From Blepharisma stoltei ATCC 30299 (Eukaryota; Protista; Ciliophora): 64,000 bases of DNA. The DNA lies in the NCBI GenBank assembly GCA_965603825.1, contig CBFDEM010000046.1:186001-250000 (forward strand), in the 5' to 3' direction. The position numbers and the translations under genes were made by a program. Position 1 is the first letter of the stretch, and every line of letters begins with the position of its first letter. The notes beneath the pieces were generated by a model, which was not told the origin of the DNA, ran no database searches, and saw only the letters and a list, made by a program, of their open reading frames with translations. This document shows, piece by piece, positions 1 through 64,000 of this stretch.

Positions 1-140
1 TTTAAATGGGACAGATCCTGATTTTAATCACTAAAAAGAGCTAATAGTGAAGTATGCTGGCTCAGATCCTGTTTAAATGTAAGCCGTTTTAATATTTAGG
101 ATATAATAATTAACGATGATTATTAAAAGTGATTAACTAT

Positions 141-615
141 TTAATTGCTATTATTATTTTCAGAATTATTCTCAATTGATTGGAATTTCTTTGTGTCTGA
201 GGTAATCGCTATCGGCTCAATGCATAATTTTTTTAAATCAAATTTGGATATCCTTGAAATCTGATCAAAAAACAAAAATGCATCATTATAAAAGAAAATA
301 TTAGACAAGGCCAACAGATACCAGAAACTTTTCCATAAAAAGTCCAACTTTTTATGTTATTTTCTTCTGAAGAATAGCAATACATATCACTTGTAACAAC
401 ATAGCATTGATCTTTATAAATAAAAAACATTTTTCATGATTCTTTGTTAATCTCAAAAAGGCTTTCATATGAATTCTTATCAGGGTCATATCTTCATATG
501 TTTCCTAGCTTTCATCCAGAAACCAAAATTTTTTTTTGATATACGATTGTATTTGTTTGAACAGCAGGGAAAGGTAAATTTGCAATTCTTTTTCACTTAT
601 TTTTTCATTAAAGTT
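141..615 (-). pseudogene. 5'-truncated, frameshifted duplicate of the adjacent Kelch-like gene (896-1798)
   Basis: Closely similar to 896-1370 (YKDQCYVV, KVSGICW, RIxKFDL). A 1-nt deletion near 310 splits it between ORFs 233-430 and 141-347. Similarity stops near 615. Confidence 0.75.
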
Positions 616-895
616 AAAACAATTTATATAAAACAGCTGGATCTTCTTAGACTATTTGCCAACGCATGTGGCTAATTTTCCAATCATTCTGCTTTCCTTA
701 AACAACCTGAAATTGAGATGAATGAGACTTTTTCTACTGTATTGAATTTCATTAATTACGGATATTTTTGTTTGCTTTCAAGATATCTGTCTTTTTTCAT
801 TTAAAAGACTTATTTTAGCTTTAATGATCATCTATTTAAGCTCACATGAAAAAAATTATATCTTATATATTTATTATAGACAATTAACAAAAGTA

Positions 896-1798
896 TTAAC
901 TATTTTTATTATTATTTTGAGAATTATTGTTGATTTTAAAGTATTTATTAGTGTCTGAGGTATTTGCAATAGGCTTAATGAGCAATTGATTCAAATCAAA
1001 TTTGCATATTCTTGAGAGATCGTCAAAAAACAAAAAGACTTCATTATAAAAGCAAACATTGGAGAGAAGCCAACAGATACCAGAAACTTTTCTATGAAAA
1101 GTCCAATTTTGTATGCTATTTTTTTCTGAAGAATAGCAATTATAATCACTTGCAACAACATAGCATTGATCTTTATAAATATAAAACATTTTTCATGGTT
1201 CCTTGTCAATCTCAAAGAGGCTTTCATATGAATTTTTATCAGGGTCATAGTTTCAAATGTTTCTTAGCTTTCAACCAGAAACTAAGATTTTTCTTTGATA
1301 TACAATTGTGTTTGTTTGAGTAGCAGGAAAAGGTAAATTTGCAATTCTTTTTCATTTATTTTTTCTTAGGTTAAATTTATCGCTAAAAGATTGAGGGTTA
1401 TTTGGGAACCGTCTACCCCCAAAAACATAAACAAATTTTTCAAGATACACCGGTGTGGCGAAACATCTTGCCCTTCCAGTTTGTAATTTTTCAACAGATA
1501 GATTTTTTATATCTATTAAAAGGCAAATTCCAACGGATTTGTCTGTTTTTGAAATTCCTCCTAAGTAAAATAGCTGAGAGCCATTTAATTGGCATAAAAA
1601 TCCTTGGGTCATTAGGTTCAAAGATACAGGGGTTGGGATTTTTGCACAGATTTTATTATTTTCGACATTGTAAACAAGAAATTCTTTGGAATCTATTGAC
1701 ATTGTACAAAGATGCAAAGGAATTTCAGATATTGAATCAAATTTTGACTGTTCCTCTTCTAGAAGAGGTAATGACTTATACCTATTTCTATTTGCCAT
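896..1798 (-). CDS. Divergent Kelch-like beta-propeller protein (~300 aa)
   Basis: ORFs 1352-1798 and 896-1189 are one frame joined by TGA=Trp codons (e.g. 1352, 1271). Kelch-type motifs LFYLGG, VYVFGG...KFNLRKNKW. Confidence 0.75.
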
Positions 1799-2221
1799 TT
1801 ATTATTTGTTAATTGGAGGGGGAGTGAGTAAAACTATATAGGTCATTATCAAAAACATCAATTAATCTATTAAAACAGTAAGAAAATTAAATTTCGTGAT
1901 CTTTTAGCTAACCTTTAAATTCTTAGACCAATTTTCTTTAAATCATCACAAAATATCTAATTTTTGGCAGCATTAACCCCTTTAAATATTGCATTCAATT
2001 TATTTTTAAAAAAAAAACTACTCCTTTGATAGGATTTGCTATAAATGGGAGGAGATTCAAAATCCTACTTTTTCTTGATTTCCTAGCCATTCTCTTATAT
2101 ATGATTTCCTACTCTAATTTTTATTTAAATTAAAGCACTTAACTTTGGTCTTATGATTCCAACATAATAAAATAAGATTCATGTGAATAGATAAAAACCA
2201 AGAAGTTTATAATAATAAAAA

Positions 2222-2509
2222 ATGATTCCTAGATGGTTCTTGAGATCAAGATTTTGGTTTGTCTGCGGCTTCATGGATGAATATCTGTCAAGAGACGGCA
2301 TGGCTATCGCTATGGCTAGTTTAGTTATGTTCATTCCTGGATATTTATGGGGTGTTCACATCAATCGAGAAGCTGAAGTTCATAATTCGCATCTTAACTA
2401 TCAAATTGAGTTTGGAGCTCGCAGAAATAGACTTGCACACTCACTGATCTTTGAAGAGTTCGAAATGCAGGTAGAACAGTGGCGCAAGTTCACAGAAGGT
2501 GATGCTTAA
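2222..2509 (+). CDS. Small single-pass membrane protein (95 aa), function unknown
   Basis: Clean ATG..TAA ORF, GC-richer than its flanks, with one hydrophobic helix (MAIAMASLVMFIPGYLWGV). Confidence 0.7.
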   Translation: MIPRWFLRSRFWFVCGFMDEYLSRDGMAIAMASLVMFIPGYLWGVHINREAEVHNSHLNYQIEFGARRNRLAHSLIFEEFEMQVEQWRKFTEGDA

Positions 2510-2693
2510 GGCTTAATCTTAAACTAACCAAATTGGTTTAAAATGGTTCAAGAGTATTATTACTTTTAGCTGAAGCTATTTATATAAACAAACGTGAAAT
2601 GAGTAAAGAAATGATGCATTTTTTCAACAAAATATCTTTAGCTGAATACTTGATAAAGAAATTTAATATAAATAATGAATAGAAGATTTTTAT

Positions 2694-3242
2694 TTAACTT
2701 TGAGGTTCTCGTGATGTCAAGCCAATAATTACCATACCACCTATCAATAAATATTTCAAAATTGGATAATCGGCAAGTCATATCGTAATTATCCCTACAT
2801 AAGGTATGTAAAACCAAGTTCTTCCTAAAAGATCTTTTTTCTGTATGAATAACTGCCCAGGCGTGTATAATCCTCTGTCATTAACTTTATTGTTATCTCC
2901 TTTCGTCAATATATAATAATCATCATCTTCTTCATGGAGATTCATAATTCTATGAACTATCGGAATGTCACGGTCACCTAGCTTATAAACAACGACATCT
3001 CCAGGTTGCAACGGAGGGTAATTCCACATCTCCAAAAACAAAATATCTCCTCTGTAATAAGCCGGCTCCATAGACCCACTCAGCACAACTACAATTGGAC
3101 TCTCAGTATTGAAAGAAATCATAAACCCTTTCCAAGTCATCAGTGCTGTCGCTATAACTAAGCAGAGATTGACAAATTGGTGGGAAAACCTTCTTTTGTC
3201 CATGATTTTGAATTCATTGAGTGTGTCTGTCACTACGTGCAT
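2694..3242 (-). CDS. SEC11: Signal peptidase complex catalytic subunit SEC11
   Basis: SPIVVVLSGSMEPAYYRGD, IPIVHR and LTKGDNN motifs. Reading TGA 2778 as W adds the C-terminal TM segment (WLADYPILKYLLIGGMVIIGLTSRE) up to TAA at 2694. Confidence 0.95.
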
Positions 3243-3336
3243 TTATATACGTGGACAATATATAAATTAAAATAAAATCCTATGTTAAATAAAATAGGTT
3301 TTAGTATATGCATAAGGAGAATTTTCTTATGAAAAA

Positions 3337-4026
3337 TTAATAAAATATTGCTTTAGCTGCCATCCATAGAGAACAAGTAAAAACTGGTATTGTGAAATTG
3401 TCGTCTATATAAGGAACTGTAATTAATTCTGATAAAAGTGCTATCACAAATGCAAGTATAAAGTTAATTTCTACTCCAGATATAAAATGATAGATCAATG
3501 CAGCTATAGTACCGCATGTAGCTGCTCCAAGTGATCCTGAAATTGATTTTTTTGATGTGATTTTGGGACCGCCTACGAGAATTCCTATAATTGAAGCAGC
3601 AGGATCGCAAATGCTTACGTTAAGGATGCTCAAAATTACAATATCTCTTTGGGTTGTGAGGTAAACTATGACCATAACTCCAGCTAAGAAAAATAATGCT
3701 GCAGGAGGAGAGTCCCATTGCTCATGAGGCCTTAAAAGCCACTCCCAATGTGAAATAAACCACTCATTTAGGCGTGGAAACACTTTTCTTCTGCAGATAT
3801 CGAAAATAATAAAGCAGATTGTGGGGATTGTAATAAGTCATCTTGCTTGTGTTTGGTCGACGAAATGGTAAATAGCTAAAAACAGCATTCCTGTGGCAAA
3901 GTGCTGAAATCTTCGAACAAGATGCAGACTTTGAGCTACATCTCCTTCTCCATGTCCTATAATTTTGAGAGCTGCGTGAAATCCTATCACAACAGCGCTT
4001 GCAACTAAGATTCAGACCCAGATCAT
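3337..4026 (-). CDS. CTP-dependent lipid kinase family (DGK1/phytol/dolichol kinase-like), 229 aa
   Basis: ATG at 4026 with two TGA=W. Motifs RRFQH, LRPHE, CDPAASIIG, KKSISGS, DDNFTIP; multi-TM. Confidence 0.8.
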
Positions 4027-4949
4027 AATGGTAAATTAATTTAATTAAATAAGTTAGATATAATCAGAAATTTGTATAGCATTTGGATAATGTGCATTAA
4101 CTTATTCATTTGTTTGAAAGATAATTTTTAAATAAAATTTTGATATAAGCAAGTTTATAATTTCAATATCTTAATAAATATGACATAATATTCGGATTCT
4201 TATATAATAACTATATCATCTTTTTTTAAAGATTAAACAAGAACAGTGTTTCTCTCAAAAGCTTAGACAAATATTAAAGCTAAATTATCTTTTTAAGCTT
4301 TTCGCTAGTTTTTAAATTGATATTCTTAGATTTCAAATTATATTTTTCTTTAGTATGTTACCGTTGGCTAAAGGGCTACATATCATTTTAAAAGCTAAAA
4401 TATTTTTTTAATCGTTATATCAGCAACTTCTATTTTCAATTACATGATAGCGCTCACAAGCATCCATGAGTCTGCGTATCAAGTAATTTATCTGCTGAAG
4501 AATTTTTTTTTAATACAAAAATCTTTATGGATTTAAATTTTCATTAAATATTAATCATTTTCCTCCATTAAAGTACTTTCTTTGTTCACGTTGAGTTGTT
4601 TTTCATATCAAAAGTTTGGAATTTTCTCATAGAAAAGTTCAAATCGGAAATTATTCCCCTATATTTTCAGATTTCACCCTTTTCAAAAATAGCTACTTTT
4701 TTAGCTCTTTATTGCTTTTTAATAATATTCCAAGAATCCAGGTTTATTTCTAATTAGCTTGCAAAATCTCTCTGAATATTTGCCCACTGAATCTTTTTTA
4801 ATTATAAATTCAAATTTTCTGGCAATAACTTGATTAAAATTTTCATCACAAAATTCATAAAATTAAATTCTAGATTGCAAAACTAATCAAAGTTTTGATG
4901 CCAAATCTGATTTATCTGTTTAGACTAATAATTTATCATTATCTTAAAT

Positions 4950-5348
4950 TTAGATTTGTGTTCTTCTTGCCAGAATTGAACTTCTTTTGAAATTCAAAAC
5001 AACAGGAGCTTTATCATGGCTATTTCTTGAATTATTCCAAGAATTTTCCGTCGCAGGGTCATTATTTTGTATGTTAGGGACAATTTTTATTAAATTTTTC
5101 AAACAGCCACTTTTTGGCTGATGTTTATCACTGGCAACCCTGCATGGGCTTGGAGTCTTCATATCCATCAAAACCTTAACTAGCTGAGGATGTTGTGCTT
5201 GAAAAGATTTAAAGCTGGTCTGTATATAAGGATAAATCTGAGGGACGTCAAGAAGATTGTGTGTGTCACAAATTGAGTTTTCAATTTGTATTGTGTAAAT
5301 TTCTGTGTCATTGTGTCTTGAGTCTTCAAAAACTGTTTTGCTGTTCAT
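4950..5348 (-). CDS. Hypothetical protein (132 aa)
   Basis: ATG..TAA ORF with coding-like composition; no recognised motif. Confidence 0.55.
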   Translation of the reverse strand: MNSKTVFEDSRHNDTEIYTIQIENSICDTHNLLDVPQIYPYIQTSFKSFQAQHPQLVKVLMDMKTPSPCRVASDKHQPKSGCLKNLIKIVPNIQNNDPATENSWNNSRNSHDKAPVVLNFKRSSILARRTQI

Positions 5349-6297
5349 GATTTGTGTAATTTATATCTCAAGGGTAAATGTGGCAATTGATGGTTATGGA
5401 AAAGTAAAGAATCGCAGTAATGATAATTTAATCTGAATATAGATTTTAGCGTTTGATTTATTGTTAGTGGCTCTTTTCTATATATTCTTTAAGAGTCAGT
5501 AAAAAGAAATCTGGCGCTAAATTGAATTAAGTTAAAAGTGGCAGAAAAATCTTCTGGAAGGGAAGATTTTGTGAGAAGGTGTGGGAGGAGAGGAAATATA
5601 GAAAGCAAAAGAAAAGGATAATTTTTTCAAAAATTGAAGAGTGAACTGGAATATGATCAAAATGATGGGGTTGGCAAGTGCTTATTGGGTATGATAATAT
5701 CAAATATGAATATCAGAAAACAGATCAAGTTTAAATGAGAAGATTGATTTGTTGAAAAAATGAGTAGTCTCTTGCATTATTTATTAGTATTTTGCAGTTT
5801 AAGCAAATATTATAGGAAAAGAGTTTCGCTTAATTAATTATAAAATTGGATGAATTGTGTTGGTTTGGGATTTATTTTAGCTTGACTTAAAAAGTTAAAA
5901 AAATGCAATTGGTGTTTAAATTTGTAAGATTCTTGAAGAAATTTTACCTGAGATAGTGATACTGTTTTTACTGAATATAATTCGCCCTTGTGAAAATTGC
6001 ATTTTTTTAATTTAATCGACTTTTATTCAGTGTGTAAATAGCAAAAAGTACAAATGCATATAATAAGCGAATTTACACAAATTTTTATATGCAAATCACT
6101 TTAAGCTTATATGTGAGAAAAATTAAGCTTAAAATTATTTTAATTGACCAAAATATCACTACAGTGAAATTCAGTATGCATATAGATTGCTTATCCTGCT
6201 GGATTAGAAAATAAAATTATATAATCAAATTTTTTCGAAATATACAAAATCAAAGGCTCGAATTCCGTTAAATTTATTGTTATAATTAATTATAATC

Positions 6298-8526
6298 ATG
6301 ATTTCTTTCGAAACTGAAAGTAGATTAGCTGAACTTCTATATGGCATTTCACAAGGAGAAAACACAGTCGAAATCTTACGTCTCAACCTCTGCAAAAACA
6401 ATGATTTTGAGCCTTATTCTGCTTTTAAACACTTAGACAGGCTTGGTCTCGGTTCCTTATCCAGCAGTGACCTCCGAGCATTTTTAGATCGAAACAATCT
6501 CCAAATATCAGAGCAAGACAGTTATATGATAATTCGACAATATGACTCCAACTCAGATGGACGGCTTTCTCTTAACGAATTCATCTCATTTGTATTGCCA
6601 AGCACCAACGAAACAGTTAGAGAAATCGCCCAGTCACGTCCTACAAAATTATTTTTATCAAATGACGCAGAATATTTGCTTCTCCGTTTATTTGAGGCTG
6701 AAATAGAAAATCAAAGAGAATTAGAAGCCAAAAGAAAAGATTTAGTAGGCAGACCTGACTTTAATTTATTAGAGTGTTATAGAGTTGTTGATATTAGGAA
6801 TTCTCAAACGATAGATAGAGGAGATTTATTTGACTTTTTAAGGAAGCATAATTTTAGGGTATTTGAAAATGATATAGACGCAGTTATTAGAAGAATTGAC
6901 AGTGATGGAGACACAATTATAAGTTATCTTGAGTTTGTAGATTCAGTGCTGCCTGCTGAGCCTGTGCTGAGATCATCTATTCCTTCATCAAGCTTTAATA
7001 GGTCAATTGGATTATCAAATAAAGAAACTAGAAAATCGACGTCACCACTAAGGTCAATTTCTCCTAATAGAAATTCAATTGAAGTTTCATCAATATACAG
7101 ATCATCAGAAAGATCGCCAACTCCTATAAAAAGGCCTGCTTTAAGTGAGTATGAACTTATATCATCACCTAGAAGGGCTGCTTCTCCTCTTCGAAGTACA
7201 CCTTTTAAACAGTCATTAATAAATAGTGAAGTGTTAAAAACTTCACCATTGCGTAGATCGCCATCTCCTCCTAGGGTTTCTCCTTATCGTTCTTCAGTTG
7301 AACCACTTGAAACAGAGTCTTCAATTAGAAAATCAAGCTTAGGGTCTGAAAATATGCAATCAATTAGTAAAATTAGCCCATTCAAGAGCTCTCCTTTGAG
7401 GAATTCTTCATTAACTAGAGAAATCAATGAATTTTCTTATCAGACTCCATTTAAAACTGATTCGTCAATTTCTATGAGCCAGTCTACAAATAGAAGCTCT
7501 CCAGTAAGAAATTCATCTCCAATTAGAAATTCAATAGCTCCTAATGAAGAATATTCATATCAATTGCCAAATAAAGCTTCTCCATGGAAATCATCTTTAG
7601 GCAGCTCATATATAAACGGGTCGAATTTTGAAACTTCAGGAAGGCATTCTCCTCCATCAAGAAACTCAATTTCCCCAACACATTCGTTGAGCATGCCGAG
7701 ATCATTAAAAAAAAATTATTTTGCTGCTAATAGAGATTATGATTTAGGCAAACCCCTAAGAAACAGTGATAATTCTGCCTCAAAAATTTCTTATACATCA
7801 GAAAGTTCATTGAGCTACCAAATAAATTCCATCTCAAAAGAAAACGTTGAAAACGATTTAATTTCCCTTTTTAAAGAACAAATAAAGCTTTCCAGAGACT
7901 TAGAAAGACTAAAAATCGAACTAAGCGACAAGCTCGATTTCAACTTAATTGATGCCTTCCGTATGTTTGACTTAAATGACAAAGGCTCTATAACAGTTTC
8001 AGAAATAGAAAATACTTTAAAAGAACTCGGCCTTCCCATCTTGCAAGATGAAGTCTACCTCTTATCTCGGCACTATTCCAACACCCAAGATACAGTTTTA
8101 CAGTTTTCCGAATTCGCAGAAATGTTTATCCCTAAACAAGAAGAGTATTCCAACGTCTTAAGAAACAGGATTCCATATAATCTTCCTATATCGCAACGCA
8201 AATCAGTGTTTTCACATGGTACTCATGACCTTTATATAAGCGTGCTTAAGCTTCATTTGAAATCTGAAACAATAGCAGAAAGCTTAAGGCAGGATTTATC
8301 GAGGAAAAATTTTAATATTCATGAAGCTTTTCAAGGTGTTGACCAGGATAGGAATGGATTTATTACAATTGAAGAATTAGAAAGGTTTTTGGAATATTAT
8401 AGGGTTCATGTAGATAGGAAAGATGTGGCAGCTTTATTAAATAGATATGACAAAAACAAGGATGGGAGAGTCAGCTATTCTGAGTTTGTGCAGGAAATAA
8501 CGCCTAAGTCTCCAAGTAAGCATTAA
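6298..8526 (+). CDS. EF-hand protein with central Ser/Pro/Arg-rich linker (742 aa)
   Basis: EF loops DSNSDGRLSLNE, DSDGDTIISYLE, DLNDKGSITVSE, DQDRNGFITIEE and DKNKDGRVSYSE, arranged in two internally similar halves. Confidence 0.9.
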   Translation: MISFETESRLAELLYGISQGENTVEILRLNLCKNNDFEPYSAFKHLDRLGLGSLSSSDLRAFLDRNNLQISEQDSYMIIRQYDSNSDGRLSLNEFISFVLPSTNETVREIAQSRPTKLFLSNDAEYLLLRLFEAEIENQRELEAKRKDLVGRPDFNLLECYRVVDIRNSQTIDRGDLFDFLRKHNFRVFENDIDAVIRRIDSDGDTIISYLEFVDSVLPAEPVLRSSIPSSSFNRSIGLSNKETRKSTSPLRSISPNRNSIEVSSIYRSSERSPTPIKRPALSEYELISSPRRAASPLRSTPFKQSLINSEVLKTSPLRRSPSPPRVSPYRSSVEPLETESSIRKSSLGSENMQSISKISPFKSSPLRNSSLTREINEFSYQTPFKTDSSISMSQSTNRSSPVRNSSPIRNSIAPNEEYSYQLPNKASPWKSSLGSSYINGSNFETSGRHSPPSRNSISPTHSLSMPRSLKKNYFAANRDYDLGKPLRNSDNSASKISYTSESSLSYQINSISKENVENDLISLFKEQIKLSRDLERLKIELSDKLDFNLIDAFRMFDLNDKGSITVSEIENTLKELGLPILQDEVYLLSRHYSNTQDTVLQFSEFAEMFIPKQEEYSNVLRNRIPYNLPISQRKSVFSHGTHDLYISVLKLHLKSETIAESLRQDLSRKNFNIHEAFQGVDQDRNGFITIEELERFLEYYRVHVDRKDVAALLNRYDKNKDGRVSYSEFVQEITPKSPSKH

Positions 8527-8850
8527 TTAATTTTAAGCGTCCCTAAAAGATATGTCAAAGTTTATAAGTAAAAGAAATGGACAATATTCATTTTTAAGAT
8601 ATTTAAATCTGCTTCGAAAATGCTTTGATTTCTGTTGGAGTTATAATAAATATTTCAGAAATCCATTTCAAATCGATATTAATATGAAAATGGTGAAAAA
8701 CTAAAATTTATTCTCCCCGTCCCTGTACACAAAGCCTGATATTTCCATCAGCCAAAGGTAAATAATTCCAATAATTTTATCTTTTGAATGCTCATTGGCT
8801 AATTGTGCAGATATTTACGTCATGAATTCGACTTAATATATATTTCTGAT

Positions 8851-10191
8851 ATGCAACTTTTGCTGTTAGTTATTGGTTTTGGAACGGTTTTGGCCGGATA
8901 TGTCCATCCTGAGCAGATTCATCTTTCTTGGACAGAAGAAATCAACCAAATGAGGGTTACCTGGGTAACTTATCTGAATGTCCCAGCACAAGCTGCTTAT
9001 AGGCCAATTTTATGCGGGAATGTTCCAACACCTTCGAACTTCACACTTATCAATGGTGAGACCAAGAAATTCCATGAAGGGAGCCACTTTTGGGAGTACC
9101 AGCACATCCATACGGCAGTTTTTAATAACCTTGATTCTAATTGCTGGTATGAATATAAGGTCAAGAATTTGGGAGTTTGAAGCAAAACTTATATGTTCAA
9201 TGGAAGAACGCCAGATACAAATGCAACGTTTAGAGATGTGAATAATCCGTTTAGCTTGGTGATATTTGGAGACTGGGGAACTGGCCCAAATGGACAATAC
9301 ACTAAGCATTTACTTGGAGAGGAAACATTGACAAGGGACTACTTAGGGATCCTTCACATGGGAGATATTGGATACAATTTAGATAGCGACGATGGTAAAG
9401 TTGGAGATACTTATCTTAACATGGTCGAGTCTATTGCCGCAACTTATCCTTATATGACTCTTCCTGGTAATCACGAAAAGGCTAACAACTTCACTCACTA
9501 TAAAGCAAGATTCAACATGCCAAACAACGGCGCAAACCAAGGCACAAACTATTTCTACTCCTTCAACCTTGGTCCTGCCCATTTCATAATGTACAATACA
9601 AACCCATATTTCGATGATATGAATACAACAGCAGACGCTGATCTCGAAACTCAATGGATTGCTAATGATTTAGCTTTAGCCAATAAGCAAAGAGATATAA
9701 GACCATGGATCATTACATTAGCCCATCACCCTCTATATTGTTCTCAAGACTGGTCTAATGAAGACAGTATAGAAGATTGCGGAGAGCAGCCAGCTGTTCT
9801 TAAGCCAATTTTTGAAGATTTATTTTATAGCAACAGCGTTGATCTTGCGCTTCAAGCACATGTCCACATTTATGAAAGAGACGCTCCAATATATAAAAAT
9901 GAAACGATTCCAAGTCAGTATGATAGCCAGAATATGCATATAAACCCTAATGCTCCAGTTTATATTGTGGGAGGGGCTGCAGGAAATCGCCTTGGGACTA
10001 ATGTACCAGCTTCTAAAACTCCTCAACCGTGGGCTAGGTTTTTAAGCAATGACTATGGGTATGGAAGATTGACGGTATTTAATAAAACCCATATGCTTTG
10101 GGAACAATTCAGTGTTCTTCAGCTCACTGAGATTGATTATGTTTGGATTATCAAAGATCAGGCGAGATACAAGCCAGTTCTTTTAAACTAA
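8851..10191 (+). CDS. Secreted purple acid phosphatase (ACP7-like), copy 1
   Basis: Signal peptide, PEQIHLS, GDWG, GDIGY, GNHE, AHVH. TGA 9178=W joins the two track ORFs. Confidence 0.93.
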
Positions 10192-10578
10192 ATATAATCG
10201 GATTGATTAAAATTTTATAAGTAATTATAGAATTCTTTTAAAAAGGCTAATCAATAAATCAGAATTTTCTTTAAAAATGTGAAGGATTAGCAGCTTTGTT
10301 AAAATTTATCATAGGCTTATAGGATTTCATTTAGATTCTGCAGTAATCATTTTTGTTTTGCTATGAATCTAATTACTGATTATATTATTACTTTGCTTTT
10401 CGTAAAATTTAAAATGGATAAACAAATTGAATTCTAATTTCCTCTCCTCTATACCTATTGATTCAAAAGTCGCCAAATCATATTACATAAAGGTAATTAT
10501 TGAATAAATTTACCTTTCAGACCCATTGTCAATGTGCAGAGATTGACGTCACAAATTGAATAATAAATAATTCTGATC

Positions 10579-11916
10579 ATGAAACTGGTTTTATTCCTGA
10601 TTGGTATTGGGCTCACACTTGGAGGATATATTTATCCTGAACAAATTCACCTATCCTGGACTGAGGAAATAAGCCAGGTAAAGGTCACTTGGGTCACTTT
10701 CTTGGATCTCCCTCCTCAAGCTGCTTATAGACCAATTTTATGTGGGAATGTTCCATCACCTTCAAATTTCACTAATATCAAAGGTGAAACTAAGAAGTTC
10801 CGCGAAAGCAAAATTGGGTATAAATATCAATATATCCACACAGCAGTCTTCGGAAACCTTTTACCAACTTGCTGATATGAGTACAAGGTCGGCAATTTTG
10901 GTGTCTGGAGTAAGACTTTTATGTTCAGTGGGAGAACTCCCGATACTGCTGAGACCTTTGAAACAGTCAATGACCCTTATACCTTAGTTATTTTTGGAGA
11001 CTGGGGGACTGGACCCATTGGACAATACACTAAACATTTACTTGGAGAAGAGACATTGACAAGAGACTATCTCGGAATCCTTCATATGGGTGACATTGCT
11101 TATAACATGGAAGACGAAAACGGCAGGGTTGGAGACACCTATTTAAGGATGATTGAGCCTATAGCCGCCACTTATCCTTACATGACAGCTCCAGGCAATC
11201 ATGACAGTTATGGAAACTTCACCCATTATAAAAACAGATTCAGCATGCCTAACAATGGAGTCAACGAAGGAACCGGCTATTTCTATTCTTTCAACCTCGG
11301 TCCTGCTCATTTCATAATGTACAACACCAATTCTTACTTCAAAGATTATAGAAAAGCGGAAGCAGAAGTCCAAACCCAATGGCTCATTAATGATTTGGCT
11401 GAAGCTAACAAGCAAAGAGACATAAGGCCATGGATTATTGTGTTAGCCCACCATCCTTTATATTGCTCTCAAGACTGGTTTGAAGAAGGAAGCCAAGAAG
11501 ACTGTGGAGAGCAGCCTGCTGTCCTTAAACCCATTCTTGAAGATTTGTTCTACAGTAACAGTGTAGATCTCGCAATGCAGGCGCATGTCCATAACTATGA
11601 AAGAGATGCTGCAATATATAAAAACCAAACAATTCCTAGCCAATATGATGGACAGAATATCCATATAAATCCAAATGCGCCGATTTATATTACGAGTGGG
11701 AATGCAGGAAATTATCTTGAGCATAATGACCCAGCTTCAACAACTCCTCAGCCATGGGCAAGGTTTTTAAGCAATGATTATGGCTATGGAAGATTGACGG
11801 TCTATAACAATACTCATCTGTATTGGGAGCAGTTTAGCGCTACTGCGCTTACTGAGATTGATTATGTTTGGATTGTGAAAGATCAACCAAGATATAAACC
11901 ATCTCTTATTAACTAA
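10579..11916 (+). CDS. Secreted purple acid phosphatase (ACP7-like), copy 2
   Basis: Tandem paralog with GDWG, GDIAY, GNHD, AHVHNYER. TGA 10873=W. Confidence 0.93.
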
Positions 11917-12039
11917 GTTATTGATTAAATTGAGAGATTATGTGCTCAGTTATATTTTTTTACTAGAATAATAGCTCATTTACGTTATAAATTAATTATA
12001 AAAAAATCTCCAAAATTTTTATTAATATATTAAAAATAA

Positions 12040-12483
12040 TTAATTGCCTCTGTTTTCTAGTTGTTTGAAAATCGAAAGCCTTTTATTCCCTGGCATATTT
12101 TCTATAAAACCATTCCTTGAGCATTTTGCATCAATATCGGGTGAATTATCTCTATGTTTGAATTGGCATCGATACCCATAAATACAATACCCGAGCTCAA
12201 AAAATTGTTTACATTTTTTTGTTTTGTAATTTTTGGTTGCATGGCCGCGCAATCTTAATTCTGAGTCGCCATGGGCAAATGCACATCGACTACCGAATTC
12301 ACAGATTCCAGCTTCCCAGTTCTTGCATCGTTCTGTTTTGTATTTAATTTTGAAATCATTGTCAGTCTTTTTAGGAGAGAGTTCTTTGAGTACTCCATAG
12401 GACATTAATGATTCTTCTAGAAAATTAAGAGTAGCGTCGTAAGGGAGGAAGGCAGGCTGCAAGAAATCTGTATGCCACGACAT
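12040..12483 (-). CDS. Tandem CCCH zinc-finger RNA-binding protein (TIS11/ZFP36-like)
   Basis: KYKTERC-x7-C-x5-C-x3-H and NYKTKKC-x8-C-x5-C-x3-H. Confidence 0.9.
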   Translation of the reverse strand: MSWHTDFLQPAFLPYDATLNFLEESLMSYGVLKELSPKKTDNDFKIKYKTERCKNWEAGICEFGSRCAFAHGDSELRLRGHATKNYKTKKCKQFFELGYCIYGYRCQFKHRDNSPDIDAKCSRNGFIENMPGNKRLSIFKQLENRGN

Positions 12484-13029
12484 TTTATTATTATTTATTA
12501 AGGATGATTATTAAAGAGAACTAATAATTACCGTTTCTGGTCAGGTTTAAATAATGGTAGATAATGAAGATTATGCAAACTTATTTAAAATTATTTCAGT
12601 AATTATCAATTTTGATGCTAGTAAAAATTGTTTATTGAATTTGTTGAACAGTTGATTGTTTTTATCAGCGATTGAACTATTTTTTGTGAAAATAATAATA
12701 TAAGTTGCAGATTTTGTGAGAATGTATGCTCATGTTTGGATAACTGGAAAAATAAAAAATATTATTAAAATTATAATCAAAAATTTAGTCTTTGAATAAA
12801 ATGATTAATTTCGTTTTAAAATAATTATAAGATTTTTATATAATAATTGGTAATAATACTTTCAAAGAAAATATTTTTTATTGCTTTAACTTTTATCACT
12901 ATTTTCAATGTCATGCGCTATAGCATGCTTTAATTTATTATAGTATTTAGGGTTTTTTTTAAAATATCATAGCTTCTATATTATAGAAAAATCACTAAGC
13001 ATTTAAAATACGAAATAATTACAATTATT

Positions 13030-14571
13030 CTATATAAATCTGATAGAGGCATCTGTAGATTCCAAGCGACTGGAGTAATCTGGATACACAGACTTTCTTC
13101 CTCTTGGACTAAATTTCAAAGAATTATTGAGATATTCTTGAACGTGAGGAGTTTTAACCCTCTTTGCATTCCTTTCACCAGCATTCAAAACTGTTAGTGG
13201 CTTTAACAACATCGCAGGTTTTGGTTTGACCAATTCTCTTGGAATTGGTTTAGGTATTGCATTTTCTTTTAAAACTAACGAATTCTGCTCTTTTTTAGTA
13301 TGAGGAGATATAGAATGCACATAAGCTTCATTTCTAGGAGTCGCTCTCAGCGGAATCTGCACACTTTCTCTCCTCGAATGTTTGCTATGCTTTTTCTCAT
13401 ACAATTTTTCAATTAAATTTGGCTCCTTCACCACATCTACCGTTGTCTCATTCAAATCTCTGTCATTTTCTTTTTCAAAAGAATCTCTTACCGAAGTATC
13501 ATAAATTACAGTCCCATTAAGCCCAGAAACTTTATAAGTTTTTTTAGGTCGCTTTGATTTTTTGAGTAATAAATAATACGTGGCTGTAGCATGATTATGC
13601 TTATTATTTAATACAGAAGTTTCTGTATTTGTAATATCAAAGCCTAATTGTCCAAGATATCTGAGAACTTTTTCATTTACAGCAGGGTTTTCGTCTTCTG
13701 AAAGCTCTGGCCTTGAGTCTTGAGAATAAAGATTAAACCATTGATGCCTCCTGACCATATCAATAGTCCATCTTTCGTCTGGGCTTGTATTTATTAATCG
13801 CTTTAATAGGTCTCTTGCTTCATTTCCAACCCATCTTGGACAATTATAATTTCCACTTAATATTTTTTTGTATAATTGTGATGTATTTGGGTCTTCGAAA
13901 GGGAGATGCCCACATATAAGGGCGAATAATATGATTCCACAGCTTCATAGGTCGACTTTATTTCCATAGCGTTTTCCAGCAATCATCTCTGGGGCTGCAT
14001 AGCAAGGGCTTCCACAAGCAGTTTTTAGAGTTTCGCCTGTTTTATGAGTATTTGACAACCCAAAATCAACAATTTTTATATTTAAATTTTCATCAAGTAG
14101 CAAGTTTTCTGGTTTTAAATCTCTATGAATGATGCTGTTTTTATGAAGATACTCTACCCCAGCTAAAATTTGTTGGAAAAATCTGCACGCTTGAGGTTCT
14201 TTTACTTTATGATGAGACACAATATAGTCAAACAGCTCTCCTCCACTTGCATACTCCATAATTAAGTAAATGTGTTTGGAAGTTTCAACTATTTCATATA
14301 GCTGTATCAAATTCGGGTGTTTGACTGTCTTGAGAATTTTGATTTCCCTTGATATTCTTTCGATGTCTCCACTGTCTTTAATTTTGTCTTTTTCCAGTAT
14401 TTTAATCGCGACTTTTTCACCTGTCAAGATGTGAGTGCCAAGTTTTACTTTTCCAAATGTGCCTTGTCCAAGAGTTTTGGTAATTATATAATGCCCAATA
14501 TTGTAAGATTTGTGAGAGGGTGGACGGGGCATCGAGAAATTTGTAGAGGAAGATCTTCGTTGGGTAGTCAT
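13030..14571 (-). CDS. AMPK/SNF1-related Ser/Thr kinase with UBA (513 aa)
   Basis: GQGTFGKV, HRDLKPEN, DFG, TACGSPCYAAPE. TGA 13945 gives the conserved DLWS motif and joins ORF 13030-13758. Confidence 0.93.
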
Positions 14572-14693
14572 TTATAGCTGTTGGATTTAAAATGGAAGTT
14601 ATTCATGAGAACTATTTAAATTCAAATGAATTTGGTGAAAGTTAATAGGAAGGCGAAATATATTGAAATAATTATTTTAAAAGTTTTATTATT

Positions 14694-15776
14694 TTATTTC
14701 CTTAGAAAAGGAGAATTTGCTTGCATTAATGGCATCATATGAGGGTACATAATTGGCTGCTGCATCATATAAGGAGAAAACTGTGGGCTCATCACCGGAT
14801 AATACGGTCCAGTAGGAAACATCATTGGTTGAGGTGCTATAAACTGTGGCTGAATAACTTGTTGAGGCACTATCACTGGATTCCCTGGTGTTTGCACTGC
14901 CTTTTTAGGAGGTGAGCTTGGTGGAGACATAGAAATCAAGTTTTGGCTATATCTGATATTTTCTTGTTCTTTTACTTGCTCAGAGATCCCATGGAGCGTA
15001 TCTTCTCTTAATCCTCTAAACATCGGCAATTCTCCTTCATAATATTCTGAGCACGAACTGCAGAAATCCTTAAGTCTTGCTGCAAATGTATTATACATGA
15101 AGCAAAATTCCTTCGCTTCTTTTGCCATTTCGACATTTAATCTTGGAAAAACTCAAATAATTACCTGTATACAGCTTTTAAAAATGGCATATAATTGAGC
15201 TACTTCACACATTAGCCATTTGGCTAATTCAATTACACAGGTGAGGACAGATTTATATTCAAGCGCTTTGCATAATGGGTCTTTTATTGATAAAAATTCT
15301 GATAATTGTTCTACAAATAATCTCGTAATTTCTATAAGCTCATCATCTCGGAATTCTTGGATAATTGTGAGAAGCCTTTCGCTTCTCCAATTTTTAAGAA
15401 TTTCTTCATATTGCAAATTTGCTTTAGCTCTGAGCTTCAAAAATGAAAAAAGCGGATGAATGATAGGGCAGCAATGCGCCCTCGGATAATTATCGTCACA
15501 GAAAAAGTTCAGCTGCAAGTTTAAGTCTGCAATACTTGAAAAAACATTTTTCCTTTCACATCTTTTGATGAAGTGGAATAAAATCATCATTGTCTTGAAT
15601 CTAATTTGTGTGCAACTATCACGGAGCCTATGCACGATAAGAGGAAAGGTTTTTTCGATTTGCAGATTGGAATTGCCTTCAATGGCATAGAGTAGTGCTG
15701 ATAGATGCTTGGCTTTGGGAGGATTGCAGTCTTTACTTCTCGTTGCTTTTGAAAGTGAGGTTTTGAATTTGTCCAT
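14694..15776 (-). CDS. ANTH/ENTH-like domain protein with Pro/Gln/Met-rich tail (360 aa)
   Basis: N-terminal KAT...PPKAKH motif. TGA 15153=W joins the two ORFs in frame. Confidence 0.7.
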
Positions 15777-16162
15777 TTGAAGTAATAATGGAGGGATTTA
15801 TTGAATTAAAATATCGTTAAAATATGAATAATCATGATATTAGATTGTGATGAAGAAGAAAAAATTTGCTTGATGATATCAATCTGCGTTATTTGGCTGG
15901 AGATATAAGCATTAATCTTTGAAGATATATTTATTCGATATAATAAATATGAACGAAGTGTTTCATCAGCAATTTAAATAACAAATTAATAAAATATCAT
16001 AGCTATTCGCATGGAGAATAAATTTATACGAGAAAATTTTTGTTAAAACTTTTTTAAAGCTAAAAATGGCTTAGGCATATAAAGCAGAAGGATTGAATTT
16101 TGCAGTAGAAAAGTAATTAAATATTCTCTTATTTTTTGATGTAGAAATGAATTAAAATTAAA

Positions 16163-16807
16163 ATGGAAAGAAAAGGATACAGCAAGTCACCAGAATACGA
16201 CTACCTAATTAAACTTGTTCTTATAGGAGATGCCGCAGTTGGAAAAAGCTCCCTTCTATTGCGATATGTTGATGATTCCTTTGAAAATGCCTACAACTGC
16301 ACAATAGGTGTAGACTTTAAGATCAAAAGCTTATATATTAATGACAAAAAGGTTAAATTGCAGATATGGGACACAGCAGGGCAAGAACGATTTAAGCCGA
16401 TAACAAACTGCTACTTTAGAGGTTCACATGGTTGCTTAGCGGTATATGATATATGCAATAAAGAAAGTTTTGACAATCTAAAATCGTGGATTCATGACTA
16501 CAGAGAAAACAATTCATTAGAAGCAGGCGAAAATATCCTGATTATTGGCAATAAAATTGATAGGCTATCTGAAAGAACGGTTAGTCTTCAAGACGTCAAA
16601 GATTTCGCTTGCCAAACAAAGTGCGAGTATTTAGAATGCTCTGCTAGAAGTGGAGAAGGGGTTTCCAGTATTTTTGAAGCTGTAGCAAAGCTGATAATTT
16701 CGAAAATGAAATTTGAAACATTATCTGTGATCGAGCCAAAAACTCAAAGCACAAAAGGAAAAAGTTTAATTCCTGAAAAAATTACTAAGAAATCAAGATG
16801 TTGCTAA
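16163..16807 (+). CDS. Rab GTPase (Rab1-like)
   Basis: GDAAVGKS, TIGVDF, WDTAGQERF, NKID, SAR and C-terminal CC prenylation motif. Confidence 0.95.
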   Translation: MERKGYSKSPEYDYLIKLVLIGDAAVGKSSLLLRYVDDSFENAYNCTIGVDFKIKSLYINDKKVKLQIWDTAGQERFKPITNCYFRGSHGCLAVYDICNKESFDNLKSWIHDYRENNSLEAGENILIIGNKIDRLSERTVSLQDVKDFACQTKCEYLECSARSGEGVSSIFEAVAKLIISKMKFETLSVIEPKTQSTKGKSLIPEKITKKSRCC

Positions 16808-16819
16808 TTCAAAAAATTA

Positions 16820-17497
16820 CTATACATTAACCTTTTTATAAGAATCTAAAAACAGCTTATAGCATGTTTCAAATGGCTTCCCTACATTTTCTTGATTTTT
16901 TTTTATCAGTCTTGGAGGTTTTTTACCTTTATATCCCATCACTAATGATGGTTTTGCTCTATTAATTGTTGTTTTAACCTCAGTCGCGCAAGGTACAGGT
17001 AGGAATGATAAAAATTTTTCTTCTTGATGCATAGAACAATCAGTGTCCTGGGTTTCTTTTATACTCGAATTTTCTAAGTTTTTACAAAAACTATCTTTTT
17101 GTAATACTGATGACGCTTTTATTGCAATTTTTAGCAGTTCTTGTGAGTGGTCGTTTTGAAGTCTTTCAGCTGACCGAGCTCTGATTAAATATCTACTCAG
17201 TTTGTGGTTTTCAGCTTGAGGGCGAGCTGAGAGCCCTGATTTTATTTGATGCCATTGCTCAGTTATGGACTCTACCTTTGACTGGATGTCGTCAGGGCTT
17301 GACTCTCGGCTGTTTGAACTAAATTTTAAAATTGATCGCTCTTGTCTGAGATTTTTGAGACTTATTAATCTTAACGACCTCATCTCAGGTGATAGGGAAT
17401 GTCTATGGCTTGTTTGGGTTTTTGGTGAGGCTTTGGGGGATTTTAAATAACTGGCAGATACTGAGGCTGCATCACCTAGGAAAATTGGCTTATTCAT
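16820..17497 (-). CDS. Hypothetical basic low-complexity protein (225 aa)
   Basis: ATG..TAG ORF filling the space between neighbouring genes. Confidence 0.65.
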   Translation of the reverse strand: MNKPIFLGDAASVSASYLKSPKASPKTQTSHRHSLSPEMRSLRLISLKNLRQERSILKFSSNSRESSPDDIQSKVESITEQWHQIKSGLSARPQAENHKLSRYLIRARSAERLQNDHSQELLKIAIKASSVLQKDSFCKNLENSSIKETQDTDCSMHQEEKFLSFLPVPCATEVKTTINRAKPSLVMGYKGKKPPRLIKKNQENVGKPFETCYKLFLDSYKKVNV

Positions 17498-17777
17498 TTT
17501 AAATATAATGAAACTCCCGTTATAAACAAAAGGGAAATTACCAACACTGAAGAATATTAATAAATTTTAATTGGGATTTTGGAAGAAACTTAATTTTATC
17601 TTTAAAAGATAATGTTTTATTTTTTAGATAGGCATTTCTTTCTTTATAATAATAAGTAACAAATAATCAATCAAATTATTTGTGAATACTATTCCCAATG
17701 GATCGAGAATCTTCTTAAACTTCTGAGAAAATCATTAATCCTGACAGACTTCATCCATTTAAACTCATAAAAATAAA

Positions 17778-18254
17778 ATGTCAAGACTCCTTGCATTTTT
17801 ATTTCTCCTTTTCAATATCAGCATCTTCTCTGCTGAACTTCTCAAGGAAAACAGCATCAGCCAGTTTATTTCAGGCTTTGCTAATGGTGTAAGGGCATCA
17901 TCTACAATAGATATTCCTTGCATTACTGCCTATCCTGCTCTTGTCACCCAATTTTCCACACTAGAAAATGCAATTTCAGATTATCAAGATTTCTCAACCC
18001 TTCTCCATGTCTTTAAGTCTACAGTTACTGGCCTAGTCTCCTTTTGCCAAACTTGCAATTTTCAAAACACAATTTCGACAATTCAAGCAATGCTAACAAC
18101 AGGTGAAGGCCTTGACACTATATTTATCCTTATTTTTACCAATCTTTCCTTTTATCAGAATGCTCTGAGTATAATACAAACTTCTCTAGAGAATGGTTTG
18201 TACTACGAAGCTGGAACTCAAGCTGGAGTCATTTATTACAATTTATTCGGATAA
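17778..18254 (+). CDS. Secreted helical protein of unknown function (158 aa)
   Basis: Hydrophobic N-terminal signal peptide, three Cys, C-terminal YYEAGTQAG. Confidence 0.75.
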   Translation: MSRLLAFLFLLFNISIFSAELLKENSISQFISGFANGVRASSTIDIPCITAYPALVTQFSTLENAISDYQDFSTLLHVFKSTVTGLVSFCQTCNFQNTISTIQAMLTTGEGLDTIFILIFTNLSFYQNALSIIQTSLENGLYYEAGTQAGVIYYNLFG

Positions 18255-18273
18255 ATAATAATTTGGTAATAAA

Positions 18274-18660
18274 ATGTTTTTAATCATAGGGAAAAATGAT
18301 GTGCCACTTTATGAAGCCAATTTAGGGACTGTGAGAAAAGAGATAGGACATTTAAACCAGTTTATCATACATGCTGCGCTAGATATTGTAGATGAGGAAG
18401 CTGCGAATTCTCCAAATATGTATCTGAAAACTGTTGATAAATTTAATGAGATTTATGTATCTGCATATGTGACAGCTGGAAATATTCGACTTATGCTAGT
18501 CCACGACTCTCGAAATGAAGACGGGATCAGAAACTTTTTCATCGAAGTCCACGAAAATCTAATAAAAGCCCTCATGAACCCTATGTTTGACTTAATTCGT
18601 GGCTTTTCCCAGCCATTTGATACAAGGGTGAAAAACGCAGCTAAGCGATTCCTAATATAA
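18274..18660 (+). CDS. TRAPPC2: TRAPP complex subunit 2 (sedlin)
   Basis: HLNQFIIHAALDIVDE, YLKTVDKFN, VSAYVTAG, MNP. Confidence 0.92.
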   Translation: MFLIIGKNDVPLYEANLGTVRKEIGHLNQFIIHAALDIVDEEAANSPNMYLKTVDKFNEIYVSAYVTAGNIRLMLVHDSRNEDGIRNFFIEVHENLIKALMNPMFDLIRGFSQPFDTRVKNAAKRFLI

Positions 18661-18700
18661 GAACATTTACATAAAAAATACTTTTTAGTGTGATTATTAA

Positions 18701-20110
18701 TTAAATGAATGCTTGAACTGCATTAGTTGTGTAGATAAGCTCAGTTTCAAGTCTAGCTTCACATATAAGGAAATTAACGTGAATTATATCTTCAGCTATT
18801 AATTTCATGTCTATAAGCTCTATGTGGCGTCTTGTTACCCTATGAGGAGCGCAGGCTACCTCTTTTATGTAAGTTTTAGTCTGTCTTTTTATTTGCTCGT
18901 TAACATTACTATAATCATAATCATCATATTCCAGGCCGTATACCCTTTGTGTATACATTCATATGGCTCGTCTTAAGTTAGCTGTGTTTATACCTTCTTC
19001 GCCGCCGATTGTATCAAAAGTCATAACAAATGTATATCTTATTCGATTCATCAATTTTTCTGCAATTCCAGGCAGATATTTTTCAATAATATTGAAGCCT
19101 TGGTCATTTCAATTGAAATCGCTAGGTCGTACTGGTCTTCTATGAGCAGAAATATCATAATGAGTATACGTTAAATACCCGCCTGCTATTCTGTCATAAT
19201 CGTCTTCATCCTCTTCAAGATCATCAGATATCGACGCTCTCCTATTTTGCTTTACCAAATCATATTCAGGACAAATCCCTAGCCCCAGAACAATACTGGA
19301 TAATGAGTGAAATACACACAAAATCACAAGGGCATGGCACAGTTCAGAAATTTGTCAATTTCCAAGCAAAGCATGTATATCATTTTCGTCAAATTCTCAT
19401 GGTCTATGTGCAAGCTTCAAGTTTGCAGTGCTTAGCTCTTTTATTTTAGCTGGGATTTCTGATAATCCTTGAGGGGAAAATCAACTTGCTTTGCCTCCAT
19501 ATAATTTTCCTTGTTCTTCACAAGTGCTCATTAGATAATCACATTTGTGCGCTGCAGAAGCCATGTATGCGATATAGATTCTTCAATCAAATTGTAATGG
19601 TCCACTTTCAAATAAAACTTCTTTTATTACTTCACAATGCTTTTGCATGTAATCCGGGAAAGCTCCCATTATCCTATCTAAATGTGTAACACGTCCCAGC
19701 GTGAAGAACAGTTCTTGGTTAATCGTCATATAAAGCGACTTTTCTCGATCAGACCTAAAATCTGCTTCACCGCTTAAAGGCTTGATTTCACTTGCAGGAA
19801 TATAAGCGCTGACTGTTTCTACAAAGCTTGGATCATATGCCTAATTTACCTTTACAATTCGATTAATTCGAAGAAATTCATCACTTGCTTGCTTTATGTC
19901 AAGTAAAGGACACTCCACAGCAAGGCGGATGATGGTTTTTTCGTATTTAGTGCGAAATAAATGTTGATTTATGTCACTTGAACTATGAATTAGTGCTTGG
20001 CACATAGAGAGGAATGATTTAAACTAGCTGCAAATTACTTCTGCTTCTCGAGCTTCAGGATCTCTTATAAAAAGTGCCTTAATGGTGGAAATACTCCCTT
20101 CTGTATCCAT
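18701..20110 (-). CDS. SESN: Sestrin (PA26) homolog; 2 introns, 6 TGA=Trp
   Basis: After splicing 20024-20038 and 19841-19855 the protein reads GPLQFDWRIYIAYMASAAHKCDYL, KLAHRPW, WQISELCHAL, RRAIWMY..RVYGLEYDDYDY, YIKEVAC and HVNFLICEAR. Confidence 0.92.
19841..19855 (-). other. 15-nt intron GTAAAGGTAAATTAG (sestrin)
   Basis: GT..AG; removes an in-frame TAG. Confidence 0.85.
20024..20038 (-). other. 15-nt intron GTAATTTGCAGCTAG (sestrin)
   Basis: GT..AG; removes an in-frame TAG. Confidence 0.85.
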
Positions 20111-20556
20111 TTAATATAGAACGGGAGACTAGAGGAAAACTTTTTGATTATATTATGAGGACTTAAATAATCTTGGAGAGGGGAGACGAATGGAAATATT
20201 TTGGATCGGAATTTTGGTTTTAGAAATGTTTTTATTAGTGAATAATGAAAATTTTCAAAAATGAGAGGGAGATAGATATAGAATGTACAAATGACTGCAT
20301 TTTCTTGAATTATTTTATAGGTTGAGTCTGCATTTTGGAAGCAAAATAAGCCAATTTTATTTTGGAGAAATGTTTCAGATATATGCTGAATTTTTTATTA
20401 ACGAGCATGAAATATTATTGAGCAGAAGAAAGCTAGCTTTGAAGGCGAAAATTGTACAGGACAGTGCAAACTTCAAAATTCGATGTTTTGGCTAGCCAAT
20501 TTTGATTTTTAATATTACTTAAGCTAATCCATAAATGGTTTACGATAAATTAGGAT

Positions 20557-20883
20557 ATGGAAGGATCAGACAATATCATAAGAGTCAGTGCAAAAAACAA
20601 GCCAGGTACTTATGTATATGAAGGCAAAGAAAAACTCAAGAGCCATGGTACTGTGTCTTTCCATGCTATGGGAAGCTCCATAACTAACGCAATCAGAGCT
20701 GCTGAAAGATTGGTGTCACTTGGATATGGAACAATGGAAAAGTTTGAAACTCAAAAAATCACATCCTCAACTACTGAAGGAGAAGATAAAAATGTGTGCA
20801 AGGTAGTCTTAGAGCTCAAGAAGACAGCGGACTTTGATAGGATAAGTGAAGAGTTTGAGAAACAGAAACAAACAAGCAAATAA
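20557..20883 (+). CDS. Alba-family DNA/RNA-binding protein (108 aa)
   Basis: Alba pattern NIIRVS...FHAMGSSITNAIRAAERL...KVVLELKK. Confidence 0.8.
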   Translation: MEGSDNIIRVSAKNKPGTYVYEGKEKLKSHGTVSFHAMGSSITNAIRAAERLVSLGYGTMEKFETQKITSSTTEGEDKNVCKVVLELKKTADFDRISEEFEKQKQTSK

Positions 20884-21150
20884 CTATTTAAGTCAATATA
20901 ATTACTTAAATTAAAAGTTTGCGGCTGAGAAAAAATTAGAGTTGATTAGATTATTTTTGATTATATTAGGCTTTATGAAATTTAGTATGATTAATAAAGC
21001 AATTATAAATATTAGGTAGGATATTGATATGTGATGCATAAATTTATTATCCAAAGATAATCATTTAATGCTGATTTTGACACTTTTTATATTGAGATCA
21101 GATTAATTTCAATCTTTATTTGAAAGTGCTTAGAAATATTTTTATCTAAG

Positions 21151-24100
21151 ATGGCTGATGATTTCAAGTTGTCCGAAAATCTCCAAGATTTAGCTCAAGA
21201 TGGCAGCTTAAAAGATTCTCAGTTGATATGAAGAATCTGTCAAGCTCTCCCTTCACTCCCTCAGAGCCAGCAACTTTCAATAATCGACCAATTATTGGAT
21301 ATTGCCCGATGCAAGCAATACAACCCATCCTTAATTTTATCTCTATCAATGCGGAGCCCAATTGATAATCGGAAAGAATATTTACTCAACAATCTTATAA
21401 AACATATGGTTTTTGCTGAGCCAGAAGTCCAAGAAAAATTGTCCGAGCTTATTTCCTTCTTAATTCACTCAGTTGGGGCTAATTTAAGACACACACACTT
21501 TGTTTTCCAGATTTTAGCTAATAATCAGCTTGACTATAAGTCAATAACAGCAGCAATTCGAGTACTCCAAGTTTTGATTTCTCCAAATAAATCATCTGAA
21601 CCTTATTCCTATTTTTATTTTACAGGCCGAGGGTGTGGGCTGCAAATTACCCAAAAGAAGCCAACTATTTTTCCGTTTAAAAACGCAATTTCTATATGTT
21701 TATGGTTCAGGTTGGAAAAAACATCAGAAGAAGTGTCGAGATTATTTACATTTCACTCGCAAGGAAATGGTGGGGTTGAGGCTTATTTTGTTGAAAATAC
21801 CCTTTATTACCGCTCGTTAGGGACTGATTATAATCCACCTGGAAAAGGATCAAATGGAATCAGAATTTTCGAGTTTGCGACTGAGGAATGGATATTTTTA
21901 GCATTGGAAAATGAAAAACAAAAATATGGGAAAAAACAGCTTAGAGTGGCTGTTAATGGAGAAGAAATATGCAACACTACAATGGATTTTCCGAAAATAA
22001 AAGACAATGCAGAGCTTACCCTTGCTGCTGTAGGATTAAATTTTACAGGAGAAATATCAGCAATAATGGTGTTCAGCGAGCTTATTTCTATGCAGAAAAT
22101 GAAATTGATTTTTCAAAAATATTCAACGTGAGGACCACAAGGCCACGAATCACTAAGATCATTGTGCAGAGTTGTAGATAAAAGCTTAGGGAAAAAACTG
22201 GTGATGTTTTATCACCCATTACACACTTATCAAAATATAGTTTATGATGGACAGAATTTTGCTGATGGAAAACTTTTTGGGGTATCTGGTGTTAAAGCAA
22301 TAAATATAAATAGAATTTCTAATATTGGAGGTATAGGAGCATTGCTACCTATATTAGAAAAAATCAAAGCAGTCCGCGACAATAATGGTGAATTACTATT
22401 AGAATGGATGATGCTACTTATAATTTCTCTGCAAGACCTCCCAGAAAACCAAAAAGAAGCTACCTCAATTAATTTTTTCAGATGTGTGGCCGAAATTCTA
22501 ATCGGTTTTGACAAAAGTAATATCAATGATACCATCATTGATATGCTTGAGCAGGTATACAGCATTTGTGCATTTGGTAAACTAAAAGACCAGTTGGTAA
22601 ACCATCTGCTTTGGTGCGTAGAAATATGAAAGGAAACAGACCACGTAGTGCAAAACCAGCTATACAAACTTATAAGAAAACTGTATAATAAATCAAGCAG
22701 AGAAGGAAACAAATTTAAAGAAACCATAAAAATCCTGGATATCGTGATAGAGCATTATAATTTAAAAGAAAATATTGATGAAGATACAAAGAAACATATT
22801 TCTGATATTATATCAATAATAGAAATATGCTTGATTTCTGGAGGGGAAGAAACTGCATCTGATATTGAACAGATTGTGTCTGTCTTATATAGTAAGCCAA
22901 GCACATTTATACAATATAACTTATTGCAGCTTTTAAAGAAACTTATTAATGAAAAAACAGAAGAAATGTTAGGGGTTTCTCCATTAATGTTCGCAAAGCA
23001 CTTTGTAGAGGCAGCTGGGCTTGAATTGCTTTTATATCTAATTTCTTCTTCTTCGACAGAAATCAGAGGATACTGCTTATCAATAATATCAAGTCTTTAT
23101 AATCTGCCTTTAAAACAAGTACAAATTGGAAACCAAAAAGACGTTTTTACCTTCATCAGCTCAATTATACTTCCTCATCGCAGAAGATTAAGTGAACAGT
23201 TCAAGCCCTGGCAGCTGAGAAATAACTCAGTCCTTTCAGACATTTTTAAGACTTCTGTGAAAACCAAAATAGACTCTTTAAACAATAAAGACTATGAAGA
23301 AGAAACTGGTATCAGGCCAAGGCTTTCCCTTGACAATGCAATTATGCCTGATGACCATAGAGGTGTAAAACCAATCCAATTTTTAAATTACGTAGAAGAA
23401 GTCCATCAAGAAAGCAGCACTATTTCTAATATTATAGGAAATGAAGATTATATTGCACAAACTGAGGTGGAGCTGCCTTCAGATCTTGAAGAAAAAGAAC
23501 AGAATATGCTATTCACAAGAGATCAGCCAAGGCATAATTCTGCAACTGTATATGCTATAAATGACCAATATACAGCTAGGAAAAACGAAGAGGAAGGAGT
23601 TTATTATGCAGTCCTAGAAATTATGCTGAACAAGCCATTTGGCGGACAAAGCATTTTGGATGATTTTGATTACATTCAGAACAAAACTGGGCTGTTTTTA
23701 TTTGAAGAAACTGTTTCAAGAGGCTCATTAGAGCTCAAGCATAGAGCTGTCCAAGATCTTTTAATGCTGACTAAATGAAATATAGAAAACGCTAATATTT
23801 TAGCACAGGATTCTGATTGGCATTATTGGTTACTTAACCTCTTGTGTGAAACCCCTGAAACTGAGGATACAGGGGTCGCTGTTTATGATATAGGAACAAG
23901 GGCTCATAATATTGTGATGAAGCAAGCTGTCTTGGCTGATGATGAAGGCTGAAGACACCTTCGAAGACTTATTTATTGATATGAAAAAAATCGAACAATT
24001 GACAATTCCAGAACTCTTATAAGATCACTATTAGAAAAACTAATGGAGTCTCTTCAGTCCATTTCCATGGGCTGCAGACCATCAATTACCTCAATTTTGT

Positions 24101-27100
24101 GGAAGAATTTAATCAATACTAGCTATTTATTAGAAGAATTCGTAATTTATTCGAAAATCAGATCAGAAGACAGCTATGGGCAGTATTTAGTGTACTGCGG
24201 CCTTGAATGGGAAGATGCTTCTATTATGGAAAAATATTTCTCTTTATTAGACCCTATCTGGCCATCTGCTTTATTCCAAGACAATTTGATGGAGCCTGAC
24301 CACATCCAGCTGCTTAGCTCTATTAAAAGAAATGATAATTTATTTAAGACTGACATACAAATTCTCCAATGGGAACCCCCAAATGATATAAAAGCCAGAG
24401 GATGGTTTATTAAAGTAGTTTTGCATTTAGCAGCATCAGCTTTAAAAGCCACTGCAAATAGTGAACAAATCGACAAATGGCTTTCAGAGATTATAAAAAT
24501 TGTAAAATTCATATTATTGGTATCAGAATCAGGGAAAAAATCATTGACAAGTTCTGGAGCTAAAGCATTTTCACAGTGTATTATTTATGTTATAGGTGTT
24601 TTAGTCAGCTATATCAATGATTTAAGAGGCCACCCGGTTACCAAAAAATTACAAGACAGTTGCATTGATGTGCTTAAGTTTGTATTTGCGGTATATGATA
24701 TGGGAAGATCTGATTGGCCTCAAGGCTTCAAAGGGTTTATCAGGGCTGGATTTACACCTGTTAGTGTTGCTGAAGAAGTTGTTGCATTTTTAGTACAAAA
24801 TGTCCCAGAATTCGAACTAATCGATGTAAATTTCAGTGGACATTATATAGGCTTAGAAGGCCTTCTAATGAAAGAAGAATGACGAATTGCCTTGCTTAAC
24901 GCCTCTCTCCCAATTTTTGAGCTTTTTGAAAGCCGCACAAGAGCAAGTTTAATATGCCAGCACAGAGAAAAAGTTGCAGAAAAGCTTACAAAAGATAAAG
25001 AAAATTATTTAAAACAGTCAGAAGAAACCAATGCCCAAATGCATAGATTTGTACTAAATACAGCTTCAGAAAAATCAGATGAAGTCGACAAAACAATCAG
25101 CACAGTTTTAGCACAAAGCAAAGAAAAATCAAAAAAAAGGAAAGCTGTGTGAAGCAAACAGCTAAAAATACTAACTGAATGAAGAGGTCCTTGGCAAGTC
25201 TTAAACCAAAAACTCAGTTTTGAGCCTTATCAAGCAATGGATTGTAATTTGTCGAGAAATTTTTTGAAAAAGAAATCAGACCATTATGATTTTTATTTGA
25301 TAAAGCATAGGACACAAATAACGGCACCTAATCCTCAGCTTTTGAATGAAATTAATCCGAATATACTTAAAAAAGATTTGACGGAAGAAGTTGATGAAGA
25401 AGATGAGGAGAGAACGCTTCCAGAGACTGAAGACTCGATGTCGTTGAAGTTTTCATTTACAGCTCATGCAGATAGTCCACTTTTAAATACTGTTGCAAAA
25501 GAAACTGTAATACAGGTAGAAGTTGGGATAATTAAGCTACTAACAATCCAATATGGACTTCTTCAGGTCACATACACGAAAAAAGAACAAAAAATCAGAT
25601 TTTTGCTAGATCAGAGAATCCAAAATAAATTTTCATCACATGTAGAGCTATTTCATTATATTCCATCACCTAATAAACCATTGATCAAGGAATGAAATTT
25701 AGATTTATTGAGCTATGTTTTCCCTAAAACTTATATCATGAGACATACAGCTGCAGAGTTCTTTTTCAATGATGGAAGAAGCGTTCTGGTTAACTTCGCT
25801 AGCCACAAAGACAGGCTGAATTTTGTTACCCATGTGAAGAAAATCAGAAAAAGTGCAGTTCCAAGACTTCAGCTATTTAAAAAGCCAAACCCAATAAAAT
25901 TAGTAGCAGAAAGCGGTATGACAGAAAAATGGGTGAATTGGCATATAAGCAACTTTGAATATTTGATGTTTTTGAATTTTGCAGGAGGAAGGTCTTATCA
26001 CGATTTAACCCAATATCCTGTATTTCCATGGGTAATCAGAGACTACTCATCGCCTGTTCTAGACCCTGAAGCCTCCTTAAGAGATCTCAGTTTAAACATG
26101 GGAAGCCTTGGCAAGCCTGAGAGAACTCAATCATTTATAGAAAGATATAACTCATTTTCTTCTAACGACGATACCCCTTCTTTCCATTTCGGCTCACATT
26201 ATAGCAACCCAGGAATTGTTTTGCAGTATCTAGTCCGCTTATTCCCATACTCAGAAGGTGCCAAAGAGCTTCAAGGCGGCCATTTTGATTTGCCGGACCG
26301 TCTTTTTAACTCAATTAGTGAGTCTTTTCAATCAGCTACTGAAGATATATGTGACGTCCGTGAATTAATTCCAGAGTTCTTTGTATTGCCTGATTTCTTA
26401 TTAAATAAAGAAGAATACCACTTTGGAACGACTCAGACAGGCAAAGAAGTATGGGACGTTACACTGCCAGCATGGGCATCTGACGCATATGAGTTTGTAA
26501 GGATTAATAGAGAAATTCTTGAGTCAAATGAAGTGTCTAAAAATATTCATAAGTGGATTGATTTAATTTTTGGGTTTAAACAGATAGGAAAAGATGCAAA
26601 AGAATCTATGAATTTGTTTTATTATATGACATATGAAAATAGTATTGATCTTGATAAAGTCGAAGACCCTTCATTAAGAGCTGCAGTTGAAGCCCAAGTC
26701 GTCAATTTTGGGAAAACCCCTTCACAGCTATTTACTAAGCCTCATCATCCTAAAGAAGACTTTAGAAGAATCACCTCAGGCCCTACAATAGTGTCCAAAG
26801 AAAGTGTGGAGCTGAAAACGTATTTTCCATCAAATAGAAAAGCTCTATTAAGACCTGAAAATTTAATAAGCTACTTTGACTTGTCAGAAAGATCAATAAT
26901 CAAAGCGAAATTTTACAAAGACAAAGATATAATAGCTATTAGAAATAATGGGAATATGGTCAGGTATAACTGATGGCCTGCCCCTATGGGAGAATCAAAA
27001 ACCCCTTTTACATGCGCTCTTAATAAAGAAGTGCAGTTCTACAAAATGAAAGAAATAGGCGAAGTCGAAGCATTGGATAGGTCCATAAGAGGTTTTAACG

Positions 27101-27894
27101 CTTCCATTGAAATCATTCAGCAAGGTAAAAATGTCATCATTGGAGGATTTTGGGATGGGAGATTGACTATTCAAAAGCACCACACAAAGGAAAGCAACCA
27201 TAAATGGGTGCACTATTCGACTATTACTTGTACAGATGTAGATATAGATGAAAGAGTAGTTGTAACTGGAGGAAAAGATGGAGACGTCGTCGTCTGGCAG
27301 ATTGATAATGATAATCTCCACCACCTTTGGCATTTCTTTAATCATGATGAACAAGTCACCTTTGTCACTATCTGTCAAGAGCTCCATACCTTTGCAAGCT
27401 GCTCTCTCGACGGAACTTGCAATATTTACTCTTTAACTAAAGGCAGATTACTACGGGTTATCAATATCGCAAATAATATCCCTATATCTATAGTAAAATT
27501 CTCTACATCAGCCCCTGCTAAGGTGATTCTTTTTTCATCAGAAGAAAACATGTTTTATTCTTATGCTGTAAATGGTGCCCAGCTTCATAGAAATAATGAA
27601 AGATGTAAATTTGTGAATAGCCCAATGATAGTAAAAGACATGAATTTTAGAGACTTTTTGATTTATGGAACTGAAAGTGGTGACATTGTAATCAGATATG
27701 CTGGGACTTTAGAAGTATTGAGAAGATTTACATTGTCTGGAGGAATTCCTGTGATTTCTTTGATCGCTACAAGAGACTTAAAGTTTTTGCTATTTGGCTG
27801 TGCAGATGGAGAACTAGGGGTTTTAACTGACCCAGCCGCCACTTTTGCGACGCTAGAAAAGCAGTGACAGCTTAATGTTTTCAGTCTTGTGTAA
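21151..27894 (+). CDS. BEACH-domain protein (ConA-like, PH, BEACH, WD40), 2247 aa
   Basis: Eight track ORFs share one frame, joined by 12 TGA=W codons. BEACH motifs ISNFEYLMFLN, GRSYHDLTQYPVFPW, HFGSHYS, DVRELIPEFF, WIDLIFG, followed by WD40 repeats. Confidence 0.93.
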
Positions 27895-27921
27895 TTCTCT
27901 AAATGATAATTTCTTTAATAA

Positions 27922-29148
27922 ATGATTCCGAAAAGAGCACCTGCATGAAGTTTAAAAGGGAGAGCCAAACCTGATAAGCCACAAAATACACCTGGGCCAG
28001 GCGCATATACATCTACTAGTGTAGTACTTGAAAAAGATCCAAGCTATAGCATTAGTAAATCTGAAAGGCCAACGTTGGTTAAAACTGACATAAAGATTGG
28101 GCCTGGAGCTTATAATCATTCATCTTCTTTGTCACCTAGAAGAGTTGTATTTGGATCAGCACCAAGAGTTACCGTTCCTATTAATAATAAAAACCCTGGG
28201 CCTGGGAATTATGAAATATCATCAAGAATTGTGGAAGGGCCTAAATATACAATGTCGCCTAGAACTAGTTTAGATGGGCCTTTAAATCCAGTCGGCCCAG
28301 GACAGTATGAGTTGAAAAGCCTTGAAAAGGCACCGTCTTTTAAATTTGGTACAAAGGAGAGGGCAAGTAGTTTAGAAAATAAGAATTTAGTACCTGGACC
28401 TGGAGCTTACAATTCTCAAGCTGAAGAACCACAAAAAGCTTCTAAATTTGGAACTGAGCCACGTGGAAGTTTGGTAAGAAAAAACACTCCTGGTCCTGGA
28501 GCTTATGAAGTCAATTCCACAAATGACAAAAAAGGGATAACGATTTCAGGGAAACTTTCATTAGAAACCAAAAATCAAACCCCAGGGCCTGGGAGCTATG
28601 CAATAAATAGAGCTTTAGAAAATCGATCATTTAGTGTTGGAAAATCTCAACGGTTTATCAGGCAAATTTCAACACCACCTGGCCCTGGCACTTATAATGG
28701 AGATATTAAAGATAAAGGAAGCTCCTTTGCATTTGGTAAAGATGCTAGAAAAATTTTTAATGACTCAAAAAGGGTTCCTGGTCCTGGGCAATATGATCTC
28801 AGCGATGGCTTATATAAGACTCAAGGAGTTTCCTTTAAAGGAAAAAGATCTTTGAACCTAAGCAGTGAAATTCCAGGCCCTGGAAGCTACGAGCCTAAAT
28901 ATATAAACGAAAAGAAAGTTGCTGTTGGGTTTGGGACATCTAAAAGAGCTTATGAAATTATGCTTAGAGAAAGTTTTCCAGGGCCAGCTACTTATATGAA
29001 CCAAACAACTCGAGATACTCCAAGCTGACGATTTGGTTCTCAGCCAAGAATAAAATATCGCACCAATAAAGACCCTGGCCCAGGCTCTTATGACATTCCA
29101 GAGCTATGAAACCCTTCTAAAATTCCTGGGAGTGTGCGAGTAACTTAA
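27922..29148 (+). CDS. SHIPPO/STPG (ODF3-like) PGPGxY-repeat microtubule-associated protein
   Basis: More than ten PGPGxY repeats. TGA=W at 27946, 29026 and 29107; ends TAA at 29148. Confidence 0.85.
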
Positions 29149-29180
29149 AACTGCTGTTTTTAAATAATTTATAGTTACAT

Positions 29181-29987
29181 TTATTTACTCTCTTTCTTGA
29201 AAACTGCAGACACATCAGCAGTCCGATTTCCTTCTTCAATATCATCTTTCTGTATTTGTGGGACGACTCGTTTTGATTTAAACTTCTCTTTTCCTCTCCT
29301 TTGCAGTATAAAATCATAGGTGCTCATTCCTTTCTTTTTTAGTCATATATGAAACCCAATTAGATTTCCATTCAAAATAAATATTAAAACGCTGATAAAC
29401 GTAAAAAATAGAACAATGCAGACATAAAATACCCTCATCCCACCACTATCGATGCCCAATCGGTCTTCAAGAGTATTTTTGACATCATTATTTGAAATTA
29501 TATTTTGAACTATATAAATCCCTACTGAACCTTGAATTCCTGTTAAAGCTTCTAAGCTTGCAATTAAATATGCAAAAAATGCATAATTCTTTTTGCCTAC
29601 ACAGTTATTAAGCCAATTGCAATGATGATCAAACCCATCTATGCATTTATCGCAATTCCCACAATGTTTACTTTCGAATGTAACATGAGTGTTACAAACT
29701 GTACAAATTTGATTGTATTTTTTTGCATCAAAGGGTAAGTCTCATTTTTTAGCTCTCAATTCTTCAGCTACCACTTGATCTAGAGGGTCTGCATATGTAG
29801 CTCGAAAACCTCAAAATAAAGTTAAAAAAAGAGCGACCGAGTAGAGAAAGGTAATTACAGATATAGCACTTGAGTTGAAAGCTGGGATGTAAAGAATATA
29901 AAACACATTTACCATTGAAAAAACGACTACTCAGGATAATATTTGGTGACAACCTAGAGGCTTGCTAAATCCATTTTTCCGACGCAT
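29181..29987 (-). CDS. DHHC palmitoyltransferase (ZDHHC1/11-like), 268 aa; absent from the ORF track
   Basis: Manual translation gives MRRKNGFSKPL..., CTVCNTHV..SKHCGNCDKCIDGFDHHCNWLNNCVG and FHIWLKKKGMSTYDFI; four TGA=W. Confidence 0.93.
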
Positions 29988-30216
29988 TTACTTTTAAGTT
30001 TATATTGAATTTAATTTTAAGCTAGATGATAAAATGAGAAGATTCTTTTTCTCCAATAAAAAAGAAGTCATTTTAAATATATAAGCCATAATTGCATCCT
30101 TTTCTTAGAATTATTTTAAATTAAGAAGCATTACTTATTGCTGAGAATATTAACAAAACATTAGAGCCTAAAACATGAATTTTTTAAAAAAACGATATCT
30201 TAATTCTTTAGGTTTT

Positions 30217-30687
30217 TTAATGGCATGGATTTTTATCTACTAGTTCTTGAGATAGACTTTCATTCTTAAGAGGAGTGCTTGGCTCAATCATTCTAAATAA
30301 AATGTGTCCAAACGTGATACCTGTAGTAATTGCGCAGAAAACTCCGGTACTATAAGTCATAATTGCAAGCATTAACAAATATGCTAAAGAAACCCATAAG
30401 AAATACAAACACCCATACCCTAAGTTAAAATAAATCATATTTTGCACTGTTCTTGGTGTTTTCTTTTGATAAAAATTGGCCAGTTTTAAAAGAAAATGCA
30501 AAAACTCTAATCCCATTGACGCCAAAAATAAGGCAACAATTGCGCCAGCATACTTTGTGTCATCATCCACATGCCAACTAGCTAGAATTTACCTATCAAA
30601 ATACAGCTTAAAATTATGGTCATTGTAAAAGGTCATCTGCATTATCATATTCATAGTCATGTTCATCGGCATATTCATTTCAACCAT
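30217..30687 (-). CDS. Ctr/COPT copper transporter, 1 intron
   Basis: Met-rich N-terminus MVEMNMPMNMTMNMIMQMTF, MLAIM (MxxxM) TM motif, C-terminal CH. Intron at 30578-30592. Confidence 0.92.
30578..30592 (-). other. 15-nt intron GTAAATTCTAGCTAG (Ctr)
   Basis: Splicing yields FDSWHV and removes an in-frame TAA. Confidence 0.88.
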
Positions 30688-30817
30688 TTGCTAATTTATA
30701 TTAATATGGCAAGCCATATGATTTTTAAATTTTCATAACTGATCACATTTCAGGAATCTTTTTGATTGCCTTGTAAGTCTATTTTAAAAGATCTCTCAAA
30801 TATGCAATAATAGTTGC

Positions 30818-33495
30818 ATGGAGCTAATCCTATGTTTCGAGCCAGGGTGTAAACGCGAAGTCGAATATATGTGTCATTGCACTTCTCCTGGAACTCTATG
30901 CTGTGAAAAACATTTCAGGAAGCATATGATGATGCCTAACAAGGCCCACTCCTATGAGAGAAATTTGTAGGTCTTATGAAGAGACAAAAGAAGCAATCCT
31001 TGAGTTTCTTATGGAAGAGGTATCGAAAAATATCAAGCTTAAGAAAAAAATCTTAGAGTACTTTGGACAAGGCTTACTTAAATCAGAGCATGATATCAGA
31101 GAGCTTGTAAAATCTTTGGACTTAAATTTATATAGAATAAGTAATTATTTTACAAAAATTCCTCAAAATTAAAAGCTATCAAAATCAGAGCTAGACCCAA
31201 TATTAGGTTTATTGAGTTTACAGCCAGATGAAGCTGTTGAAAAATTAAAAACAATAATTCCAGCCCAATCTGACTGGCATCGCAGTGAAAAGCTATTTTG
31301 CGAATTCAGTGAAAAAATAGGGGATTTTATTAAATATAAGATTGACACTCATTTGTATAAAATGCTCTTTAGTATTGAAAGCACTATTGAAAAGCATAAA
31401 AAGATTATCAAAGAAATAGTTGATAATTTAGCAAATATAAAGGACTCCATTTCCAAGATGATAAAAGAGTATGAAAATTGCATAAAAGACCTAGAAGGAA
31501 TAAAGATAATAAATGAGAACAGAAGGGGTTTAAAAGGGCCTGAAAACGTAAGCAAGCCAATAAAAAAAGCTTAGAAAGCAAGACAAGCTTGCTTAATTCT
31601 CATATAAGCACTATTTCTAATGATCTTAACAGTAAAGCCAATGAAACAGAAAGGGCTTTAAACTTAGACACCTTATGAAATAAAACAGCTGAGATTTTGA
31701 GTAGACCAAACAATCCAAAATTAGAGACAGATTTCAGAACAACTTGTTCAGCAATTAGGACCGATTCTAGTTTTTATCATCCACTAATGCAAGCTTACCT
31801 TAAAGCTTATCAGCAAAAGACATCTCTTTATAATATTGCAAGAGATTATGAAAAAGATAGTATTAATTTAATTATTTATAAGACTGAAACTGAAACCCAA
31901 GAAGTCAAAACCTTGCAGACTCCAAAAACACTACACTCAGGTACTTGCATAACTCAACTTCCAAATGGCAAGCTATTCTGTTTTGGTGATGATTATCCAT
32001 ATTCTGGGGCTACAGTGCTAATTGATGTGAATGGTGGAGTCGAAGTGCTGCCGTCTGGAACTCCTTGCAGATGCTCATCGTGTATATATTTTAACAGCAG
32101 CGTCTATTGCTTTGGAAGAAAAACTTGAAATGATTGTTTAACTCTATCTAGAAGATTCGATTTGAATCAAAATCGATGGATTCAACTAACTCCAATGCCA
32201 AAAGCTGATTGCATGTGCAATAGTATAATATTTAATGGAAATATTTTGATTTCTGGATATGTAACTAGAAATCTTTTGCTATACTCAATTGATATTGACT
32301 CTTTCTCGACAATCCCTTGTGAGTTTAAAAGGGAGATAAAGATCCTGATAAATGCAGAGAGACTATATTTGATTGAATGCCCTGGGTCAATCTATGAAAG
32401 CGAAATCGGAAGCTACTCGAATTGAAGACGAATAGGAAAATCAAGAGTCGGCCATTTTATGCAAGTGTATTGCTCATATAATAAAGGAGGAATATACATC
32501 TCAACTATTTATGGATCTGATATGCAATATTATTATTTTAATTTACATCAAAAAATTACTATTGATTTCGCATACTATAATGAACATGTCTCACTTAGAA
32601 GAGTGGGTAAAAAGATTGAAGCAATAAAATGAATGAACCAGAATTTTAAGCTCGGTCCTTATTATCTGGATGAGTGAAATCTAAAAGGAGGAACTCTAAA
32701 CATTTTAGGAGAAAATCTAGAAGCAATCGAATGCTGTGAGGAAGAAATCAAAAGCAATCCAAACAATCCTGATTTTTACAATGAAAAAGGCAACGTTTTT
32801 TATGAGTTAAAAAGATACTTAGAAGCAATAGAATGCTATGACAAAGCAATCAAACTCAATCCAAGGAATCATAACTTTTACAATAATAAAGGCAAAGCTT
32901 TTTGTGATTTACAAAAATATCTAGAAGCAATCGAATGCTATGACAAAGCAATCAAACTCGATCCAAGCAATATTTATTTATACAATAATAAAGCCAAAGC
33001 TTTTTATAATTTAAAAAGATATCTAGAAGCAATCGAATGCTATGACAAAGCAATCAAACTCGATCCAAACGATGCTGATTTTTACTGGAAGAAAGGATAT
33101 GTGCTAAATGAATTAGGAAGCTATCCAGAAGCAGTAGAGAGCTATAACAAAGCAATCAAAATCAATTCAAACATAGCCAAGTTTCATAATGATAAAGGAA
33201 ACACTCTTTTTGCTTTAGAGAGATATCAAGAAGCAATACAATGCTATGATGAGGAATCAAACTTCAGCCTAAAAATCCTTTGCATTTTTGCAGCCGAGCT
33301 AGAGTATTAAAGAATCTCAGGCAAGAAGAAGCAGCTTTGCAAGAGTTTGATAGGGCTTATAATTTAAAACAAGAATACCAAGGAAATGAAGTTTTCACTG
33401 GGGATGAATGGGACCTTTCTGAAAAAGATATCAATTTTATTAACGACATGTTAGGCCGAGACCGTATAGAACTACTCCAAAAAATGCAGATTTAG
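30818..33495 (+). pseudogene. Disrupted gene: Cys/His Zn-finger-like N-terminus, coiled coil, Kelch-like domain, TPR array
   Basis: ATG 30818 (CFEPGC..CHC..CCEKH..H). Frameshift near 30965, TAA at 31170, further breaks at 31570-31620 and a 1-nt deletion near 33255. Open frame from about 31620 to 33310 with TGA=W. Confidence 0.7.
32717..33260 (+). repeat. Six 102-bp tandem units encoding 34-aa TPR repeats
   Basis: The xxAGAAGCA core (LEAIECYDKAI-type) recurs at 32717, 32819, 32921, 33023, 33125 and 33227. Confidence 0.9.
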
Positions 33496-33793
33496 AATAA
33501 ATTTGGCTGTAATAAAAATCATTTTTAATAAAATTCGCCCATAAGGGCGAGCTGGGAGTCGGATTTCCGGCTCCGTCTAAATAAACACCTCCCTTCCATC
33601 TCAAATACGCAATTTTGGAAATAAAAATTAAAATAGAAAAATCATTTAAACTTGATATAATAATTTCTATATTGAAATAATGGATTTTTCACATGCAAAC
33701 TTATAGTTTTAAAAATAAAGGTATTGAATTTTTATCTAACTGAATAATATATTTACATTTTCATTACTAAAACAAATAATCAGCTGCCATTAA

Positions 33794-35071
33794 TTAAACT
33801 TCATGTAAGGAAGCCATTTCAATTGATGCCTCAGGAGTATATGTGTTTACAATATTCAATTTTGATGGATTAGTTTTTCTGAGAGCTACGTATCATATTA
33901 AAAATATAAATCCAAAAATACCCATCAGAGTACAGCTGCTTGAAAACCCAATCATAGAAACCAAAATTCCTGCAAATAAAGGACCAAGAATTTCTCCCAA
34001 GCTTATTGAACAATTAAAAACTGTAGACAAAGAATCATACAACTGAGAGCCTTCAGGGATTCCAAGATCTTCTGCAGAGTCTAAAATATACGGCAAAGGA
34101 ATTATAAATCCTAAGCAGCCTCCAAGAGCTATTAAGCACATCCCCAATGCAGAAAGAATTGGCTGTTTCATTATTTGTTCTAAAGGGCCTGTCATTGCTA
34201 GCCCAATAATCGCTAAAGCTACACTTATTAGCATTAGCAAATGCTTGTTTGCATTTTTTAAATAAAAAACTAAATATATACTGCCTAATGTATAAGCAAT
34301 AGTAGACGCCATAAAAACATAGCCAATCTCCAGGTCAGAGTATCCTTCATTCTTCAAGAATGGTCCTAAACAAGGATCAAAGAAATTATATACAATATTT
34401 GTGAATAGCCCTACCATTATATCTAAAAATATGCTCCTCTTTTTTAATAATCCCCAACAAGTGATTTCTTCTTTTTCTTCGATTTCTGGACTTTTGTTTT
34501 TAATATACATCAGAATCATCGGTAAAGGCAATAAATGGAGTATTGCTGACAGTGTGAAACAACCACCTGCTCCCAGAAAGTTATAGCAGAATGAGCCAAA
34601 GACAGGCCCAATCATCATACCAAAGCCAGAGAAAACTTCTAAAGTCGATATATTTTGGTCTTTTGTGCTGTTATAATCGTTAACTATAATTGAAAATCCT
34701 GCGATATAAACCGCTGAAACTCCTATACCTCCCAAAGCTCTGGATACTAGACTTAGAAAAGTAAAAATCGTTAGTGAATAGTTTGAGACTATAGTAAGAA
34801 TGATCAAAGATATTGCCTATATATAAGTTACACCAAAAACCATTCCAAGAGCGAGAACATTTCTACGACCAATGTGAGAAAGATTTTCTCCGATCGTTGG
34901 TGAGACTAAAAAGCCACATGCAGGCATGATCATAAAGACCACGCCTACCAATCAGTCAGGCATTCCTTTATCTTGCGCAATTATGGGGTAGAATGGAGAA
35001 ATCACTGTGTATATAAGGTTGATCAATAAGGTGGATATAAAAATGCTAAGTAAACAAAAATCTACCTTCAT
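33794..35071 (-). CDS. MFS transporter (SLC18B1-like), 1 intron
   Basis: About 12 TM segments, ISPFYP, IGRRNVL, GMMIGPVFG, GEILGP. Intron at 34817-34831; TGA=W near 34952 and at 33893. Confidence 0.88.
34817..34831 (-). other. 15-nt intron GTAACTTATATATAG (MFS)
   Basis: Removes an in-frame TAG within a TM segment. Confidence 0.88.
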
Positions 35072-35188
35072 ATTAATAATTGATGAAAAAATTTTAAAAA
35101 TTAATTTAGTAAGTATAATTGCTGTGATGCTTTATTTATACATACTGGAGGGCTAATCTATTGCTATCCAAAATTCTAGAAAAATCAT

Positions 35189-36349
35189 TTATAAATTAAA
35201 TTTGCTAAATAAATTGGATATAGAATCTGCAATCACTGGAGCGTTTACTTGCTGATAACCACCAGAAAGTAGCATAACTACTGGGACTTTGTTTTTTAGT
35301 GCATGTTTAAACACAATTTCATCTCTTTGAATAATTCCTTGAGGAGTAATTTGCAGTCTTCCCAGTGGGTCTCCTTCCATGCAGTCAGTCCCAGCATTAT
35401 AAACAATAAACGAAGGTTTGAAGCTTTCAATGCAGTTGGTCATAGCATTTTCCAATTTTGAACAATAGCTCTCATCCCCATCCGATTCTGTGATGTGTTC
35501 AGCAAATTTAATAGCTTTTCTTGCATAGTGGTCTCCAGGATATATATTTGGATTGAAAAAGTCAATTATAAACGTTTCTTCATCGTCAATAAAATCTCTT
35601 TCATGCCCATTGCCTTGATGAGCATCTAAATCGACAATCATAACTCTATGAACTTTATCAGGGTACCAATATCTCATCCAATATATCAAAATTGTAATAT
35701 CAGCATATATACAAAACCCTCCTCCTGATCTACTGCTACAATGATGATATCCTCCAGACAAATTAATTGCGTAGCCTTTCTCAATTGCTGCACATCCTGC
35801 TAATAAGCTTCCATAGGTTCCATAAAGCATAGGGTTTAAGACTCGGAATCTTAATATTGGTTCTGGCAAAAAACAGACAGGCACTTCTACTTTAGTAGTA
35901 ATTGATAATGAGTAGCATAGCATAAGCAAATATGAAAAGGGATGGACTGCTCTTAATATGCTTCGTGGACATTTGACAGGGATTAAATAGTTTTCTTTGA
36001 TTATCCCTCTTTCTTTTAAAACATGGAAGACTTTTCCGTATTTTCTTGAGTCAAAGGGATGCATTTTTTCAATTCCTCCTGCAGTGATATTGTAACTAGG
36101 GTGATAAGCGATAGGTACAAGGTTAGAGAAGTTCAATGAAGGAGGACTTGGAGTGAAAAATTGTGAAGAAAGCCATAAAATAAACTCTAAAATTACAGGA
36201 TAAAAGAGGAAAAACCCGGCTCCTGCACAGATCCAGAACGCCACTTCGTCAAATCCAAAGATATCACTTTCTCCTGCTGATAGGCAAATCCCATAAACTA
36301 TCATGAATGCACCCCAAAGCCAGCATGTTAAATCAACCCATGCATACAT
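35189..36349 (-). CDS. HDAC11: Class IV histone deacetylase with N-terminal hydrophobic segments
   Basis: GIEKMHPFDSRKY, GGYHH, GGGFCIYADI, DLDAHQGNGHERDF, YNAGTD, SGGY. Confidence 0.92.
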   Translation of the reverse strand: MYAWVDLTCWLWGAFMIVYGICLSAGESDIFGFDEVAFWICAGAGFFLFYPVILEFILWLSSQFFTPSPPSLNFSNLVPIAYHPSYNITAGGIEKMHPFDSRKYGKVFHVLKERGIIKENYLIPVKCPRSILRAVHPFSYLLMLCYSLSITTKVEVPVCFLPEPILRFRVLNPMLYGTYGSLLAGCAAIEKGYAINLSGGYHHCSSRSGGGFCIYADITILIYWMRYWYPDKVHRVMIVDLDAHQGNGHERDFIDDEETFIIDFFNPNIYPGDHYARKAIKFAEHITESDGDESYCSKLENAMTNCIESFKPSFIVYNAGTDCMEGDPLGRLQITPQGIIQRDEIVFKHALKNKVPVVMLLSGGYQQVNAPVIADSISNLFSKFNL

Positions 36350-36614
36350 TTTAAATTATATGATGTTCGATAGAGTAATATTGAAATCTACATTATTTTT
36401 TATTTAAAATTTTGATTGTATAATCCAAATAAATTAATATTACCTACAAACTTTCTTAATGTTTATTTTTAAACGCACCTTATTGTAATAATATTTTTAA
36501 CAAAACATATTATAAAATATTTATTTTTTGCAGCTTTTACTAGTTATCAACATGCTGTTTTATGATTCATAAAGAACTCACATTGATCTCTATTTTAATG
36601 GCTTATAATCTTAA

Positions 36615-37796
36615 ATGGCCACATCAAAGGACGAAATCACTGTCTCAAGCAACCAAGGCTTGTCAAAACACGTTACTGAAGTGGCCACTCTTCTTAGCGA
36701 AAAAAGAGAAGCTAAAATTACTGCTATTAACTTAGCCATTCCTCAAGCTCTCAACCTTGTAGAACTCATCAAGCACCGTGTCAAAGGTCTTTATCAGCTC
36801 AACTCCTTTGAGCGTGTCCCAAACAGCAACAAGACCAGAGTCACTTTTCTTTTAAGTTTGGACCCACTTGATTCAAGGAAAGAAGGCTACCAACCTCCAA
36901 TTGCAGAGTCTGAAGTCCAAGAAAAGAGTCTTGAAGAGCTCAAACAGGCCCCACCAAGACAAGAAAGAAAACCTCAAGAAGGAACAGCCACATCTAGACC
37001 AAGAGGATCAAGAGGTGGCAGAAGAGGAAGCCGATCAGGTGGCAGACAGCCAAGAGGTGGAAGCAGAGGAGAAAGACCTGAGACTACTAAAAGAGCTCCT
37101 CAAGAAGGAAGACGAAAAGTTGAAGACTCTGAAGAGCGCAAAGAAAGATCTCCAAGGAGAAACGAATGGCAGAGCAAGAGACCTGAAGGAAAAGAAAGTA
37201 CCAAACGAGAAGAAACCTCAGGCAAGGACGAAGGATACCAAAGCAGAGAAGGAGGAAGACCTCAAGGCAGAAGACCACGTGGAAGAGGAAACTTCGGAGG
37301 CAACAGACCCCCAAGAACCCAAAACCCTGACTTCAAGCCTAGAACTAGAAGAGCTCCAGAAATGGAAAAATATACCAGAGCTCTTAGAAACCCAGCAGAA
37401 TCTACTAAAGCTCCAAACGAAGTCTTAATCAATGCAAGAGCCCATCCTAATATTTTTATCAGAGAAGCTTTATTGTTGTTCAGACAAGAGAACTTAAGAA
37501 CTATTATTATTAAAGCTAGCGGCTCAGCACTCCCTAAGGCAGTTAAGGTTGTAGAAGAAATCAAGAGGTATGAGGCTGGACTTCACCAGTTAAATAAGCT
37601 CAGCAAGAGAAGCGTTAAAGATGTATTCACTCCAAAAGAGCCAGGACTTGATGAGGTAGTCAAAGAAAGAGATATTGACGGGTTTGAAATTACTCTTACT
37701 AAAGATGCACCAGACGTTAAAAACACTGGGTATCAGGCACCTCTACCTGCCAGTGAAGTCAGAGAAATTAGCATAGAAGAAATACAAAAACTTTAA
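36615..37796 (+). CDS. Protein with two Alba domains and an RGG-rich linker
   Basis: AIPQALNLVELIKHRVKGLYQ..GYQPP and ALPKAVKVVEEIKRYEAGLHQ..GYQAP, separated by RGG/RG repeats. Confidence 0.85.
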   Translation: MATSKDEITVSSNQGLSKHVTEVATLLSEKREAKITAINLAIPQALNLVELIKHRVKGLYQLNSFERVPNSNKTRVTFLLSLDPLDSRKEGYQPPIAESEVQEKSLEELKQAPPRQERKPQEGTATSRPRGSRGGRRGSRSGGRQPRGGSRGERPETTKRAPQEGRRKVEDSEERKERSPRRNEWQSKRPEGKESTKREETSGKDEGYQSREGGRPQGRRPRGRGNFGGNRPPRTQNPDFKPRTRRAPEMEKYTRALRNPAESTKAPNEVLINARAHPNIFIREALLLFRQENLRTIIIKASGSALPKAVKVVEEIKRYEAGLHQLNKLSKRSVKDVFTPKEPGLDEVVKERDIDGFEITLTKDAPDVKNTGYQAPLPASEVREISIEEIQKL

Positions 37797-37969
37797 CTTA
37801 AATTCATTTCTTAGAATACTGATTTTAATTTAAAATGCAAAGAAGCATGATGTGGGTCTAAAGTTTTATATGAGAGATACTCTAGATATAAGTAAAAAAC
37901 GTATTCTAAAAAATAAGTATATATAAATTAATAATTCTCCTGTTTTAAACTCCATTATAATATATCATC

Positions 37970-38950
37970 ATGGAAGACTTTGAGACTGATGCAGTTAGAA
38001 GCATTATGTCAAAAATTTATATGAGTATGCAAGAAAGCGATGAAGACGCACCTTTTCACACAGAAGTCTCAGTTCTTGAAAAGCCTAACGAGTCAACTCT
38101 TGAATCTATTAAAATCGATACCAGCCAAAAGCCTGCCAAAAAGGTAAAGGCTGAAGACTTTGTAAAAACAACTTATATGAGGATGCAAAACAGCACAAAA
38201 AAGTCCCAAGACGTATTAAATAAAGTAAAAAAACAAATTGACAAAGAAAGGGCAGAAGCCCTAAAGGGCGCTCCAAACATCAATCATAAGTCCAAAAAAA
38301 TGATAGGGCAAGCTGTGCCTTTGCAGCAGAGGATCAGTGAGGTGATTTTGGAAAAAGAGAGAAAATTAGAAGAGCTTAAAGAGAAATTGAATCAGGAAAG
38401 AGAAGAAGTACTGAAAAAAGACTTGACTTTTAAGCCGCAGATCCATGGGAGAACTGATAAACCAAGGTCTGCCACTGAATTCTTTAAATATAACGAAGAC
38501 TGGGCTAATATGAAAGCAGTCAAAGAAGCAATCAAAAAAGAAGAGCTTGATGAAAAAGTCACGCAAACACTTAAATTTCATCCAGAAATCAATCAAAATT
38601 CTGAGAAAATTATGCAAGATATGGGAGAAAACCGACCACCTGAAGTAAGACTTTTAGAGAGATATCAGGTTACCCAGAATAAAATTAAAGCAAAGCAGGA
38701 GGTGATAGAATATAAATTTTCCCCTGAGATCAATAAAAAGACAAAGCAGTTGGCAAGAGCTCAGTCAGCTGGAGATGTTTTTACAAGATTATTCACAGCT
38801 GCTGAGAGCCAAGGAACAACTGCAGGCACTCCTAGAGGAACAAAAACTAATGGCACAGGATTTAGCCCTGAAGTCAAAACAATTTCTAAACCAGAACAGC
38901 CGGAAATTCAAAAAGCCAATATCGAGCAATTATTTGAGCTTAATTCATAA
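37970..38950 (+). CDS. Coiled-coil protein with FxPxI(N) repeats
   Basis: FKPQI, FHPEIN, FSPEIN and VFTRL motifs. Confidence 0.75.
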   Translation: MEDFETDAVRSIMSKIYMSMQESDEDAPFHTEVSVLEKPNESTLESIKIDTSQKPAKKVKAEDFVKTTYMRMQNSTKKSQDVLNKVKKQIDKERAEALKGAPNINHKSKKMIGQAVPLQQRISEVILEKERKLEELKEKLNQEREEVLKKDLTFKPQIHGRTDKPRSATEFFKYNEDWANMKAVKEAIKKEELDEKVTQTLKFHPEINQNSEKIMQDMGENRPPEVRLLERYQVTQNKIKAKQEVIEYKFSPEINKKTKQLARAQSAGDVFTRLFTAAESQGTTAGTPRGTKTNGTGFSPEVKTISKPEQPEIQKANIEQLFELNS

Positions 38951-39056
38951 GAATTTTGATAAGTCTATATTTAGTTTTAACAAAGTTAAGAAAACTCAGT
39001 ATCAAAATAGAAATATGGATTTCCATATCTTAAATTGCAATTTAATTCTTTTAGCT

Positions 39057-40065
39057 CTAAAGCCCATCGATTTCAGAGGCTCTAGTAGCTGATGAATCTT
39101 CGAAATAAATAAGCTCCTCTAAATCTGAATCTGAATTTTCGGTTATATCTTCATATAAAACTTCTTCGGTTGAAATCTCTTCTTCGGTTGAAAATTCTCC
39201 AATTGGAATTCTATCACTTGCTCTTTCTTCAAGAGAAGTTTTGCTTTTGTTTTTAATAGTGCTTGATGAATCTATCATCTCTGGCCAGGCGGCAAGTGTC
39301 ATAGCTGCATTCGAGCTTCTCAATTTTTTTGACTTTTTATTATAACTTACCAGTCAAACGTTGAGTTTTAGTTTTCCATGTGCTAATAACAGTTGATAGA
39401 TTTTTTTGCTTTTATCTTCTGTTTCTAGACGAGAATTTTTAAACACTACATCATCAATTTCCCAGCCAGGTTTATGCTTTCGTAAAAATTTTTCGGACCT
39501 ATTTGGAGAAGGCAAAAAAAGGGCAAAGCCAGCAAAATTGGCAAAATTTTGTCTGACACCTTCATAATCCAATATAAAATCATATTAATTTTGGCAAGAG
39601 TTTAGGGTCGTATACCAAATGCATTGGATTTCGATTTATACTAACTTTTTCAATTTTTTCGAAAATTTTGCCTTCTTTGCTTGCTTTGCCATTTTTGCAG
39701 TTTTTTGCCTTCCTAAAAATAGCTCCCAATTTTTCAAGACTAGCAAGTGTTATTGCCGGATTTATATGCTCTTTAAAGGCAGCCCCATAATTAGTTTTAA
39801 TGCTGATTTCAATTCTGCAACGCTTGGGAAATTCTATTAATGCTCAAAGTCTCAGATTATTATTTCCAGATGAAACTTGGTATAGTTGCTTATCTTTTAT
39901 TTTGATTTCTGAGAAATAGTGAGAATCTGCATAAAATCTAATTTCAGGATCCACCAATTTTAGATTTCACGCATATGTGTTTTTTAAGTCAGCTATAGTC
40001 CAGCAGCTTGGGCACTTGAAGAGCTTTTTGATACTTAGTCATTTAATTTCAACAGATATATTCAT
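39057..40065 (-). pseudogene. Paralog of 41565-42269 (putative tandem ubiquitin-like fold), interrupted by a TIR element
   Basis: ATG 40065 (MNISVEIKWLSIKKLFKCP..IKTNYG..LASLEK). Removing 241 nt gives a 768-nt intact ORF continuing FLRKHKPGWEIDDVVFKNS, colinear with the paralog. Confidence 0.8.
39495..39727. mobile_element. MITE-like non-autonomous element, ~56-66-bp imperfect TIRs, 8-bp TSD AATTTTTC
   Basis: AATTTTTC at 39487-39494 and 39728-39735. Left arm GGACCTATTTGGAGAAGGCAAAAAA; right arm (reverse complement) GGGAGCTATTTTTAGGAAGGCAAAAAA. Confidence 0.85.
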
Positions 40066-40262
40066 TTATTACAGCCATTTAATAAATAAATTATTAGACT
40101 CGAAGCAACCAAGCTACTATATTATGATAAGAAAAATGTTTATGTAGTATCGACCCTTTTAAAAATATTAAATTAAATACGCATAAATAAAAGCGAATAA
40201 ATTAATAAAAACATTAAGAATTTAAATTTCAAGCTGATTTAATTATGATTTTAAACTTAAAC

Positions 40263-40640
40263 TTAATTACTTAAGAGGGCACCTTTCCATGCTTTCCACA
40301 CTGGCTCATCTTCTTTATATCCTTTACTCGCCATCACTTCTCTCCATTCACGGACCATCGAGCAGCAGCAAAAAGTGGCCAAAATGCAGTCGTTAAGATA
40401 TGATCCTTTTATGTTGTAGACTTTTCTTAATTTAGTGCGATTATACGCCACACCAAAACAGCATAAGCCACATGCCGTCAAAAATGCTATAAGCGGAGCA
40501 TTTTCTTTTTCATCATTGATCAATTTTGTTATTGTAGCCTGCAAGCACGGAGTTCCACAAGGCACAAGGCACGACCAATAACATGTTAAGGGTGCAGCAT
40601 AACAATCGAACAGCTCATAAGCCCAATCAGGTCCTTCTAT
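40263..40640 (-). CDS. PLAC8/DUF614 Cys-rich protein (start codon ATA or lost)
   Basis: WAYELFDC..CYWSCLVPC, RTKLRKVYNIKGSYLNDC..FCCCSMVRE. No ATG in frame upstream of the domain before a TAA. Confidence 0.75.
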   Translation of the reverse strand: MEGPDWAYELFDCYAAPLTCYWSCLVPCGTPCLQATITKLINDEKENAPLIAFLTACGLCCFGVAYNRTKLRKVYNIKGSYLNDCILATFCCCSMVREWREVMASKGYKEDEPVWKAWKGALLSN

Positions 40641-41564
40641 GATTTAATAATGATTATAATGGATTAACCAGACTTTAATCATAACACTTTTAAATAAAAT
40701 ATTTTAAGAAGATCCTGTTTATAATCATTTTTATGAGCTATAGACCTTTTAAATCACTATCAAATAATTTTTATAAAATAAATATTTTAATGAGTTTAAA
40801 TAGATAATAAAATTTTATTATTATTCCCAGGAAATTTTAATAATGTAATATTCTATAAAATGATTTAAGCTTAAAATTGTTAAATCACTTAAAATACACA
40901 ACATCTTTAAAATTCGAAATCACAAAATTAAAGATGAAATTTTTATGTAAATTCTAGTCAATAATAATCGCCACATCAATATTCTAATATCTGAATGAAG
41001 TTTGAAAAAATCTATCCCCCAATACTTCCTATCATTTTTTGGCTTAAGTTACTCATAATCCTGCGATTTATATTTGTAAAAATGCTATCCAATTCTTCAC
41101 TATTATCATCATCCTCATCTTCAAGCAATAAATTCATTTCTTTGAGTGAAACATTTCTTATCTTCATGCATAGTTCGAAAAATTCTTCATGCGAAGCCCC
41201 ATCTCCTTCAATGAAAGAGGAATAGGGAGCTGCTCTAATAAAAACTCTCCATTTAAAAAAGCCAGCAAAAAGCCGTAAAAAACTTATTTATTTTATATAA
41301 AACACATACCCCTTAAGGGTGAGAGGGAAGGAATTATTAAGCAAATGCAGCTCTTAAGAGAAAGAATTAATCAAGTTTTATTCTGAAGACAATAAAGGGG
41401 CAATATTAGAATTTCACAAATGATAGAAAATTTTTGCTACTTTGATAAAACTGCAATAAGCTTGATAAATCAATTAAACTTTATTTAAAAAACAGCAAAT
41501 ATGGATTTTCCATATCTTAATTAAAATTAAAAGCTTCCATCATTTTGAAAGCTTATGTAGCATA

Positions 41565-42269
41565 TTACAAGCATAGATAACCAATAAGATCTTCTGGAGC
41601 AGACCCTATATTTTCTAAAACGGCTTCAGTTGGAGCTTCTTCAAAGCTGTTTTTGTAATTAGCATTTTCCCACGATTTGATCACCTCACAGTTGATATCA
41701 AGCTCCATAATTTTTTCTTTGTTGGCCTCACGAGAGGAATGATTTTGGATGTATCTAGGTTCGCTTATCAAGCAAACTTTGAGTTCAAGTTTTCTGTATT
41801 CTAATGCAATATGAATAATCTTTTTACTAATATCTTCGATTCTTCCATTAGAATTTCTAAACTCTATGTCATCGACATCATTCCATTCAGGAAATTTTTT
41901 AAAAATAAGATCACGAAGCTGTAGAAGTTGATGATCAGGATAAACATCAATAGAAAAAGGCAATCCAAAGTTGGTTTTGCACTTAATATTAATTAGGCTG
42001 CGGCTGGAAAAGCGTATTAATACAAACAGTCTCAATACATTTCCCTCATAACGAAACTCAGATAGCTGCATGTTATCATCAGGGATAATGTGTGAGCTGC
42101 CTCTAGAGCTTGGATCATATAAAAATATTATAGTGGGATTGGTGAGTGCCAGTCTTCGTTCGTATCTCTTCTTTAAAGTAGCTATTGTGATCGTATTCGG
42201 GCATATGAACCATTTAGAATGGCCTAGAGAGCTAATTTGGACAAATAATAAACTCATTATTACCATCAT
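41565..42269 (-). CDS. Protein with two putative ubiquitin-like (beta-grasp) domains
   Basis: Patterns TITIATLKKRY and INIKCKTNFGLPFSIDVYPDHQLLQLRDLI resemble Ubl beta1-beta2-alpha1. The fold assignment is inference. Confidence 0.6.
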   Translation of the reverse strand: MMVIMSLLFVQISSLGHSKWFICPNTITIATLKKRYERRLALTNPTIIFLYDPSSRGSSHIIPDDNMQLSEFRYEGNVLRLFVLIRFSSRSLINIKCKTNFGLPFSIDVYPDHQLLQLRDLIFKKFPEWNDVDDIEFRNSNGRIEDISKKIIHIALEYRKLELKVCLISEPRYIQNHSSREANKEKIMELDINCEVIKSWENANYKNSFEEAPTEAVLENIGSAPEDLIGYLCL

Positions 42270-42808
42270 TGAAATTAACTAATCGAATGACAGCTCTCAC
42301 TAAATAACTAAAATCTATATAATCTTTTTATCTTGAGTAAAAGCACAATTATTGGCTCGAAGAAAATGGTTTTGAAATCGTTGCATAATGAAAGCAAGTT
42401 GCATTAATTGTAGCAAATAGGAAAAGTGTCTATTTGCAAATTTTCTGGCTGACCTAATTTGAACTCAACAGTTGTAGAGCTATAATAGCTTATGCATAGC
42501 AGAGAGATCCATTGAATAGATATCGTAGAGTTAATGATTTTTATTCAGAAGCATCATCTGATCATATATCTATATCCCAAGATTTAAATTGATCTAAAAA
42601 GCATATTAAAAGCTGAGGGGAAATTTTGATTGATATTAATAGGTCTAAATAGGCGAGTTATTCGACAAATATAACAGATTTCTTCGAAGAGACCATAATG
42701 AAGAAATTTAAAACTTCTATTAAATTCAATTACCATAAATCATAAGAATAATTACTTTTTATGCTAAGATTATAATTACAATTTTAATAATTGCTTTCTT
42801 TTTTATTT

Positions 42809-43453
42809 TTAATTAGGGTGTAAGATACTATGAAGCCAACTTTTAGCAACTTCCAGCTCTCTCATGCTGATAGTGTGAACCATGCGATCTTCAGAGTTAT
42901 ATGTTAAATTACACCCAGCCAATGTTCTCCTCGCAGTTTCAGCAGCATAGATTTCTAAGATCAAGGGATCTGCTTTTCCATTATACATAAAAATAGGTAC
43001 CTGCTTCTTAGCTTCAGGAACTGTAAAGTCAAAAGCATACCCGCTCAAAGCCATAATAGCATCAATTCTCCCTGGGTAATGAACAAGTCCTGTGTATAAA
43101 GACATAGCAGCTCCTTGAGAAAACCCACCAAGAATGATTGAGCTACAGATTTTACTTTCTGCTTCAATAACAGAAGTAATGATATTTGCACTGTCAATTG
43201 CTTCACTATTGACTGACCTATCCTTTATGTCAGCAATATCATACCAGCTCGTCATTCGCATACCTTGGTTCCATGTCACAGGCCTTACAGGCGCAGTAAG
43301 TAGAACGATTTTTGCATTCGGCAAAAGCTCAAAATCTTGGAAAAGATCCACAAAGCCTTCAGCAGAGTCACCTAATCCATGCAGCCACACCAAAGTGTGC
43401 ATATGCACAAGAGGCTCAATGATGATATTTCTTCCTGCCCTTACAATATTCAT
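42809..43453 (-). CDS. Acyl-protein thioesterase / phospholipase-carboxylesterase
   Basis: WLHGLGDS, AP..PVT..GMRMTSWYDI, GGFSQG, catalytic D and H. Confidence 0.93.
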   Translation of the reverse strand: MNIVRAGRNIIIEPLVHMHTLVWLHGLGDSAEGFVDLFQDFELLPNAKIVLLTAPVRPVTWNQGMRMTSWYDIADIKDRSVNSEAIDSANIITSVIEAESKICSSIILGGFSQGAAMSLYTGLVHYPGRIDAIMALSGYAFDFTVPEAKKQVPIFMYNGKADPLILEIYAAETARRTLAGCNLTYNSEDRMVHTISMRELEVAKSWLHSILHPN

Positions 43454-43566
43454 TTATATTTTCATTATAGCCTCATCAAATTAATGTAAAAAACACTATT
43501 AATTTCTATTAATAAATTTTATTGAATCGATCTACACATTTTAATTTTCAAATATTTCAAATTTAA

Positions 43567-45333
43567 ATGTCAAGAAGGAAAAACGATTACACAGTCGAAA
43601 ACAAAATCCAAGACATAAGAGAAGACCTGCAGAGACTAACATCAAATTATAAATCTTCTGATATAAAAGAACAAAGTCCTCTTGAGAAATATCTAGAAGT
43701 AAAATATCCAGATCCCGCATTCAAAATAAGTGAAATTACTGAGTCGCCTTTTATAGGAACTAAAGAGTCGCAAGATATTAAAAAAGGTAAATACTATATA
43801 GAGAGTCAGCTGAAAAGCTCTTATTCTGTTGATGATCTTAAAGACTTTGAAGGACAGCCTTCAATATCACCTAAATTCAGCCAAAATCCTAAGTCAAAAC
43901 CTTATGTTTCAGACTACGTAGCTTTCGGGCATAATAGTAAAGAGCCAGCAAGACATGCAGAAATAATAGACCCGACTATATCTACAGCATACAGAGAAAA
44001 AACTGATTTTACAATGGCTAGAAGAAATGACCAAGGCGCTCGCTATGAAATTACCGAAAAAGACGCCTCTTTAAGAAAAACACAAGGAAGTCGGCACTCA
44101 GAACAAAAATATACAGAACCTATCAACAATTTACGAGCTTCAGCACGAGGTCTAGAAGACAAAGCAAACGATCTTGAAAACGCAAAAATTGCTTTGCAAG
44201 AAGAAAACACCCAGCTGCATCAAAAATTAATGAACCTAGAAAAAGACATAAACTATATTGAGTCTAAATCTTTATCAATGAGAGACGAAATTAAATCTTT
44301 ACGATCCAACAACGCTGACCTGGAATCCCAAATTTTGAATTTAAAAAAGGAAAAAGTGGAGTATCTTCGACAAATAGACGAACTTAAAAGAATAGAAAAC
44401 CAAAAAAATTCAGAAATAGAAACAGCTGCGATGCAGAAAAGAGAATTTGAAGAAAGAATCCAAGAATTAAAGCAGCTGCTGCATGACAGTTCTATGACGA
44501 AATATAAAGCATTTGATTTTGATGAAAAAGAAAATATAAATTCTTTGCATTTAAAAGATGAAATAAGTGAGCTGAAAAATGAAAATAATAAGCTAAAAAA
44601 TGCACTGAAAAGGAAGCCAAGCTGTGATGAAATAAGAAAAGCGACAAAAAAGATTGAACAGCTTGAAAATGCTATTGAAGATATCAGAGGACAAAAAAGG
44701 AGGAGATCAGAATCTGCTAAAAGAACAAGAGAAAGAAGCCCGAAACTGCCTCCTATCAGACCAAGAAGTGCAAGCAGAGAGAGAAACAGACCAAGAAGTG
44801 CAAGCAGAGAGAGAAAACATGAAAATTCTCCTATAAGGCACCTCACTTCTGCGACCTGTGCAAAAATTGTCAGAGAACTAATGCATGAGTTTTCGGTTGA
44901 ATCTGCTTCATTATTAATACCAAGCGCTAAATTAGCCTTACGCGATTTAAAAAGTCAATCTCATCAACGGAAACTAGTCGAGAGATTAAGGTCGCTGATC
45001 ATTGACTGCTCGCCTCCAGGAGCTTTTGATAAAAATCCTTCATTGAAAAGAATATGAAAATGAATCAGAAGATTAACTGAAGAATATTTACAATTAAAAA
45101 AAGAGAGCAACCAGAATGCCACTGAAAAAGAAGTTTTAATTAGGCTAAAAAAAGCATTAAGTGTAGAAAATACTGAAGAGATCCCGAGATCATTGACAAA
45201 ACTTCTGGCAGAAAATGAAAATCTTTTGCTTATATTAAACAAAGTAAAAGCAGCTTTCAGGTTAAGTAAGAAATATTTAGACACAAGAGTAACTCTTCAG
45301 GAGCTGGAGAAAGAAATTGATAGGAGGTTGTAA
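43567..45333 (+). CDS. Long coiled-coil protein (588 aa)
   Basis: Heptad-rich. TGA 45055 and 45061=W (RIWKWIR) extend the frame to TAA 45333. Confidence 0.8.
44757..44816 (+). repeat. Perfect 30-bp tandem duplication (RPRSASRER) within the CDS
   Basis: CAGACCAAGAAGTGCAAGCAGAGAGAGAAA x2. Confidence 0.9.
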
Positions 45334-45413
45334 GAATTTAATTTAACAATTTATAAATTATTCAGAAGAATTAGGATATGATGGAGATTATTAAAATATC
45401 GTTGAATTTATAA

Positions 45414-46538
45414 ATGTCCATAATTCAACGTATAGGTGCAAGCACAGAATCGTATTTATTGGAATTAACGATTCATTCAGTCACAATAAATATTCCTTAT
45501 CCAGTCAAATTAAAAGTAATTGTAAAACGAGGGAAAAACTACAAAGAAGAAACATCAGCTGTAAATCATGACTTAGTTCTCGGTACTATTTTTTTCGAAC
45601 ACACAGTTTTGCTCCGAGTAACTATGTTTAGAAAAAGCAGATCATATCTAAAGAAAAATGCTTCATTTCGACTAGTTCAGATCTCAAAAAATAAATGCAT
45701 CAAGAATGGTAAAGGAAGGCTTGATCTTTCAAAAATTTTCACTCATAGTCCATCATTTGAGAAACAAGATATAAAGCTTAAGCATTGCTCAGATAAAAAT
45801 GCTTATATATGCATAAGTGCGACTATGACAAGGATTGACCGAACCTCAAGCATGGGATCAATCTCGGCAGAATCAATATCATCTGAAGAAGCTGACATGA
45901 CAGATTTAATTCCAGTCACATTTGCCTATAGTGTTAATAGTTCTGAAATGAGCGCTCCTGAGGTGAAAAATGAAAAACTAAGCTTGACTATGAACTCTGA
46001 AGAAAGCTCGAAAAAGAAAAAACAAGATGCTAGAGAAAAATTTAAAAAAAGACTGGAAAAGCTAACAATTGCACAAAAATCACACACAGTTGTAGAGCCT
46101 AACACAGCATATCCTTATCAAGAAATGGAGTCACCATCTCCGTCTCCTACAATATCACCTCAGCCAAAAAGAACAGAATGATCATTTTCTAATGATCCAA
46201 AAGAATTTGAACTAAGCCCTAATGAGCTAAATGGGCTCAAAGATATCCCAATAATTGAAAAAGAAAAGCCAGAACCAAAGCCTTTCTTTTTAAAACCAAT
46301 TAAAATTGGATGCGATGATGATGAAATATCGAACTCAACAAATAATAATAAAGAAGAACAAGAAGTTGAGTCTGTTAAAAATACAGAAAACGAGCAGTGC
46401 TTGCCTGCAACGTCTCTAAAAGGTGCTATACCGAACTCAAACAGCAAAGAGAATGAAATAAAAGCAAGAGAGTGCGTTGGAGGTCTAAGTAGCACAAATT
46501 CAGCTTGTTCGTCGTGTAAAGGATGCGTAATTATATAA
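45414..46538 (+). CDS. NT-type C2 domain protein with C-terminal CaaX
   Basis: N-terminal beta-rich NT-C2 pattern. TGA 46179=W extends the frame to ...CKGCVII-TAA. Confidence 0.75.
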
Positions 46539-46623
46539 TAAATAGTTCTATAAATTAATTAAATAGCAAAATAAATCAGCAGAAAAATTTTTCTCTAAGC
46601 CACAAGAGTTTAAGTTCTAATTT

Positions 46624-47382
46624 TTAACTCAGCTTAAATACAATATACGAGCAATTCTTTCCTAATTCTACCATGATTCTATTTGATTTTAATTCTGGCA
46701 ATTTCATATTAACAAAATTGCTTGCTTTTTTTGTAAATCTCTGGAGCATTGTCTTTACAGTTACAGAATATAGAAAAATAGTTGCTAAAGGAAGCATAAG
46801 TATAAAAAAAGAAAATCCCCAATATTCCATTTCAGCATATTCTAATAGTATAATAAATAATATAGTAAATATTACACTCATCACTATTAATCCATAAAAA
46901 AATTTTCTAGCCATATTTAATCTAGCTATATATGGATTAGCAAATCACGAAAAATCAGTGGAAAATTTTTGGATAATGTCTCGCTCATTGCTTTGCGATC
47001 TGCTTGGCCTATTCCCTCATTTCAGATAAATCTCAGAATCAACTGGGATTGGAATTTTTTTACAGCTAAAAGGTCAAAATCCAGAGCTAATAAAAATATC
47101 ATAAATATAATCAGTTTCACCTATAATAGAATTATAAGAGCTCTCAGGGATTTTTATTCCATAAATAGTGAGTCCAATGTTACAATATGTTGCAGTGATT
47201 TTTTCTCAATTCCCATGATTCTCTTGAGCATTTTCTGATCCATTTGTAATATTTGATATTTCTTTCTTCTCGGCGCTTGGTTTTTCCATGCTCTCAACAA
47301 ATTGAATAGATTCACCTTCCTCAGAAATTATTGTAAATAGTTTTTTATCATCAATTTCTCTTGTAATTTGCTCAATCAACAT
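46624..47382 (-). CDS. Two-TM membrane protein, unknown function (252 aa)
   Basis: ATG 47382 with four TGA=W, in frame with ORF 46624-46914. Confidence 0.7.
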
Positions 47383-47572
47383 TTGCGGAAGATTTATTAT
47401 ATATAATAATTTTTGATTCTAAATTCTAGTTTGTGATAGTTTAAAGAGCATCAAGTTTAACAATACCAGTTGCTTTAATTTAAATAAAATTATAAAGTAT
47501 AGTTTTAATAAAATATGAGCCAAGGACCACAGAACTCATAAACAGCTTTAAACGAATAATTATTTTACATAA

Positions 47573-48364
47573 ATGGATCCCTTTGATAGACAAAAACGAA
47601 TTCAGGGCTGAAAACAAGATTTAATTGATGAAGCAGTAGCTGTTTGCTTTGGAGTAGGAGGACTAGGTAGTGTTGTATCAATGAACTTGTGCAGAATGGG
47701 TGTTGGGAGGATTATTTTAATAGACAAAGATATTGTTGAAATTCATAACTTAAATCGGCAGCTTTTATTTTCAATGAAAGATGTGGGCAGACCAAAAGTT
47801 ACTGCTGCTAAAGAAGCCTTAGAACTAGGCCACAACATAAGAAGCCAAATTGAAGAGCATCAAATTGATATTGTAGAGAAATGGTCAGATGTCATCAGAA
47901 TTATTCAAGGAGCAACAGTGATTTTTAATATGATTGATTATGGAGATTATTTTGACTATGCAGCACAAAGTTTGGCTATAAAACTAGGAATACCTTTAAT
48001 ACAAGGAGGCACTTTTGCTCAAAGCATGTGTGTGGAATATATTACAGCTAGAGGCCAGCCTTGTTTATTATGCGGAAGTGATAATGCGAGAGAAGAAATT
48101 ATTGATCAAATCAGGCCTGAAGAGATTTTGGAACTGGAAAATCTGAACTTTTTGCCTAAAAACTCAAATCCAATTGGCCAATCTAATACTTATTTATGTG
48201 GAACGTGCGGAATGCTCATGACCGCCAAATATGGAGAGGGTATTATAAATTCTGAAGATGCCCAGATATCGAATAGAACTTTATTTTATGTGAACACAAT
48301 GGAAAGCGTCAACTTTGGGATAGAACCAAAGATTGGATGCAAGTTTTGCAAATATGATGCATAA
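47573..48364 (+). CDS. ThiF/MoeB/E1-family adenylation protein (263 aa)
   Basis: MDPFDRQKRIQGW(TGA)KQ, GVGGLG, DKDIVEIHNLNRQ, DVGRPK, Zn pairs CLLC and CKFC. Confidence 0.9.
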
Positions 48365-48537
48365 GGAAGGGACTAATAGTAATAATATTGATATACATTA
48401 TATTAAATCAAATGGAAAAGAATGCATTTTTAATCTTAATCAGCTCACAGAATTAAGTTAATGCTTATTATTATAATAAAAATTAATAGATAAATTAATC
48501 CAAAAATTAAATTACTTTCTATTGTTTAAAATAATAA

Positions 48538-49005
48538 ATGAAGCCTTCCCAAGACACAAATCAACAAAGAAAATTTTTGTTCAAGTGTAAATTATCAACA
48601 TTTTTATTAGAAGCACTTGTAAACTCAATATTAAAAGAAAGATTCAGTATGATAAATCCGTCAATAAGATGTGATAGCTGCTATTATTATGAGAGCGGTG
48701 ATGGACTTGACAGTTCTGAAATCAGCATATATAATGATAATTTAAGGCAAACATTGAAGGGCCTGGGATTATCTAATGGATCCAATGTACACTGTAATGA
48801 CTTTGACAAAGATGGCTCAATTATTATGGAGCTTTTGGATTCCAATGAAGAATCATTTGAGATAAATGAAGTATTAATATCAAATGAAAACAGATTAAAA
48901 CAGCAAAAAACTACAGAGAACCAAGAGAATAATATAATCGGATCATTAAAGAGAAAAAAGGATATTTCTCATGAAATAGGTATCAAGTTAAGAAAATTAA
49001 TGTAA
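48538..49005 (+). CDS. Stand-alone SAE2/UBA2-type C-terminal ubiquitin-fold domain with basic tail
   Basis: ILKERFSMINPSI..YESGDGLD..YNDNLRQTL..LGLSNGS..NDF matches the recalled SUMO-E1 UFD pattern; KRKK NLS-like tail. Confidence 0.65.
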   Translation: MKPSQDTNQQRKFLFKCKLSTFLLEALVNSILKERFSMINPSIRCDSCYYYESGDGLDSSEISIYNDNLRQTLKGLGLSNGSNVHCNDFDKDGSIIMELLDSNEESFEINEVLISNENRLKQQKTTENQENNIIGSLKRKKDISHEIGIKLRKLM

Positions 49006-49218
49006 AAATTTAATTAAAGTCAATTAATTCTTAATCAAAATGCAGCTTATTTATATTTTCTCAGAGCTTTTGTTAACAAAAAAAATTCAAATTTAATAAA
49101 GTAATCAGAATTATTACTATCTAAAGCTGACCAAATCATTTATTATGCATCCTATCTCTTTCTTTGATTAGCTACACAAAAATTCCAAAATTAATATTAA
49201 TGCATTACTTATAATAAA

Positions 49219-50868
49219 ATGCTGCCTGGGAACCAAGCTCCTGTGATTGTTCTTAACCAGAACACTCAGCGTGAAGAAGGAAAAAAGGCCCAGCTAGCCA
49301 ACATCCGAGCTGCAAAAGCTGTCGCCGACATCATTAGAACCACTCTCGGTCCAAAATCCATGCTGAAAATGCTTCTTGACCCAATGGGTGGAATCGTTCT
49401 AACAAATGATGGCAATGCTATCCTCAGAGAAATTGACGTGAAGCACCCTGCAGCCAAAACAATGATCGACCTTAGCCGCACCCAAGACGAAGAAGTCGGA
49501 GATGGCACAACTTCAGTCATCATCCTTGCTGGCGAGCTCATGGGAGTCTCAGAGCCTTTCCTCACCCAAAAAATCCACCCAATCAACGTCGTAAGTGCTT
49601 ACTTCAAAGCCTTAGAAGCCGCCTTAAAAGCAGCTGACTCCATTTCAAAACTCGTATCAATCGAAGACAAAGAAACCCTTTCAGTGATCGCCCAAAGCTG
49701 CATTGGGACCAAATTTTCCAGCAGATGGGGAAACCTGATTGTTGACCTTGCTACCGATGCTGTAAAAACTGTCTACATCAATAACAACGGAAAGGTAGAA
49801 GTTGATGTCAAAAGATATGCAAAAATCGAAAAAATCCCTGGAGGAGATATTGAAGAATCCAGAGTGCTGAGAGGAGTGATGTTTAACAAAGACGTGACCC
49901 ATCCAAAAATGAGGAGGTTTATTGAGAACCCAAGAGTCATTTTACTTGATTGTCCACTGGAGTATAAAAAGGCAGAGTCCATGACTAATGTGGAAATGAC
50001 AAAGGAAGAAGATTTTAACACACTTTTGAGACTTGAAGAGGAAGAAGTTGAAAAACTTTGCCAAGCAATCATGAGGCTTAATCCAGATGTCGTCATAACT
50101 GAAAAAGGAGTTTCTGACTTAGCTCAGCACTATTTCTTAAAACAAAATATTTCAGTGATTAGAAGAATTAGGAAGACAGATAACAATAGAATTGCTAGAG
50201 TTAGTGGTGCCACAATTGTAAACAGACCTGAAGAGCTGCAAGAAAGTGATGTAGGAACCAAATGCCATAGGTTCGAAATCAAGCTTATAGGAGACGAATA
50301 TTACACCTTCATGGAAGAATGTGAAGACCCTAAAGCTTGCTCTATCTTACTTAGAGGTGCGACTAAAGATGTCCTTAACGAAATTGAAAGAAATATGCAC
50401 GATGCTATGTCAGTCGCAAGAAATGTCATGATTGAGCCAAAACTTGTCCCAGGCGGTGGAGCTGTCGAAATGCACGTTGCCAATGAGCTCACAAAAATAG
50501 GCAGAACCATTGAAGGAATCGAACAGCTACCTTTCCAAGCAGTAGCTCAGGCCTTTGAAATCATTGCAAGAACTTTAGCTCAAAACTGCGGCTGCAATGT
50601 AGTTAGAACTGTGACTGAATTAAGAGCAAAACACGCTGAAGATAACGTAGACGCACCATTTTGGGGGATTGACGGCAATTCTGGGAAAATTGCTGATATG
50701 AGAGTTGTAGGAGTTTGGGAACCTTTGGCTGTAAAGAAGCAGACCTTTAAGACTGCAATTGAGGCAGCTTGTATGCTTTTGAGGATTGATGAAGTCGTCA
50801 GTGGAATTTCTAAGCCTGAGAAAAAGAGTGGACCAGTCGCAGCAGCCCCTGAAGAAATGGAAGCTTAA
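49219..50868 (+). CDS. CCT3: T-complex protein 1 gamma subunit
   Basis: [39 protein letters not shown]. Confidence 0.97.
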
Positions 50869-50963
50869 GATAATGAATAACCATTTAGTATTTCATATGG
50901 CTGGAAAAATAGTCCGCTAGATAGTTAATAATATTAAGAGCCAATTGTGGGAACTAGCTTACT

Positions 50964-52205
50964 TTAAAGTTTTGGCTTGGGATTTAGAAGCTCAACTGTC
51001 TTATTGCAAATTTTCTTGATGTCTTTTAAAGGAACGTCTTTATGTAGTGGTAAGTAAACCAATTTTTCGAACATATCTATAGCATTTTTTGGTTGTGTAT
51101 AGCTATCCCCAATTGGTGCTTCTACACAATTCAATTGAGAAATTCCTTTGTAAGCATCAATTCCAGCTTTGTTTAAGTCTTTATATGCTTTTAAGGTCTC
51201 ATCAGCCATAATTGGATAAAGTCAATAGGTTCTATCTCTTTGTGCATATCCAGGAACAGTTACTCCTCCAGCAGTTAAAATATCAGTACCTTCCTGAATG
51301 CCTCTATTCAGCTTAAAAAACTTTTCTGCATTAAAAATAGCCAGTCTTCTATACATAAAAGATAGCATAGCTGCGCATGGCTGATATCTATATACTTCTA
51401 ATCCTTTCCCTGGTGGAAATCCTCTCATAAGCCCGACGACTCTTTTTTTATAGTCAAAGCCTATTTTCATCAGAGGAGGTCTTAGTACATGGTTGAGCCC
51501 TTGCCAATTTAAATAAATAAGCCCTGCTGAATATTTCAATACTTTTTTGAAATAAGTTTTGGTTGGCTGCACAGGGTAGGACTGATGGATCCTTTTAATC
51601 TGGCTCAGCAGCTGTGGGTTATTCCTTATAATCATAACAGCGCCTTGAAAAGCAGTTGCTGTTTTTATAGGTCCAAAGCTAAAAACTGTTATATCAGCGT
51701 TAGGATCGCCTGAGAAATTCCTTCCACAGAACCCTTCTGCACAGTCTTCGAAGAGTGGGATGCCATGCTTTTTTGCAACCTTTGAAATTCCAGCAAGGGA
51801 GTATCTGGTACCATATGTTTCAGCAATGATAATTAGGCCTGTCTTTTTGGTAATCGCAGCTTCTACTCTTTCAGGGGTAGTTTGCAATGTGTCAATATCG
51901 ATGTCAACTGGTACAGGGATATATCCATACTTTCTCACTATTCTGACCATCTCGGGGATGTTGATGGCTGACATAATGATTTCTGTGCCGATTGGAAGGT
52001 TCAAGGCTTGCAGATAAAGGTCAAACGCAGATCGCACACATAATGTAATTATTACATTGCCTTCAGCTGAGAATAAACGTGAAATTTTGGGTTTTAATTG
52101 GTTAGAGGTTTCAGAAGTATAGATTGCCCGCTTCATTGCCCTGAACCACTCCGCCCAGGTGCAGTCAATGCTGAGGCAAGCATATGGATAGACCTTTTGA
52201 AACAT
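50964..52205 (-). CDS. DegT/DnrJ/EryC1/StrS-family PLP-dependent aminotransferase-like protein (413 aa)
   Basis: PVPVDID, EDCAEGF, SFGPIK (PLP lysine), VYLPL. TGA 51222=W joins the two ORFs. Confidence 0.85.
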
Positions 52206-52613
52206 ATTGCCTTCCTATTTATTGCAGATTAAAATAAGTTAGGGTTATTATTCAAGAATAGGCTGTTTTATTTTAATTTAGTTTTATGGTAAAAGGGAAA
52301 AAATATTAAATTTTTTGAATAAATAAGATTAATAAGATAAAAGATTAGGATTTAAAAAAATTTATTTATAAAATAGGATTATATTTGATATAAACTTAAT
52401 TTTATATATTCAACTAGCTTAATTAAATTGCTTGGCGCGCTTATTAATTTTCACCTTTTCTTAAATTTAGATATTAATAATTTTTAAGGTGAATAATTTC
52501 GTATTAATTTTATTTGATAATATTTTAGTTATTAAGATGACCATAAATAATGACTATGAAATGGTAAAATTGGAAAACCCTTAATCATATTCCTAAAGAT
52601 ATAGCTAATTATT

Positions 52614-54653
52614 CTAATTTGACAATTTTAACGTTTTCGTTTCATTCTCTTCCTCAAAGTCGCTATCATGCGATCTTTTTTCCCCTGAATCCAAATTAAA
52701 AAGCGGATCATTCGAAAACTCAAAATCTGAGTCTAATTCAAAATCCCCCATCCCAACTTTGCATGTAGGATTCATTAAATCTTCTAGTGCTTCATTCTCA
52801 TTTCCATCAAGAGCACTTACAATTACAGTCAACTTAGAGTGTATCTTTGGCCATATATACTCATCTAAAGTTCCAGGCCCAAACAAATAATGAATATTAA
52901 CCACTTTTTGCTGCCCCAGCCTATGTGCTCTATCCTCAGCTTGTATCATAAACCCAGGTGTCCAAACCATTTCAGCCATCACCACAATCGACGCAGCTGT
53001 CAGTGTAATTCCTTGTCCTGCTGACAAAATCCCTAAAATAGCGACTCTGCAGTCTTTGACATTTTGAAAAGTATTGACACCTTTATGTCTTTGTTCCATA
53101 TTCGTGCTCCCATCAATTCTAATATACCCAGTCTTCTCCTTTTCTACTTGGTCTTGAATTGCATCAAGCATTTCCATGTGATGTCCGAATATAATAAATT
53201 TGCATTCACTTTGTATTAAATAGCTAACGTACTCGCAAACTCCTTTCATTTTGGCTCTTGCGGTCAAATTATATGCTTTAGTTAAAAATAAATCCCCTTC
53301 AGTCTTTTCTTCACCTAATTCTGAAGGTTCTTTAGCTTTTTTCTTCATATCATAAAAAGATTTTTTTATCTTTTGGCAATGCTCGTGCACAACTGGAATT
53401 TCGACCTTTTGTCTGATTTTTTCAGGTAATTGGGAGAGGACATCTGATTTAAGTCTTCTGATCATAATTGTGTTCGATATTAAGACATGAAGCTCTCTCA
53501 TATGAGAAGCTCCAGAATAGTCCATTCGTTTGAAAATTATTTTGGGATCGCAGTATCTTTCTGCAAATGCTCTGAAGCTTGGAAATATGTCAGGACGAAT
53601 GCATGATAATTGTGTAAAAAGCTCTGCTGGCCTTGAAAGAACTGGAGTACCGCTTAGCAGAATAGCTCTTTTTGCTTTTTGTATAAATGGGACTAAAAAT
53701 TTGGTCCTTTTCGCATTAAAATTTTTTAGATAGTGCGACTCGTCTGCTATGATGACATTAAATGATTTTTCAACTAATAAAGATTCAATATTAGTCGCAA
53801 GTGTGTATGAGATTATTCATATTTTTGCATTGGATTTGCAATTCTTGCTGTTTTGGATCACATTAAAATCTTTAGGTGTTAAATTTGGGACTCATTTTAA
53901 AAATTCATCCCTCCAATTCAGTTTAACTGATGCAGGGCATATCACTAATACTGGTCATTCGTCTTCATAACAAGCCGCTATGGAGACTCCTTGTATTGTT
54001 TTACCTACACCCATTTCATCTCCAATTAAAGCTCTTCCATAGCGTTCTAATGCAAATTTCACGCCTTCTTTTTGAAAAGGATACAGCTTACTAATAAAAT
54101 CTTCTCCTAAACTTTCAATCGTCCTTTCGCTTTCCAATTCATACTTATGAGGACATTTCTTGCAAAAAGCTATTTTGGGGCTAAGTAATCCTTTTGTTAC
54201 GAACTCAGGAAGTTCTTTAAATGTCAGCTTATCTATTAATCTTGCCTTGTCTCGGAATTCTTGGTATTTATTGATAGAAATCACTCAGCCGCTTTGCTCT
54301 TTATTAAATTCGCCTCCAGAAGTAATGATAGCAGTTCTGAGATTTTTCGAAGCAAACACACTTGTTTTCATTAATAGCTCATCTTTTGTAAATAATTCAA
54401 TTGAAACTGTATTTTTACGTTCTTCCTCTACAATATCCTGATCGCTTTGCTCAAAATTCAGTTTCACTTGGTTCAGTTTTCGCTCTGAGCTTGGCACACT
54501 ATTTGAAGTTTTATGGCTCTGGATAAATTGCGCCTTCCTCTTAAGCGCTTCTTCTCTTTTCTTCATTAAATTTGCAAGTCTTTCAGGGGTCATTTCGCTG
54601 TTCTGTGGCTTATTTTTTTGAAATTCTACGCTTAACTTGGATTTTTCTGACAT
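52614..54653 (-). CDS. SMARCAL1: SMARCAL1/HARP-like SNF2 annealing helicase (679 aa)
   Basis: DEMGVGKT, DESH, LLSGTP, RIDGST, QAEDRAHRLGQ; four TGA=W; start MSEKSK at 54653. Confidence 0.85.
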
Positions 54654-54722
54654 TGATATATATGATCCCAATTTACATGCTAAAAATCCTTCATATTTTG
54701 AAAAAGATAATCTTATCTGATA

Positions 54723-55298
54723 ATGGCTAAAATGAGGATGGAATATGACGAAGACTTTAAAGAAGACGAAAAGCTTGCAAAGCGAGCTCAAAGAGAGAAA
54801 GAGGCAAAAGAAAAAAAGGATAAGGAGCTTGAAGAAAGGAAAAAGAAGAGAGAAATAAGGGAAAATGAAAATAAAGAATATGAAAGATGGCTTCTAGGAA
54901 AAAATCCGAAACCTACAAAAGAAATTCAGAAGACTGCAGAGCAAAAGGAGAGTTTAAGAAGAAGAAAGAAATTAAATGAGATTCTTGGCAATTTAAAGAG
55001 GATTGATCAGGATATTAATCCAAATCATAAAAAAAAGGAAAATACTAATTGGAATTATAATAATGATTACCATAATGAAGAAGAAGAAGATGAAGTCAAA
55101 AAACAATCAAAAAATGAGCATGTAGGGGCATGGGATAGATATTCATTGCATACAGTGTCTAAGCTGAATTATCCAGCTGTAAAGGATAACTGTAAGCCTA
55201 AGCTTACTCAAAGCTTTGCAAAACCCCAGAAATATGCTAATTATAACCTTCCAATTCAGATGATGAAAGCTAAAGCCTTAAAAGCCGCAGCCAATTAA
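54723..55298 (+). CDS. Hypothetical charged protein (191 aa)
   Basis: ATG..TAA ORF, K/E-rich coiled coil. Confidence 0.7.
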   Translation: MAKMRMEYDEDFKEDEKLAKRAQREKEAKEKKDKELEERKKKREIRENENKEYERWLLGKNPKPTKEIQKTAEQKESLRRRKKLNEILGNLKRIDQDINPNHKKKENTNWNYNNDYHNEEEEDEVKKQSKNEHVGAWDRYSLHTVSKLNYPAVKDNCKPKLTQSFAKPQKYANYNLPIQMMKAKALKAAAN

Positions 55299-55381
55299 AA
55301 ACTTTTGGTTACTATAAAAAACAAAATAATTTAACAGATTTACAATTAAAAAAAATTCAATACAAAATCTTTTTTAATTTA

Positions 55382-57205
55382 TTAAGATTCAACTGTCGAA
55401 TTTGAATGCTTTCCAATTTTTCTTGCAGTGAGCTTAATTTGAAAGCTTGGGTTTTGAATTATTTGTTCATCCATGCTCATTTTAATAAAGTGATTAGTGG
55501 TTTGTCCTCTTAGAAGAGTAATTTTATTTACAGAGCTCACCTTTGGAATAATCGAATTATTTTCATCAGTAAACCATTGATGCTTCAAGGCTTCTTTTGC
55601 GGTGATTCTTTTATTGGGATCTCATTCAAAGCATCTTAATACCAATTCAATAAATTCTGCATCAGCCCCTCTCAATATTTCTCTAATATTTTTGGTACCT
55701 GGATATCTTTTTTTCCCTCTGGAATTAGCAACAATCTTAGGCTCGTTATTTGAGCTGAAAAACAGTTTTTTCCTTGTCGATCTCAAAAGTAAATCTTCAC
55801 TAGGCAGTCCTAGCATTTCCATCATTAATAATAGCTGCTCAGCTTCATTTTCGCCTGGGAAAATTGGTCTTCCTATATAAAGTTCAACTAAAATACACCC
55901 AAAACTCCACATATCAATTGCAGGAGTATAAGGAATTCCTAGTATAATTTCAGGCGCACGATAAAATCTGCTTTGAATATATGTATATAATTGCTTATCA
56001 GTAAAGCAAGATGAACCAAAGTCAATGATTTTTATACTAGACCTATTCGAATTTTTTAATAAAATATTTTCTGGCTTTAAATCACAGTGGACAATTTGGT
56101 TTTTTTCTAGGAGCTTAAGAGCTTTAAGAATCTGAACCCCAAACCGGCGGATGAGGGAGAAAGATAATCCTTGGAAATTGTTTAATTTTAGGAATTCATA
56201 AAGATTATTCCCGAGCAGCTCAAAAGTCATACACTAAATAAAAATTACAGCATGATGTCTAAAGGTAAAATAACTTTCAATATGGACAACGTTATATTTA
56301 TCTTTCTCATCTTTTTTCCTTAAAAACTTCAACACTTCTATTTCAACTTCCGCCTGTTTTTGGAATTTTGCTTTACTTTTAATTATTTTTAGTGCAAGGA
56401 GGTTTTTCCTTTTATGGTCATACACTTTTAAAACCTGCCCAAAGCTGCCTTTTCCAATTCTATCAATGATTTCATATCTATAAGCAATATGGTCACACAT
56501 AACTATTTCATAATCTCCGCCTTCATTATCATAGCCATAATTGAAATGAGATTTTGGGTTTGGCTTAACTTTTTTTGAGTTTAGCCCGATATAATAAATA
56601 TTCGTATACTTTAAAATTTCTCCTTGCTCATACTCAGTCAATTTATCTTTAAAAAGTTTCAGTATAGTCCCAGGGGTTGCAGGCAATTCAATAGTTTCCC
56701 ACAGTGTTTTTTCATTTCTTGAAGTATTATTGCTTGACTGGCTTCTTTCAAGTGATTTAGATGAAGCTGAATTGTTATTTTTCGCTAATGAAACTTCTTT
56801 AGAAGATAATGGTCTTGTAATGAAATTTATCGTTTTTATCTGAGCAGAACTCGTACTGACTGATGCATTATGGATAGAAGCGTTTGTATTTGAAATTTGC
56901 GCATCTACTTTGGTGCTCAATGATGGGTTGTGGATTGATTTGCCAAGATTCATCAATGGGTTAACTTTTATTTTAGGTTGGACTGTTTGGTCAGTTGAAG
57001 CAGTTTTCTTAGGTTTTAAGCTGGAATTCAGGAATAAAGAAGGCTTAGAATTTTTTGAATTGCTGTGGGCTGGGGAATTCATATTGAAAGTTTTATATTT
57101 GCTTGAGCTCGCACGCGTTGTGCTTGGCCTCAATGTGATTTTTCCTTGCACTTTATCCGTTTTGGGAGTTTCAGGTTGATTTTTTGTAAACCTCAGCATT
57201 GCCAT
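55382..57205 (-). CDS. DYRK-family kinase (class 2), 1 intron
   Basis: GKGSFGQV, HCDLKPEN, DFGSSC, YTYIQSRFYRAPE. Intron at 56234-56248; TGA 55622=W (WDP). Confidence 0.95.
56234..56248 (-). other. 15-nt intron GTAATTTTTATTTAG (DYRK)
   Basis: Splicing gives the conserved FRHHACMTFELL. Confidence 0.93.
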
Positions 57206-57234
57206 AGCTAATAAAATGTAATATATATATAAAT

Positions 57235-58020
57235 ATGATAACGCTTAATAAAGACGCCAAACTCAAACTAAGACCTAACACCTCTTATATAGCAAACAAG
57301 CCGAAGTTGAATTTAAGCTGCTTTACCCAGAGTTTTGTAAAAGAAAGAGATAATATGATTAAGCTTCGAAAATATGAGACCCATCATTGGCTAAAACTTC
57401 ATGGAAGAGGCATGTTTATTGATTTTGATAGCTACCAAAGATCGAAACTTAAAGGAATTTTTAATGATTTAGACGATGATGGGTCAGGCTCATTAGGAAT
57501 TGACGAGTTATATGAGCCACTACTTGCGCTTGGTTTGGTGGAAAGTAAAGAAGATGTACAATATTTAGTGAATATGGTAGATATTGATAAGTCAGGGTTA
57601 ATTGAGTTTGAAGAATTTATAAAAATATTGACAGCTGCTAAAGGAAACCAAGGAGAAAATTTATTAGTGCAATTTTTCAAAGATTTGGTAAATGGGAGGA
57701 TTTTTCAAGAGTATAAAGATCTGCCTTTTAAATTATTGATTTCTAATAGGAGAAGAGAAATTATGCTGCAGAGCTATATGGGAACGACAAACTCAGAAAA
57801 AGAAAAGGGGTTTAGGATTTTAACAGCTTTTGCGAACGTGCTTAGAGACAGGGATATGCAGATCCCTAAATCTGAAATGCTTATAAATAAAAGGAATAAA
57901 ATAGGGATGCAAACAAATCAAGGAATTAAAGGTATCATAAGAAGCCGCTTTAAACGAGGCTCGTTTAAAATTCGCGCACAAAACAAATTTGCAAGGTCAA
58001 ACTCTGTAAAATTATACTAA
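57235..58020 (+). CDS. EF-hand protein (261 aa)
   Basis: DDDGSGSLGIDE and DIDKSGLIEFEE loops. Confidence 0.88.
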   Translation: MITLNKDAKLKLRPNTSYIANKPKLNLSCFTQSFVKERDNMIKLRKYETHHWLKLHGRGMFIDFDSYQRSKLKGIFNDLDDDGSGSLGIDELYEPLLALGLVESKEDVQYLVNMVDIDKSGLIEFEEFIKILTAAKGNQGENLLVQFFKDLVNGRIFQEYKDLPFKLLISNRRREIMLQSYMGTTNSEKEKGFRILTAFANVLRDRDMQIPKSEMLINKRNKIGMQTNQGIKGIIRSRFKRGSFKIRAQNKFARSNSVKLY

Positions 58021-58032
58021 TTTTTTGTAAAT

Positions 58033-58737
58033 TTATGGTAATCCTAACTTTTCTTTAACTTTTACTGAAAGCTGTGGATAATCAGCAACCCCTCCATATG
58101 GGCTAAACTCAATTAATTTTCCTTTTTCCGCAAAATATTTTTCTAGTGGCAGTGTGTGAACTTGAAAAGTGAAAAGTCTTTTCTGTATAACACTCCTTGT
58201 GTCATCTTTCCTAGTAATTAAATTTCCTCCACAATTGTCACATTTTCCTTTTACCTTTGGCTTCATAGATGGCAATTTATGTCCTTCATATTCAATATTT
58301 GCTAAATTATATGTTGATCCGCATGACTCACAAACTCTTCTTGCTAACGTTTTCTTAATAATTACTTCTTCGTGCTGCTTTAAGCTGACTACTAAATCAT
58401 ATTGAAAATCGCACATTTCCATGATTTCACATTCTGTAGCAGTTCTGGGGTATCCGTCAATGATAAATCCTCTTGAAGTGTCAAGATCTTTAAGTTTGTG
58501 AATCATTATAGCCCATGCCAGACCATCGTTAATAAGCTTGCCTTTAGTGACATCTTTTGCAATATCAATATAGACTTGAGATAAGCTCTCTTGAGCAGCA
58601 ATTTTTCTGATTTCATCACCTACAGTCAAAATTGGGATGCTAAATTCTTTAGAAAGCCTGCATTAATTTTACAATTTTCCAAATGTGCCTTTGCCGACTC
58701 CTGGTGGGCCCATCATTAAGAGCTTAATCGCTTTCAT
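58033..58737 (-). CDS. Adenylate kinase with Zn-type LID, 1 intron
   Basis: P-loop GPPGVGKGT in exon 1, GFIIDGYPRT, CESC..CDNC, RKDD. Intron at 58658-58672. Confidence 0.93.
58658..58672 (-). other. 15-nt intron GTAAAATTAATGCAG (adenylate kinase)
   Basis: Removes in-frame TAA codons and joins GTFGKL-LSKEF. Confidence 0.9.
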
Positions 58738-58813
58738 TTTATTTCCTAAGAATCATTAATTAGATATAAATGGAGATATAGTTGTAATGCAAAGATATAT
58801 TTTGATTTTTTAC

Positions 58814-59218
58814 TTATTTGCTATTATACTTTGAAGGCTGATGTTCCGCCTGCGATTCAGTCTGAATTCCAATGTGCTTCCAATTCGGCTGCTGAATAAA
58901 ATTACATGTTTGTGCAAACCTATCATAAGTATTATGTGGATAAATTGTATTATCTGGATTATTAGCTTCGTCCGAAAGGTATTCTTTAAGCATTTCAACC
59001 ACTATATTTTCTGTCAACCCAAAGTGACGAGCTGCATTTCGTGCATTTTTTTTCATGGCTCTTTCAAGGATTTTTTCACGGAGTCTGCGGAATAGTTTGG
59101 AATCTTGAAAATTCATCAGTTTTATTCATCGAGTGAGTAGTTCTGGAGTAATGTTAAGTTCTTTGCTTGCTTTGGGGACTCCAACCAGCATAGCGTAGGT
59201 AGCTTTTTCTTCTTGCAT
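58814..59218 (-). CDS. Small protein with two putative helix-turn-helix motifs (134 aa)
   Basis: GVPKASKELNITPELLTRW(TGA)IK and NARNAARHFGLTENIV. Confidence 0.6.
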
Positions 59219-59368
59219 TTTAATATTCCATTAAAAGTCATCAGGGAAATAATGGGCATATTTTAAAATTGAACCTTAAAGTATATCGATGCTAAATGCA
59301 TTAATTTAATAAAAATTCAAAATATACAAAGATTAACAATTTTCCAAATATATAACTCACGATTATGA

Positions 59369-59983
59369 TTAGAACGTAACTTGATCTTGCTCAACCTTCT
59401 GTGGTGCGCTTGGCAAGTATGAAGGAACTTTAAGCGAGCTTCTTGACATATCCTCCTGCAAAAGTTCTTCATCAAGTTCTTCCAGCTCTTTCTCAAGCTC
59501 AGTCTCATCAATTCCATCCAATGCATAATTTCTGCTCATGACTTCGTTAATTTCTTCAGTGTCGAATTGGAGATCTGCAATATCGTCCATAAGGTTTTCG
59601 ACATCATTGATTTTTATTTGCTTCAACTGCTGAGTTTGGACTTGATGGGCTGCTTTCATTGCACTGACAGCATTAATTGTGTCTTGGATGCCTTGGGTTT
59701 GGAAGCTCATCTGCTCTACGTTGAACTGTTGGCCTAGTAGGTTGTCCAACTGCTGCTGGTACATTTTTCTTCGTTTCAGCACTTGTACGGCTCGTTGTTT
59801 AGCTATTGAGGAACTTGTTCCTCTTGAGCGTTTTATTTCTTCTTTGAGCTGAGCTAGATCTTTGTCACATTCTGCGACCTTTTCCCTGAGTCCTTGCACC
59901 CTTTTGTCCATGCTTTGACTTGTTTCGTCCAGTGATGGAGGGGGAGGTCCTGGTTGCTTCTTTCCTCCGAATAGTCGTCTCAT
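59369..59983 (-). CDS. CHMP5: ESCRT-III subunit CHMP5/Vps60
   Basis: MRRLFG, KQRAVQVLKRRKMYQQQ..QQFNVEQ, IDETELEKEL. Confidence 0.93.
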   Translation of the reverse strand: MRRLFGGKKQPGPPPPSLDETSQSMDKRVQGLREKVAECDKDLAQLKEEIKRSRGTSSSIAKQRAVQVLKRRKMYQQQLDNLLGQQFNVEQMSFQTQGIQDTINAVSAMKAAHQVQTQQLKQIKINDVENLMDDIADLQFDTEEINEVMSRNYALDGIDETELEKELEELDEELLQEDMSRSSLKVPSYLPSAPQKVEQDQVTF

Positions 59984-60306
59984 TTTATTTATTCTACTGC
60001 CATTATTTAGGATTTTTGAGATTAGATAAGGAGTATATTTAAATTTTGTGATCAAAACTATATGGTTTTGCATTTATTATTTTCCTTCAAGATGTATTTA
60101 TTATCATGGCCACTAGTTTCCTTGGATAAAGAAATTTTATAGGTTGAAATACCAAATAAAGTTATTAATTAATTTTGCTATAATGTGAGAAATAAGTTTT
60201 TATTTTTAATAGAGAGAAATATTTAAGTGTTTATTGTTTATACAAATTCATTCTACAGTTTCCAAACAATTTATTACTAAATTGAATTTTTACATTTAAA
60301 CAACTT

Positions 60307-61569
60307 TTATTCAATACTTAATCCTTCAATCTTTTTCATCAGCATTTTAATTTTAGCTTCATATTTTTTCCTTTCTTCATGAAGCTTTTCTCCCATCGCA
60401 TTCCCAATTTCAATACATTTTTCTTTCCATTTTTTATCATTTTCTTCAATTTCTGCTTTATGGCTTTCTTCAAGCTTTATAACAATTTCTTCAAGTTCCT
60501 CATTTCTTTTCTTTGCTGCAACCATTTCTTTTATCGACCTTTCTAGCTCATCTTTGCAGCCACAGCATTCATCAGAGGTTTGAGTGCTGTGATTTTTGGT
60601 TTCTTTTGAAAAACGGAATGATCTATTAGTCAACGTGTTTGGAGAAGTCGAATGAATTGAGCTTGCAGAGCGGGGCTGAGGCAGTAAGGAATCTGAAACT
60701 CTTCTAGGCTGACGAGGGGTTATTCTTGAGTTGCTGGCTGATGGAGGGCGAGATCTTAAAATCCTTTCTTCAGAAGACATATGAAGCCTTGGAGCTGATG
60801 GCGGTCTTCTGTATTTTATACTAGTTGGAGCAATATTTTCATCTCTAACGTTGCTATTAACAGCTTCAGTTCTTGCACTTTGTGGAATTGAAGAATCTTG
60901 TCCAATTCTCATTACATTTATAAGAGCCCATTCATTTCCGGAATTTCTGATCCATTCAAGCTCACATTCAGAGACATTTCCATAGTTTATAGCTATATAG
61001 CTGCAAACTAATCTTGCTAAACTATCTACTTCTTTTCTATCATTTTCATTAATTTCGTTCGATGGTATTGAGAGTTTTCTTGGATTTGAATATTTTCCAT
61101 TTATCCGATATTCTTGATCATAAGGCTCAACTCTTATCTCAATGGATCCTTTATTAAAGTTTGTAATATATCTGAGGTTGTTTGCTGGAGGGATGAAATT
61201 TTGGATGAGGAAATTTTGGTTTTCTAAAGGCAAAGATTCATTTGTCATATGCATAATCAAGACATCAAAATGTGAGCAAAGCAATGCTTTGGCTTGAAAG
61301 TTAGAGGCTGCATCAACTGCTCTTTGAATAGCAATTACGCTATCATCTTTTTCATCCTCATTTTCAAAGAGTTTTATCAGTTTAGGGATTGTAGCGGACT
61401 CTGCTTTATGCTTCATCACGAAACCTTTCTACTTTAAATCTACCTTAGATGTGTAAAACCATTCCGAGATCTTGCCATCCTTGACTACAATTGTATCCTA
61501 CATAATCCTTACAGGTATTCGCATCTTCAGATGATTTTTTTCTTTCCATAGAAAAGAGAAGCTTGTCAT
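60307..61569 (-). CDS. Hypothetical protein with C-terminal coiled coil, 2 introns
   Basis: ATG 61569. Introns 61498-61512 and 61429-61443 join the short exons to ORF 60307-61419. Confidence 0.78.
61429..61443 (-). other. 15-nt intron GTAGATTTAAAGTAG
   Basis: Removes an in-frame TAG. Confidence 0.82.
61498..61512 (-). other. 15-nt intron GTAAGGATTATGTAG
   Basis: Removes an in-frame TAG. Confidence 0.82.
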
Positions 61570-61721
61570 TTAATTTATTTAAATTATGGAAACAATTCTT
61601 TCATTTCTTCAAAACCAATAATCAACAATAAAAAGCATTTCATCCAATTACCGCAAATTATAACTGTCCTTTTTCAAATGATAAATCTCTGAAATGAAAA
61701 CTGTTATTAGATCTAAACAGT

Positions 61722-62822
61722 ATGGAAGGAAGGACGCTAGAAGTAGATGGCTCTTTATTCGAAGGTGGAGGACAAATTGTAAGAGTTTCTCTCTGCTTAG
61801 CCATTATAAAAGGAATTCCAGTTACTATTAGAAATATTCGTGCAGGAAGGCCAAATCCAGGACTAGCCAGATCCCATCTTTCTTCTGTAGAGCTTCTCAG
61901 AGATATCTGCAACGGTGAGCTTCGAGGGGGTCATTTAAGCTCAACAGAACTTACTTTAATCCCAGGCCCGATTAGTGGAGGAGTTTATAGTGTTGACTGT
62001 CACTCAGCAGGGAGTATCAGTTTAATTTTTCAAGCAATTCTTCCAGTTCTATATAAAACAAATTCAGAGGTGACTATTAAGGTATTATCTATTTAGGGTG
62101 GCACCGACGTTTCTCACTCTCCACCAACTCATTTTATTGAAAATGTGCTTCAGCCTATTCTTGCCCGAATTGGGGTAAATTTCGATTATTCAGTAAAAAG
62201 ATTTGGGTTCTACCCAAGGGGTGGTGGGGAAGTTCTACTAAAAATTGAGCCATCAGAAAGTTTAGCAGGCATAGAAATAGTAGAAAGTGGAGGAAATCCA
62301 CGATATTTTGGCGAACTTTTATATTGCCGAAACAGAAAAAGACGAAAAGGAGATATTGGAGACGATGAATATTTGAATAGAATAACAAAGGCAGCAAGTA
62401 AAGTTTATATAGAAAATGAACTTGGCATTTCTGGAGGTAGAATCAACGTAAGAGAAGCTGATGGGCTGAGTAGGTGTGTAGTTAATAATTTTTGGGCTGT
62501 AACTGAAAATGGCAATATTTTGCATAATTCAGATATTGAAAGCTTTAACTCAAAACAAAATCCAAAACCGGAAGAAACAGTTAGCAAAATTGCAAGTGAA
62601 TTGGAAGATCAGGTTAATTCAGGGGCATGTGTAGACAATTATTTGCAGGACCAGCTTTTGATATTTTTGTCAATGGCAAAGAGTCCTTCTGTAATTAAAA
62701 TACACTCATTGACACAGCACTCTGTAGCTGTAATCAATTTAATCACACAAGTTGGGCTTGCTTCTATTAGTGTTGAAGGAAATATGATGAGAATTGAGCC
62801 ACAAAATGAATTATCAGCATAA
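61722..62822 (+). CDS. RTCA: RNA 3'-terminal phosphate cyclase, 1 intron
   Basis: EGGGQIVR, IRAGRPNPGL, GGTDV..SP, GFYPRGGG, LQDQLL. Intron at 62082-62096. Confidence 0.92.
62082..62096 (+). other. 15-nt intron GTATTATCTATTTAG (RTCA)
   Basis: Splicing gives the conserved TIKGGTDV. Confidence 0.93.
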
Positions 62823-63291
62823 TTTAAGGTTTTTATATATAAGATTTATGTCATAATTTATTTTATTTATCAAATGCCTACTTCTGTTATTTTTTTAAAA
62901 TAATTAAATAATATAGAAAAATAAAAGAAAAAGGTCACGCGAACAAAGGAATTTTCTATCATGCACGCTAAATAATAATATAGTTTTCAACACATATATA
63001 GTGCATAATCATTTTTATTACTATTTTTCAAATTATTTTACTGCTATCAAAAATTAAATTTGCTATATCGAATACAAAATTTAATTTATAAAAAAGTTAA
63101 AAGATTCATTGCTCAATTCTGATTTAGTATGTCTTAAAATCAATAAAATAAAGATATGAAACTATTCGTCAGCATTTATGAAAAATTCCTAATAAAAATG
63201 TTTTGCATTTCTATTCTCAATTATAATTAATCCCTGCATATTAAAAACAAATATATAGGATTCATCTTCTAAATAAAAGAATCTAAAACAA

Positions 63292-64000
63292 ATGGAAAAA
63301 TTCAGCTGAACCGATCAAAGGAATGTTATTTTAAAAGAACACCCTAACTCTGAATTAGATGTCAACGGGATAGGACCAATTCATATTGCAGGGATGTCTA
63401 GCAAAGATACAAATTGATCTGCATATGATGAAAACTCCAGAAATATTCAGGTCGGAAGACCAGCACATTTTTCAGAATTCCCTCCAAATGAAATCCGAAC
63501 ATCCAAATACACAATTTTCACTTGAATCCCTAAAAGTTTATTTATCCAATTCCGACGCATCTCAAATGTCTACTTTTTAATTATGTCAATCCTCGCTACT
63601 ATGCCTTTTTCCCCAAAAAATCCATTTTCAATTGGGATTACTTTTGCTGGTGTTCTTGTCTTTACAATGCTGAAAGAAGCCTATGAGGATTATTTCAGAC
63701 ATAAACAAGACAACATTGAAAATTCTAAAAAATTTGCGACTTTTAACAGAGAGATTGCTCAAGTAATAGAAACTGAATGTAGAAATATAAAGGTAGGAGA
63801 TATCGTAATTATTAAAGACGGAGAATTTTTCCCAGCAGACCTTCTGCTTGTTTCTTCTAGTAACCCAAATGGTAAAGCGTATGTAAACACAATGAATTTA
63901 GACGGTGAAACAAATTTAAAAGAAAAAAGTGCCCATGACACTACAAAAAGGCTAAATATGATAAGTGATTTACCAGATTTATTTTTAGATATCAATTGTG
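63292..64000 (+). CDS. P4-type ATPase (phospholipid flippase), 5' part; runs off the window
   Basis: NEIRTSKY..PKSLFIQFRRISNVYF, KEAYED, VGDIV, FPADL, NLDGETNLK; three TGA=W. Confidence 0.93.

Follow-up and report, generated by a model that had tools for sequence, protein, structure and literature searches.

The window, the whole 64,000-nt stretch of the Blepharisma stoltei ATCC 30299 assembly that was analysed, carries a gene that is interrupted by a 233-bp insert (Table 1). Removal of 241 nt (the insert and one copy of the repeat flanking it) gave an ORF of 255 aa on the minus strand, from 40065 to 39057, in which four TGA codons are read as tryptophan. The UGA=Trp code has been published for the macronuclear genome of this strain (PMC9942806). 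The repaired ORF could be aligned to the paralog at 41565-42269 without gaps across the site, with a score of 225 compared to 34 +/- 5 for shuffled sequences, which confirmed the frameshift repair and gap-free alignment proposed in the initial annotation. Beyond the insert, no further stop or frameshift was present in the two halves of the gene. With the insert kept, the product is 188 aa long (112 host and 76 element residues) instead of 255 aa, and the retained allele could therefore encode a chimeric protein. Under UGA=Trp the element (39499-39729, minus strand) is open for 76 codons in the host frame, probably by chance. A PLAC8-family gene (Pfam, E=7e-10) was located between the two paralogs, at 40263-40565 on the minus strand and upstream.

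A search of the genome gave two members for the host family. No Pfam match could be obtained for the family and no database relatives were found for the paralog. The protein database queries were the pieces of the host protein and the intact paralog; the joined form was obtained by local translation. In the Atlas, the model of the paralog is similar to a small protein with a ubiquitin-like domain (TM 0.52/0.69, residues 5-170), and this structural match can be taken as a lead only that the family may be ubiquitin-like.

Table 1. Coordinates of the interrupted gene, its paralog and the parts of the insert (positions in the window)
Feature	Position	Strand	Basis or remark
Host gene, 3' part; frame intact to stop	39057..39494	-	
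Left 8-bp direct repeat AATTTTTC, TSD without TA	39487..39494	+	sequence; single copy at X12 empty site
Non-autonomous TIR element of 233 bp, MITE-like; no coding similarity to somatic MULE/IS1595 genes	39495..39727	.	
Left arm: 10-bp end motif GGACCTATTT and 4 GCAAA subterminal units	39495..39550	+	
Premature TAG, met after 76 element-derived codons; 188-aa product if insert kept	39499..39501	-	
Inner symmetric TA...TA pair (39500/39720), TTT inward of both, 5-6 nt inside ends	39500..39721	.	computed
Unique interior, ~111 bp; no further somatic-assembly match	39551..39661	.	
Right arm: (G)GGAGCTATTT end motif and 5 GCAAA units	39662..39727	-	
Right 8-bp direct repeat	39728..39735	+	sequence
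Host gene, 5' part, codons 1-112; probable tandem ubiquitin-like protein (lead only)	39728..40065	-	
Intact paralog of host gene, 234 aa, ~35-40% identical	41565..42269	-	only other family member found in genome

The insert (39495-39727) is flanked by an exact 8-bp direct repeat, AATTTTTC, at 39487-39494 and 39728-39735, and an exact 8-mer match at fixed ends is expected by chance with a probability of ~3.5e-5. A 9-bp TSD with one mismatch in the right copy fits as well and brings both ends (GGACCTATTT / GGAGCTATTT) into register, while the 8-bp reading leaves one surplus G at the right end of the insert; on a single copy the two readings are indistinguishable. The GC content of the insert is 34%. 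Its arms are imperfect inverted repeats of 56 bp (left) and 65 bp (right). In their alignment 48 positions are identical, 8 are mismatched and 9-10 are gaps, among them a gap that takes up an entire 8-bp unit, and the aligned part is ~86% identical. The local alignment score of 65 was well above that of 1000 shuffles (22.5 +/- 4.3, maximum 44), and folding of the insert as single-stranded DNA gave z = -4.7. Each arm begins with a 10-bp end motif, GGA(C/G)CTATTT, followed by GCAAA units 9-11 bp apart, four on the left (spacings of 11, 9 and 9) and five on the right (9, 9, 9 and 10). In a scan of the whole window for combined TSD and TIR structures, this site ranked top with a score of 36 and all others scored 18 or less, so no other structure of this kind was found in the window. 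The description given in the initial annotation, i.e. identical 8-bp copies around 233 bp with a one-mismatch 9-bp alternative, long inverted arms with four and five GCAAA subrepeats, and the sole such insert among the genes of the window, thus held when checked on the sequence and by script.

At 233 bp, with TIRs and without similarity to transposases, the insert falls within the definition of a MITE as a short (<500 bp), non-coding element with TIRs. A spliceosomal intron was rejected because no frame-restoring GT-AG pair is found near the ends and a contig that is probably RNA enters the insert; introns of Blepharisma are 15-16 nt long. The insert also does not fit the class of palindromic IESs of ~228 bp, as it measures 241 bp by the convention of that class and is not >=90% palindromic. 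The sole match in an Rfam search was a hairpin at E=0.8.

Sequencing runs were evaluated as assembled contigs, in which rare variants are invisible. Run X12 carries the same species label and belongs to the same study as the source of the assembly, is ~93% identical to the window and, as judged from published data lists, probably represents strain HT-IV. In an X12 contig with a depth of 174, position 39486 is followed directly by 39728, so that 241 nt are skipped, and the joint is ambiguous over 8 letters. This is an exact empty site, joined in frame, and provides the reference against which the 8-bp repeat is a TSD. The lack of such a site in any strain or species, together with a lack of further copies, had been named as a ground for refutation, and X12 supplies the site.

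In ATCC 30299 the insert is retained. Run X3 covers the entire region, including the insert, with zero differences, and so does run X5. Since these two independent libraries cross the insert without differences, an assembly chimera, which had been named as a ground for refutation, was rejected. Two X8 contigs (39102-39399 and 39610-40041) are identical to the window and the latter covers 118 nt of the insert; X8 is probably an RNA run, its intergenic bins being empty. The host gene appears to be transcribed with the insert in place. Neither the empty joint (241-nt skip) nor an inner TA-TA joint was present in the contigs of X3, X5 and X8. The proposed check on RNA therefore came out in part, with a probable transcript entering the insert and no empty-site joint in X8 contigs. 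The earlier suggestion of a non-TA IES that is only partly excised found no counterpart, as the same-strain contigs, which drop rare variants, contain no partially excised form.

Run X5 has an extra segment of ~605 nt at 40220-40229 which is missing from X3 and from the assembly. This indicates that X5 is germline-enriched and that normal excision works ~490 bp away from the insert. The ~605-nt segment lies between exact copies of a 10-bp repeat, ATTTAAATTT, with TA in its sequence. A repeat of this length that includes TA, found at an excised IES, could represent a MULE-type TSD on which the excisase is able to act. For IESs and MITIES the somatic retention is <=0.02, whereas the insert at 39495-39727 is present in the somatic assembly, X3, X5 and X8. 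Its repeat AATTTTTC is without TA, while TA-containing terminal direct repeats are found on three quarters of Blepharisma IESs (PMC9942856). In ATCC 30299 the insert is not an IES.

Comparison of the two strains also provided information on the host gene. Strain differences affected 12 codons synonymously and 25 non-synonymously (40 of the 53 listed differences), giving a rough between-strain dN/dS of 0.6 (range 0.26-0.89). Twelve amino-acid differences could be polarised with the paralog, of which the window copy matches the paralog in eight and X12 in four; within host residues 1-150 the split is 4 vs 4. Consequently, there is no surplus of derived changes in the ATCC 30299 copy. Taken together with the dN/dS of ~0.6, this points to a weakly constrained gene in which prolonged decay since the insertion is not apparent.

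Further copies were searched for in the somatic assembly, where all counts are lower bounds. BLAST with the whole element and with its interior returned only the element itself. Five patterns of the TIR and subrepeats gave itself only, matches at chance level (16 vs 10 in the control) or a coding Lys-Gly repeat, and a two-arm profile matched only at E>0.07, in no case with an inverted partner. A coding Lys-Lys-Gly tandem repeat that mimics GGCAAAA units (L010:1500-1580, G000:C33) was set aside as unrelated to the element. No sibling copy was found among the contigs of the germline-enriched X5 and a metagenome pattern scan gave no match. One X12 contig of 142 nt, with a depth of 2.5 (vs 174), matches 39654-39706 of the right arm at ~90%, with three substitutions and two gaps. 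Its interior side is unlike the interior of the insert, the similarity of its flank is marginal (P~0.07) and its junction does not occur in the somatic assembly. As its depth would suit germline DNA, this contig may hint at a germline sibling element in the second strain. The initial annotation had spoken of a MITE family with TA-free ends. The non-autonomous TIR element with a TA-free TSD of 8(-9) bp, of Merlin/MULE type, was borne out, but the term family was not, since the BLAST search for copy number yielded no second somatic copy and the 142-nt contig is the only hint of one.

The autonomous Merlin/MULE partner that had been anticipated was not encountered either: at six MULE and five IS1595 loci of the somatic genome the TIR of the insert is absent, and no TSD and TIR structure occurs within ~5 kb. 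Transposases of both types are encoded by Blepharisma, and the triad is intact in some of them. The MULE and IS1595 (Merlin) transposases of Blepharisma have been described as being without TIRs, with which the somatic loci agree, and a published supplement gives 10 MULE and 5 IS1595 domains as germline-limited. A MULE-domain segment of 2.25 kb is present with 99% identity at two unrelated loci (L041:2717-4970, G000:C48, and L042:3025-5271, G000:C12). It stops inside the transposase region, has internal repeats of ~128 bp and no TIR seen, and represents a somatic MULE fragment that was copied recently. Its ends are unrelated to those of the insert, and it was rejected as autonomous partner for this reason. 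Around the somatic MULE and IS1595 genes, paralogous segments of 71-76% identity were observed (L043:2423-3659 vs L046:1668-2904, and L045/L047/L048), which suggests that these genes spread via segmental duplication and not by transposition.

With a rough probability of 0.65, the locus can be read as a lineage-specific non-autonomous insertion that was left in place by a TA-preferring excisase and cuts the 255-aa product to 188 aa. The element would be a non-autonomous cut-and-paste MITE, most likely a derivative of Mutator/Foldback type and otherwise of Merlin type. A DDE transposase supplied in trans would have made a staggered cut of 8-9 bp and inserted the element, with 8 bp of the target being duplicated. 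Entry into the germline would have taken place in the lineage leading to ATCC 30299 after its split from the second strain, a gain that is the probable direction of change with the second strain known here from a somatic-form contig. In the development of the somatic genome the PiggyBac-type excisase would remove the element to no visible extent, so that it would be carried in essentially all somatic copies and transcribed with the host gene. Its persistence could be explained by the host being a weakly constrained member (dispensable or buffered) of a two-gene family, in a strain that is inbred and long cultured; a small-population argument for retention has been made for Blepharisma (PMC9942856). 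A young insertion is expected to show a perfect 8-bp duplication and host halves without other stops or frameshifts, and both were seen. Branch 3b of the published model predicts that MITEs which cannot be excised remain rare and do not reach fixation (PMC9942856, Fig. 6). Against this reading, the arms (~86% identical, with an 8-bp indel) are more diverged than those of a fresh insertion with perfect TIRs, although Merlin families that are active often have imperfect TIRs (PMC8101967). The lack of a sibling in the somatic assembly and X5 contigs, and of an autonomous partner at the 11 somatic loci, also counts against it.

An unlikely alternative, yet the one to be weighed most carefully, is that the insert is an older, MITE-derived non-TA IES shared by both germlines, which the second strain excises precisely at the 8-bp repeat and for which ATCC 30299 has lost excision, either by cis decay of the ends or through an epigenetically inherited retained state. 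The diverged arms would agree with greater age, 6,566 Blepharisma IESs carry non-TA direct repeats, and ~70% of IESs lie within genes and are removed with precision. The low-depth X12 contig (2.5 vs 174) that matches the right arm may mean that related DNA is germline-limited in that strain, but the contig differs on the interior side (P~0.07) and thus does not represent the orthologous copy. An insert at the orthologous site was not found in X12, which weighs little since germline forms drop from contigs of total DNA, as the neighbouring IES did in X3; nor did an empty form occur among ATCC 30299 contigs. Much less probable is a minority excision in ATCC 30299 that leaves some somatic copies in frame, with the cut made either at the 8-bp repeat or, as a cryptic event, at the inner TA pair (39500/39720). 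Such a cut at the inner pair was computed to remove 220 bp and would restore the frame with seven added residues, and cryptic IESs, of which ~10,000 have been published for Blepharisma, show excision in ~5% of reads (PMC9942856). However, one third of all cuts restore the frame by chance, 14 nearby TA pairs do so, and neither joint appeared in X3, X5 or X8 contigs.

The two remaining explanations are both remote. An ancestral insert could have been lost precisely from the germline of the second strain by MULE-type excision of the element and one TSD copy, for which Muta1 gives a precedent, its excision being ~90% precise when TSDs are present (PMC5225508), and a rough dN/dS of ~0.6 would suit a period as a pseudogene. 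This would need two events instead of one, and among the listed differences neither strain has a stop or frameshift in either gene half. A non-transposon origin, either as an assembly chimera or as an insertion from DNA repair whose inverted appearance is due to chance, was regarded as the least probable of all. The single copy and the AT-rich, low-complexity arms would be compatible with it, but the insert is spanned by two independent libraries without differences, its inverted-repeat score is far above that of the shuffles and an exact 8-bp duplication stands against a real empty site.

For the preferred reading, that of a recent insertion left in the soma, the reason for the escape was proposed in the initial annotation to be the TA-free ends. 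This is plausible and fits branch 3b of the model (PMC9942856, Fig. 6). The missing TA is nevertheless not proven as the cause, since 6,566 IESs whose repeats are of the non-TA type are excised in Blepharisma (PMC9942856) and the insert itself has a TA pair 5-6 nt inward of its ends. It is also conceivable, though highly improbable, that a domesticated MULE (or IS1595) transposase, induced during development, and not PiggyBac, precisely removes a germline MITE via the 8-bp TSD in the second strain. If true, the element would be a strain-polymorphic substrate of a second IES pathway that handles long TA-free direct repeats.

The insert is a real element of a known kind which is polymorphic between strains and kept in the soma, and it is apparently undescribed; no MITE with an 8-9 bp TSD is named in the available portions of the text of the Blepharisma papers. 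A TIR element that differs between strains and has a perfect 8-bp TSD implies recent movement of DNA by a transposase of this kind, unless the insert is an IES shared by both germlines. The locus offers a concrete case of a branch that was predicted and undocumented, in which MITEs that are not cut by the excisase remain rare and do damage to genes (PMC9942856, Fig. 6, 3b). As the two strains can be mated, the locus also lends itself to testing whether the excision of a non-TA insert can be directed by an empty somatic allele. With one locus and a known class of mechanism its importance is modest, and it is a tidy natural example of the predicted escape from genome editing rather than a new mechanism.

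Among the known systems, the non-TA and cryptic IESs of Blepharisma bounded by terminal direct repeats (PMC9942856) resemble the insert in being intragenic, precisely removable at a non-TA direct repeat and of a length in the non-periodic range. True IESs have, in contrast, a somatic retention of <=0.02 (PMC9942856), and the insert was present in the somatic assembly and all same-strain contigs examined. With BogoMITE and other MITIES of the same species (PMC9942856) it shares the nature of a non-coding TIR element inside a gene. BogoMITE has a TAA/TTA TSD, a C-rich TIR of ~30 bp, a length of ~389 bp and ~8,000 copies, and is excised (PMC9942856), while the insert has an 8-bp TA-free TSD, a length of 233 bp and one somatic copy, and is retained. 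Identity with BogoMITE was rejected since both TSD and TIR differ.

As to the superfamily, anatomy makes MULE/Foldback the probable assignment, with a Muta1-type derivative as best fit; Merlin is a possible but less likely candidate on the same grounds, and any other superfamily is unlikely. The Merlin/IS1595 elements (IS1016 group, as defined in PMC8101967) agree with the insert in GG-starting TIRs (here GGAC... and GGGAG...), a TSD of 8-9 bp and a TIR length within 24-462 bp. Their imperfect TIRs are common and their transposases occur in Blepharisma. However, no DDE_Tnp_IS1595 partner with the TIR of the insert was present at the five somatic loci, the modular arms suit MULE/Foldback better, and the described ciliate Merlin genes are without TIRs and TSDs. 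MULEs are characterized by a TSD of 8-9 (to 11) bp and can have a composite TIR, as the insert does with a 10-bp motif and four or five units of 9-11 bp. The Muta1 derivatives of Aedes aegypti (MULE, type-2 Foldback) have an 8-9 bp TSD without sequence preference, a 10-bp terminal motif, subterminal repeats of 9-15 bp and heterogeneous interiors (PMC5225508). They differ from the insert in arm length (~145 bp vs 56/65 bp, with units of ~9-11 bp in the insert) and in copy number (hundreds vs one, with no partner found for the latter). MULE/Foldback was favoured because Muta1 derivatives share with the insert the modular arms, in which the terminal 10-bp motif is followed by short subterminal tandem repeats of variable number per arm, as well as the TSD of 8-9 bp and the unique interior. 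The likeness is one of anatomy alone, with no sequence similarity being claimed, and on this basis the Muta1 derivatives, together with the MITE-like Tm1 elements (PMC3169594), were listed as the closest known systems.
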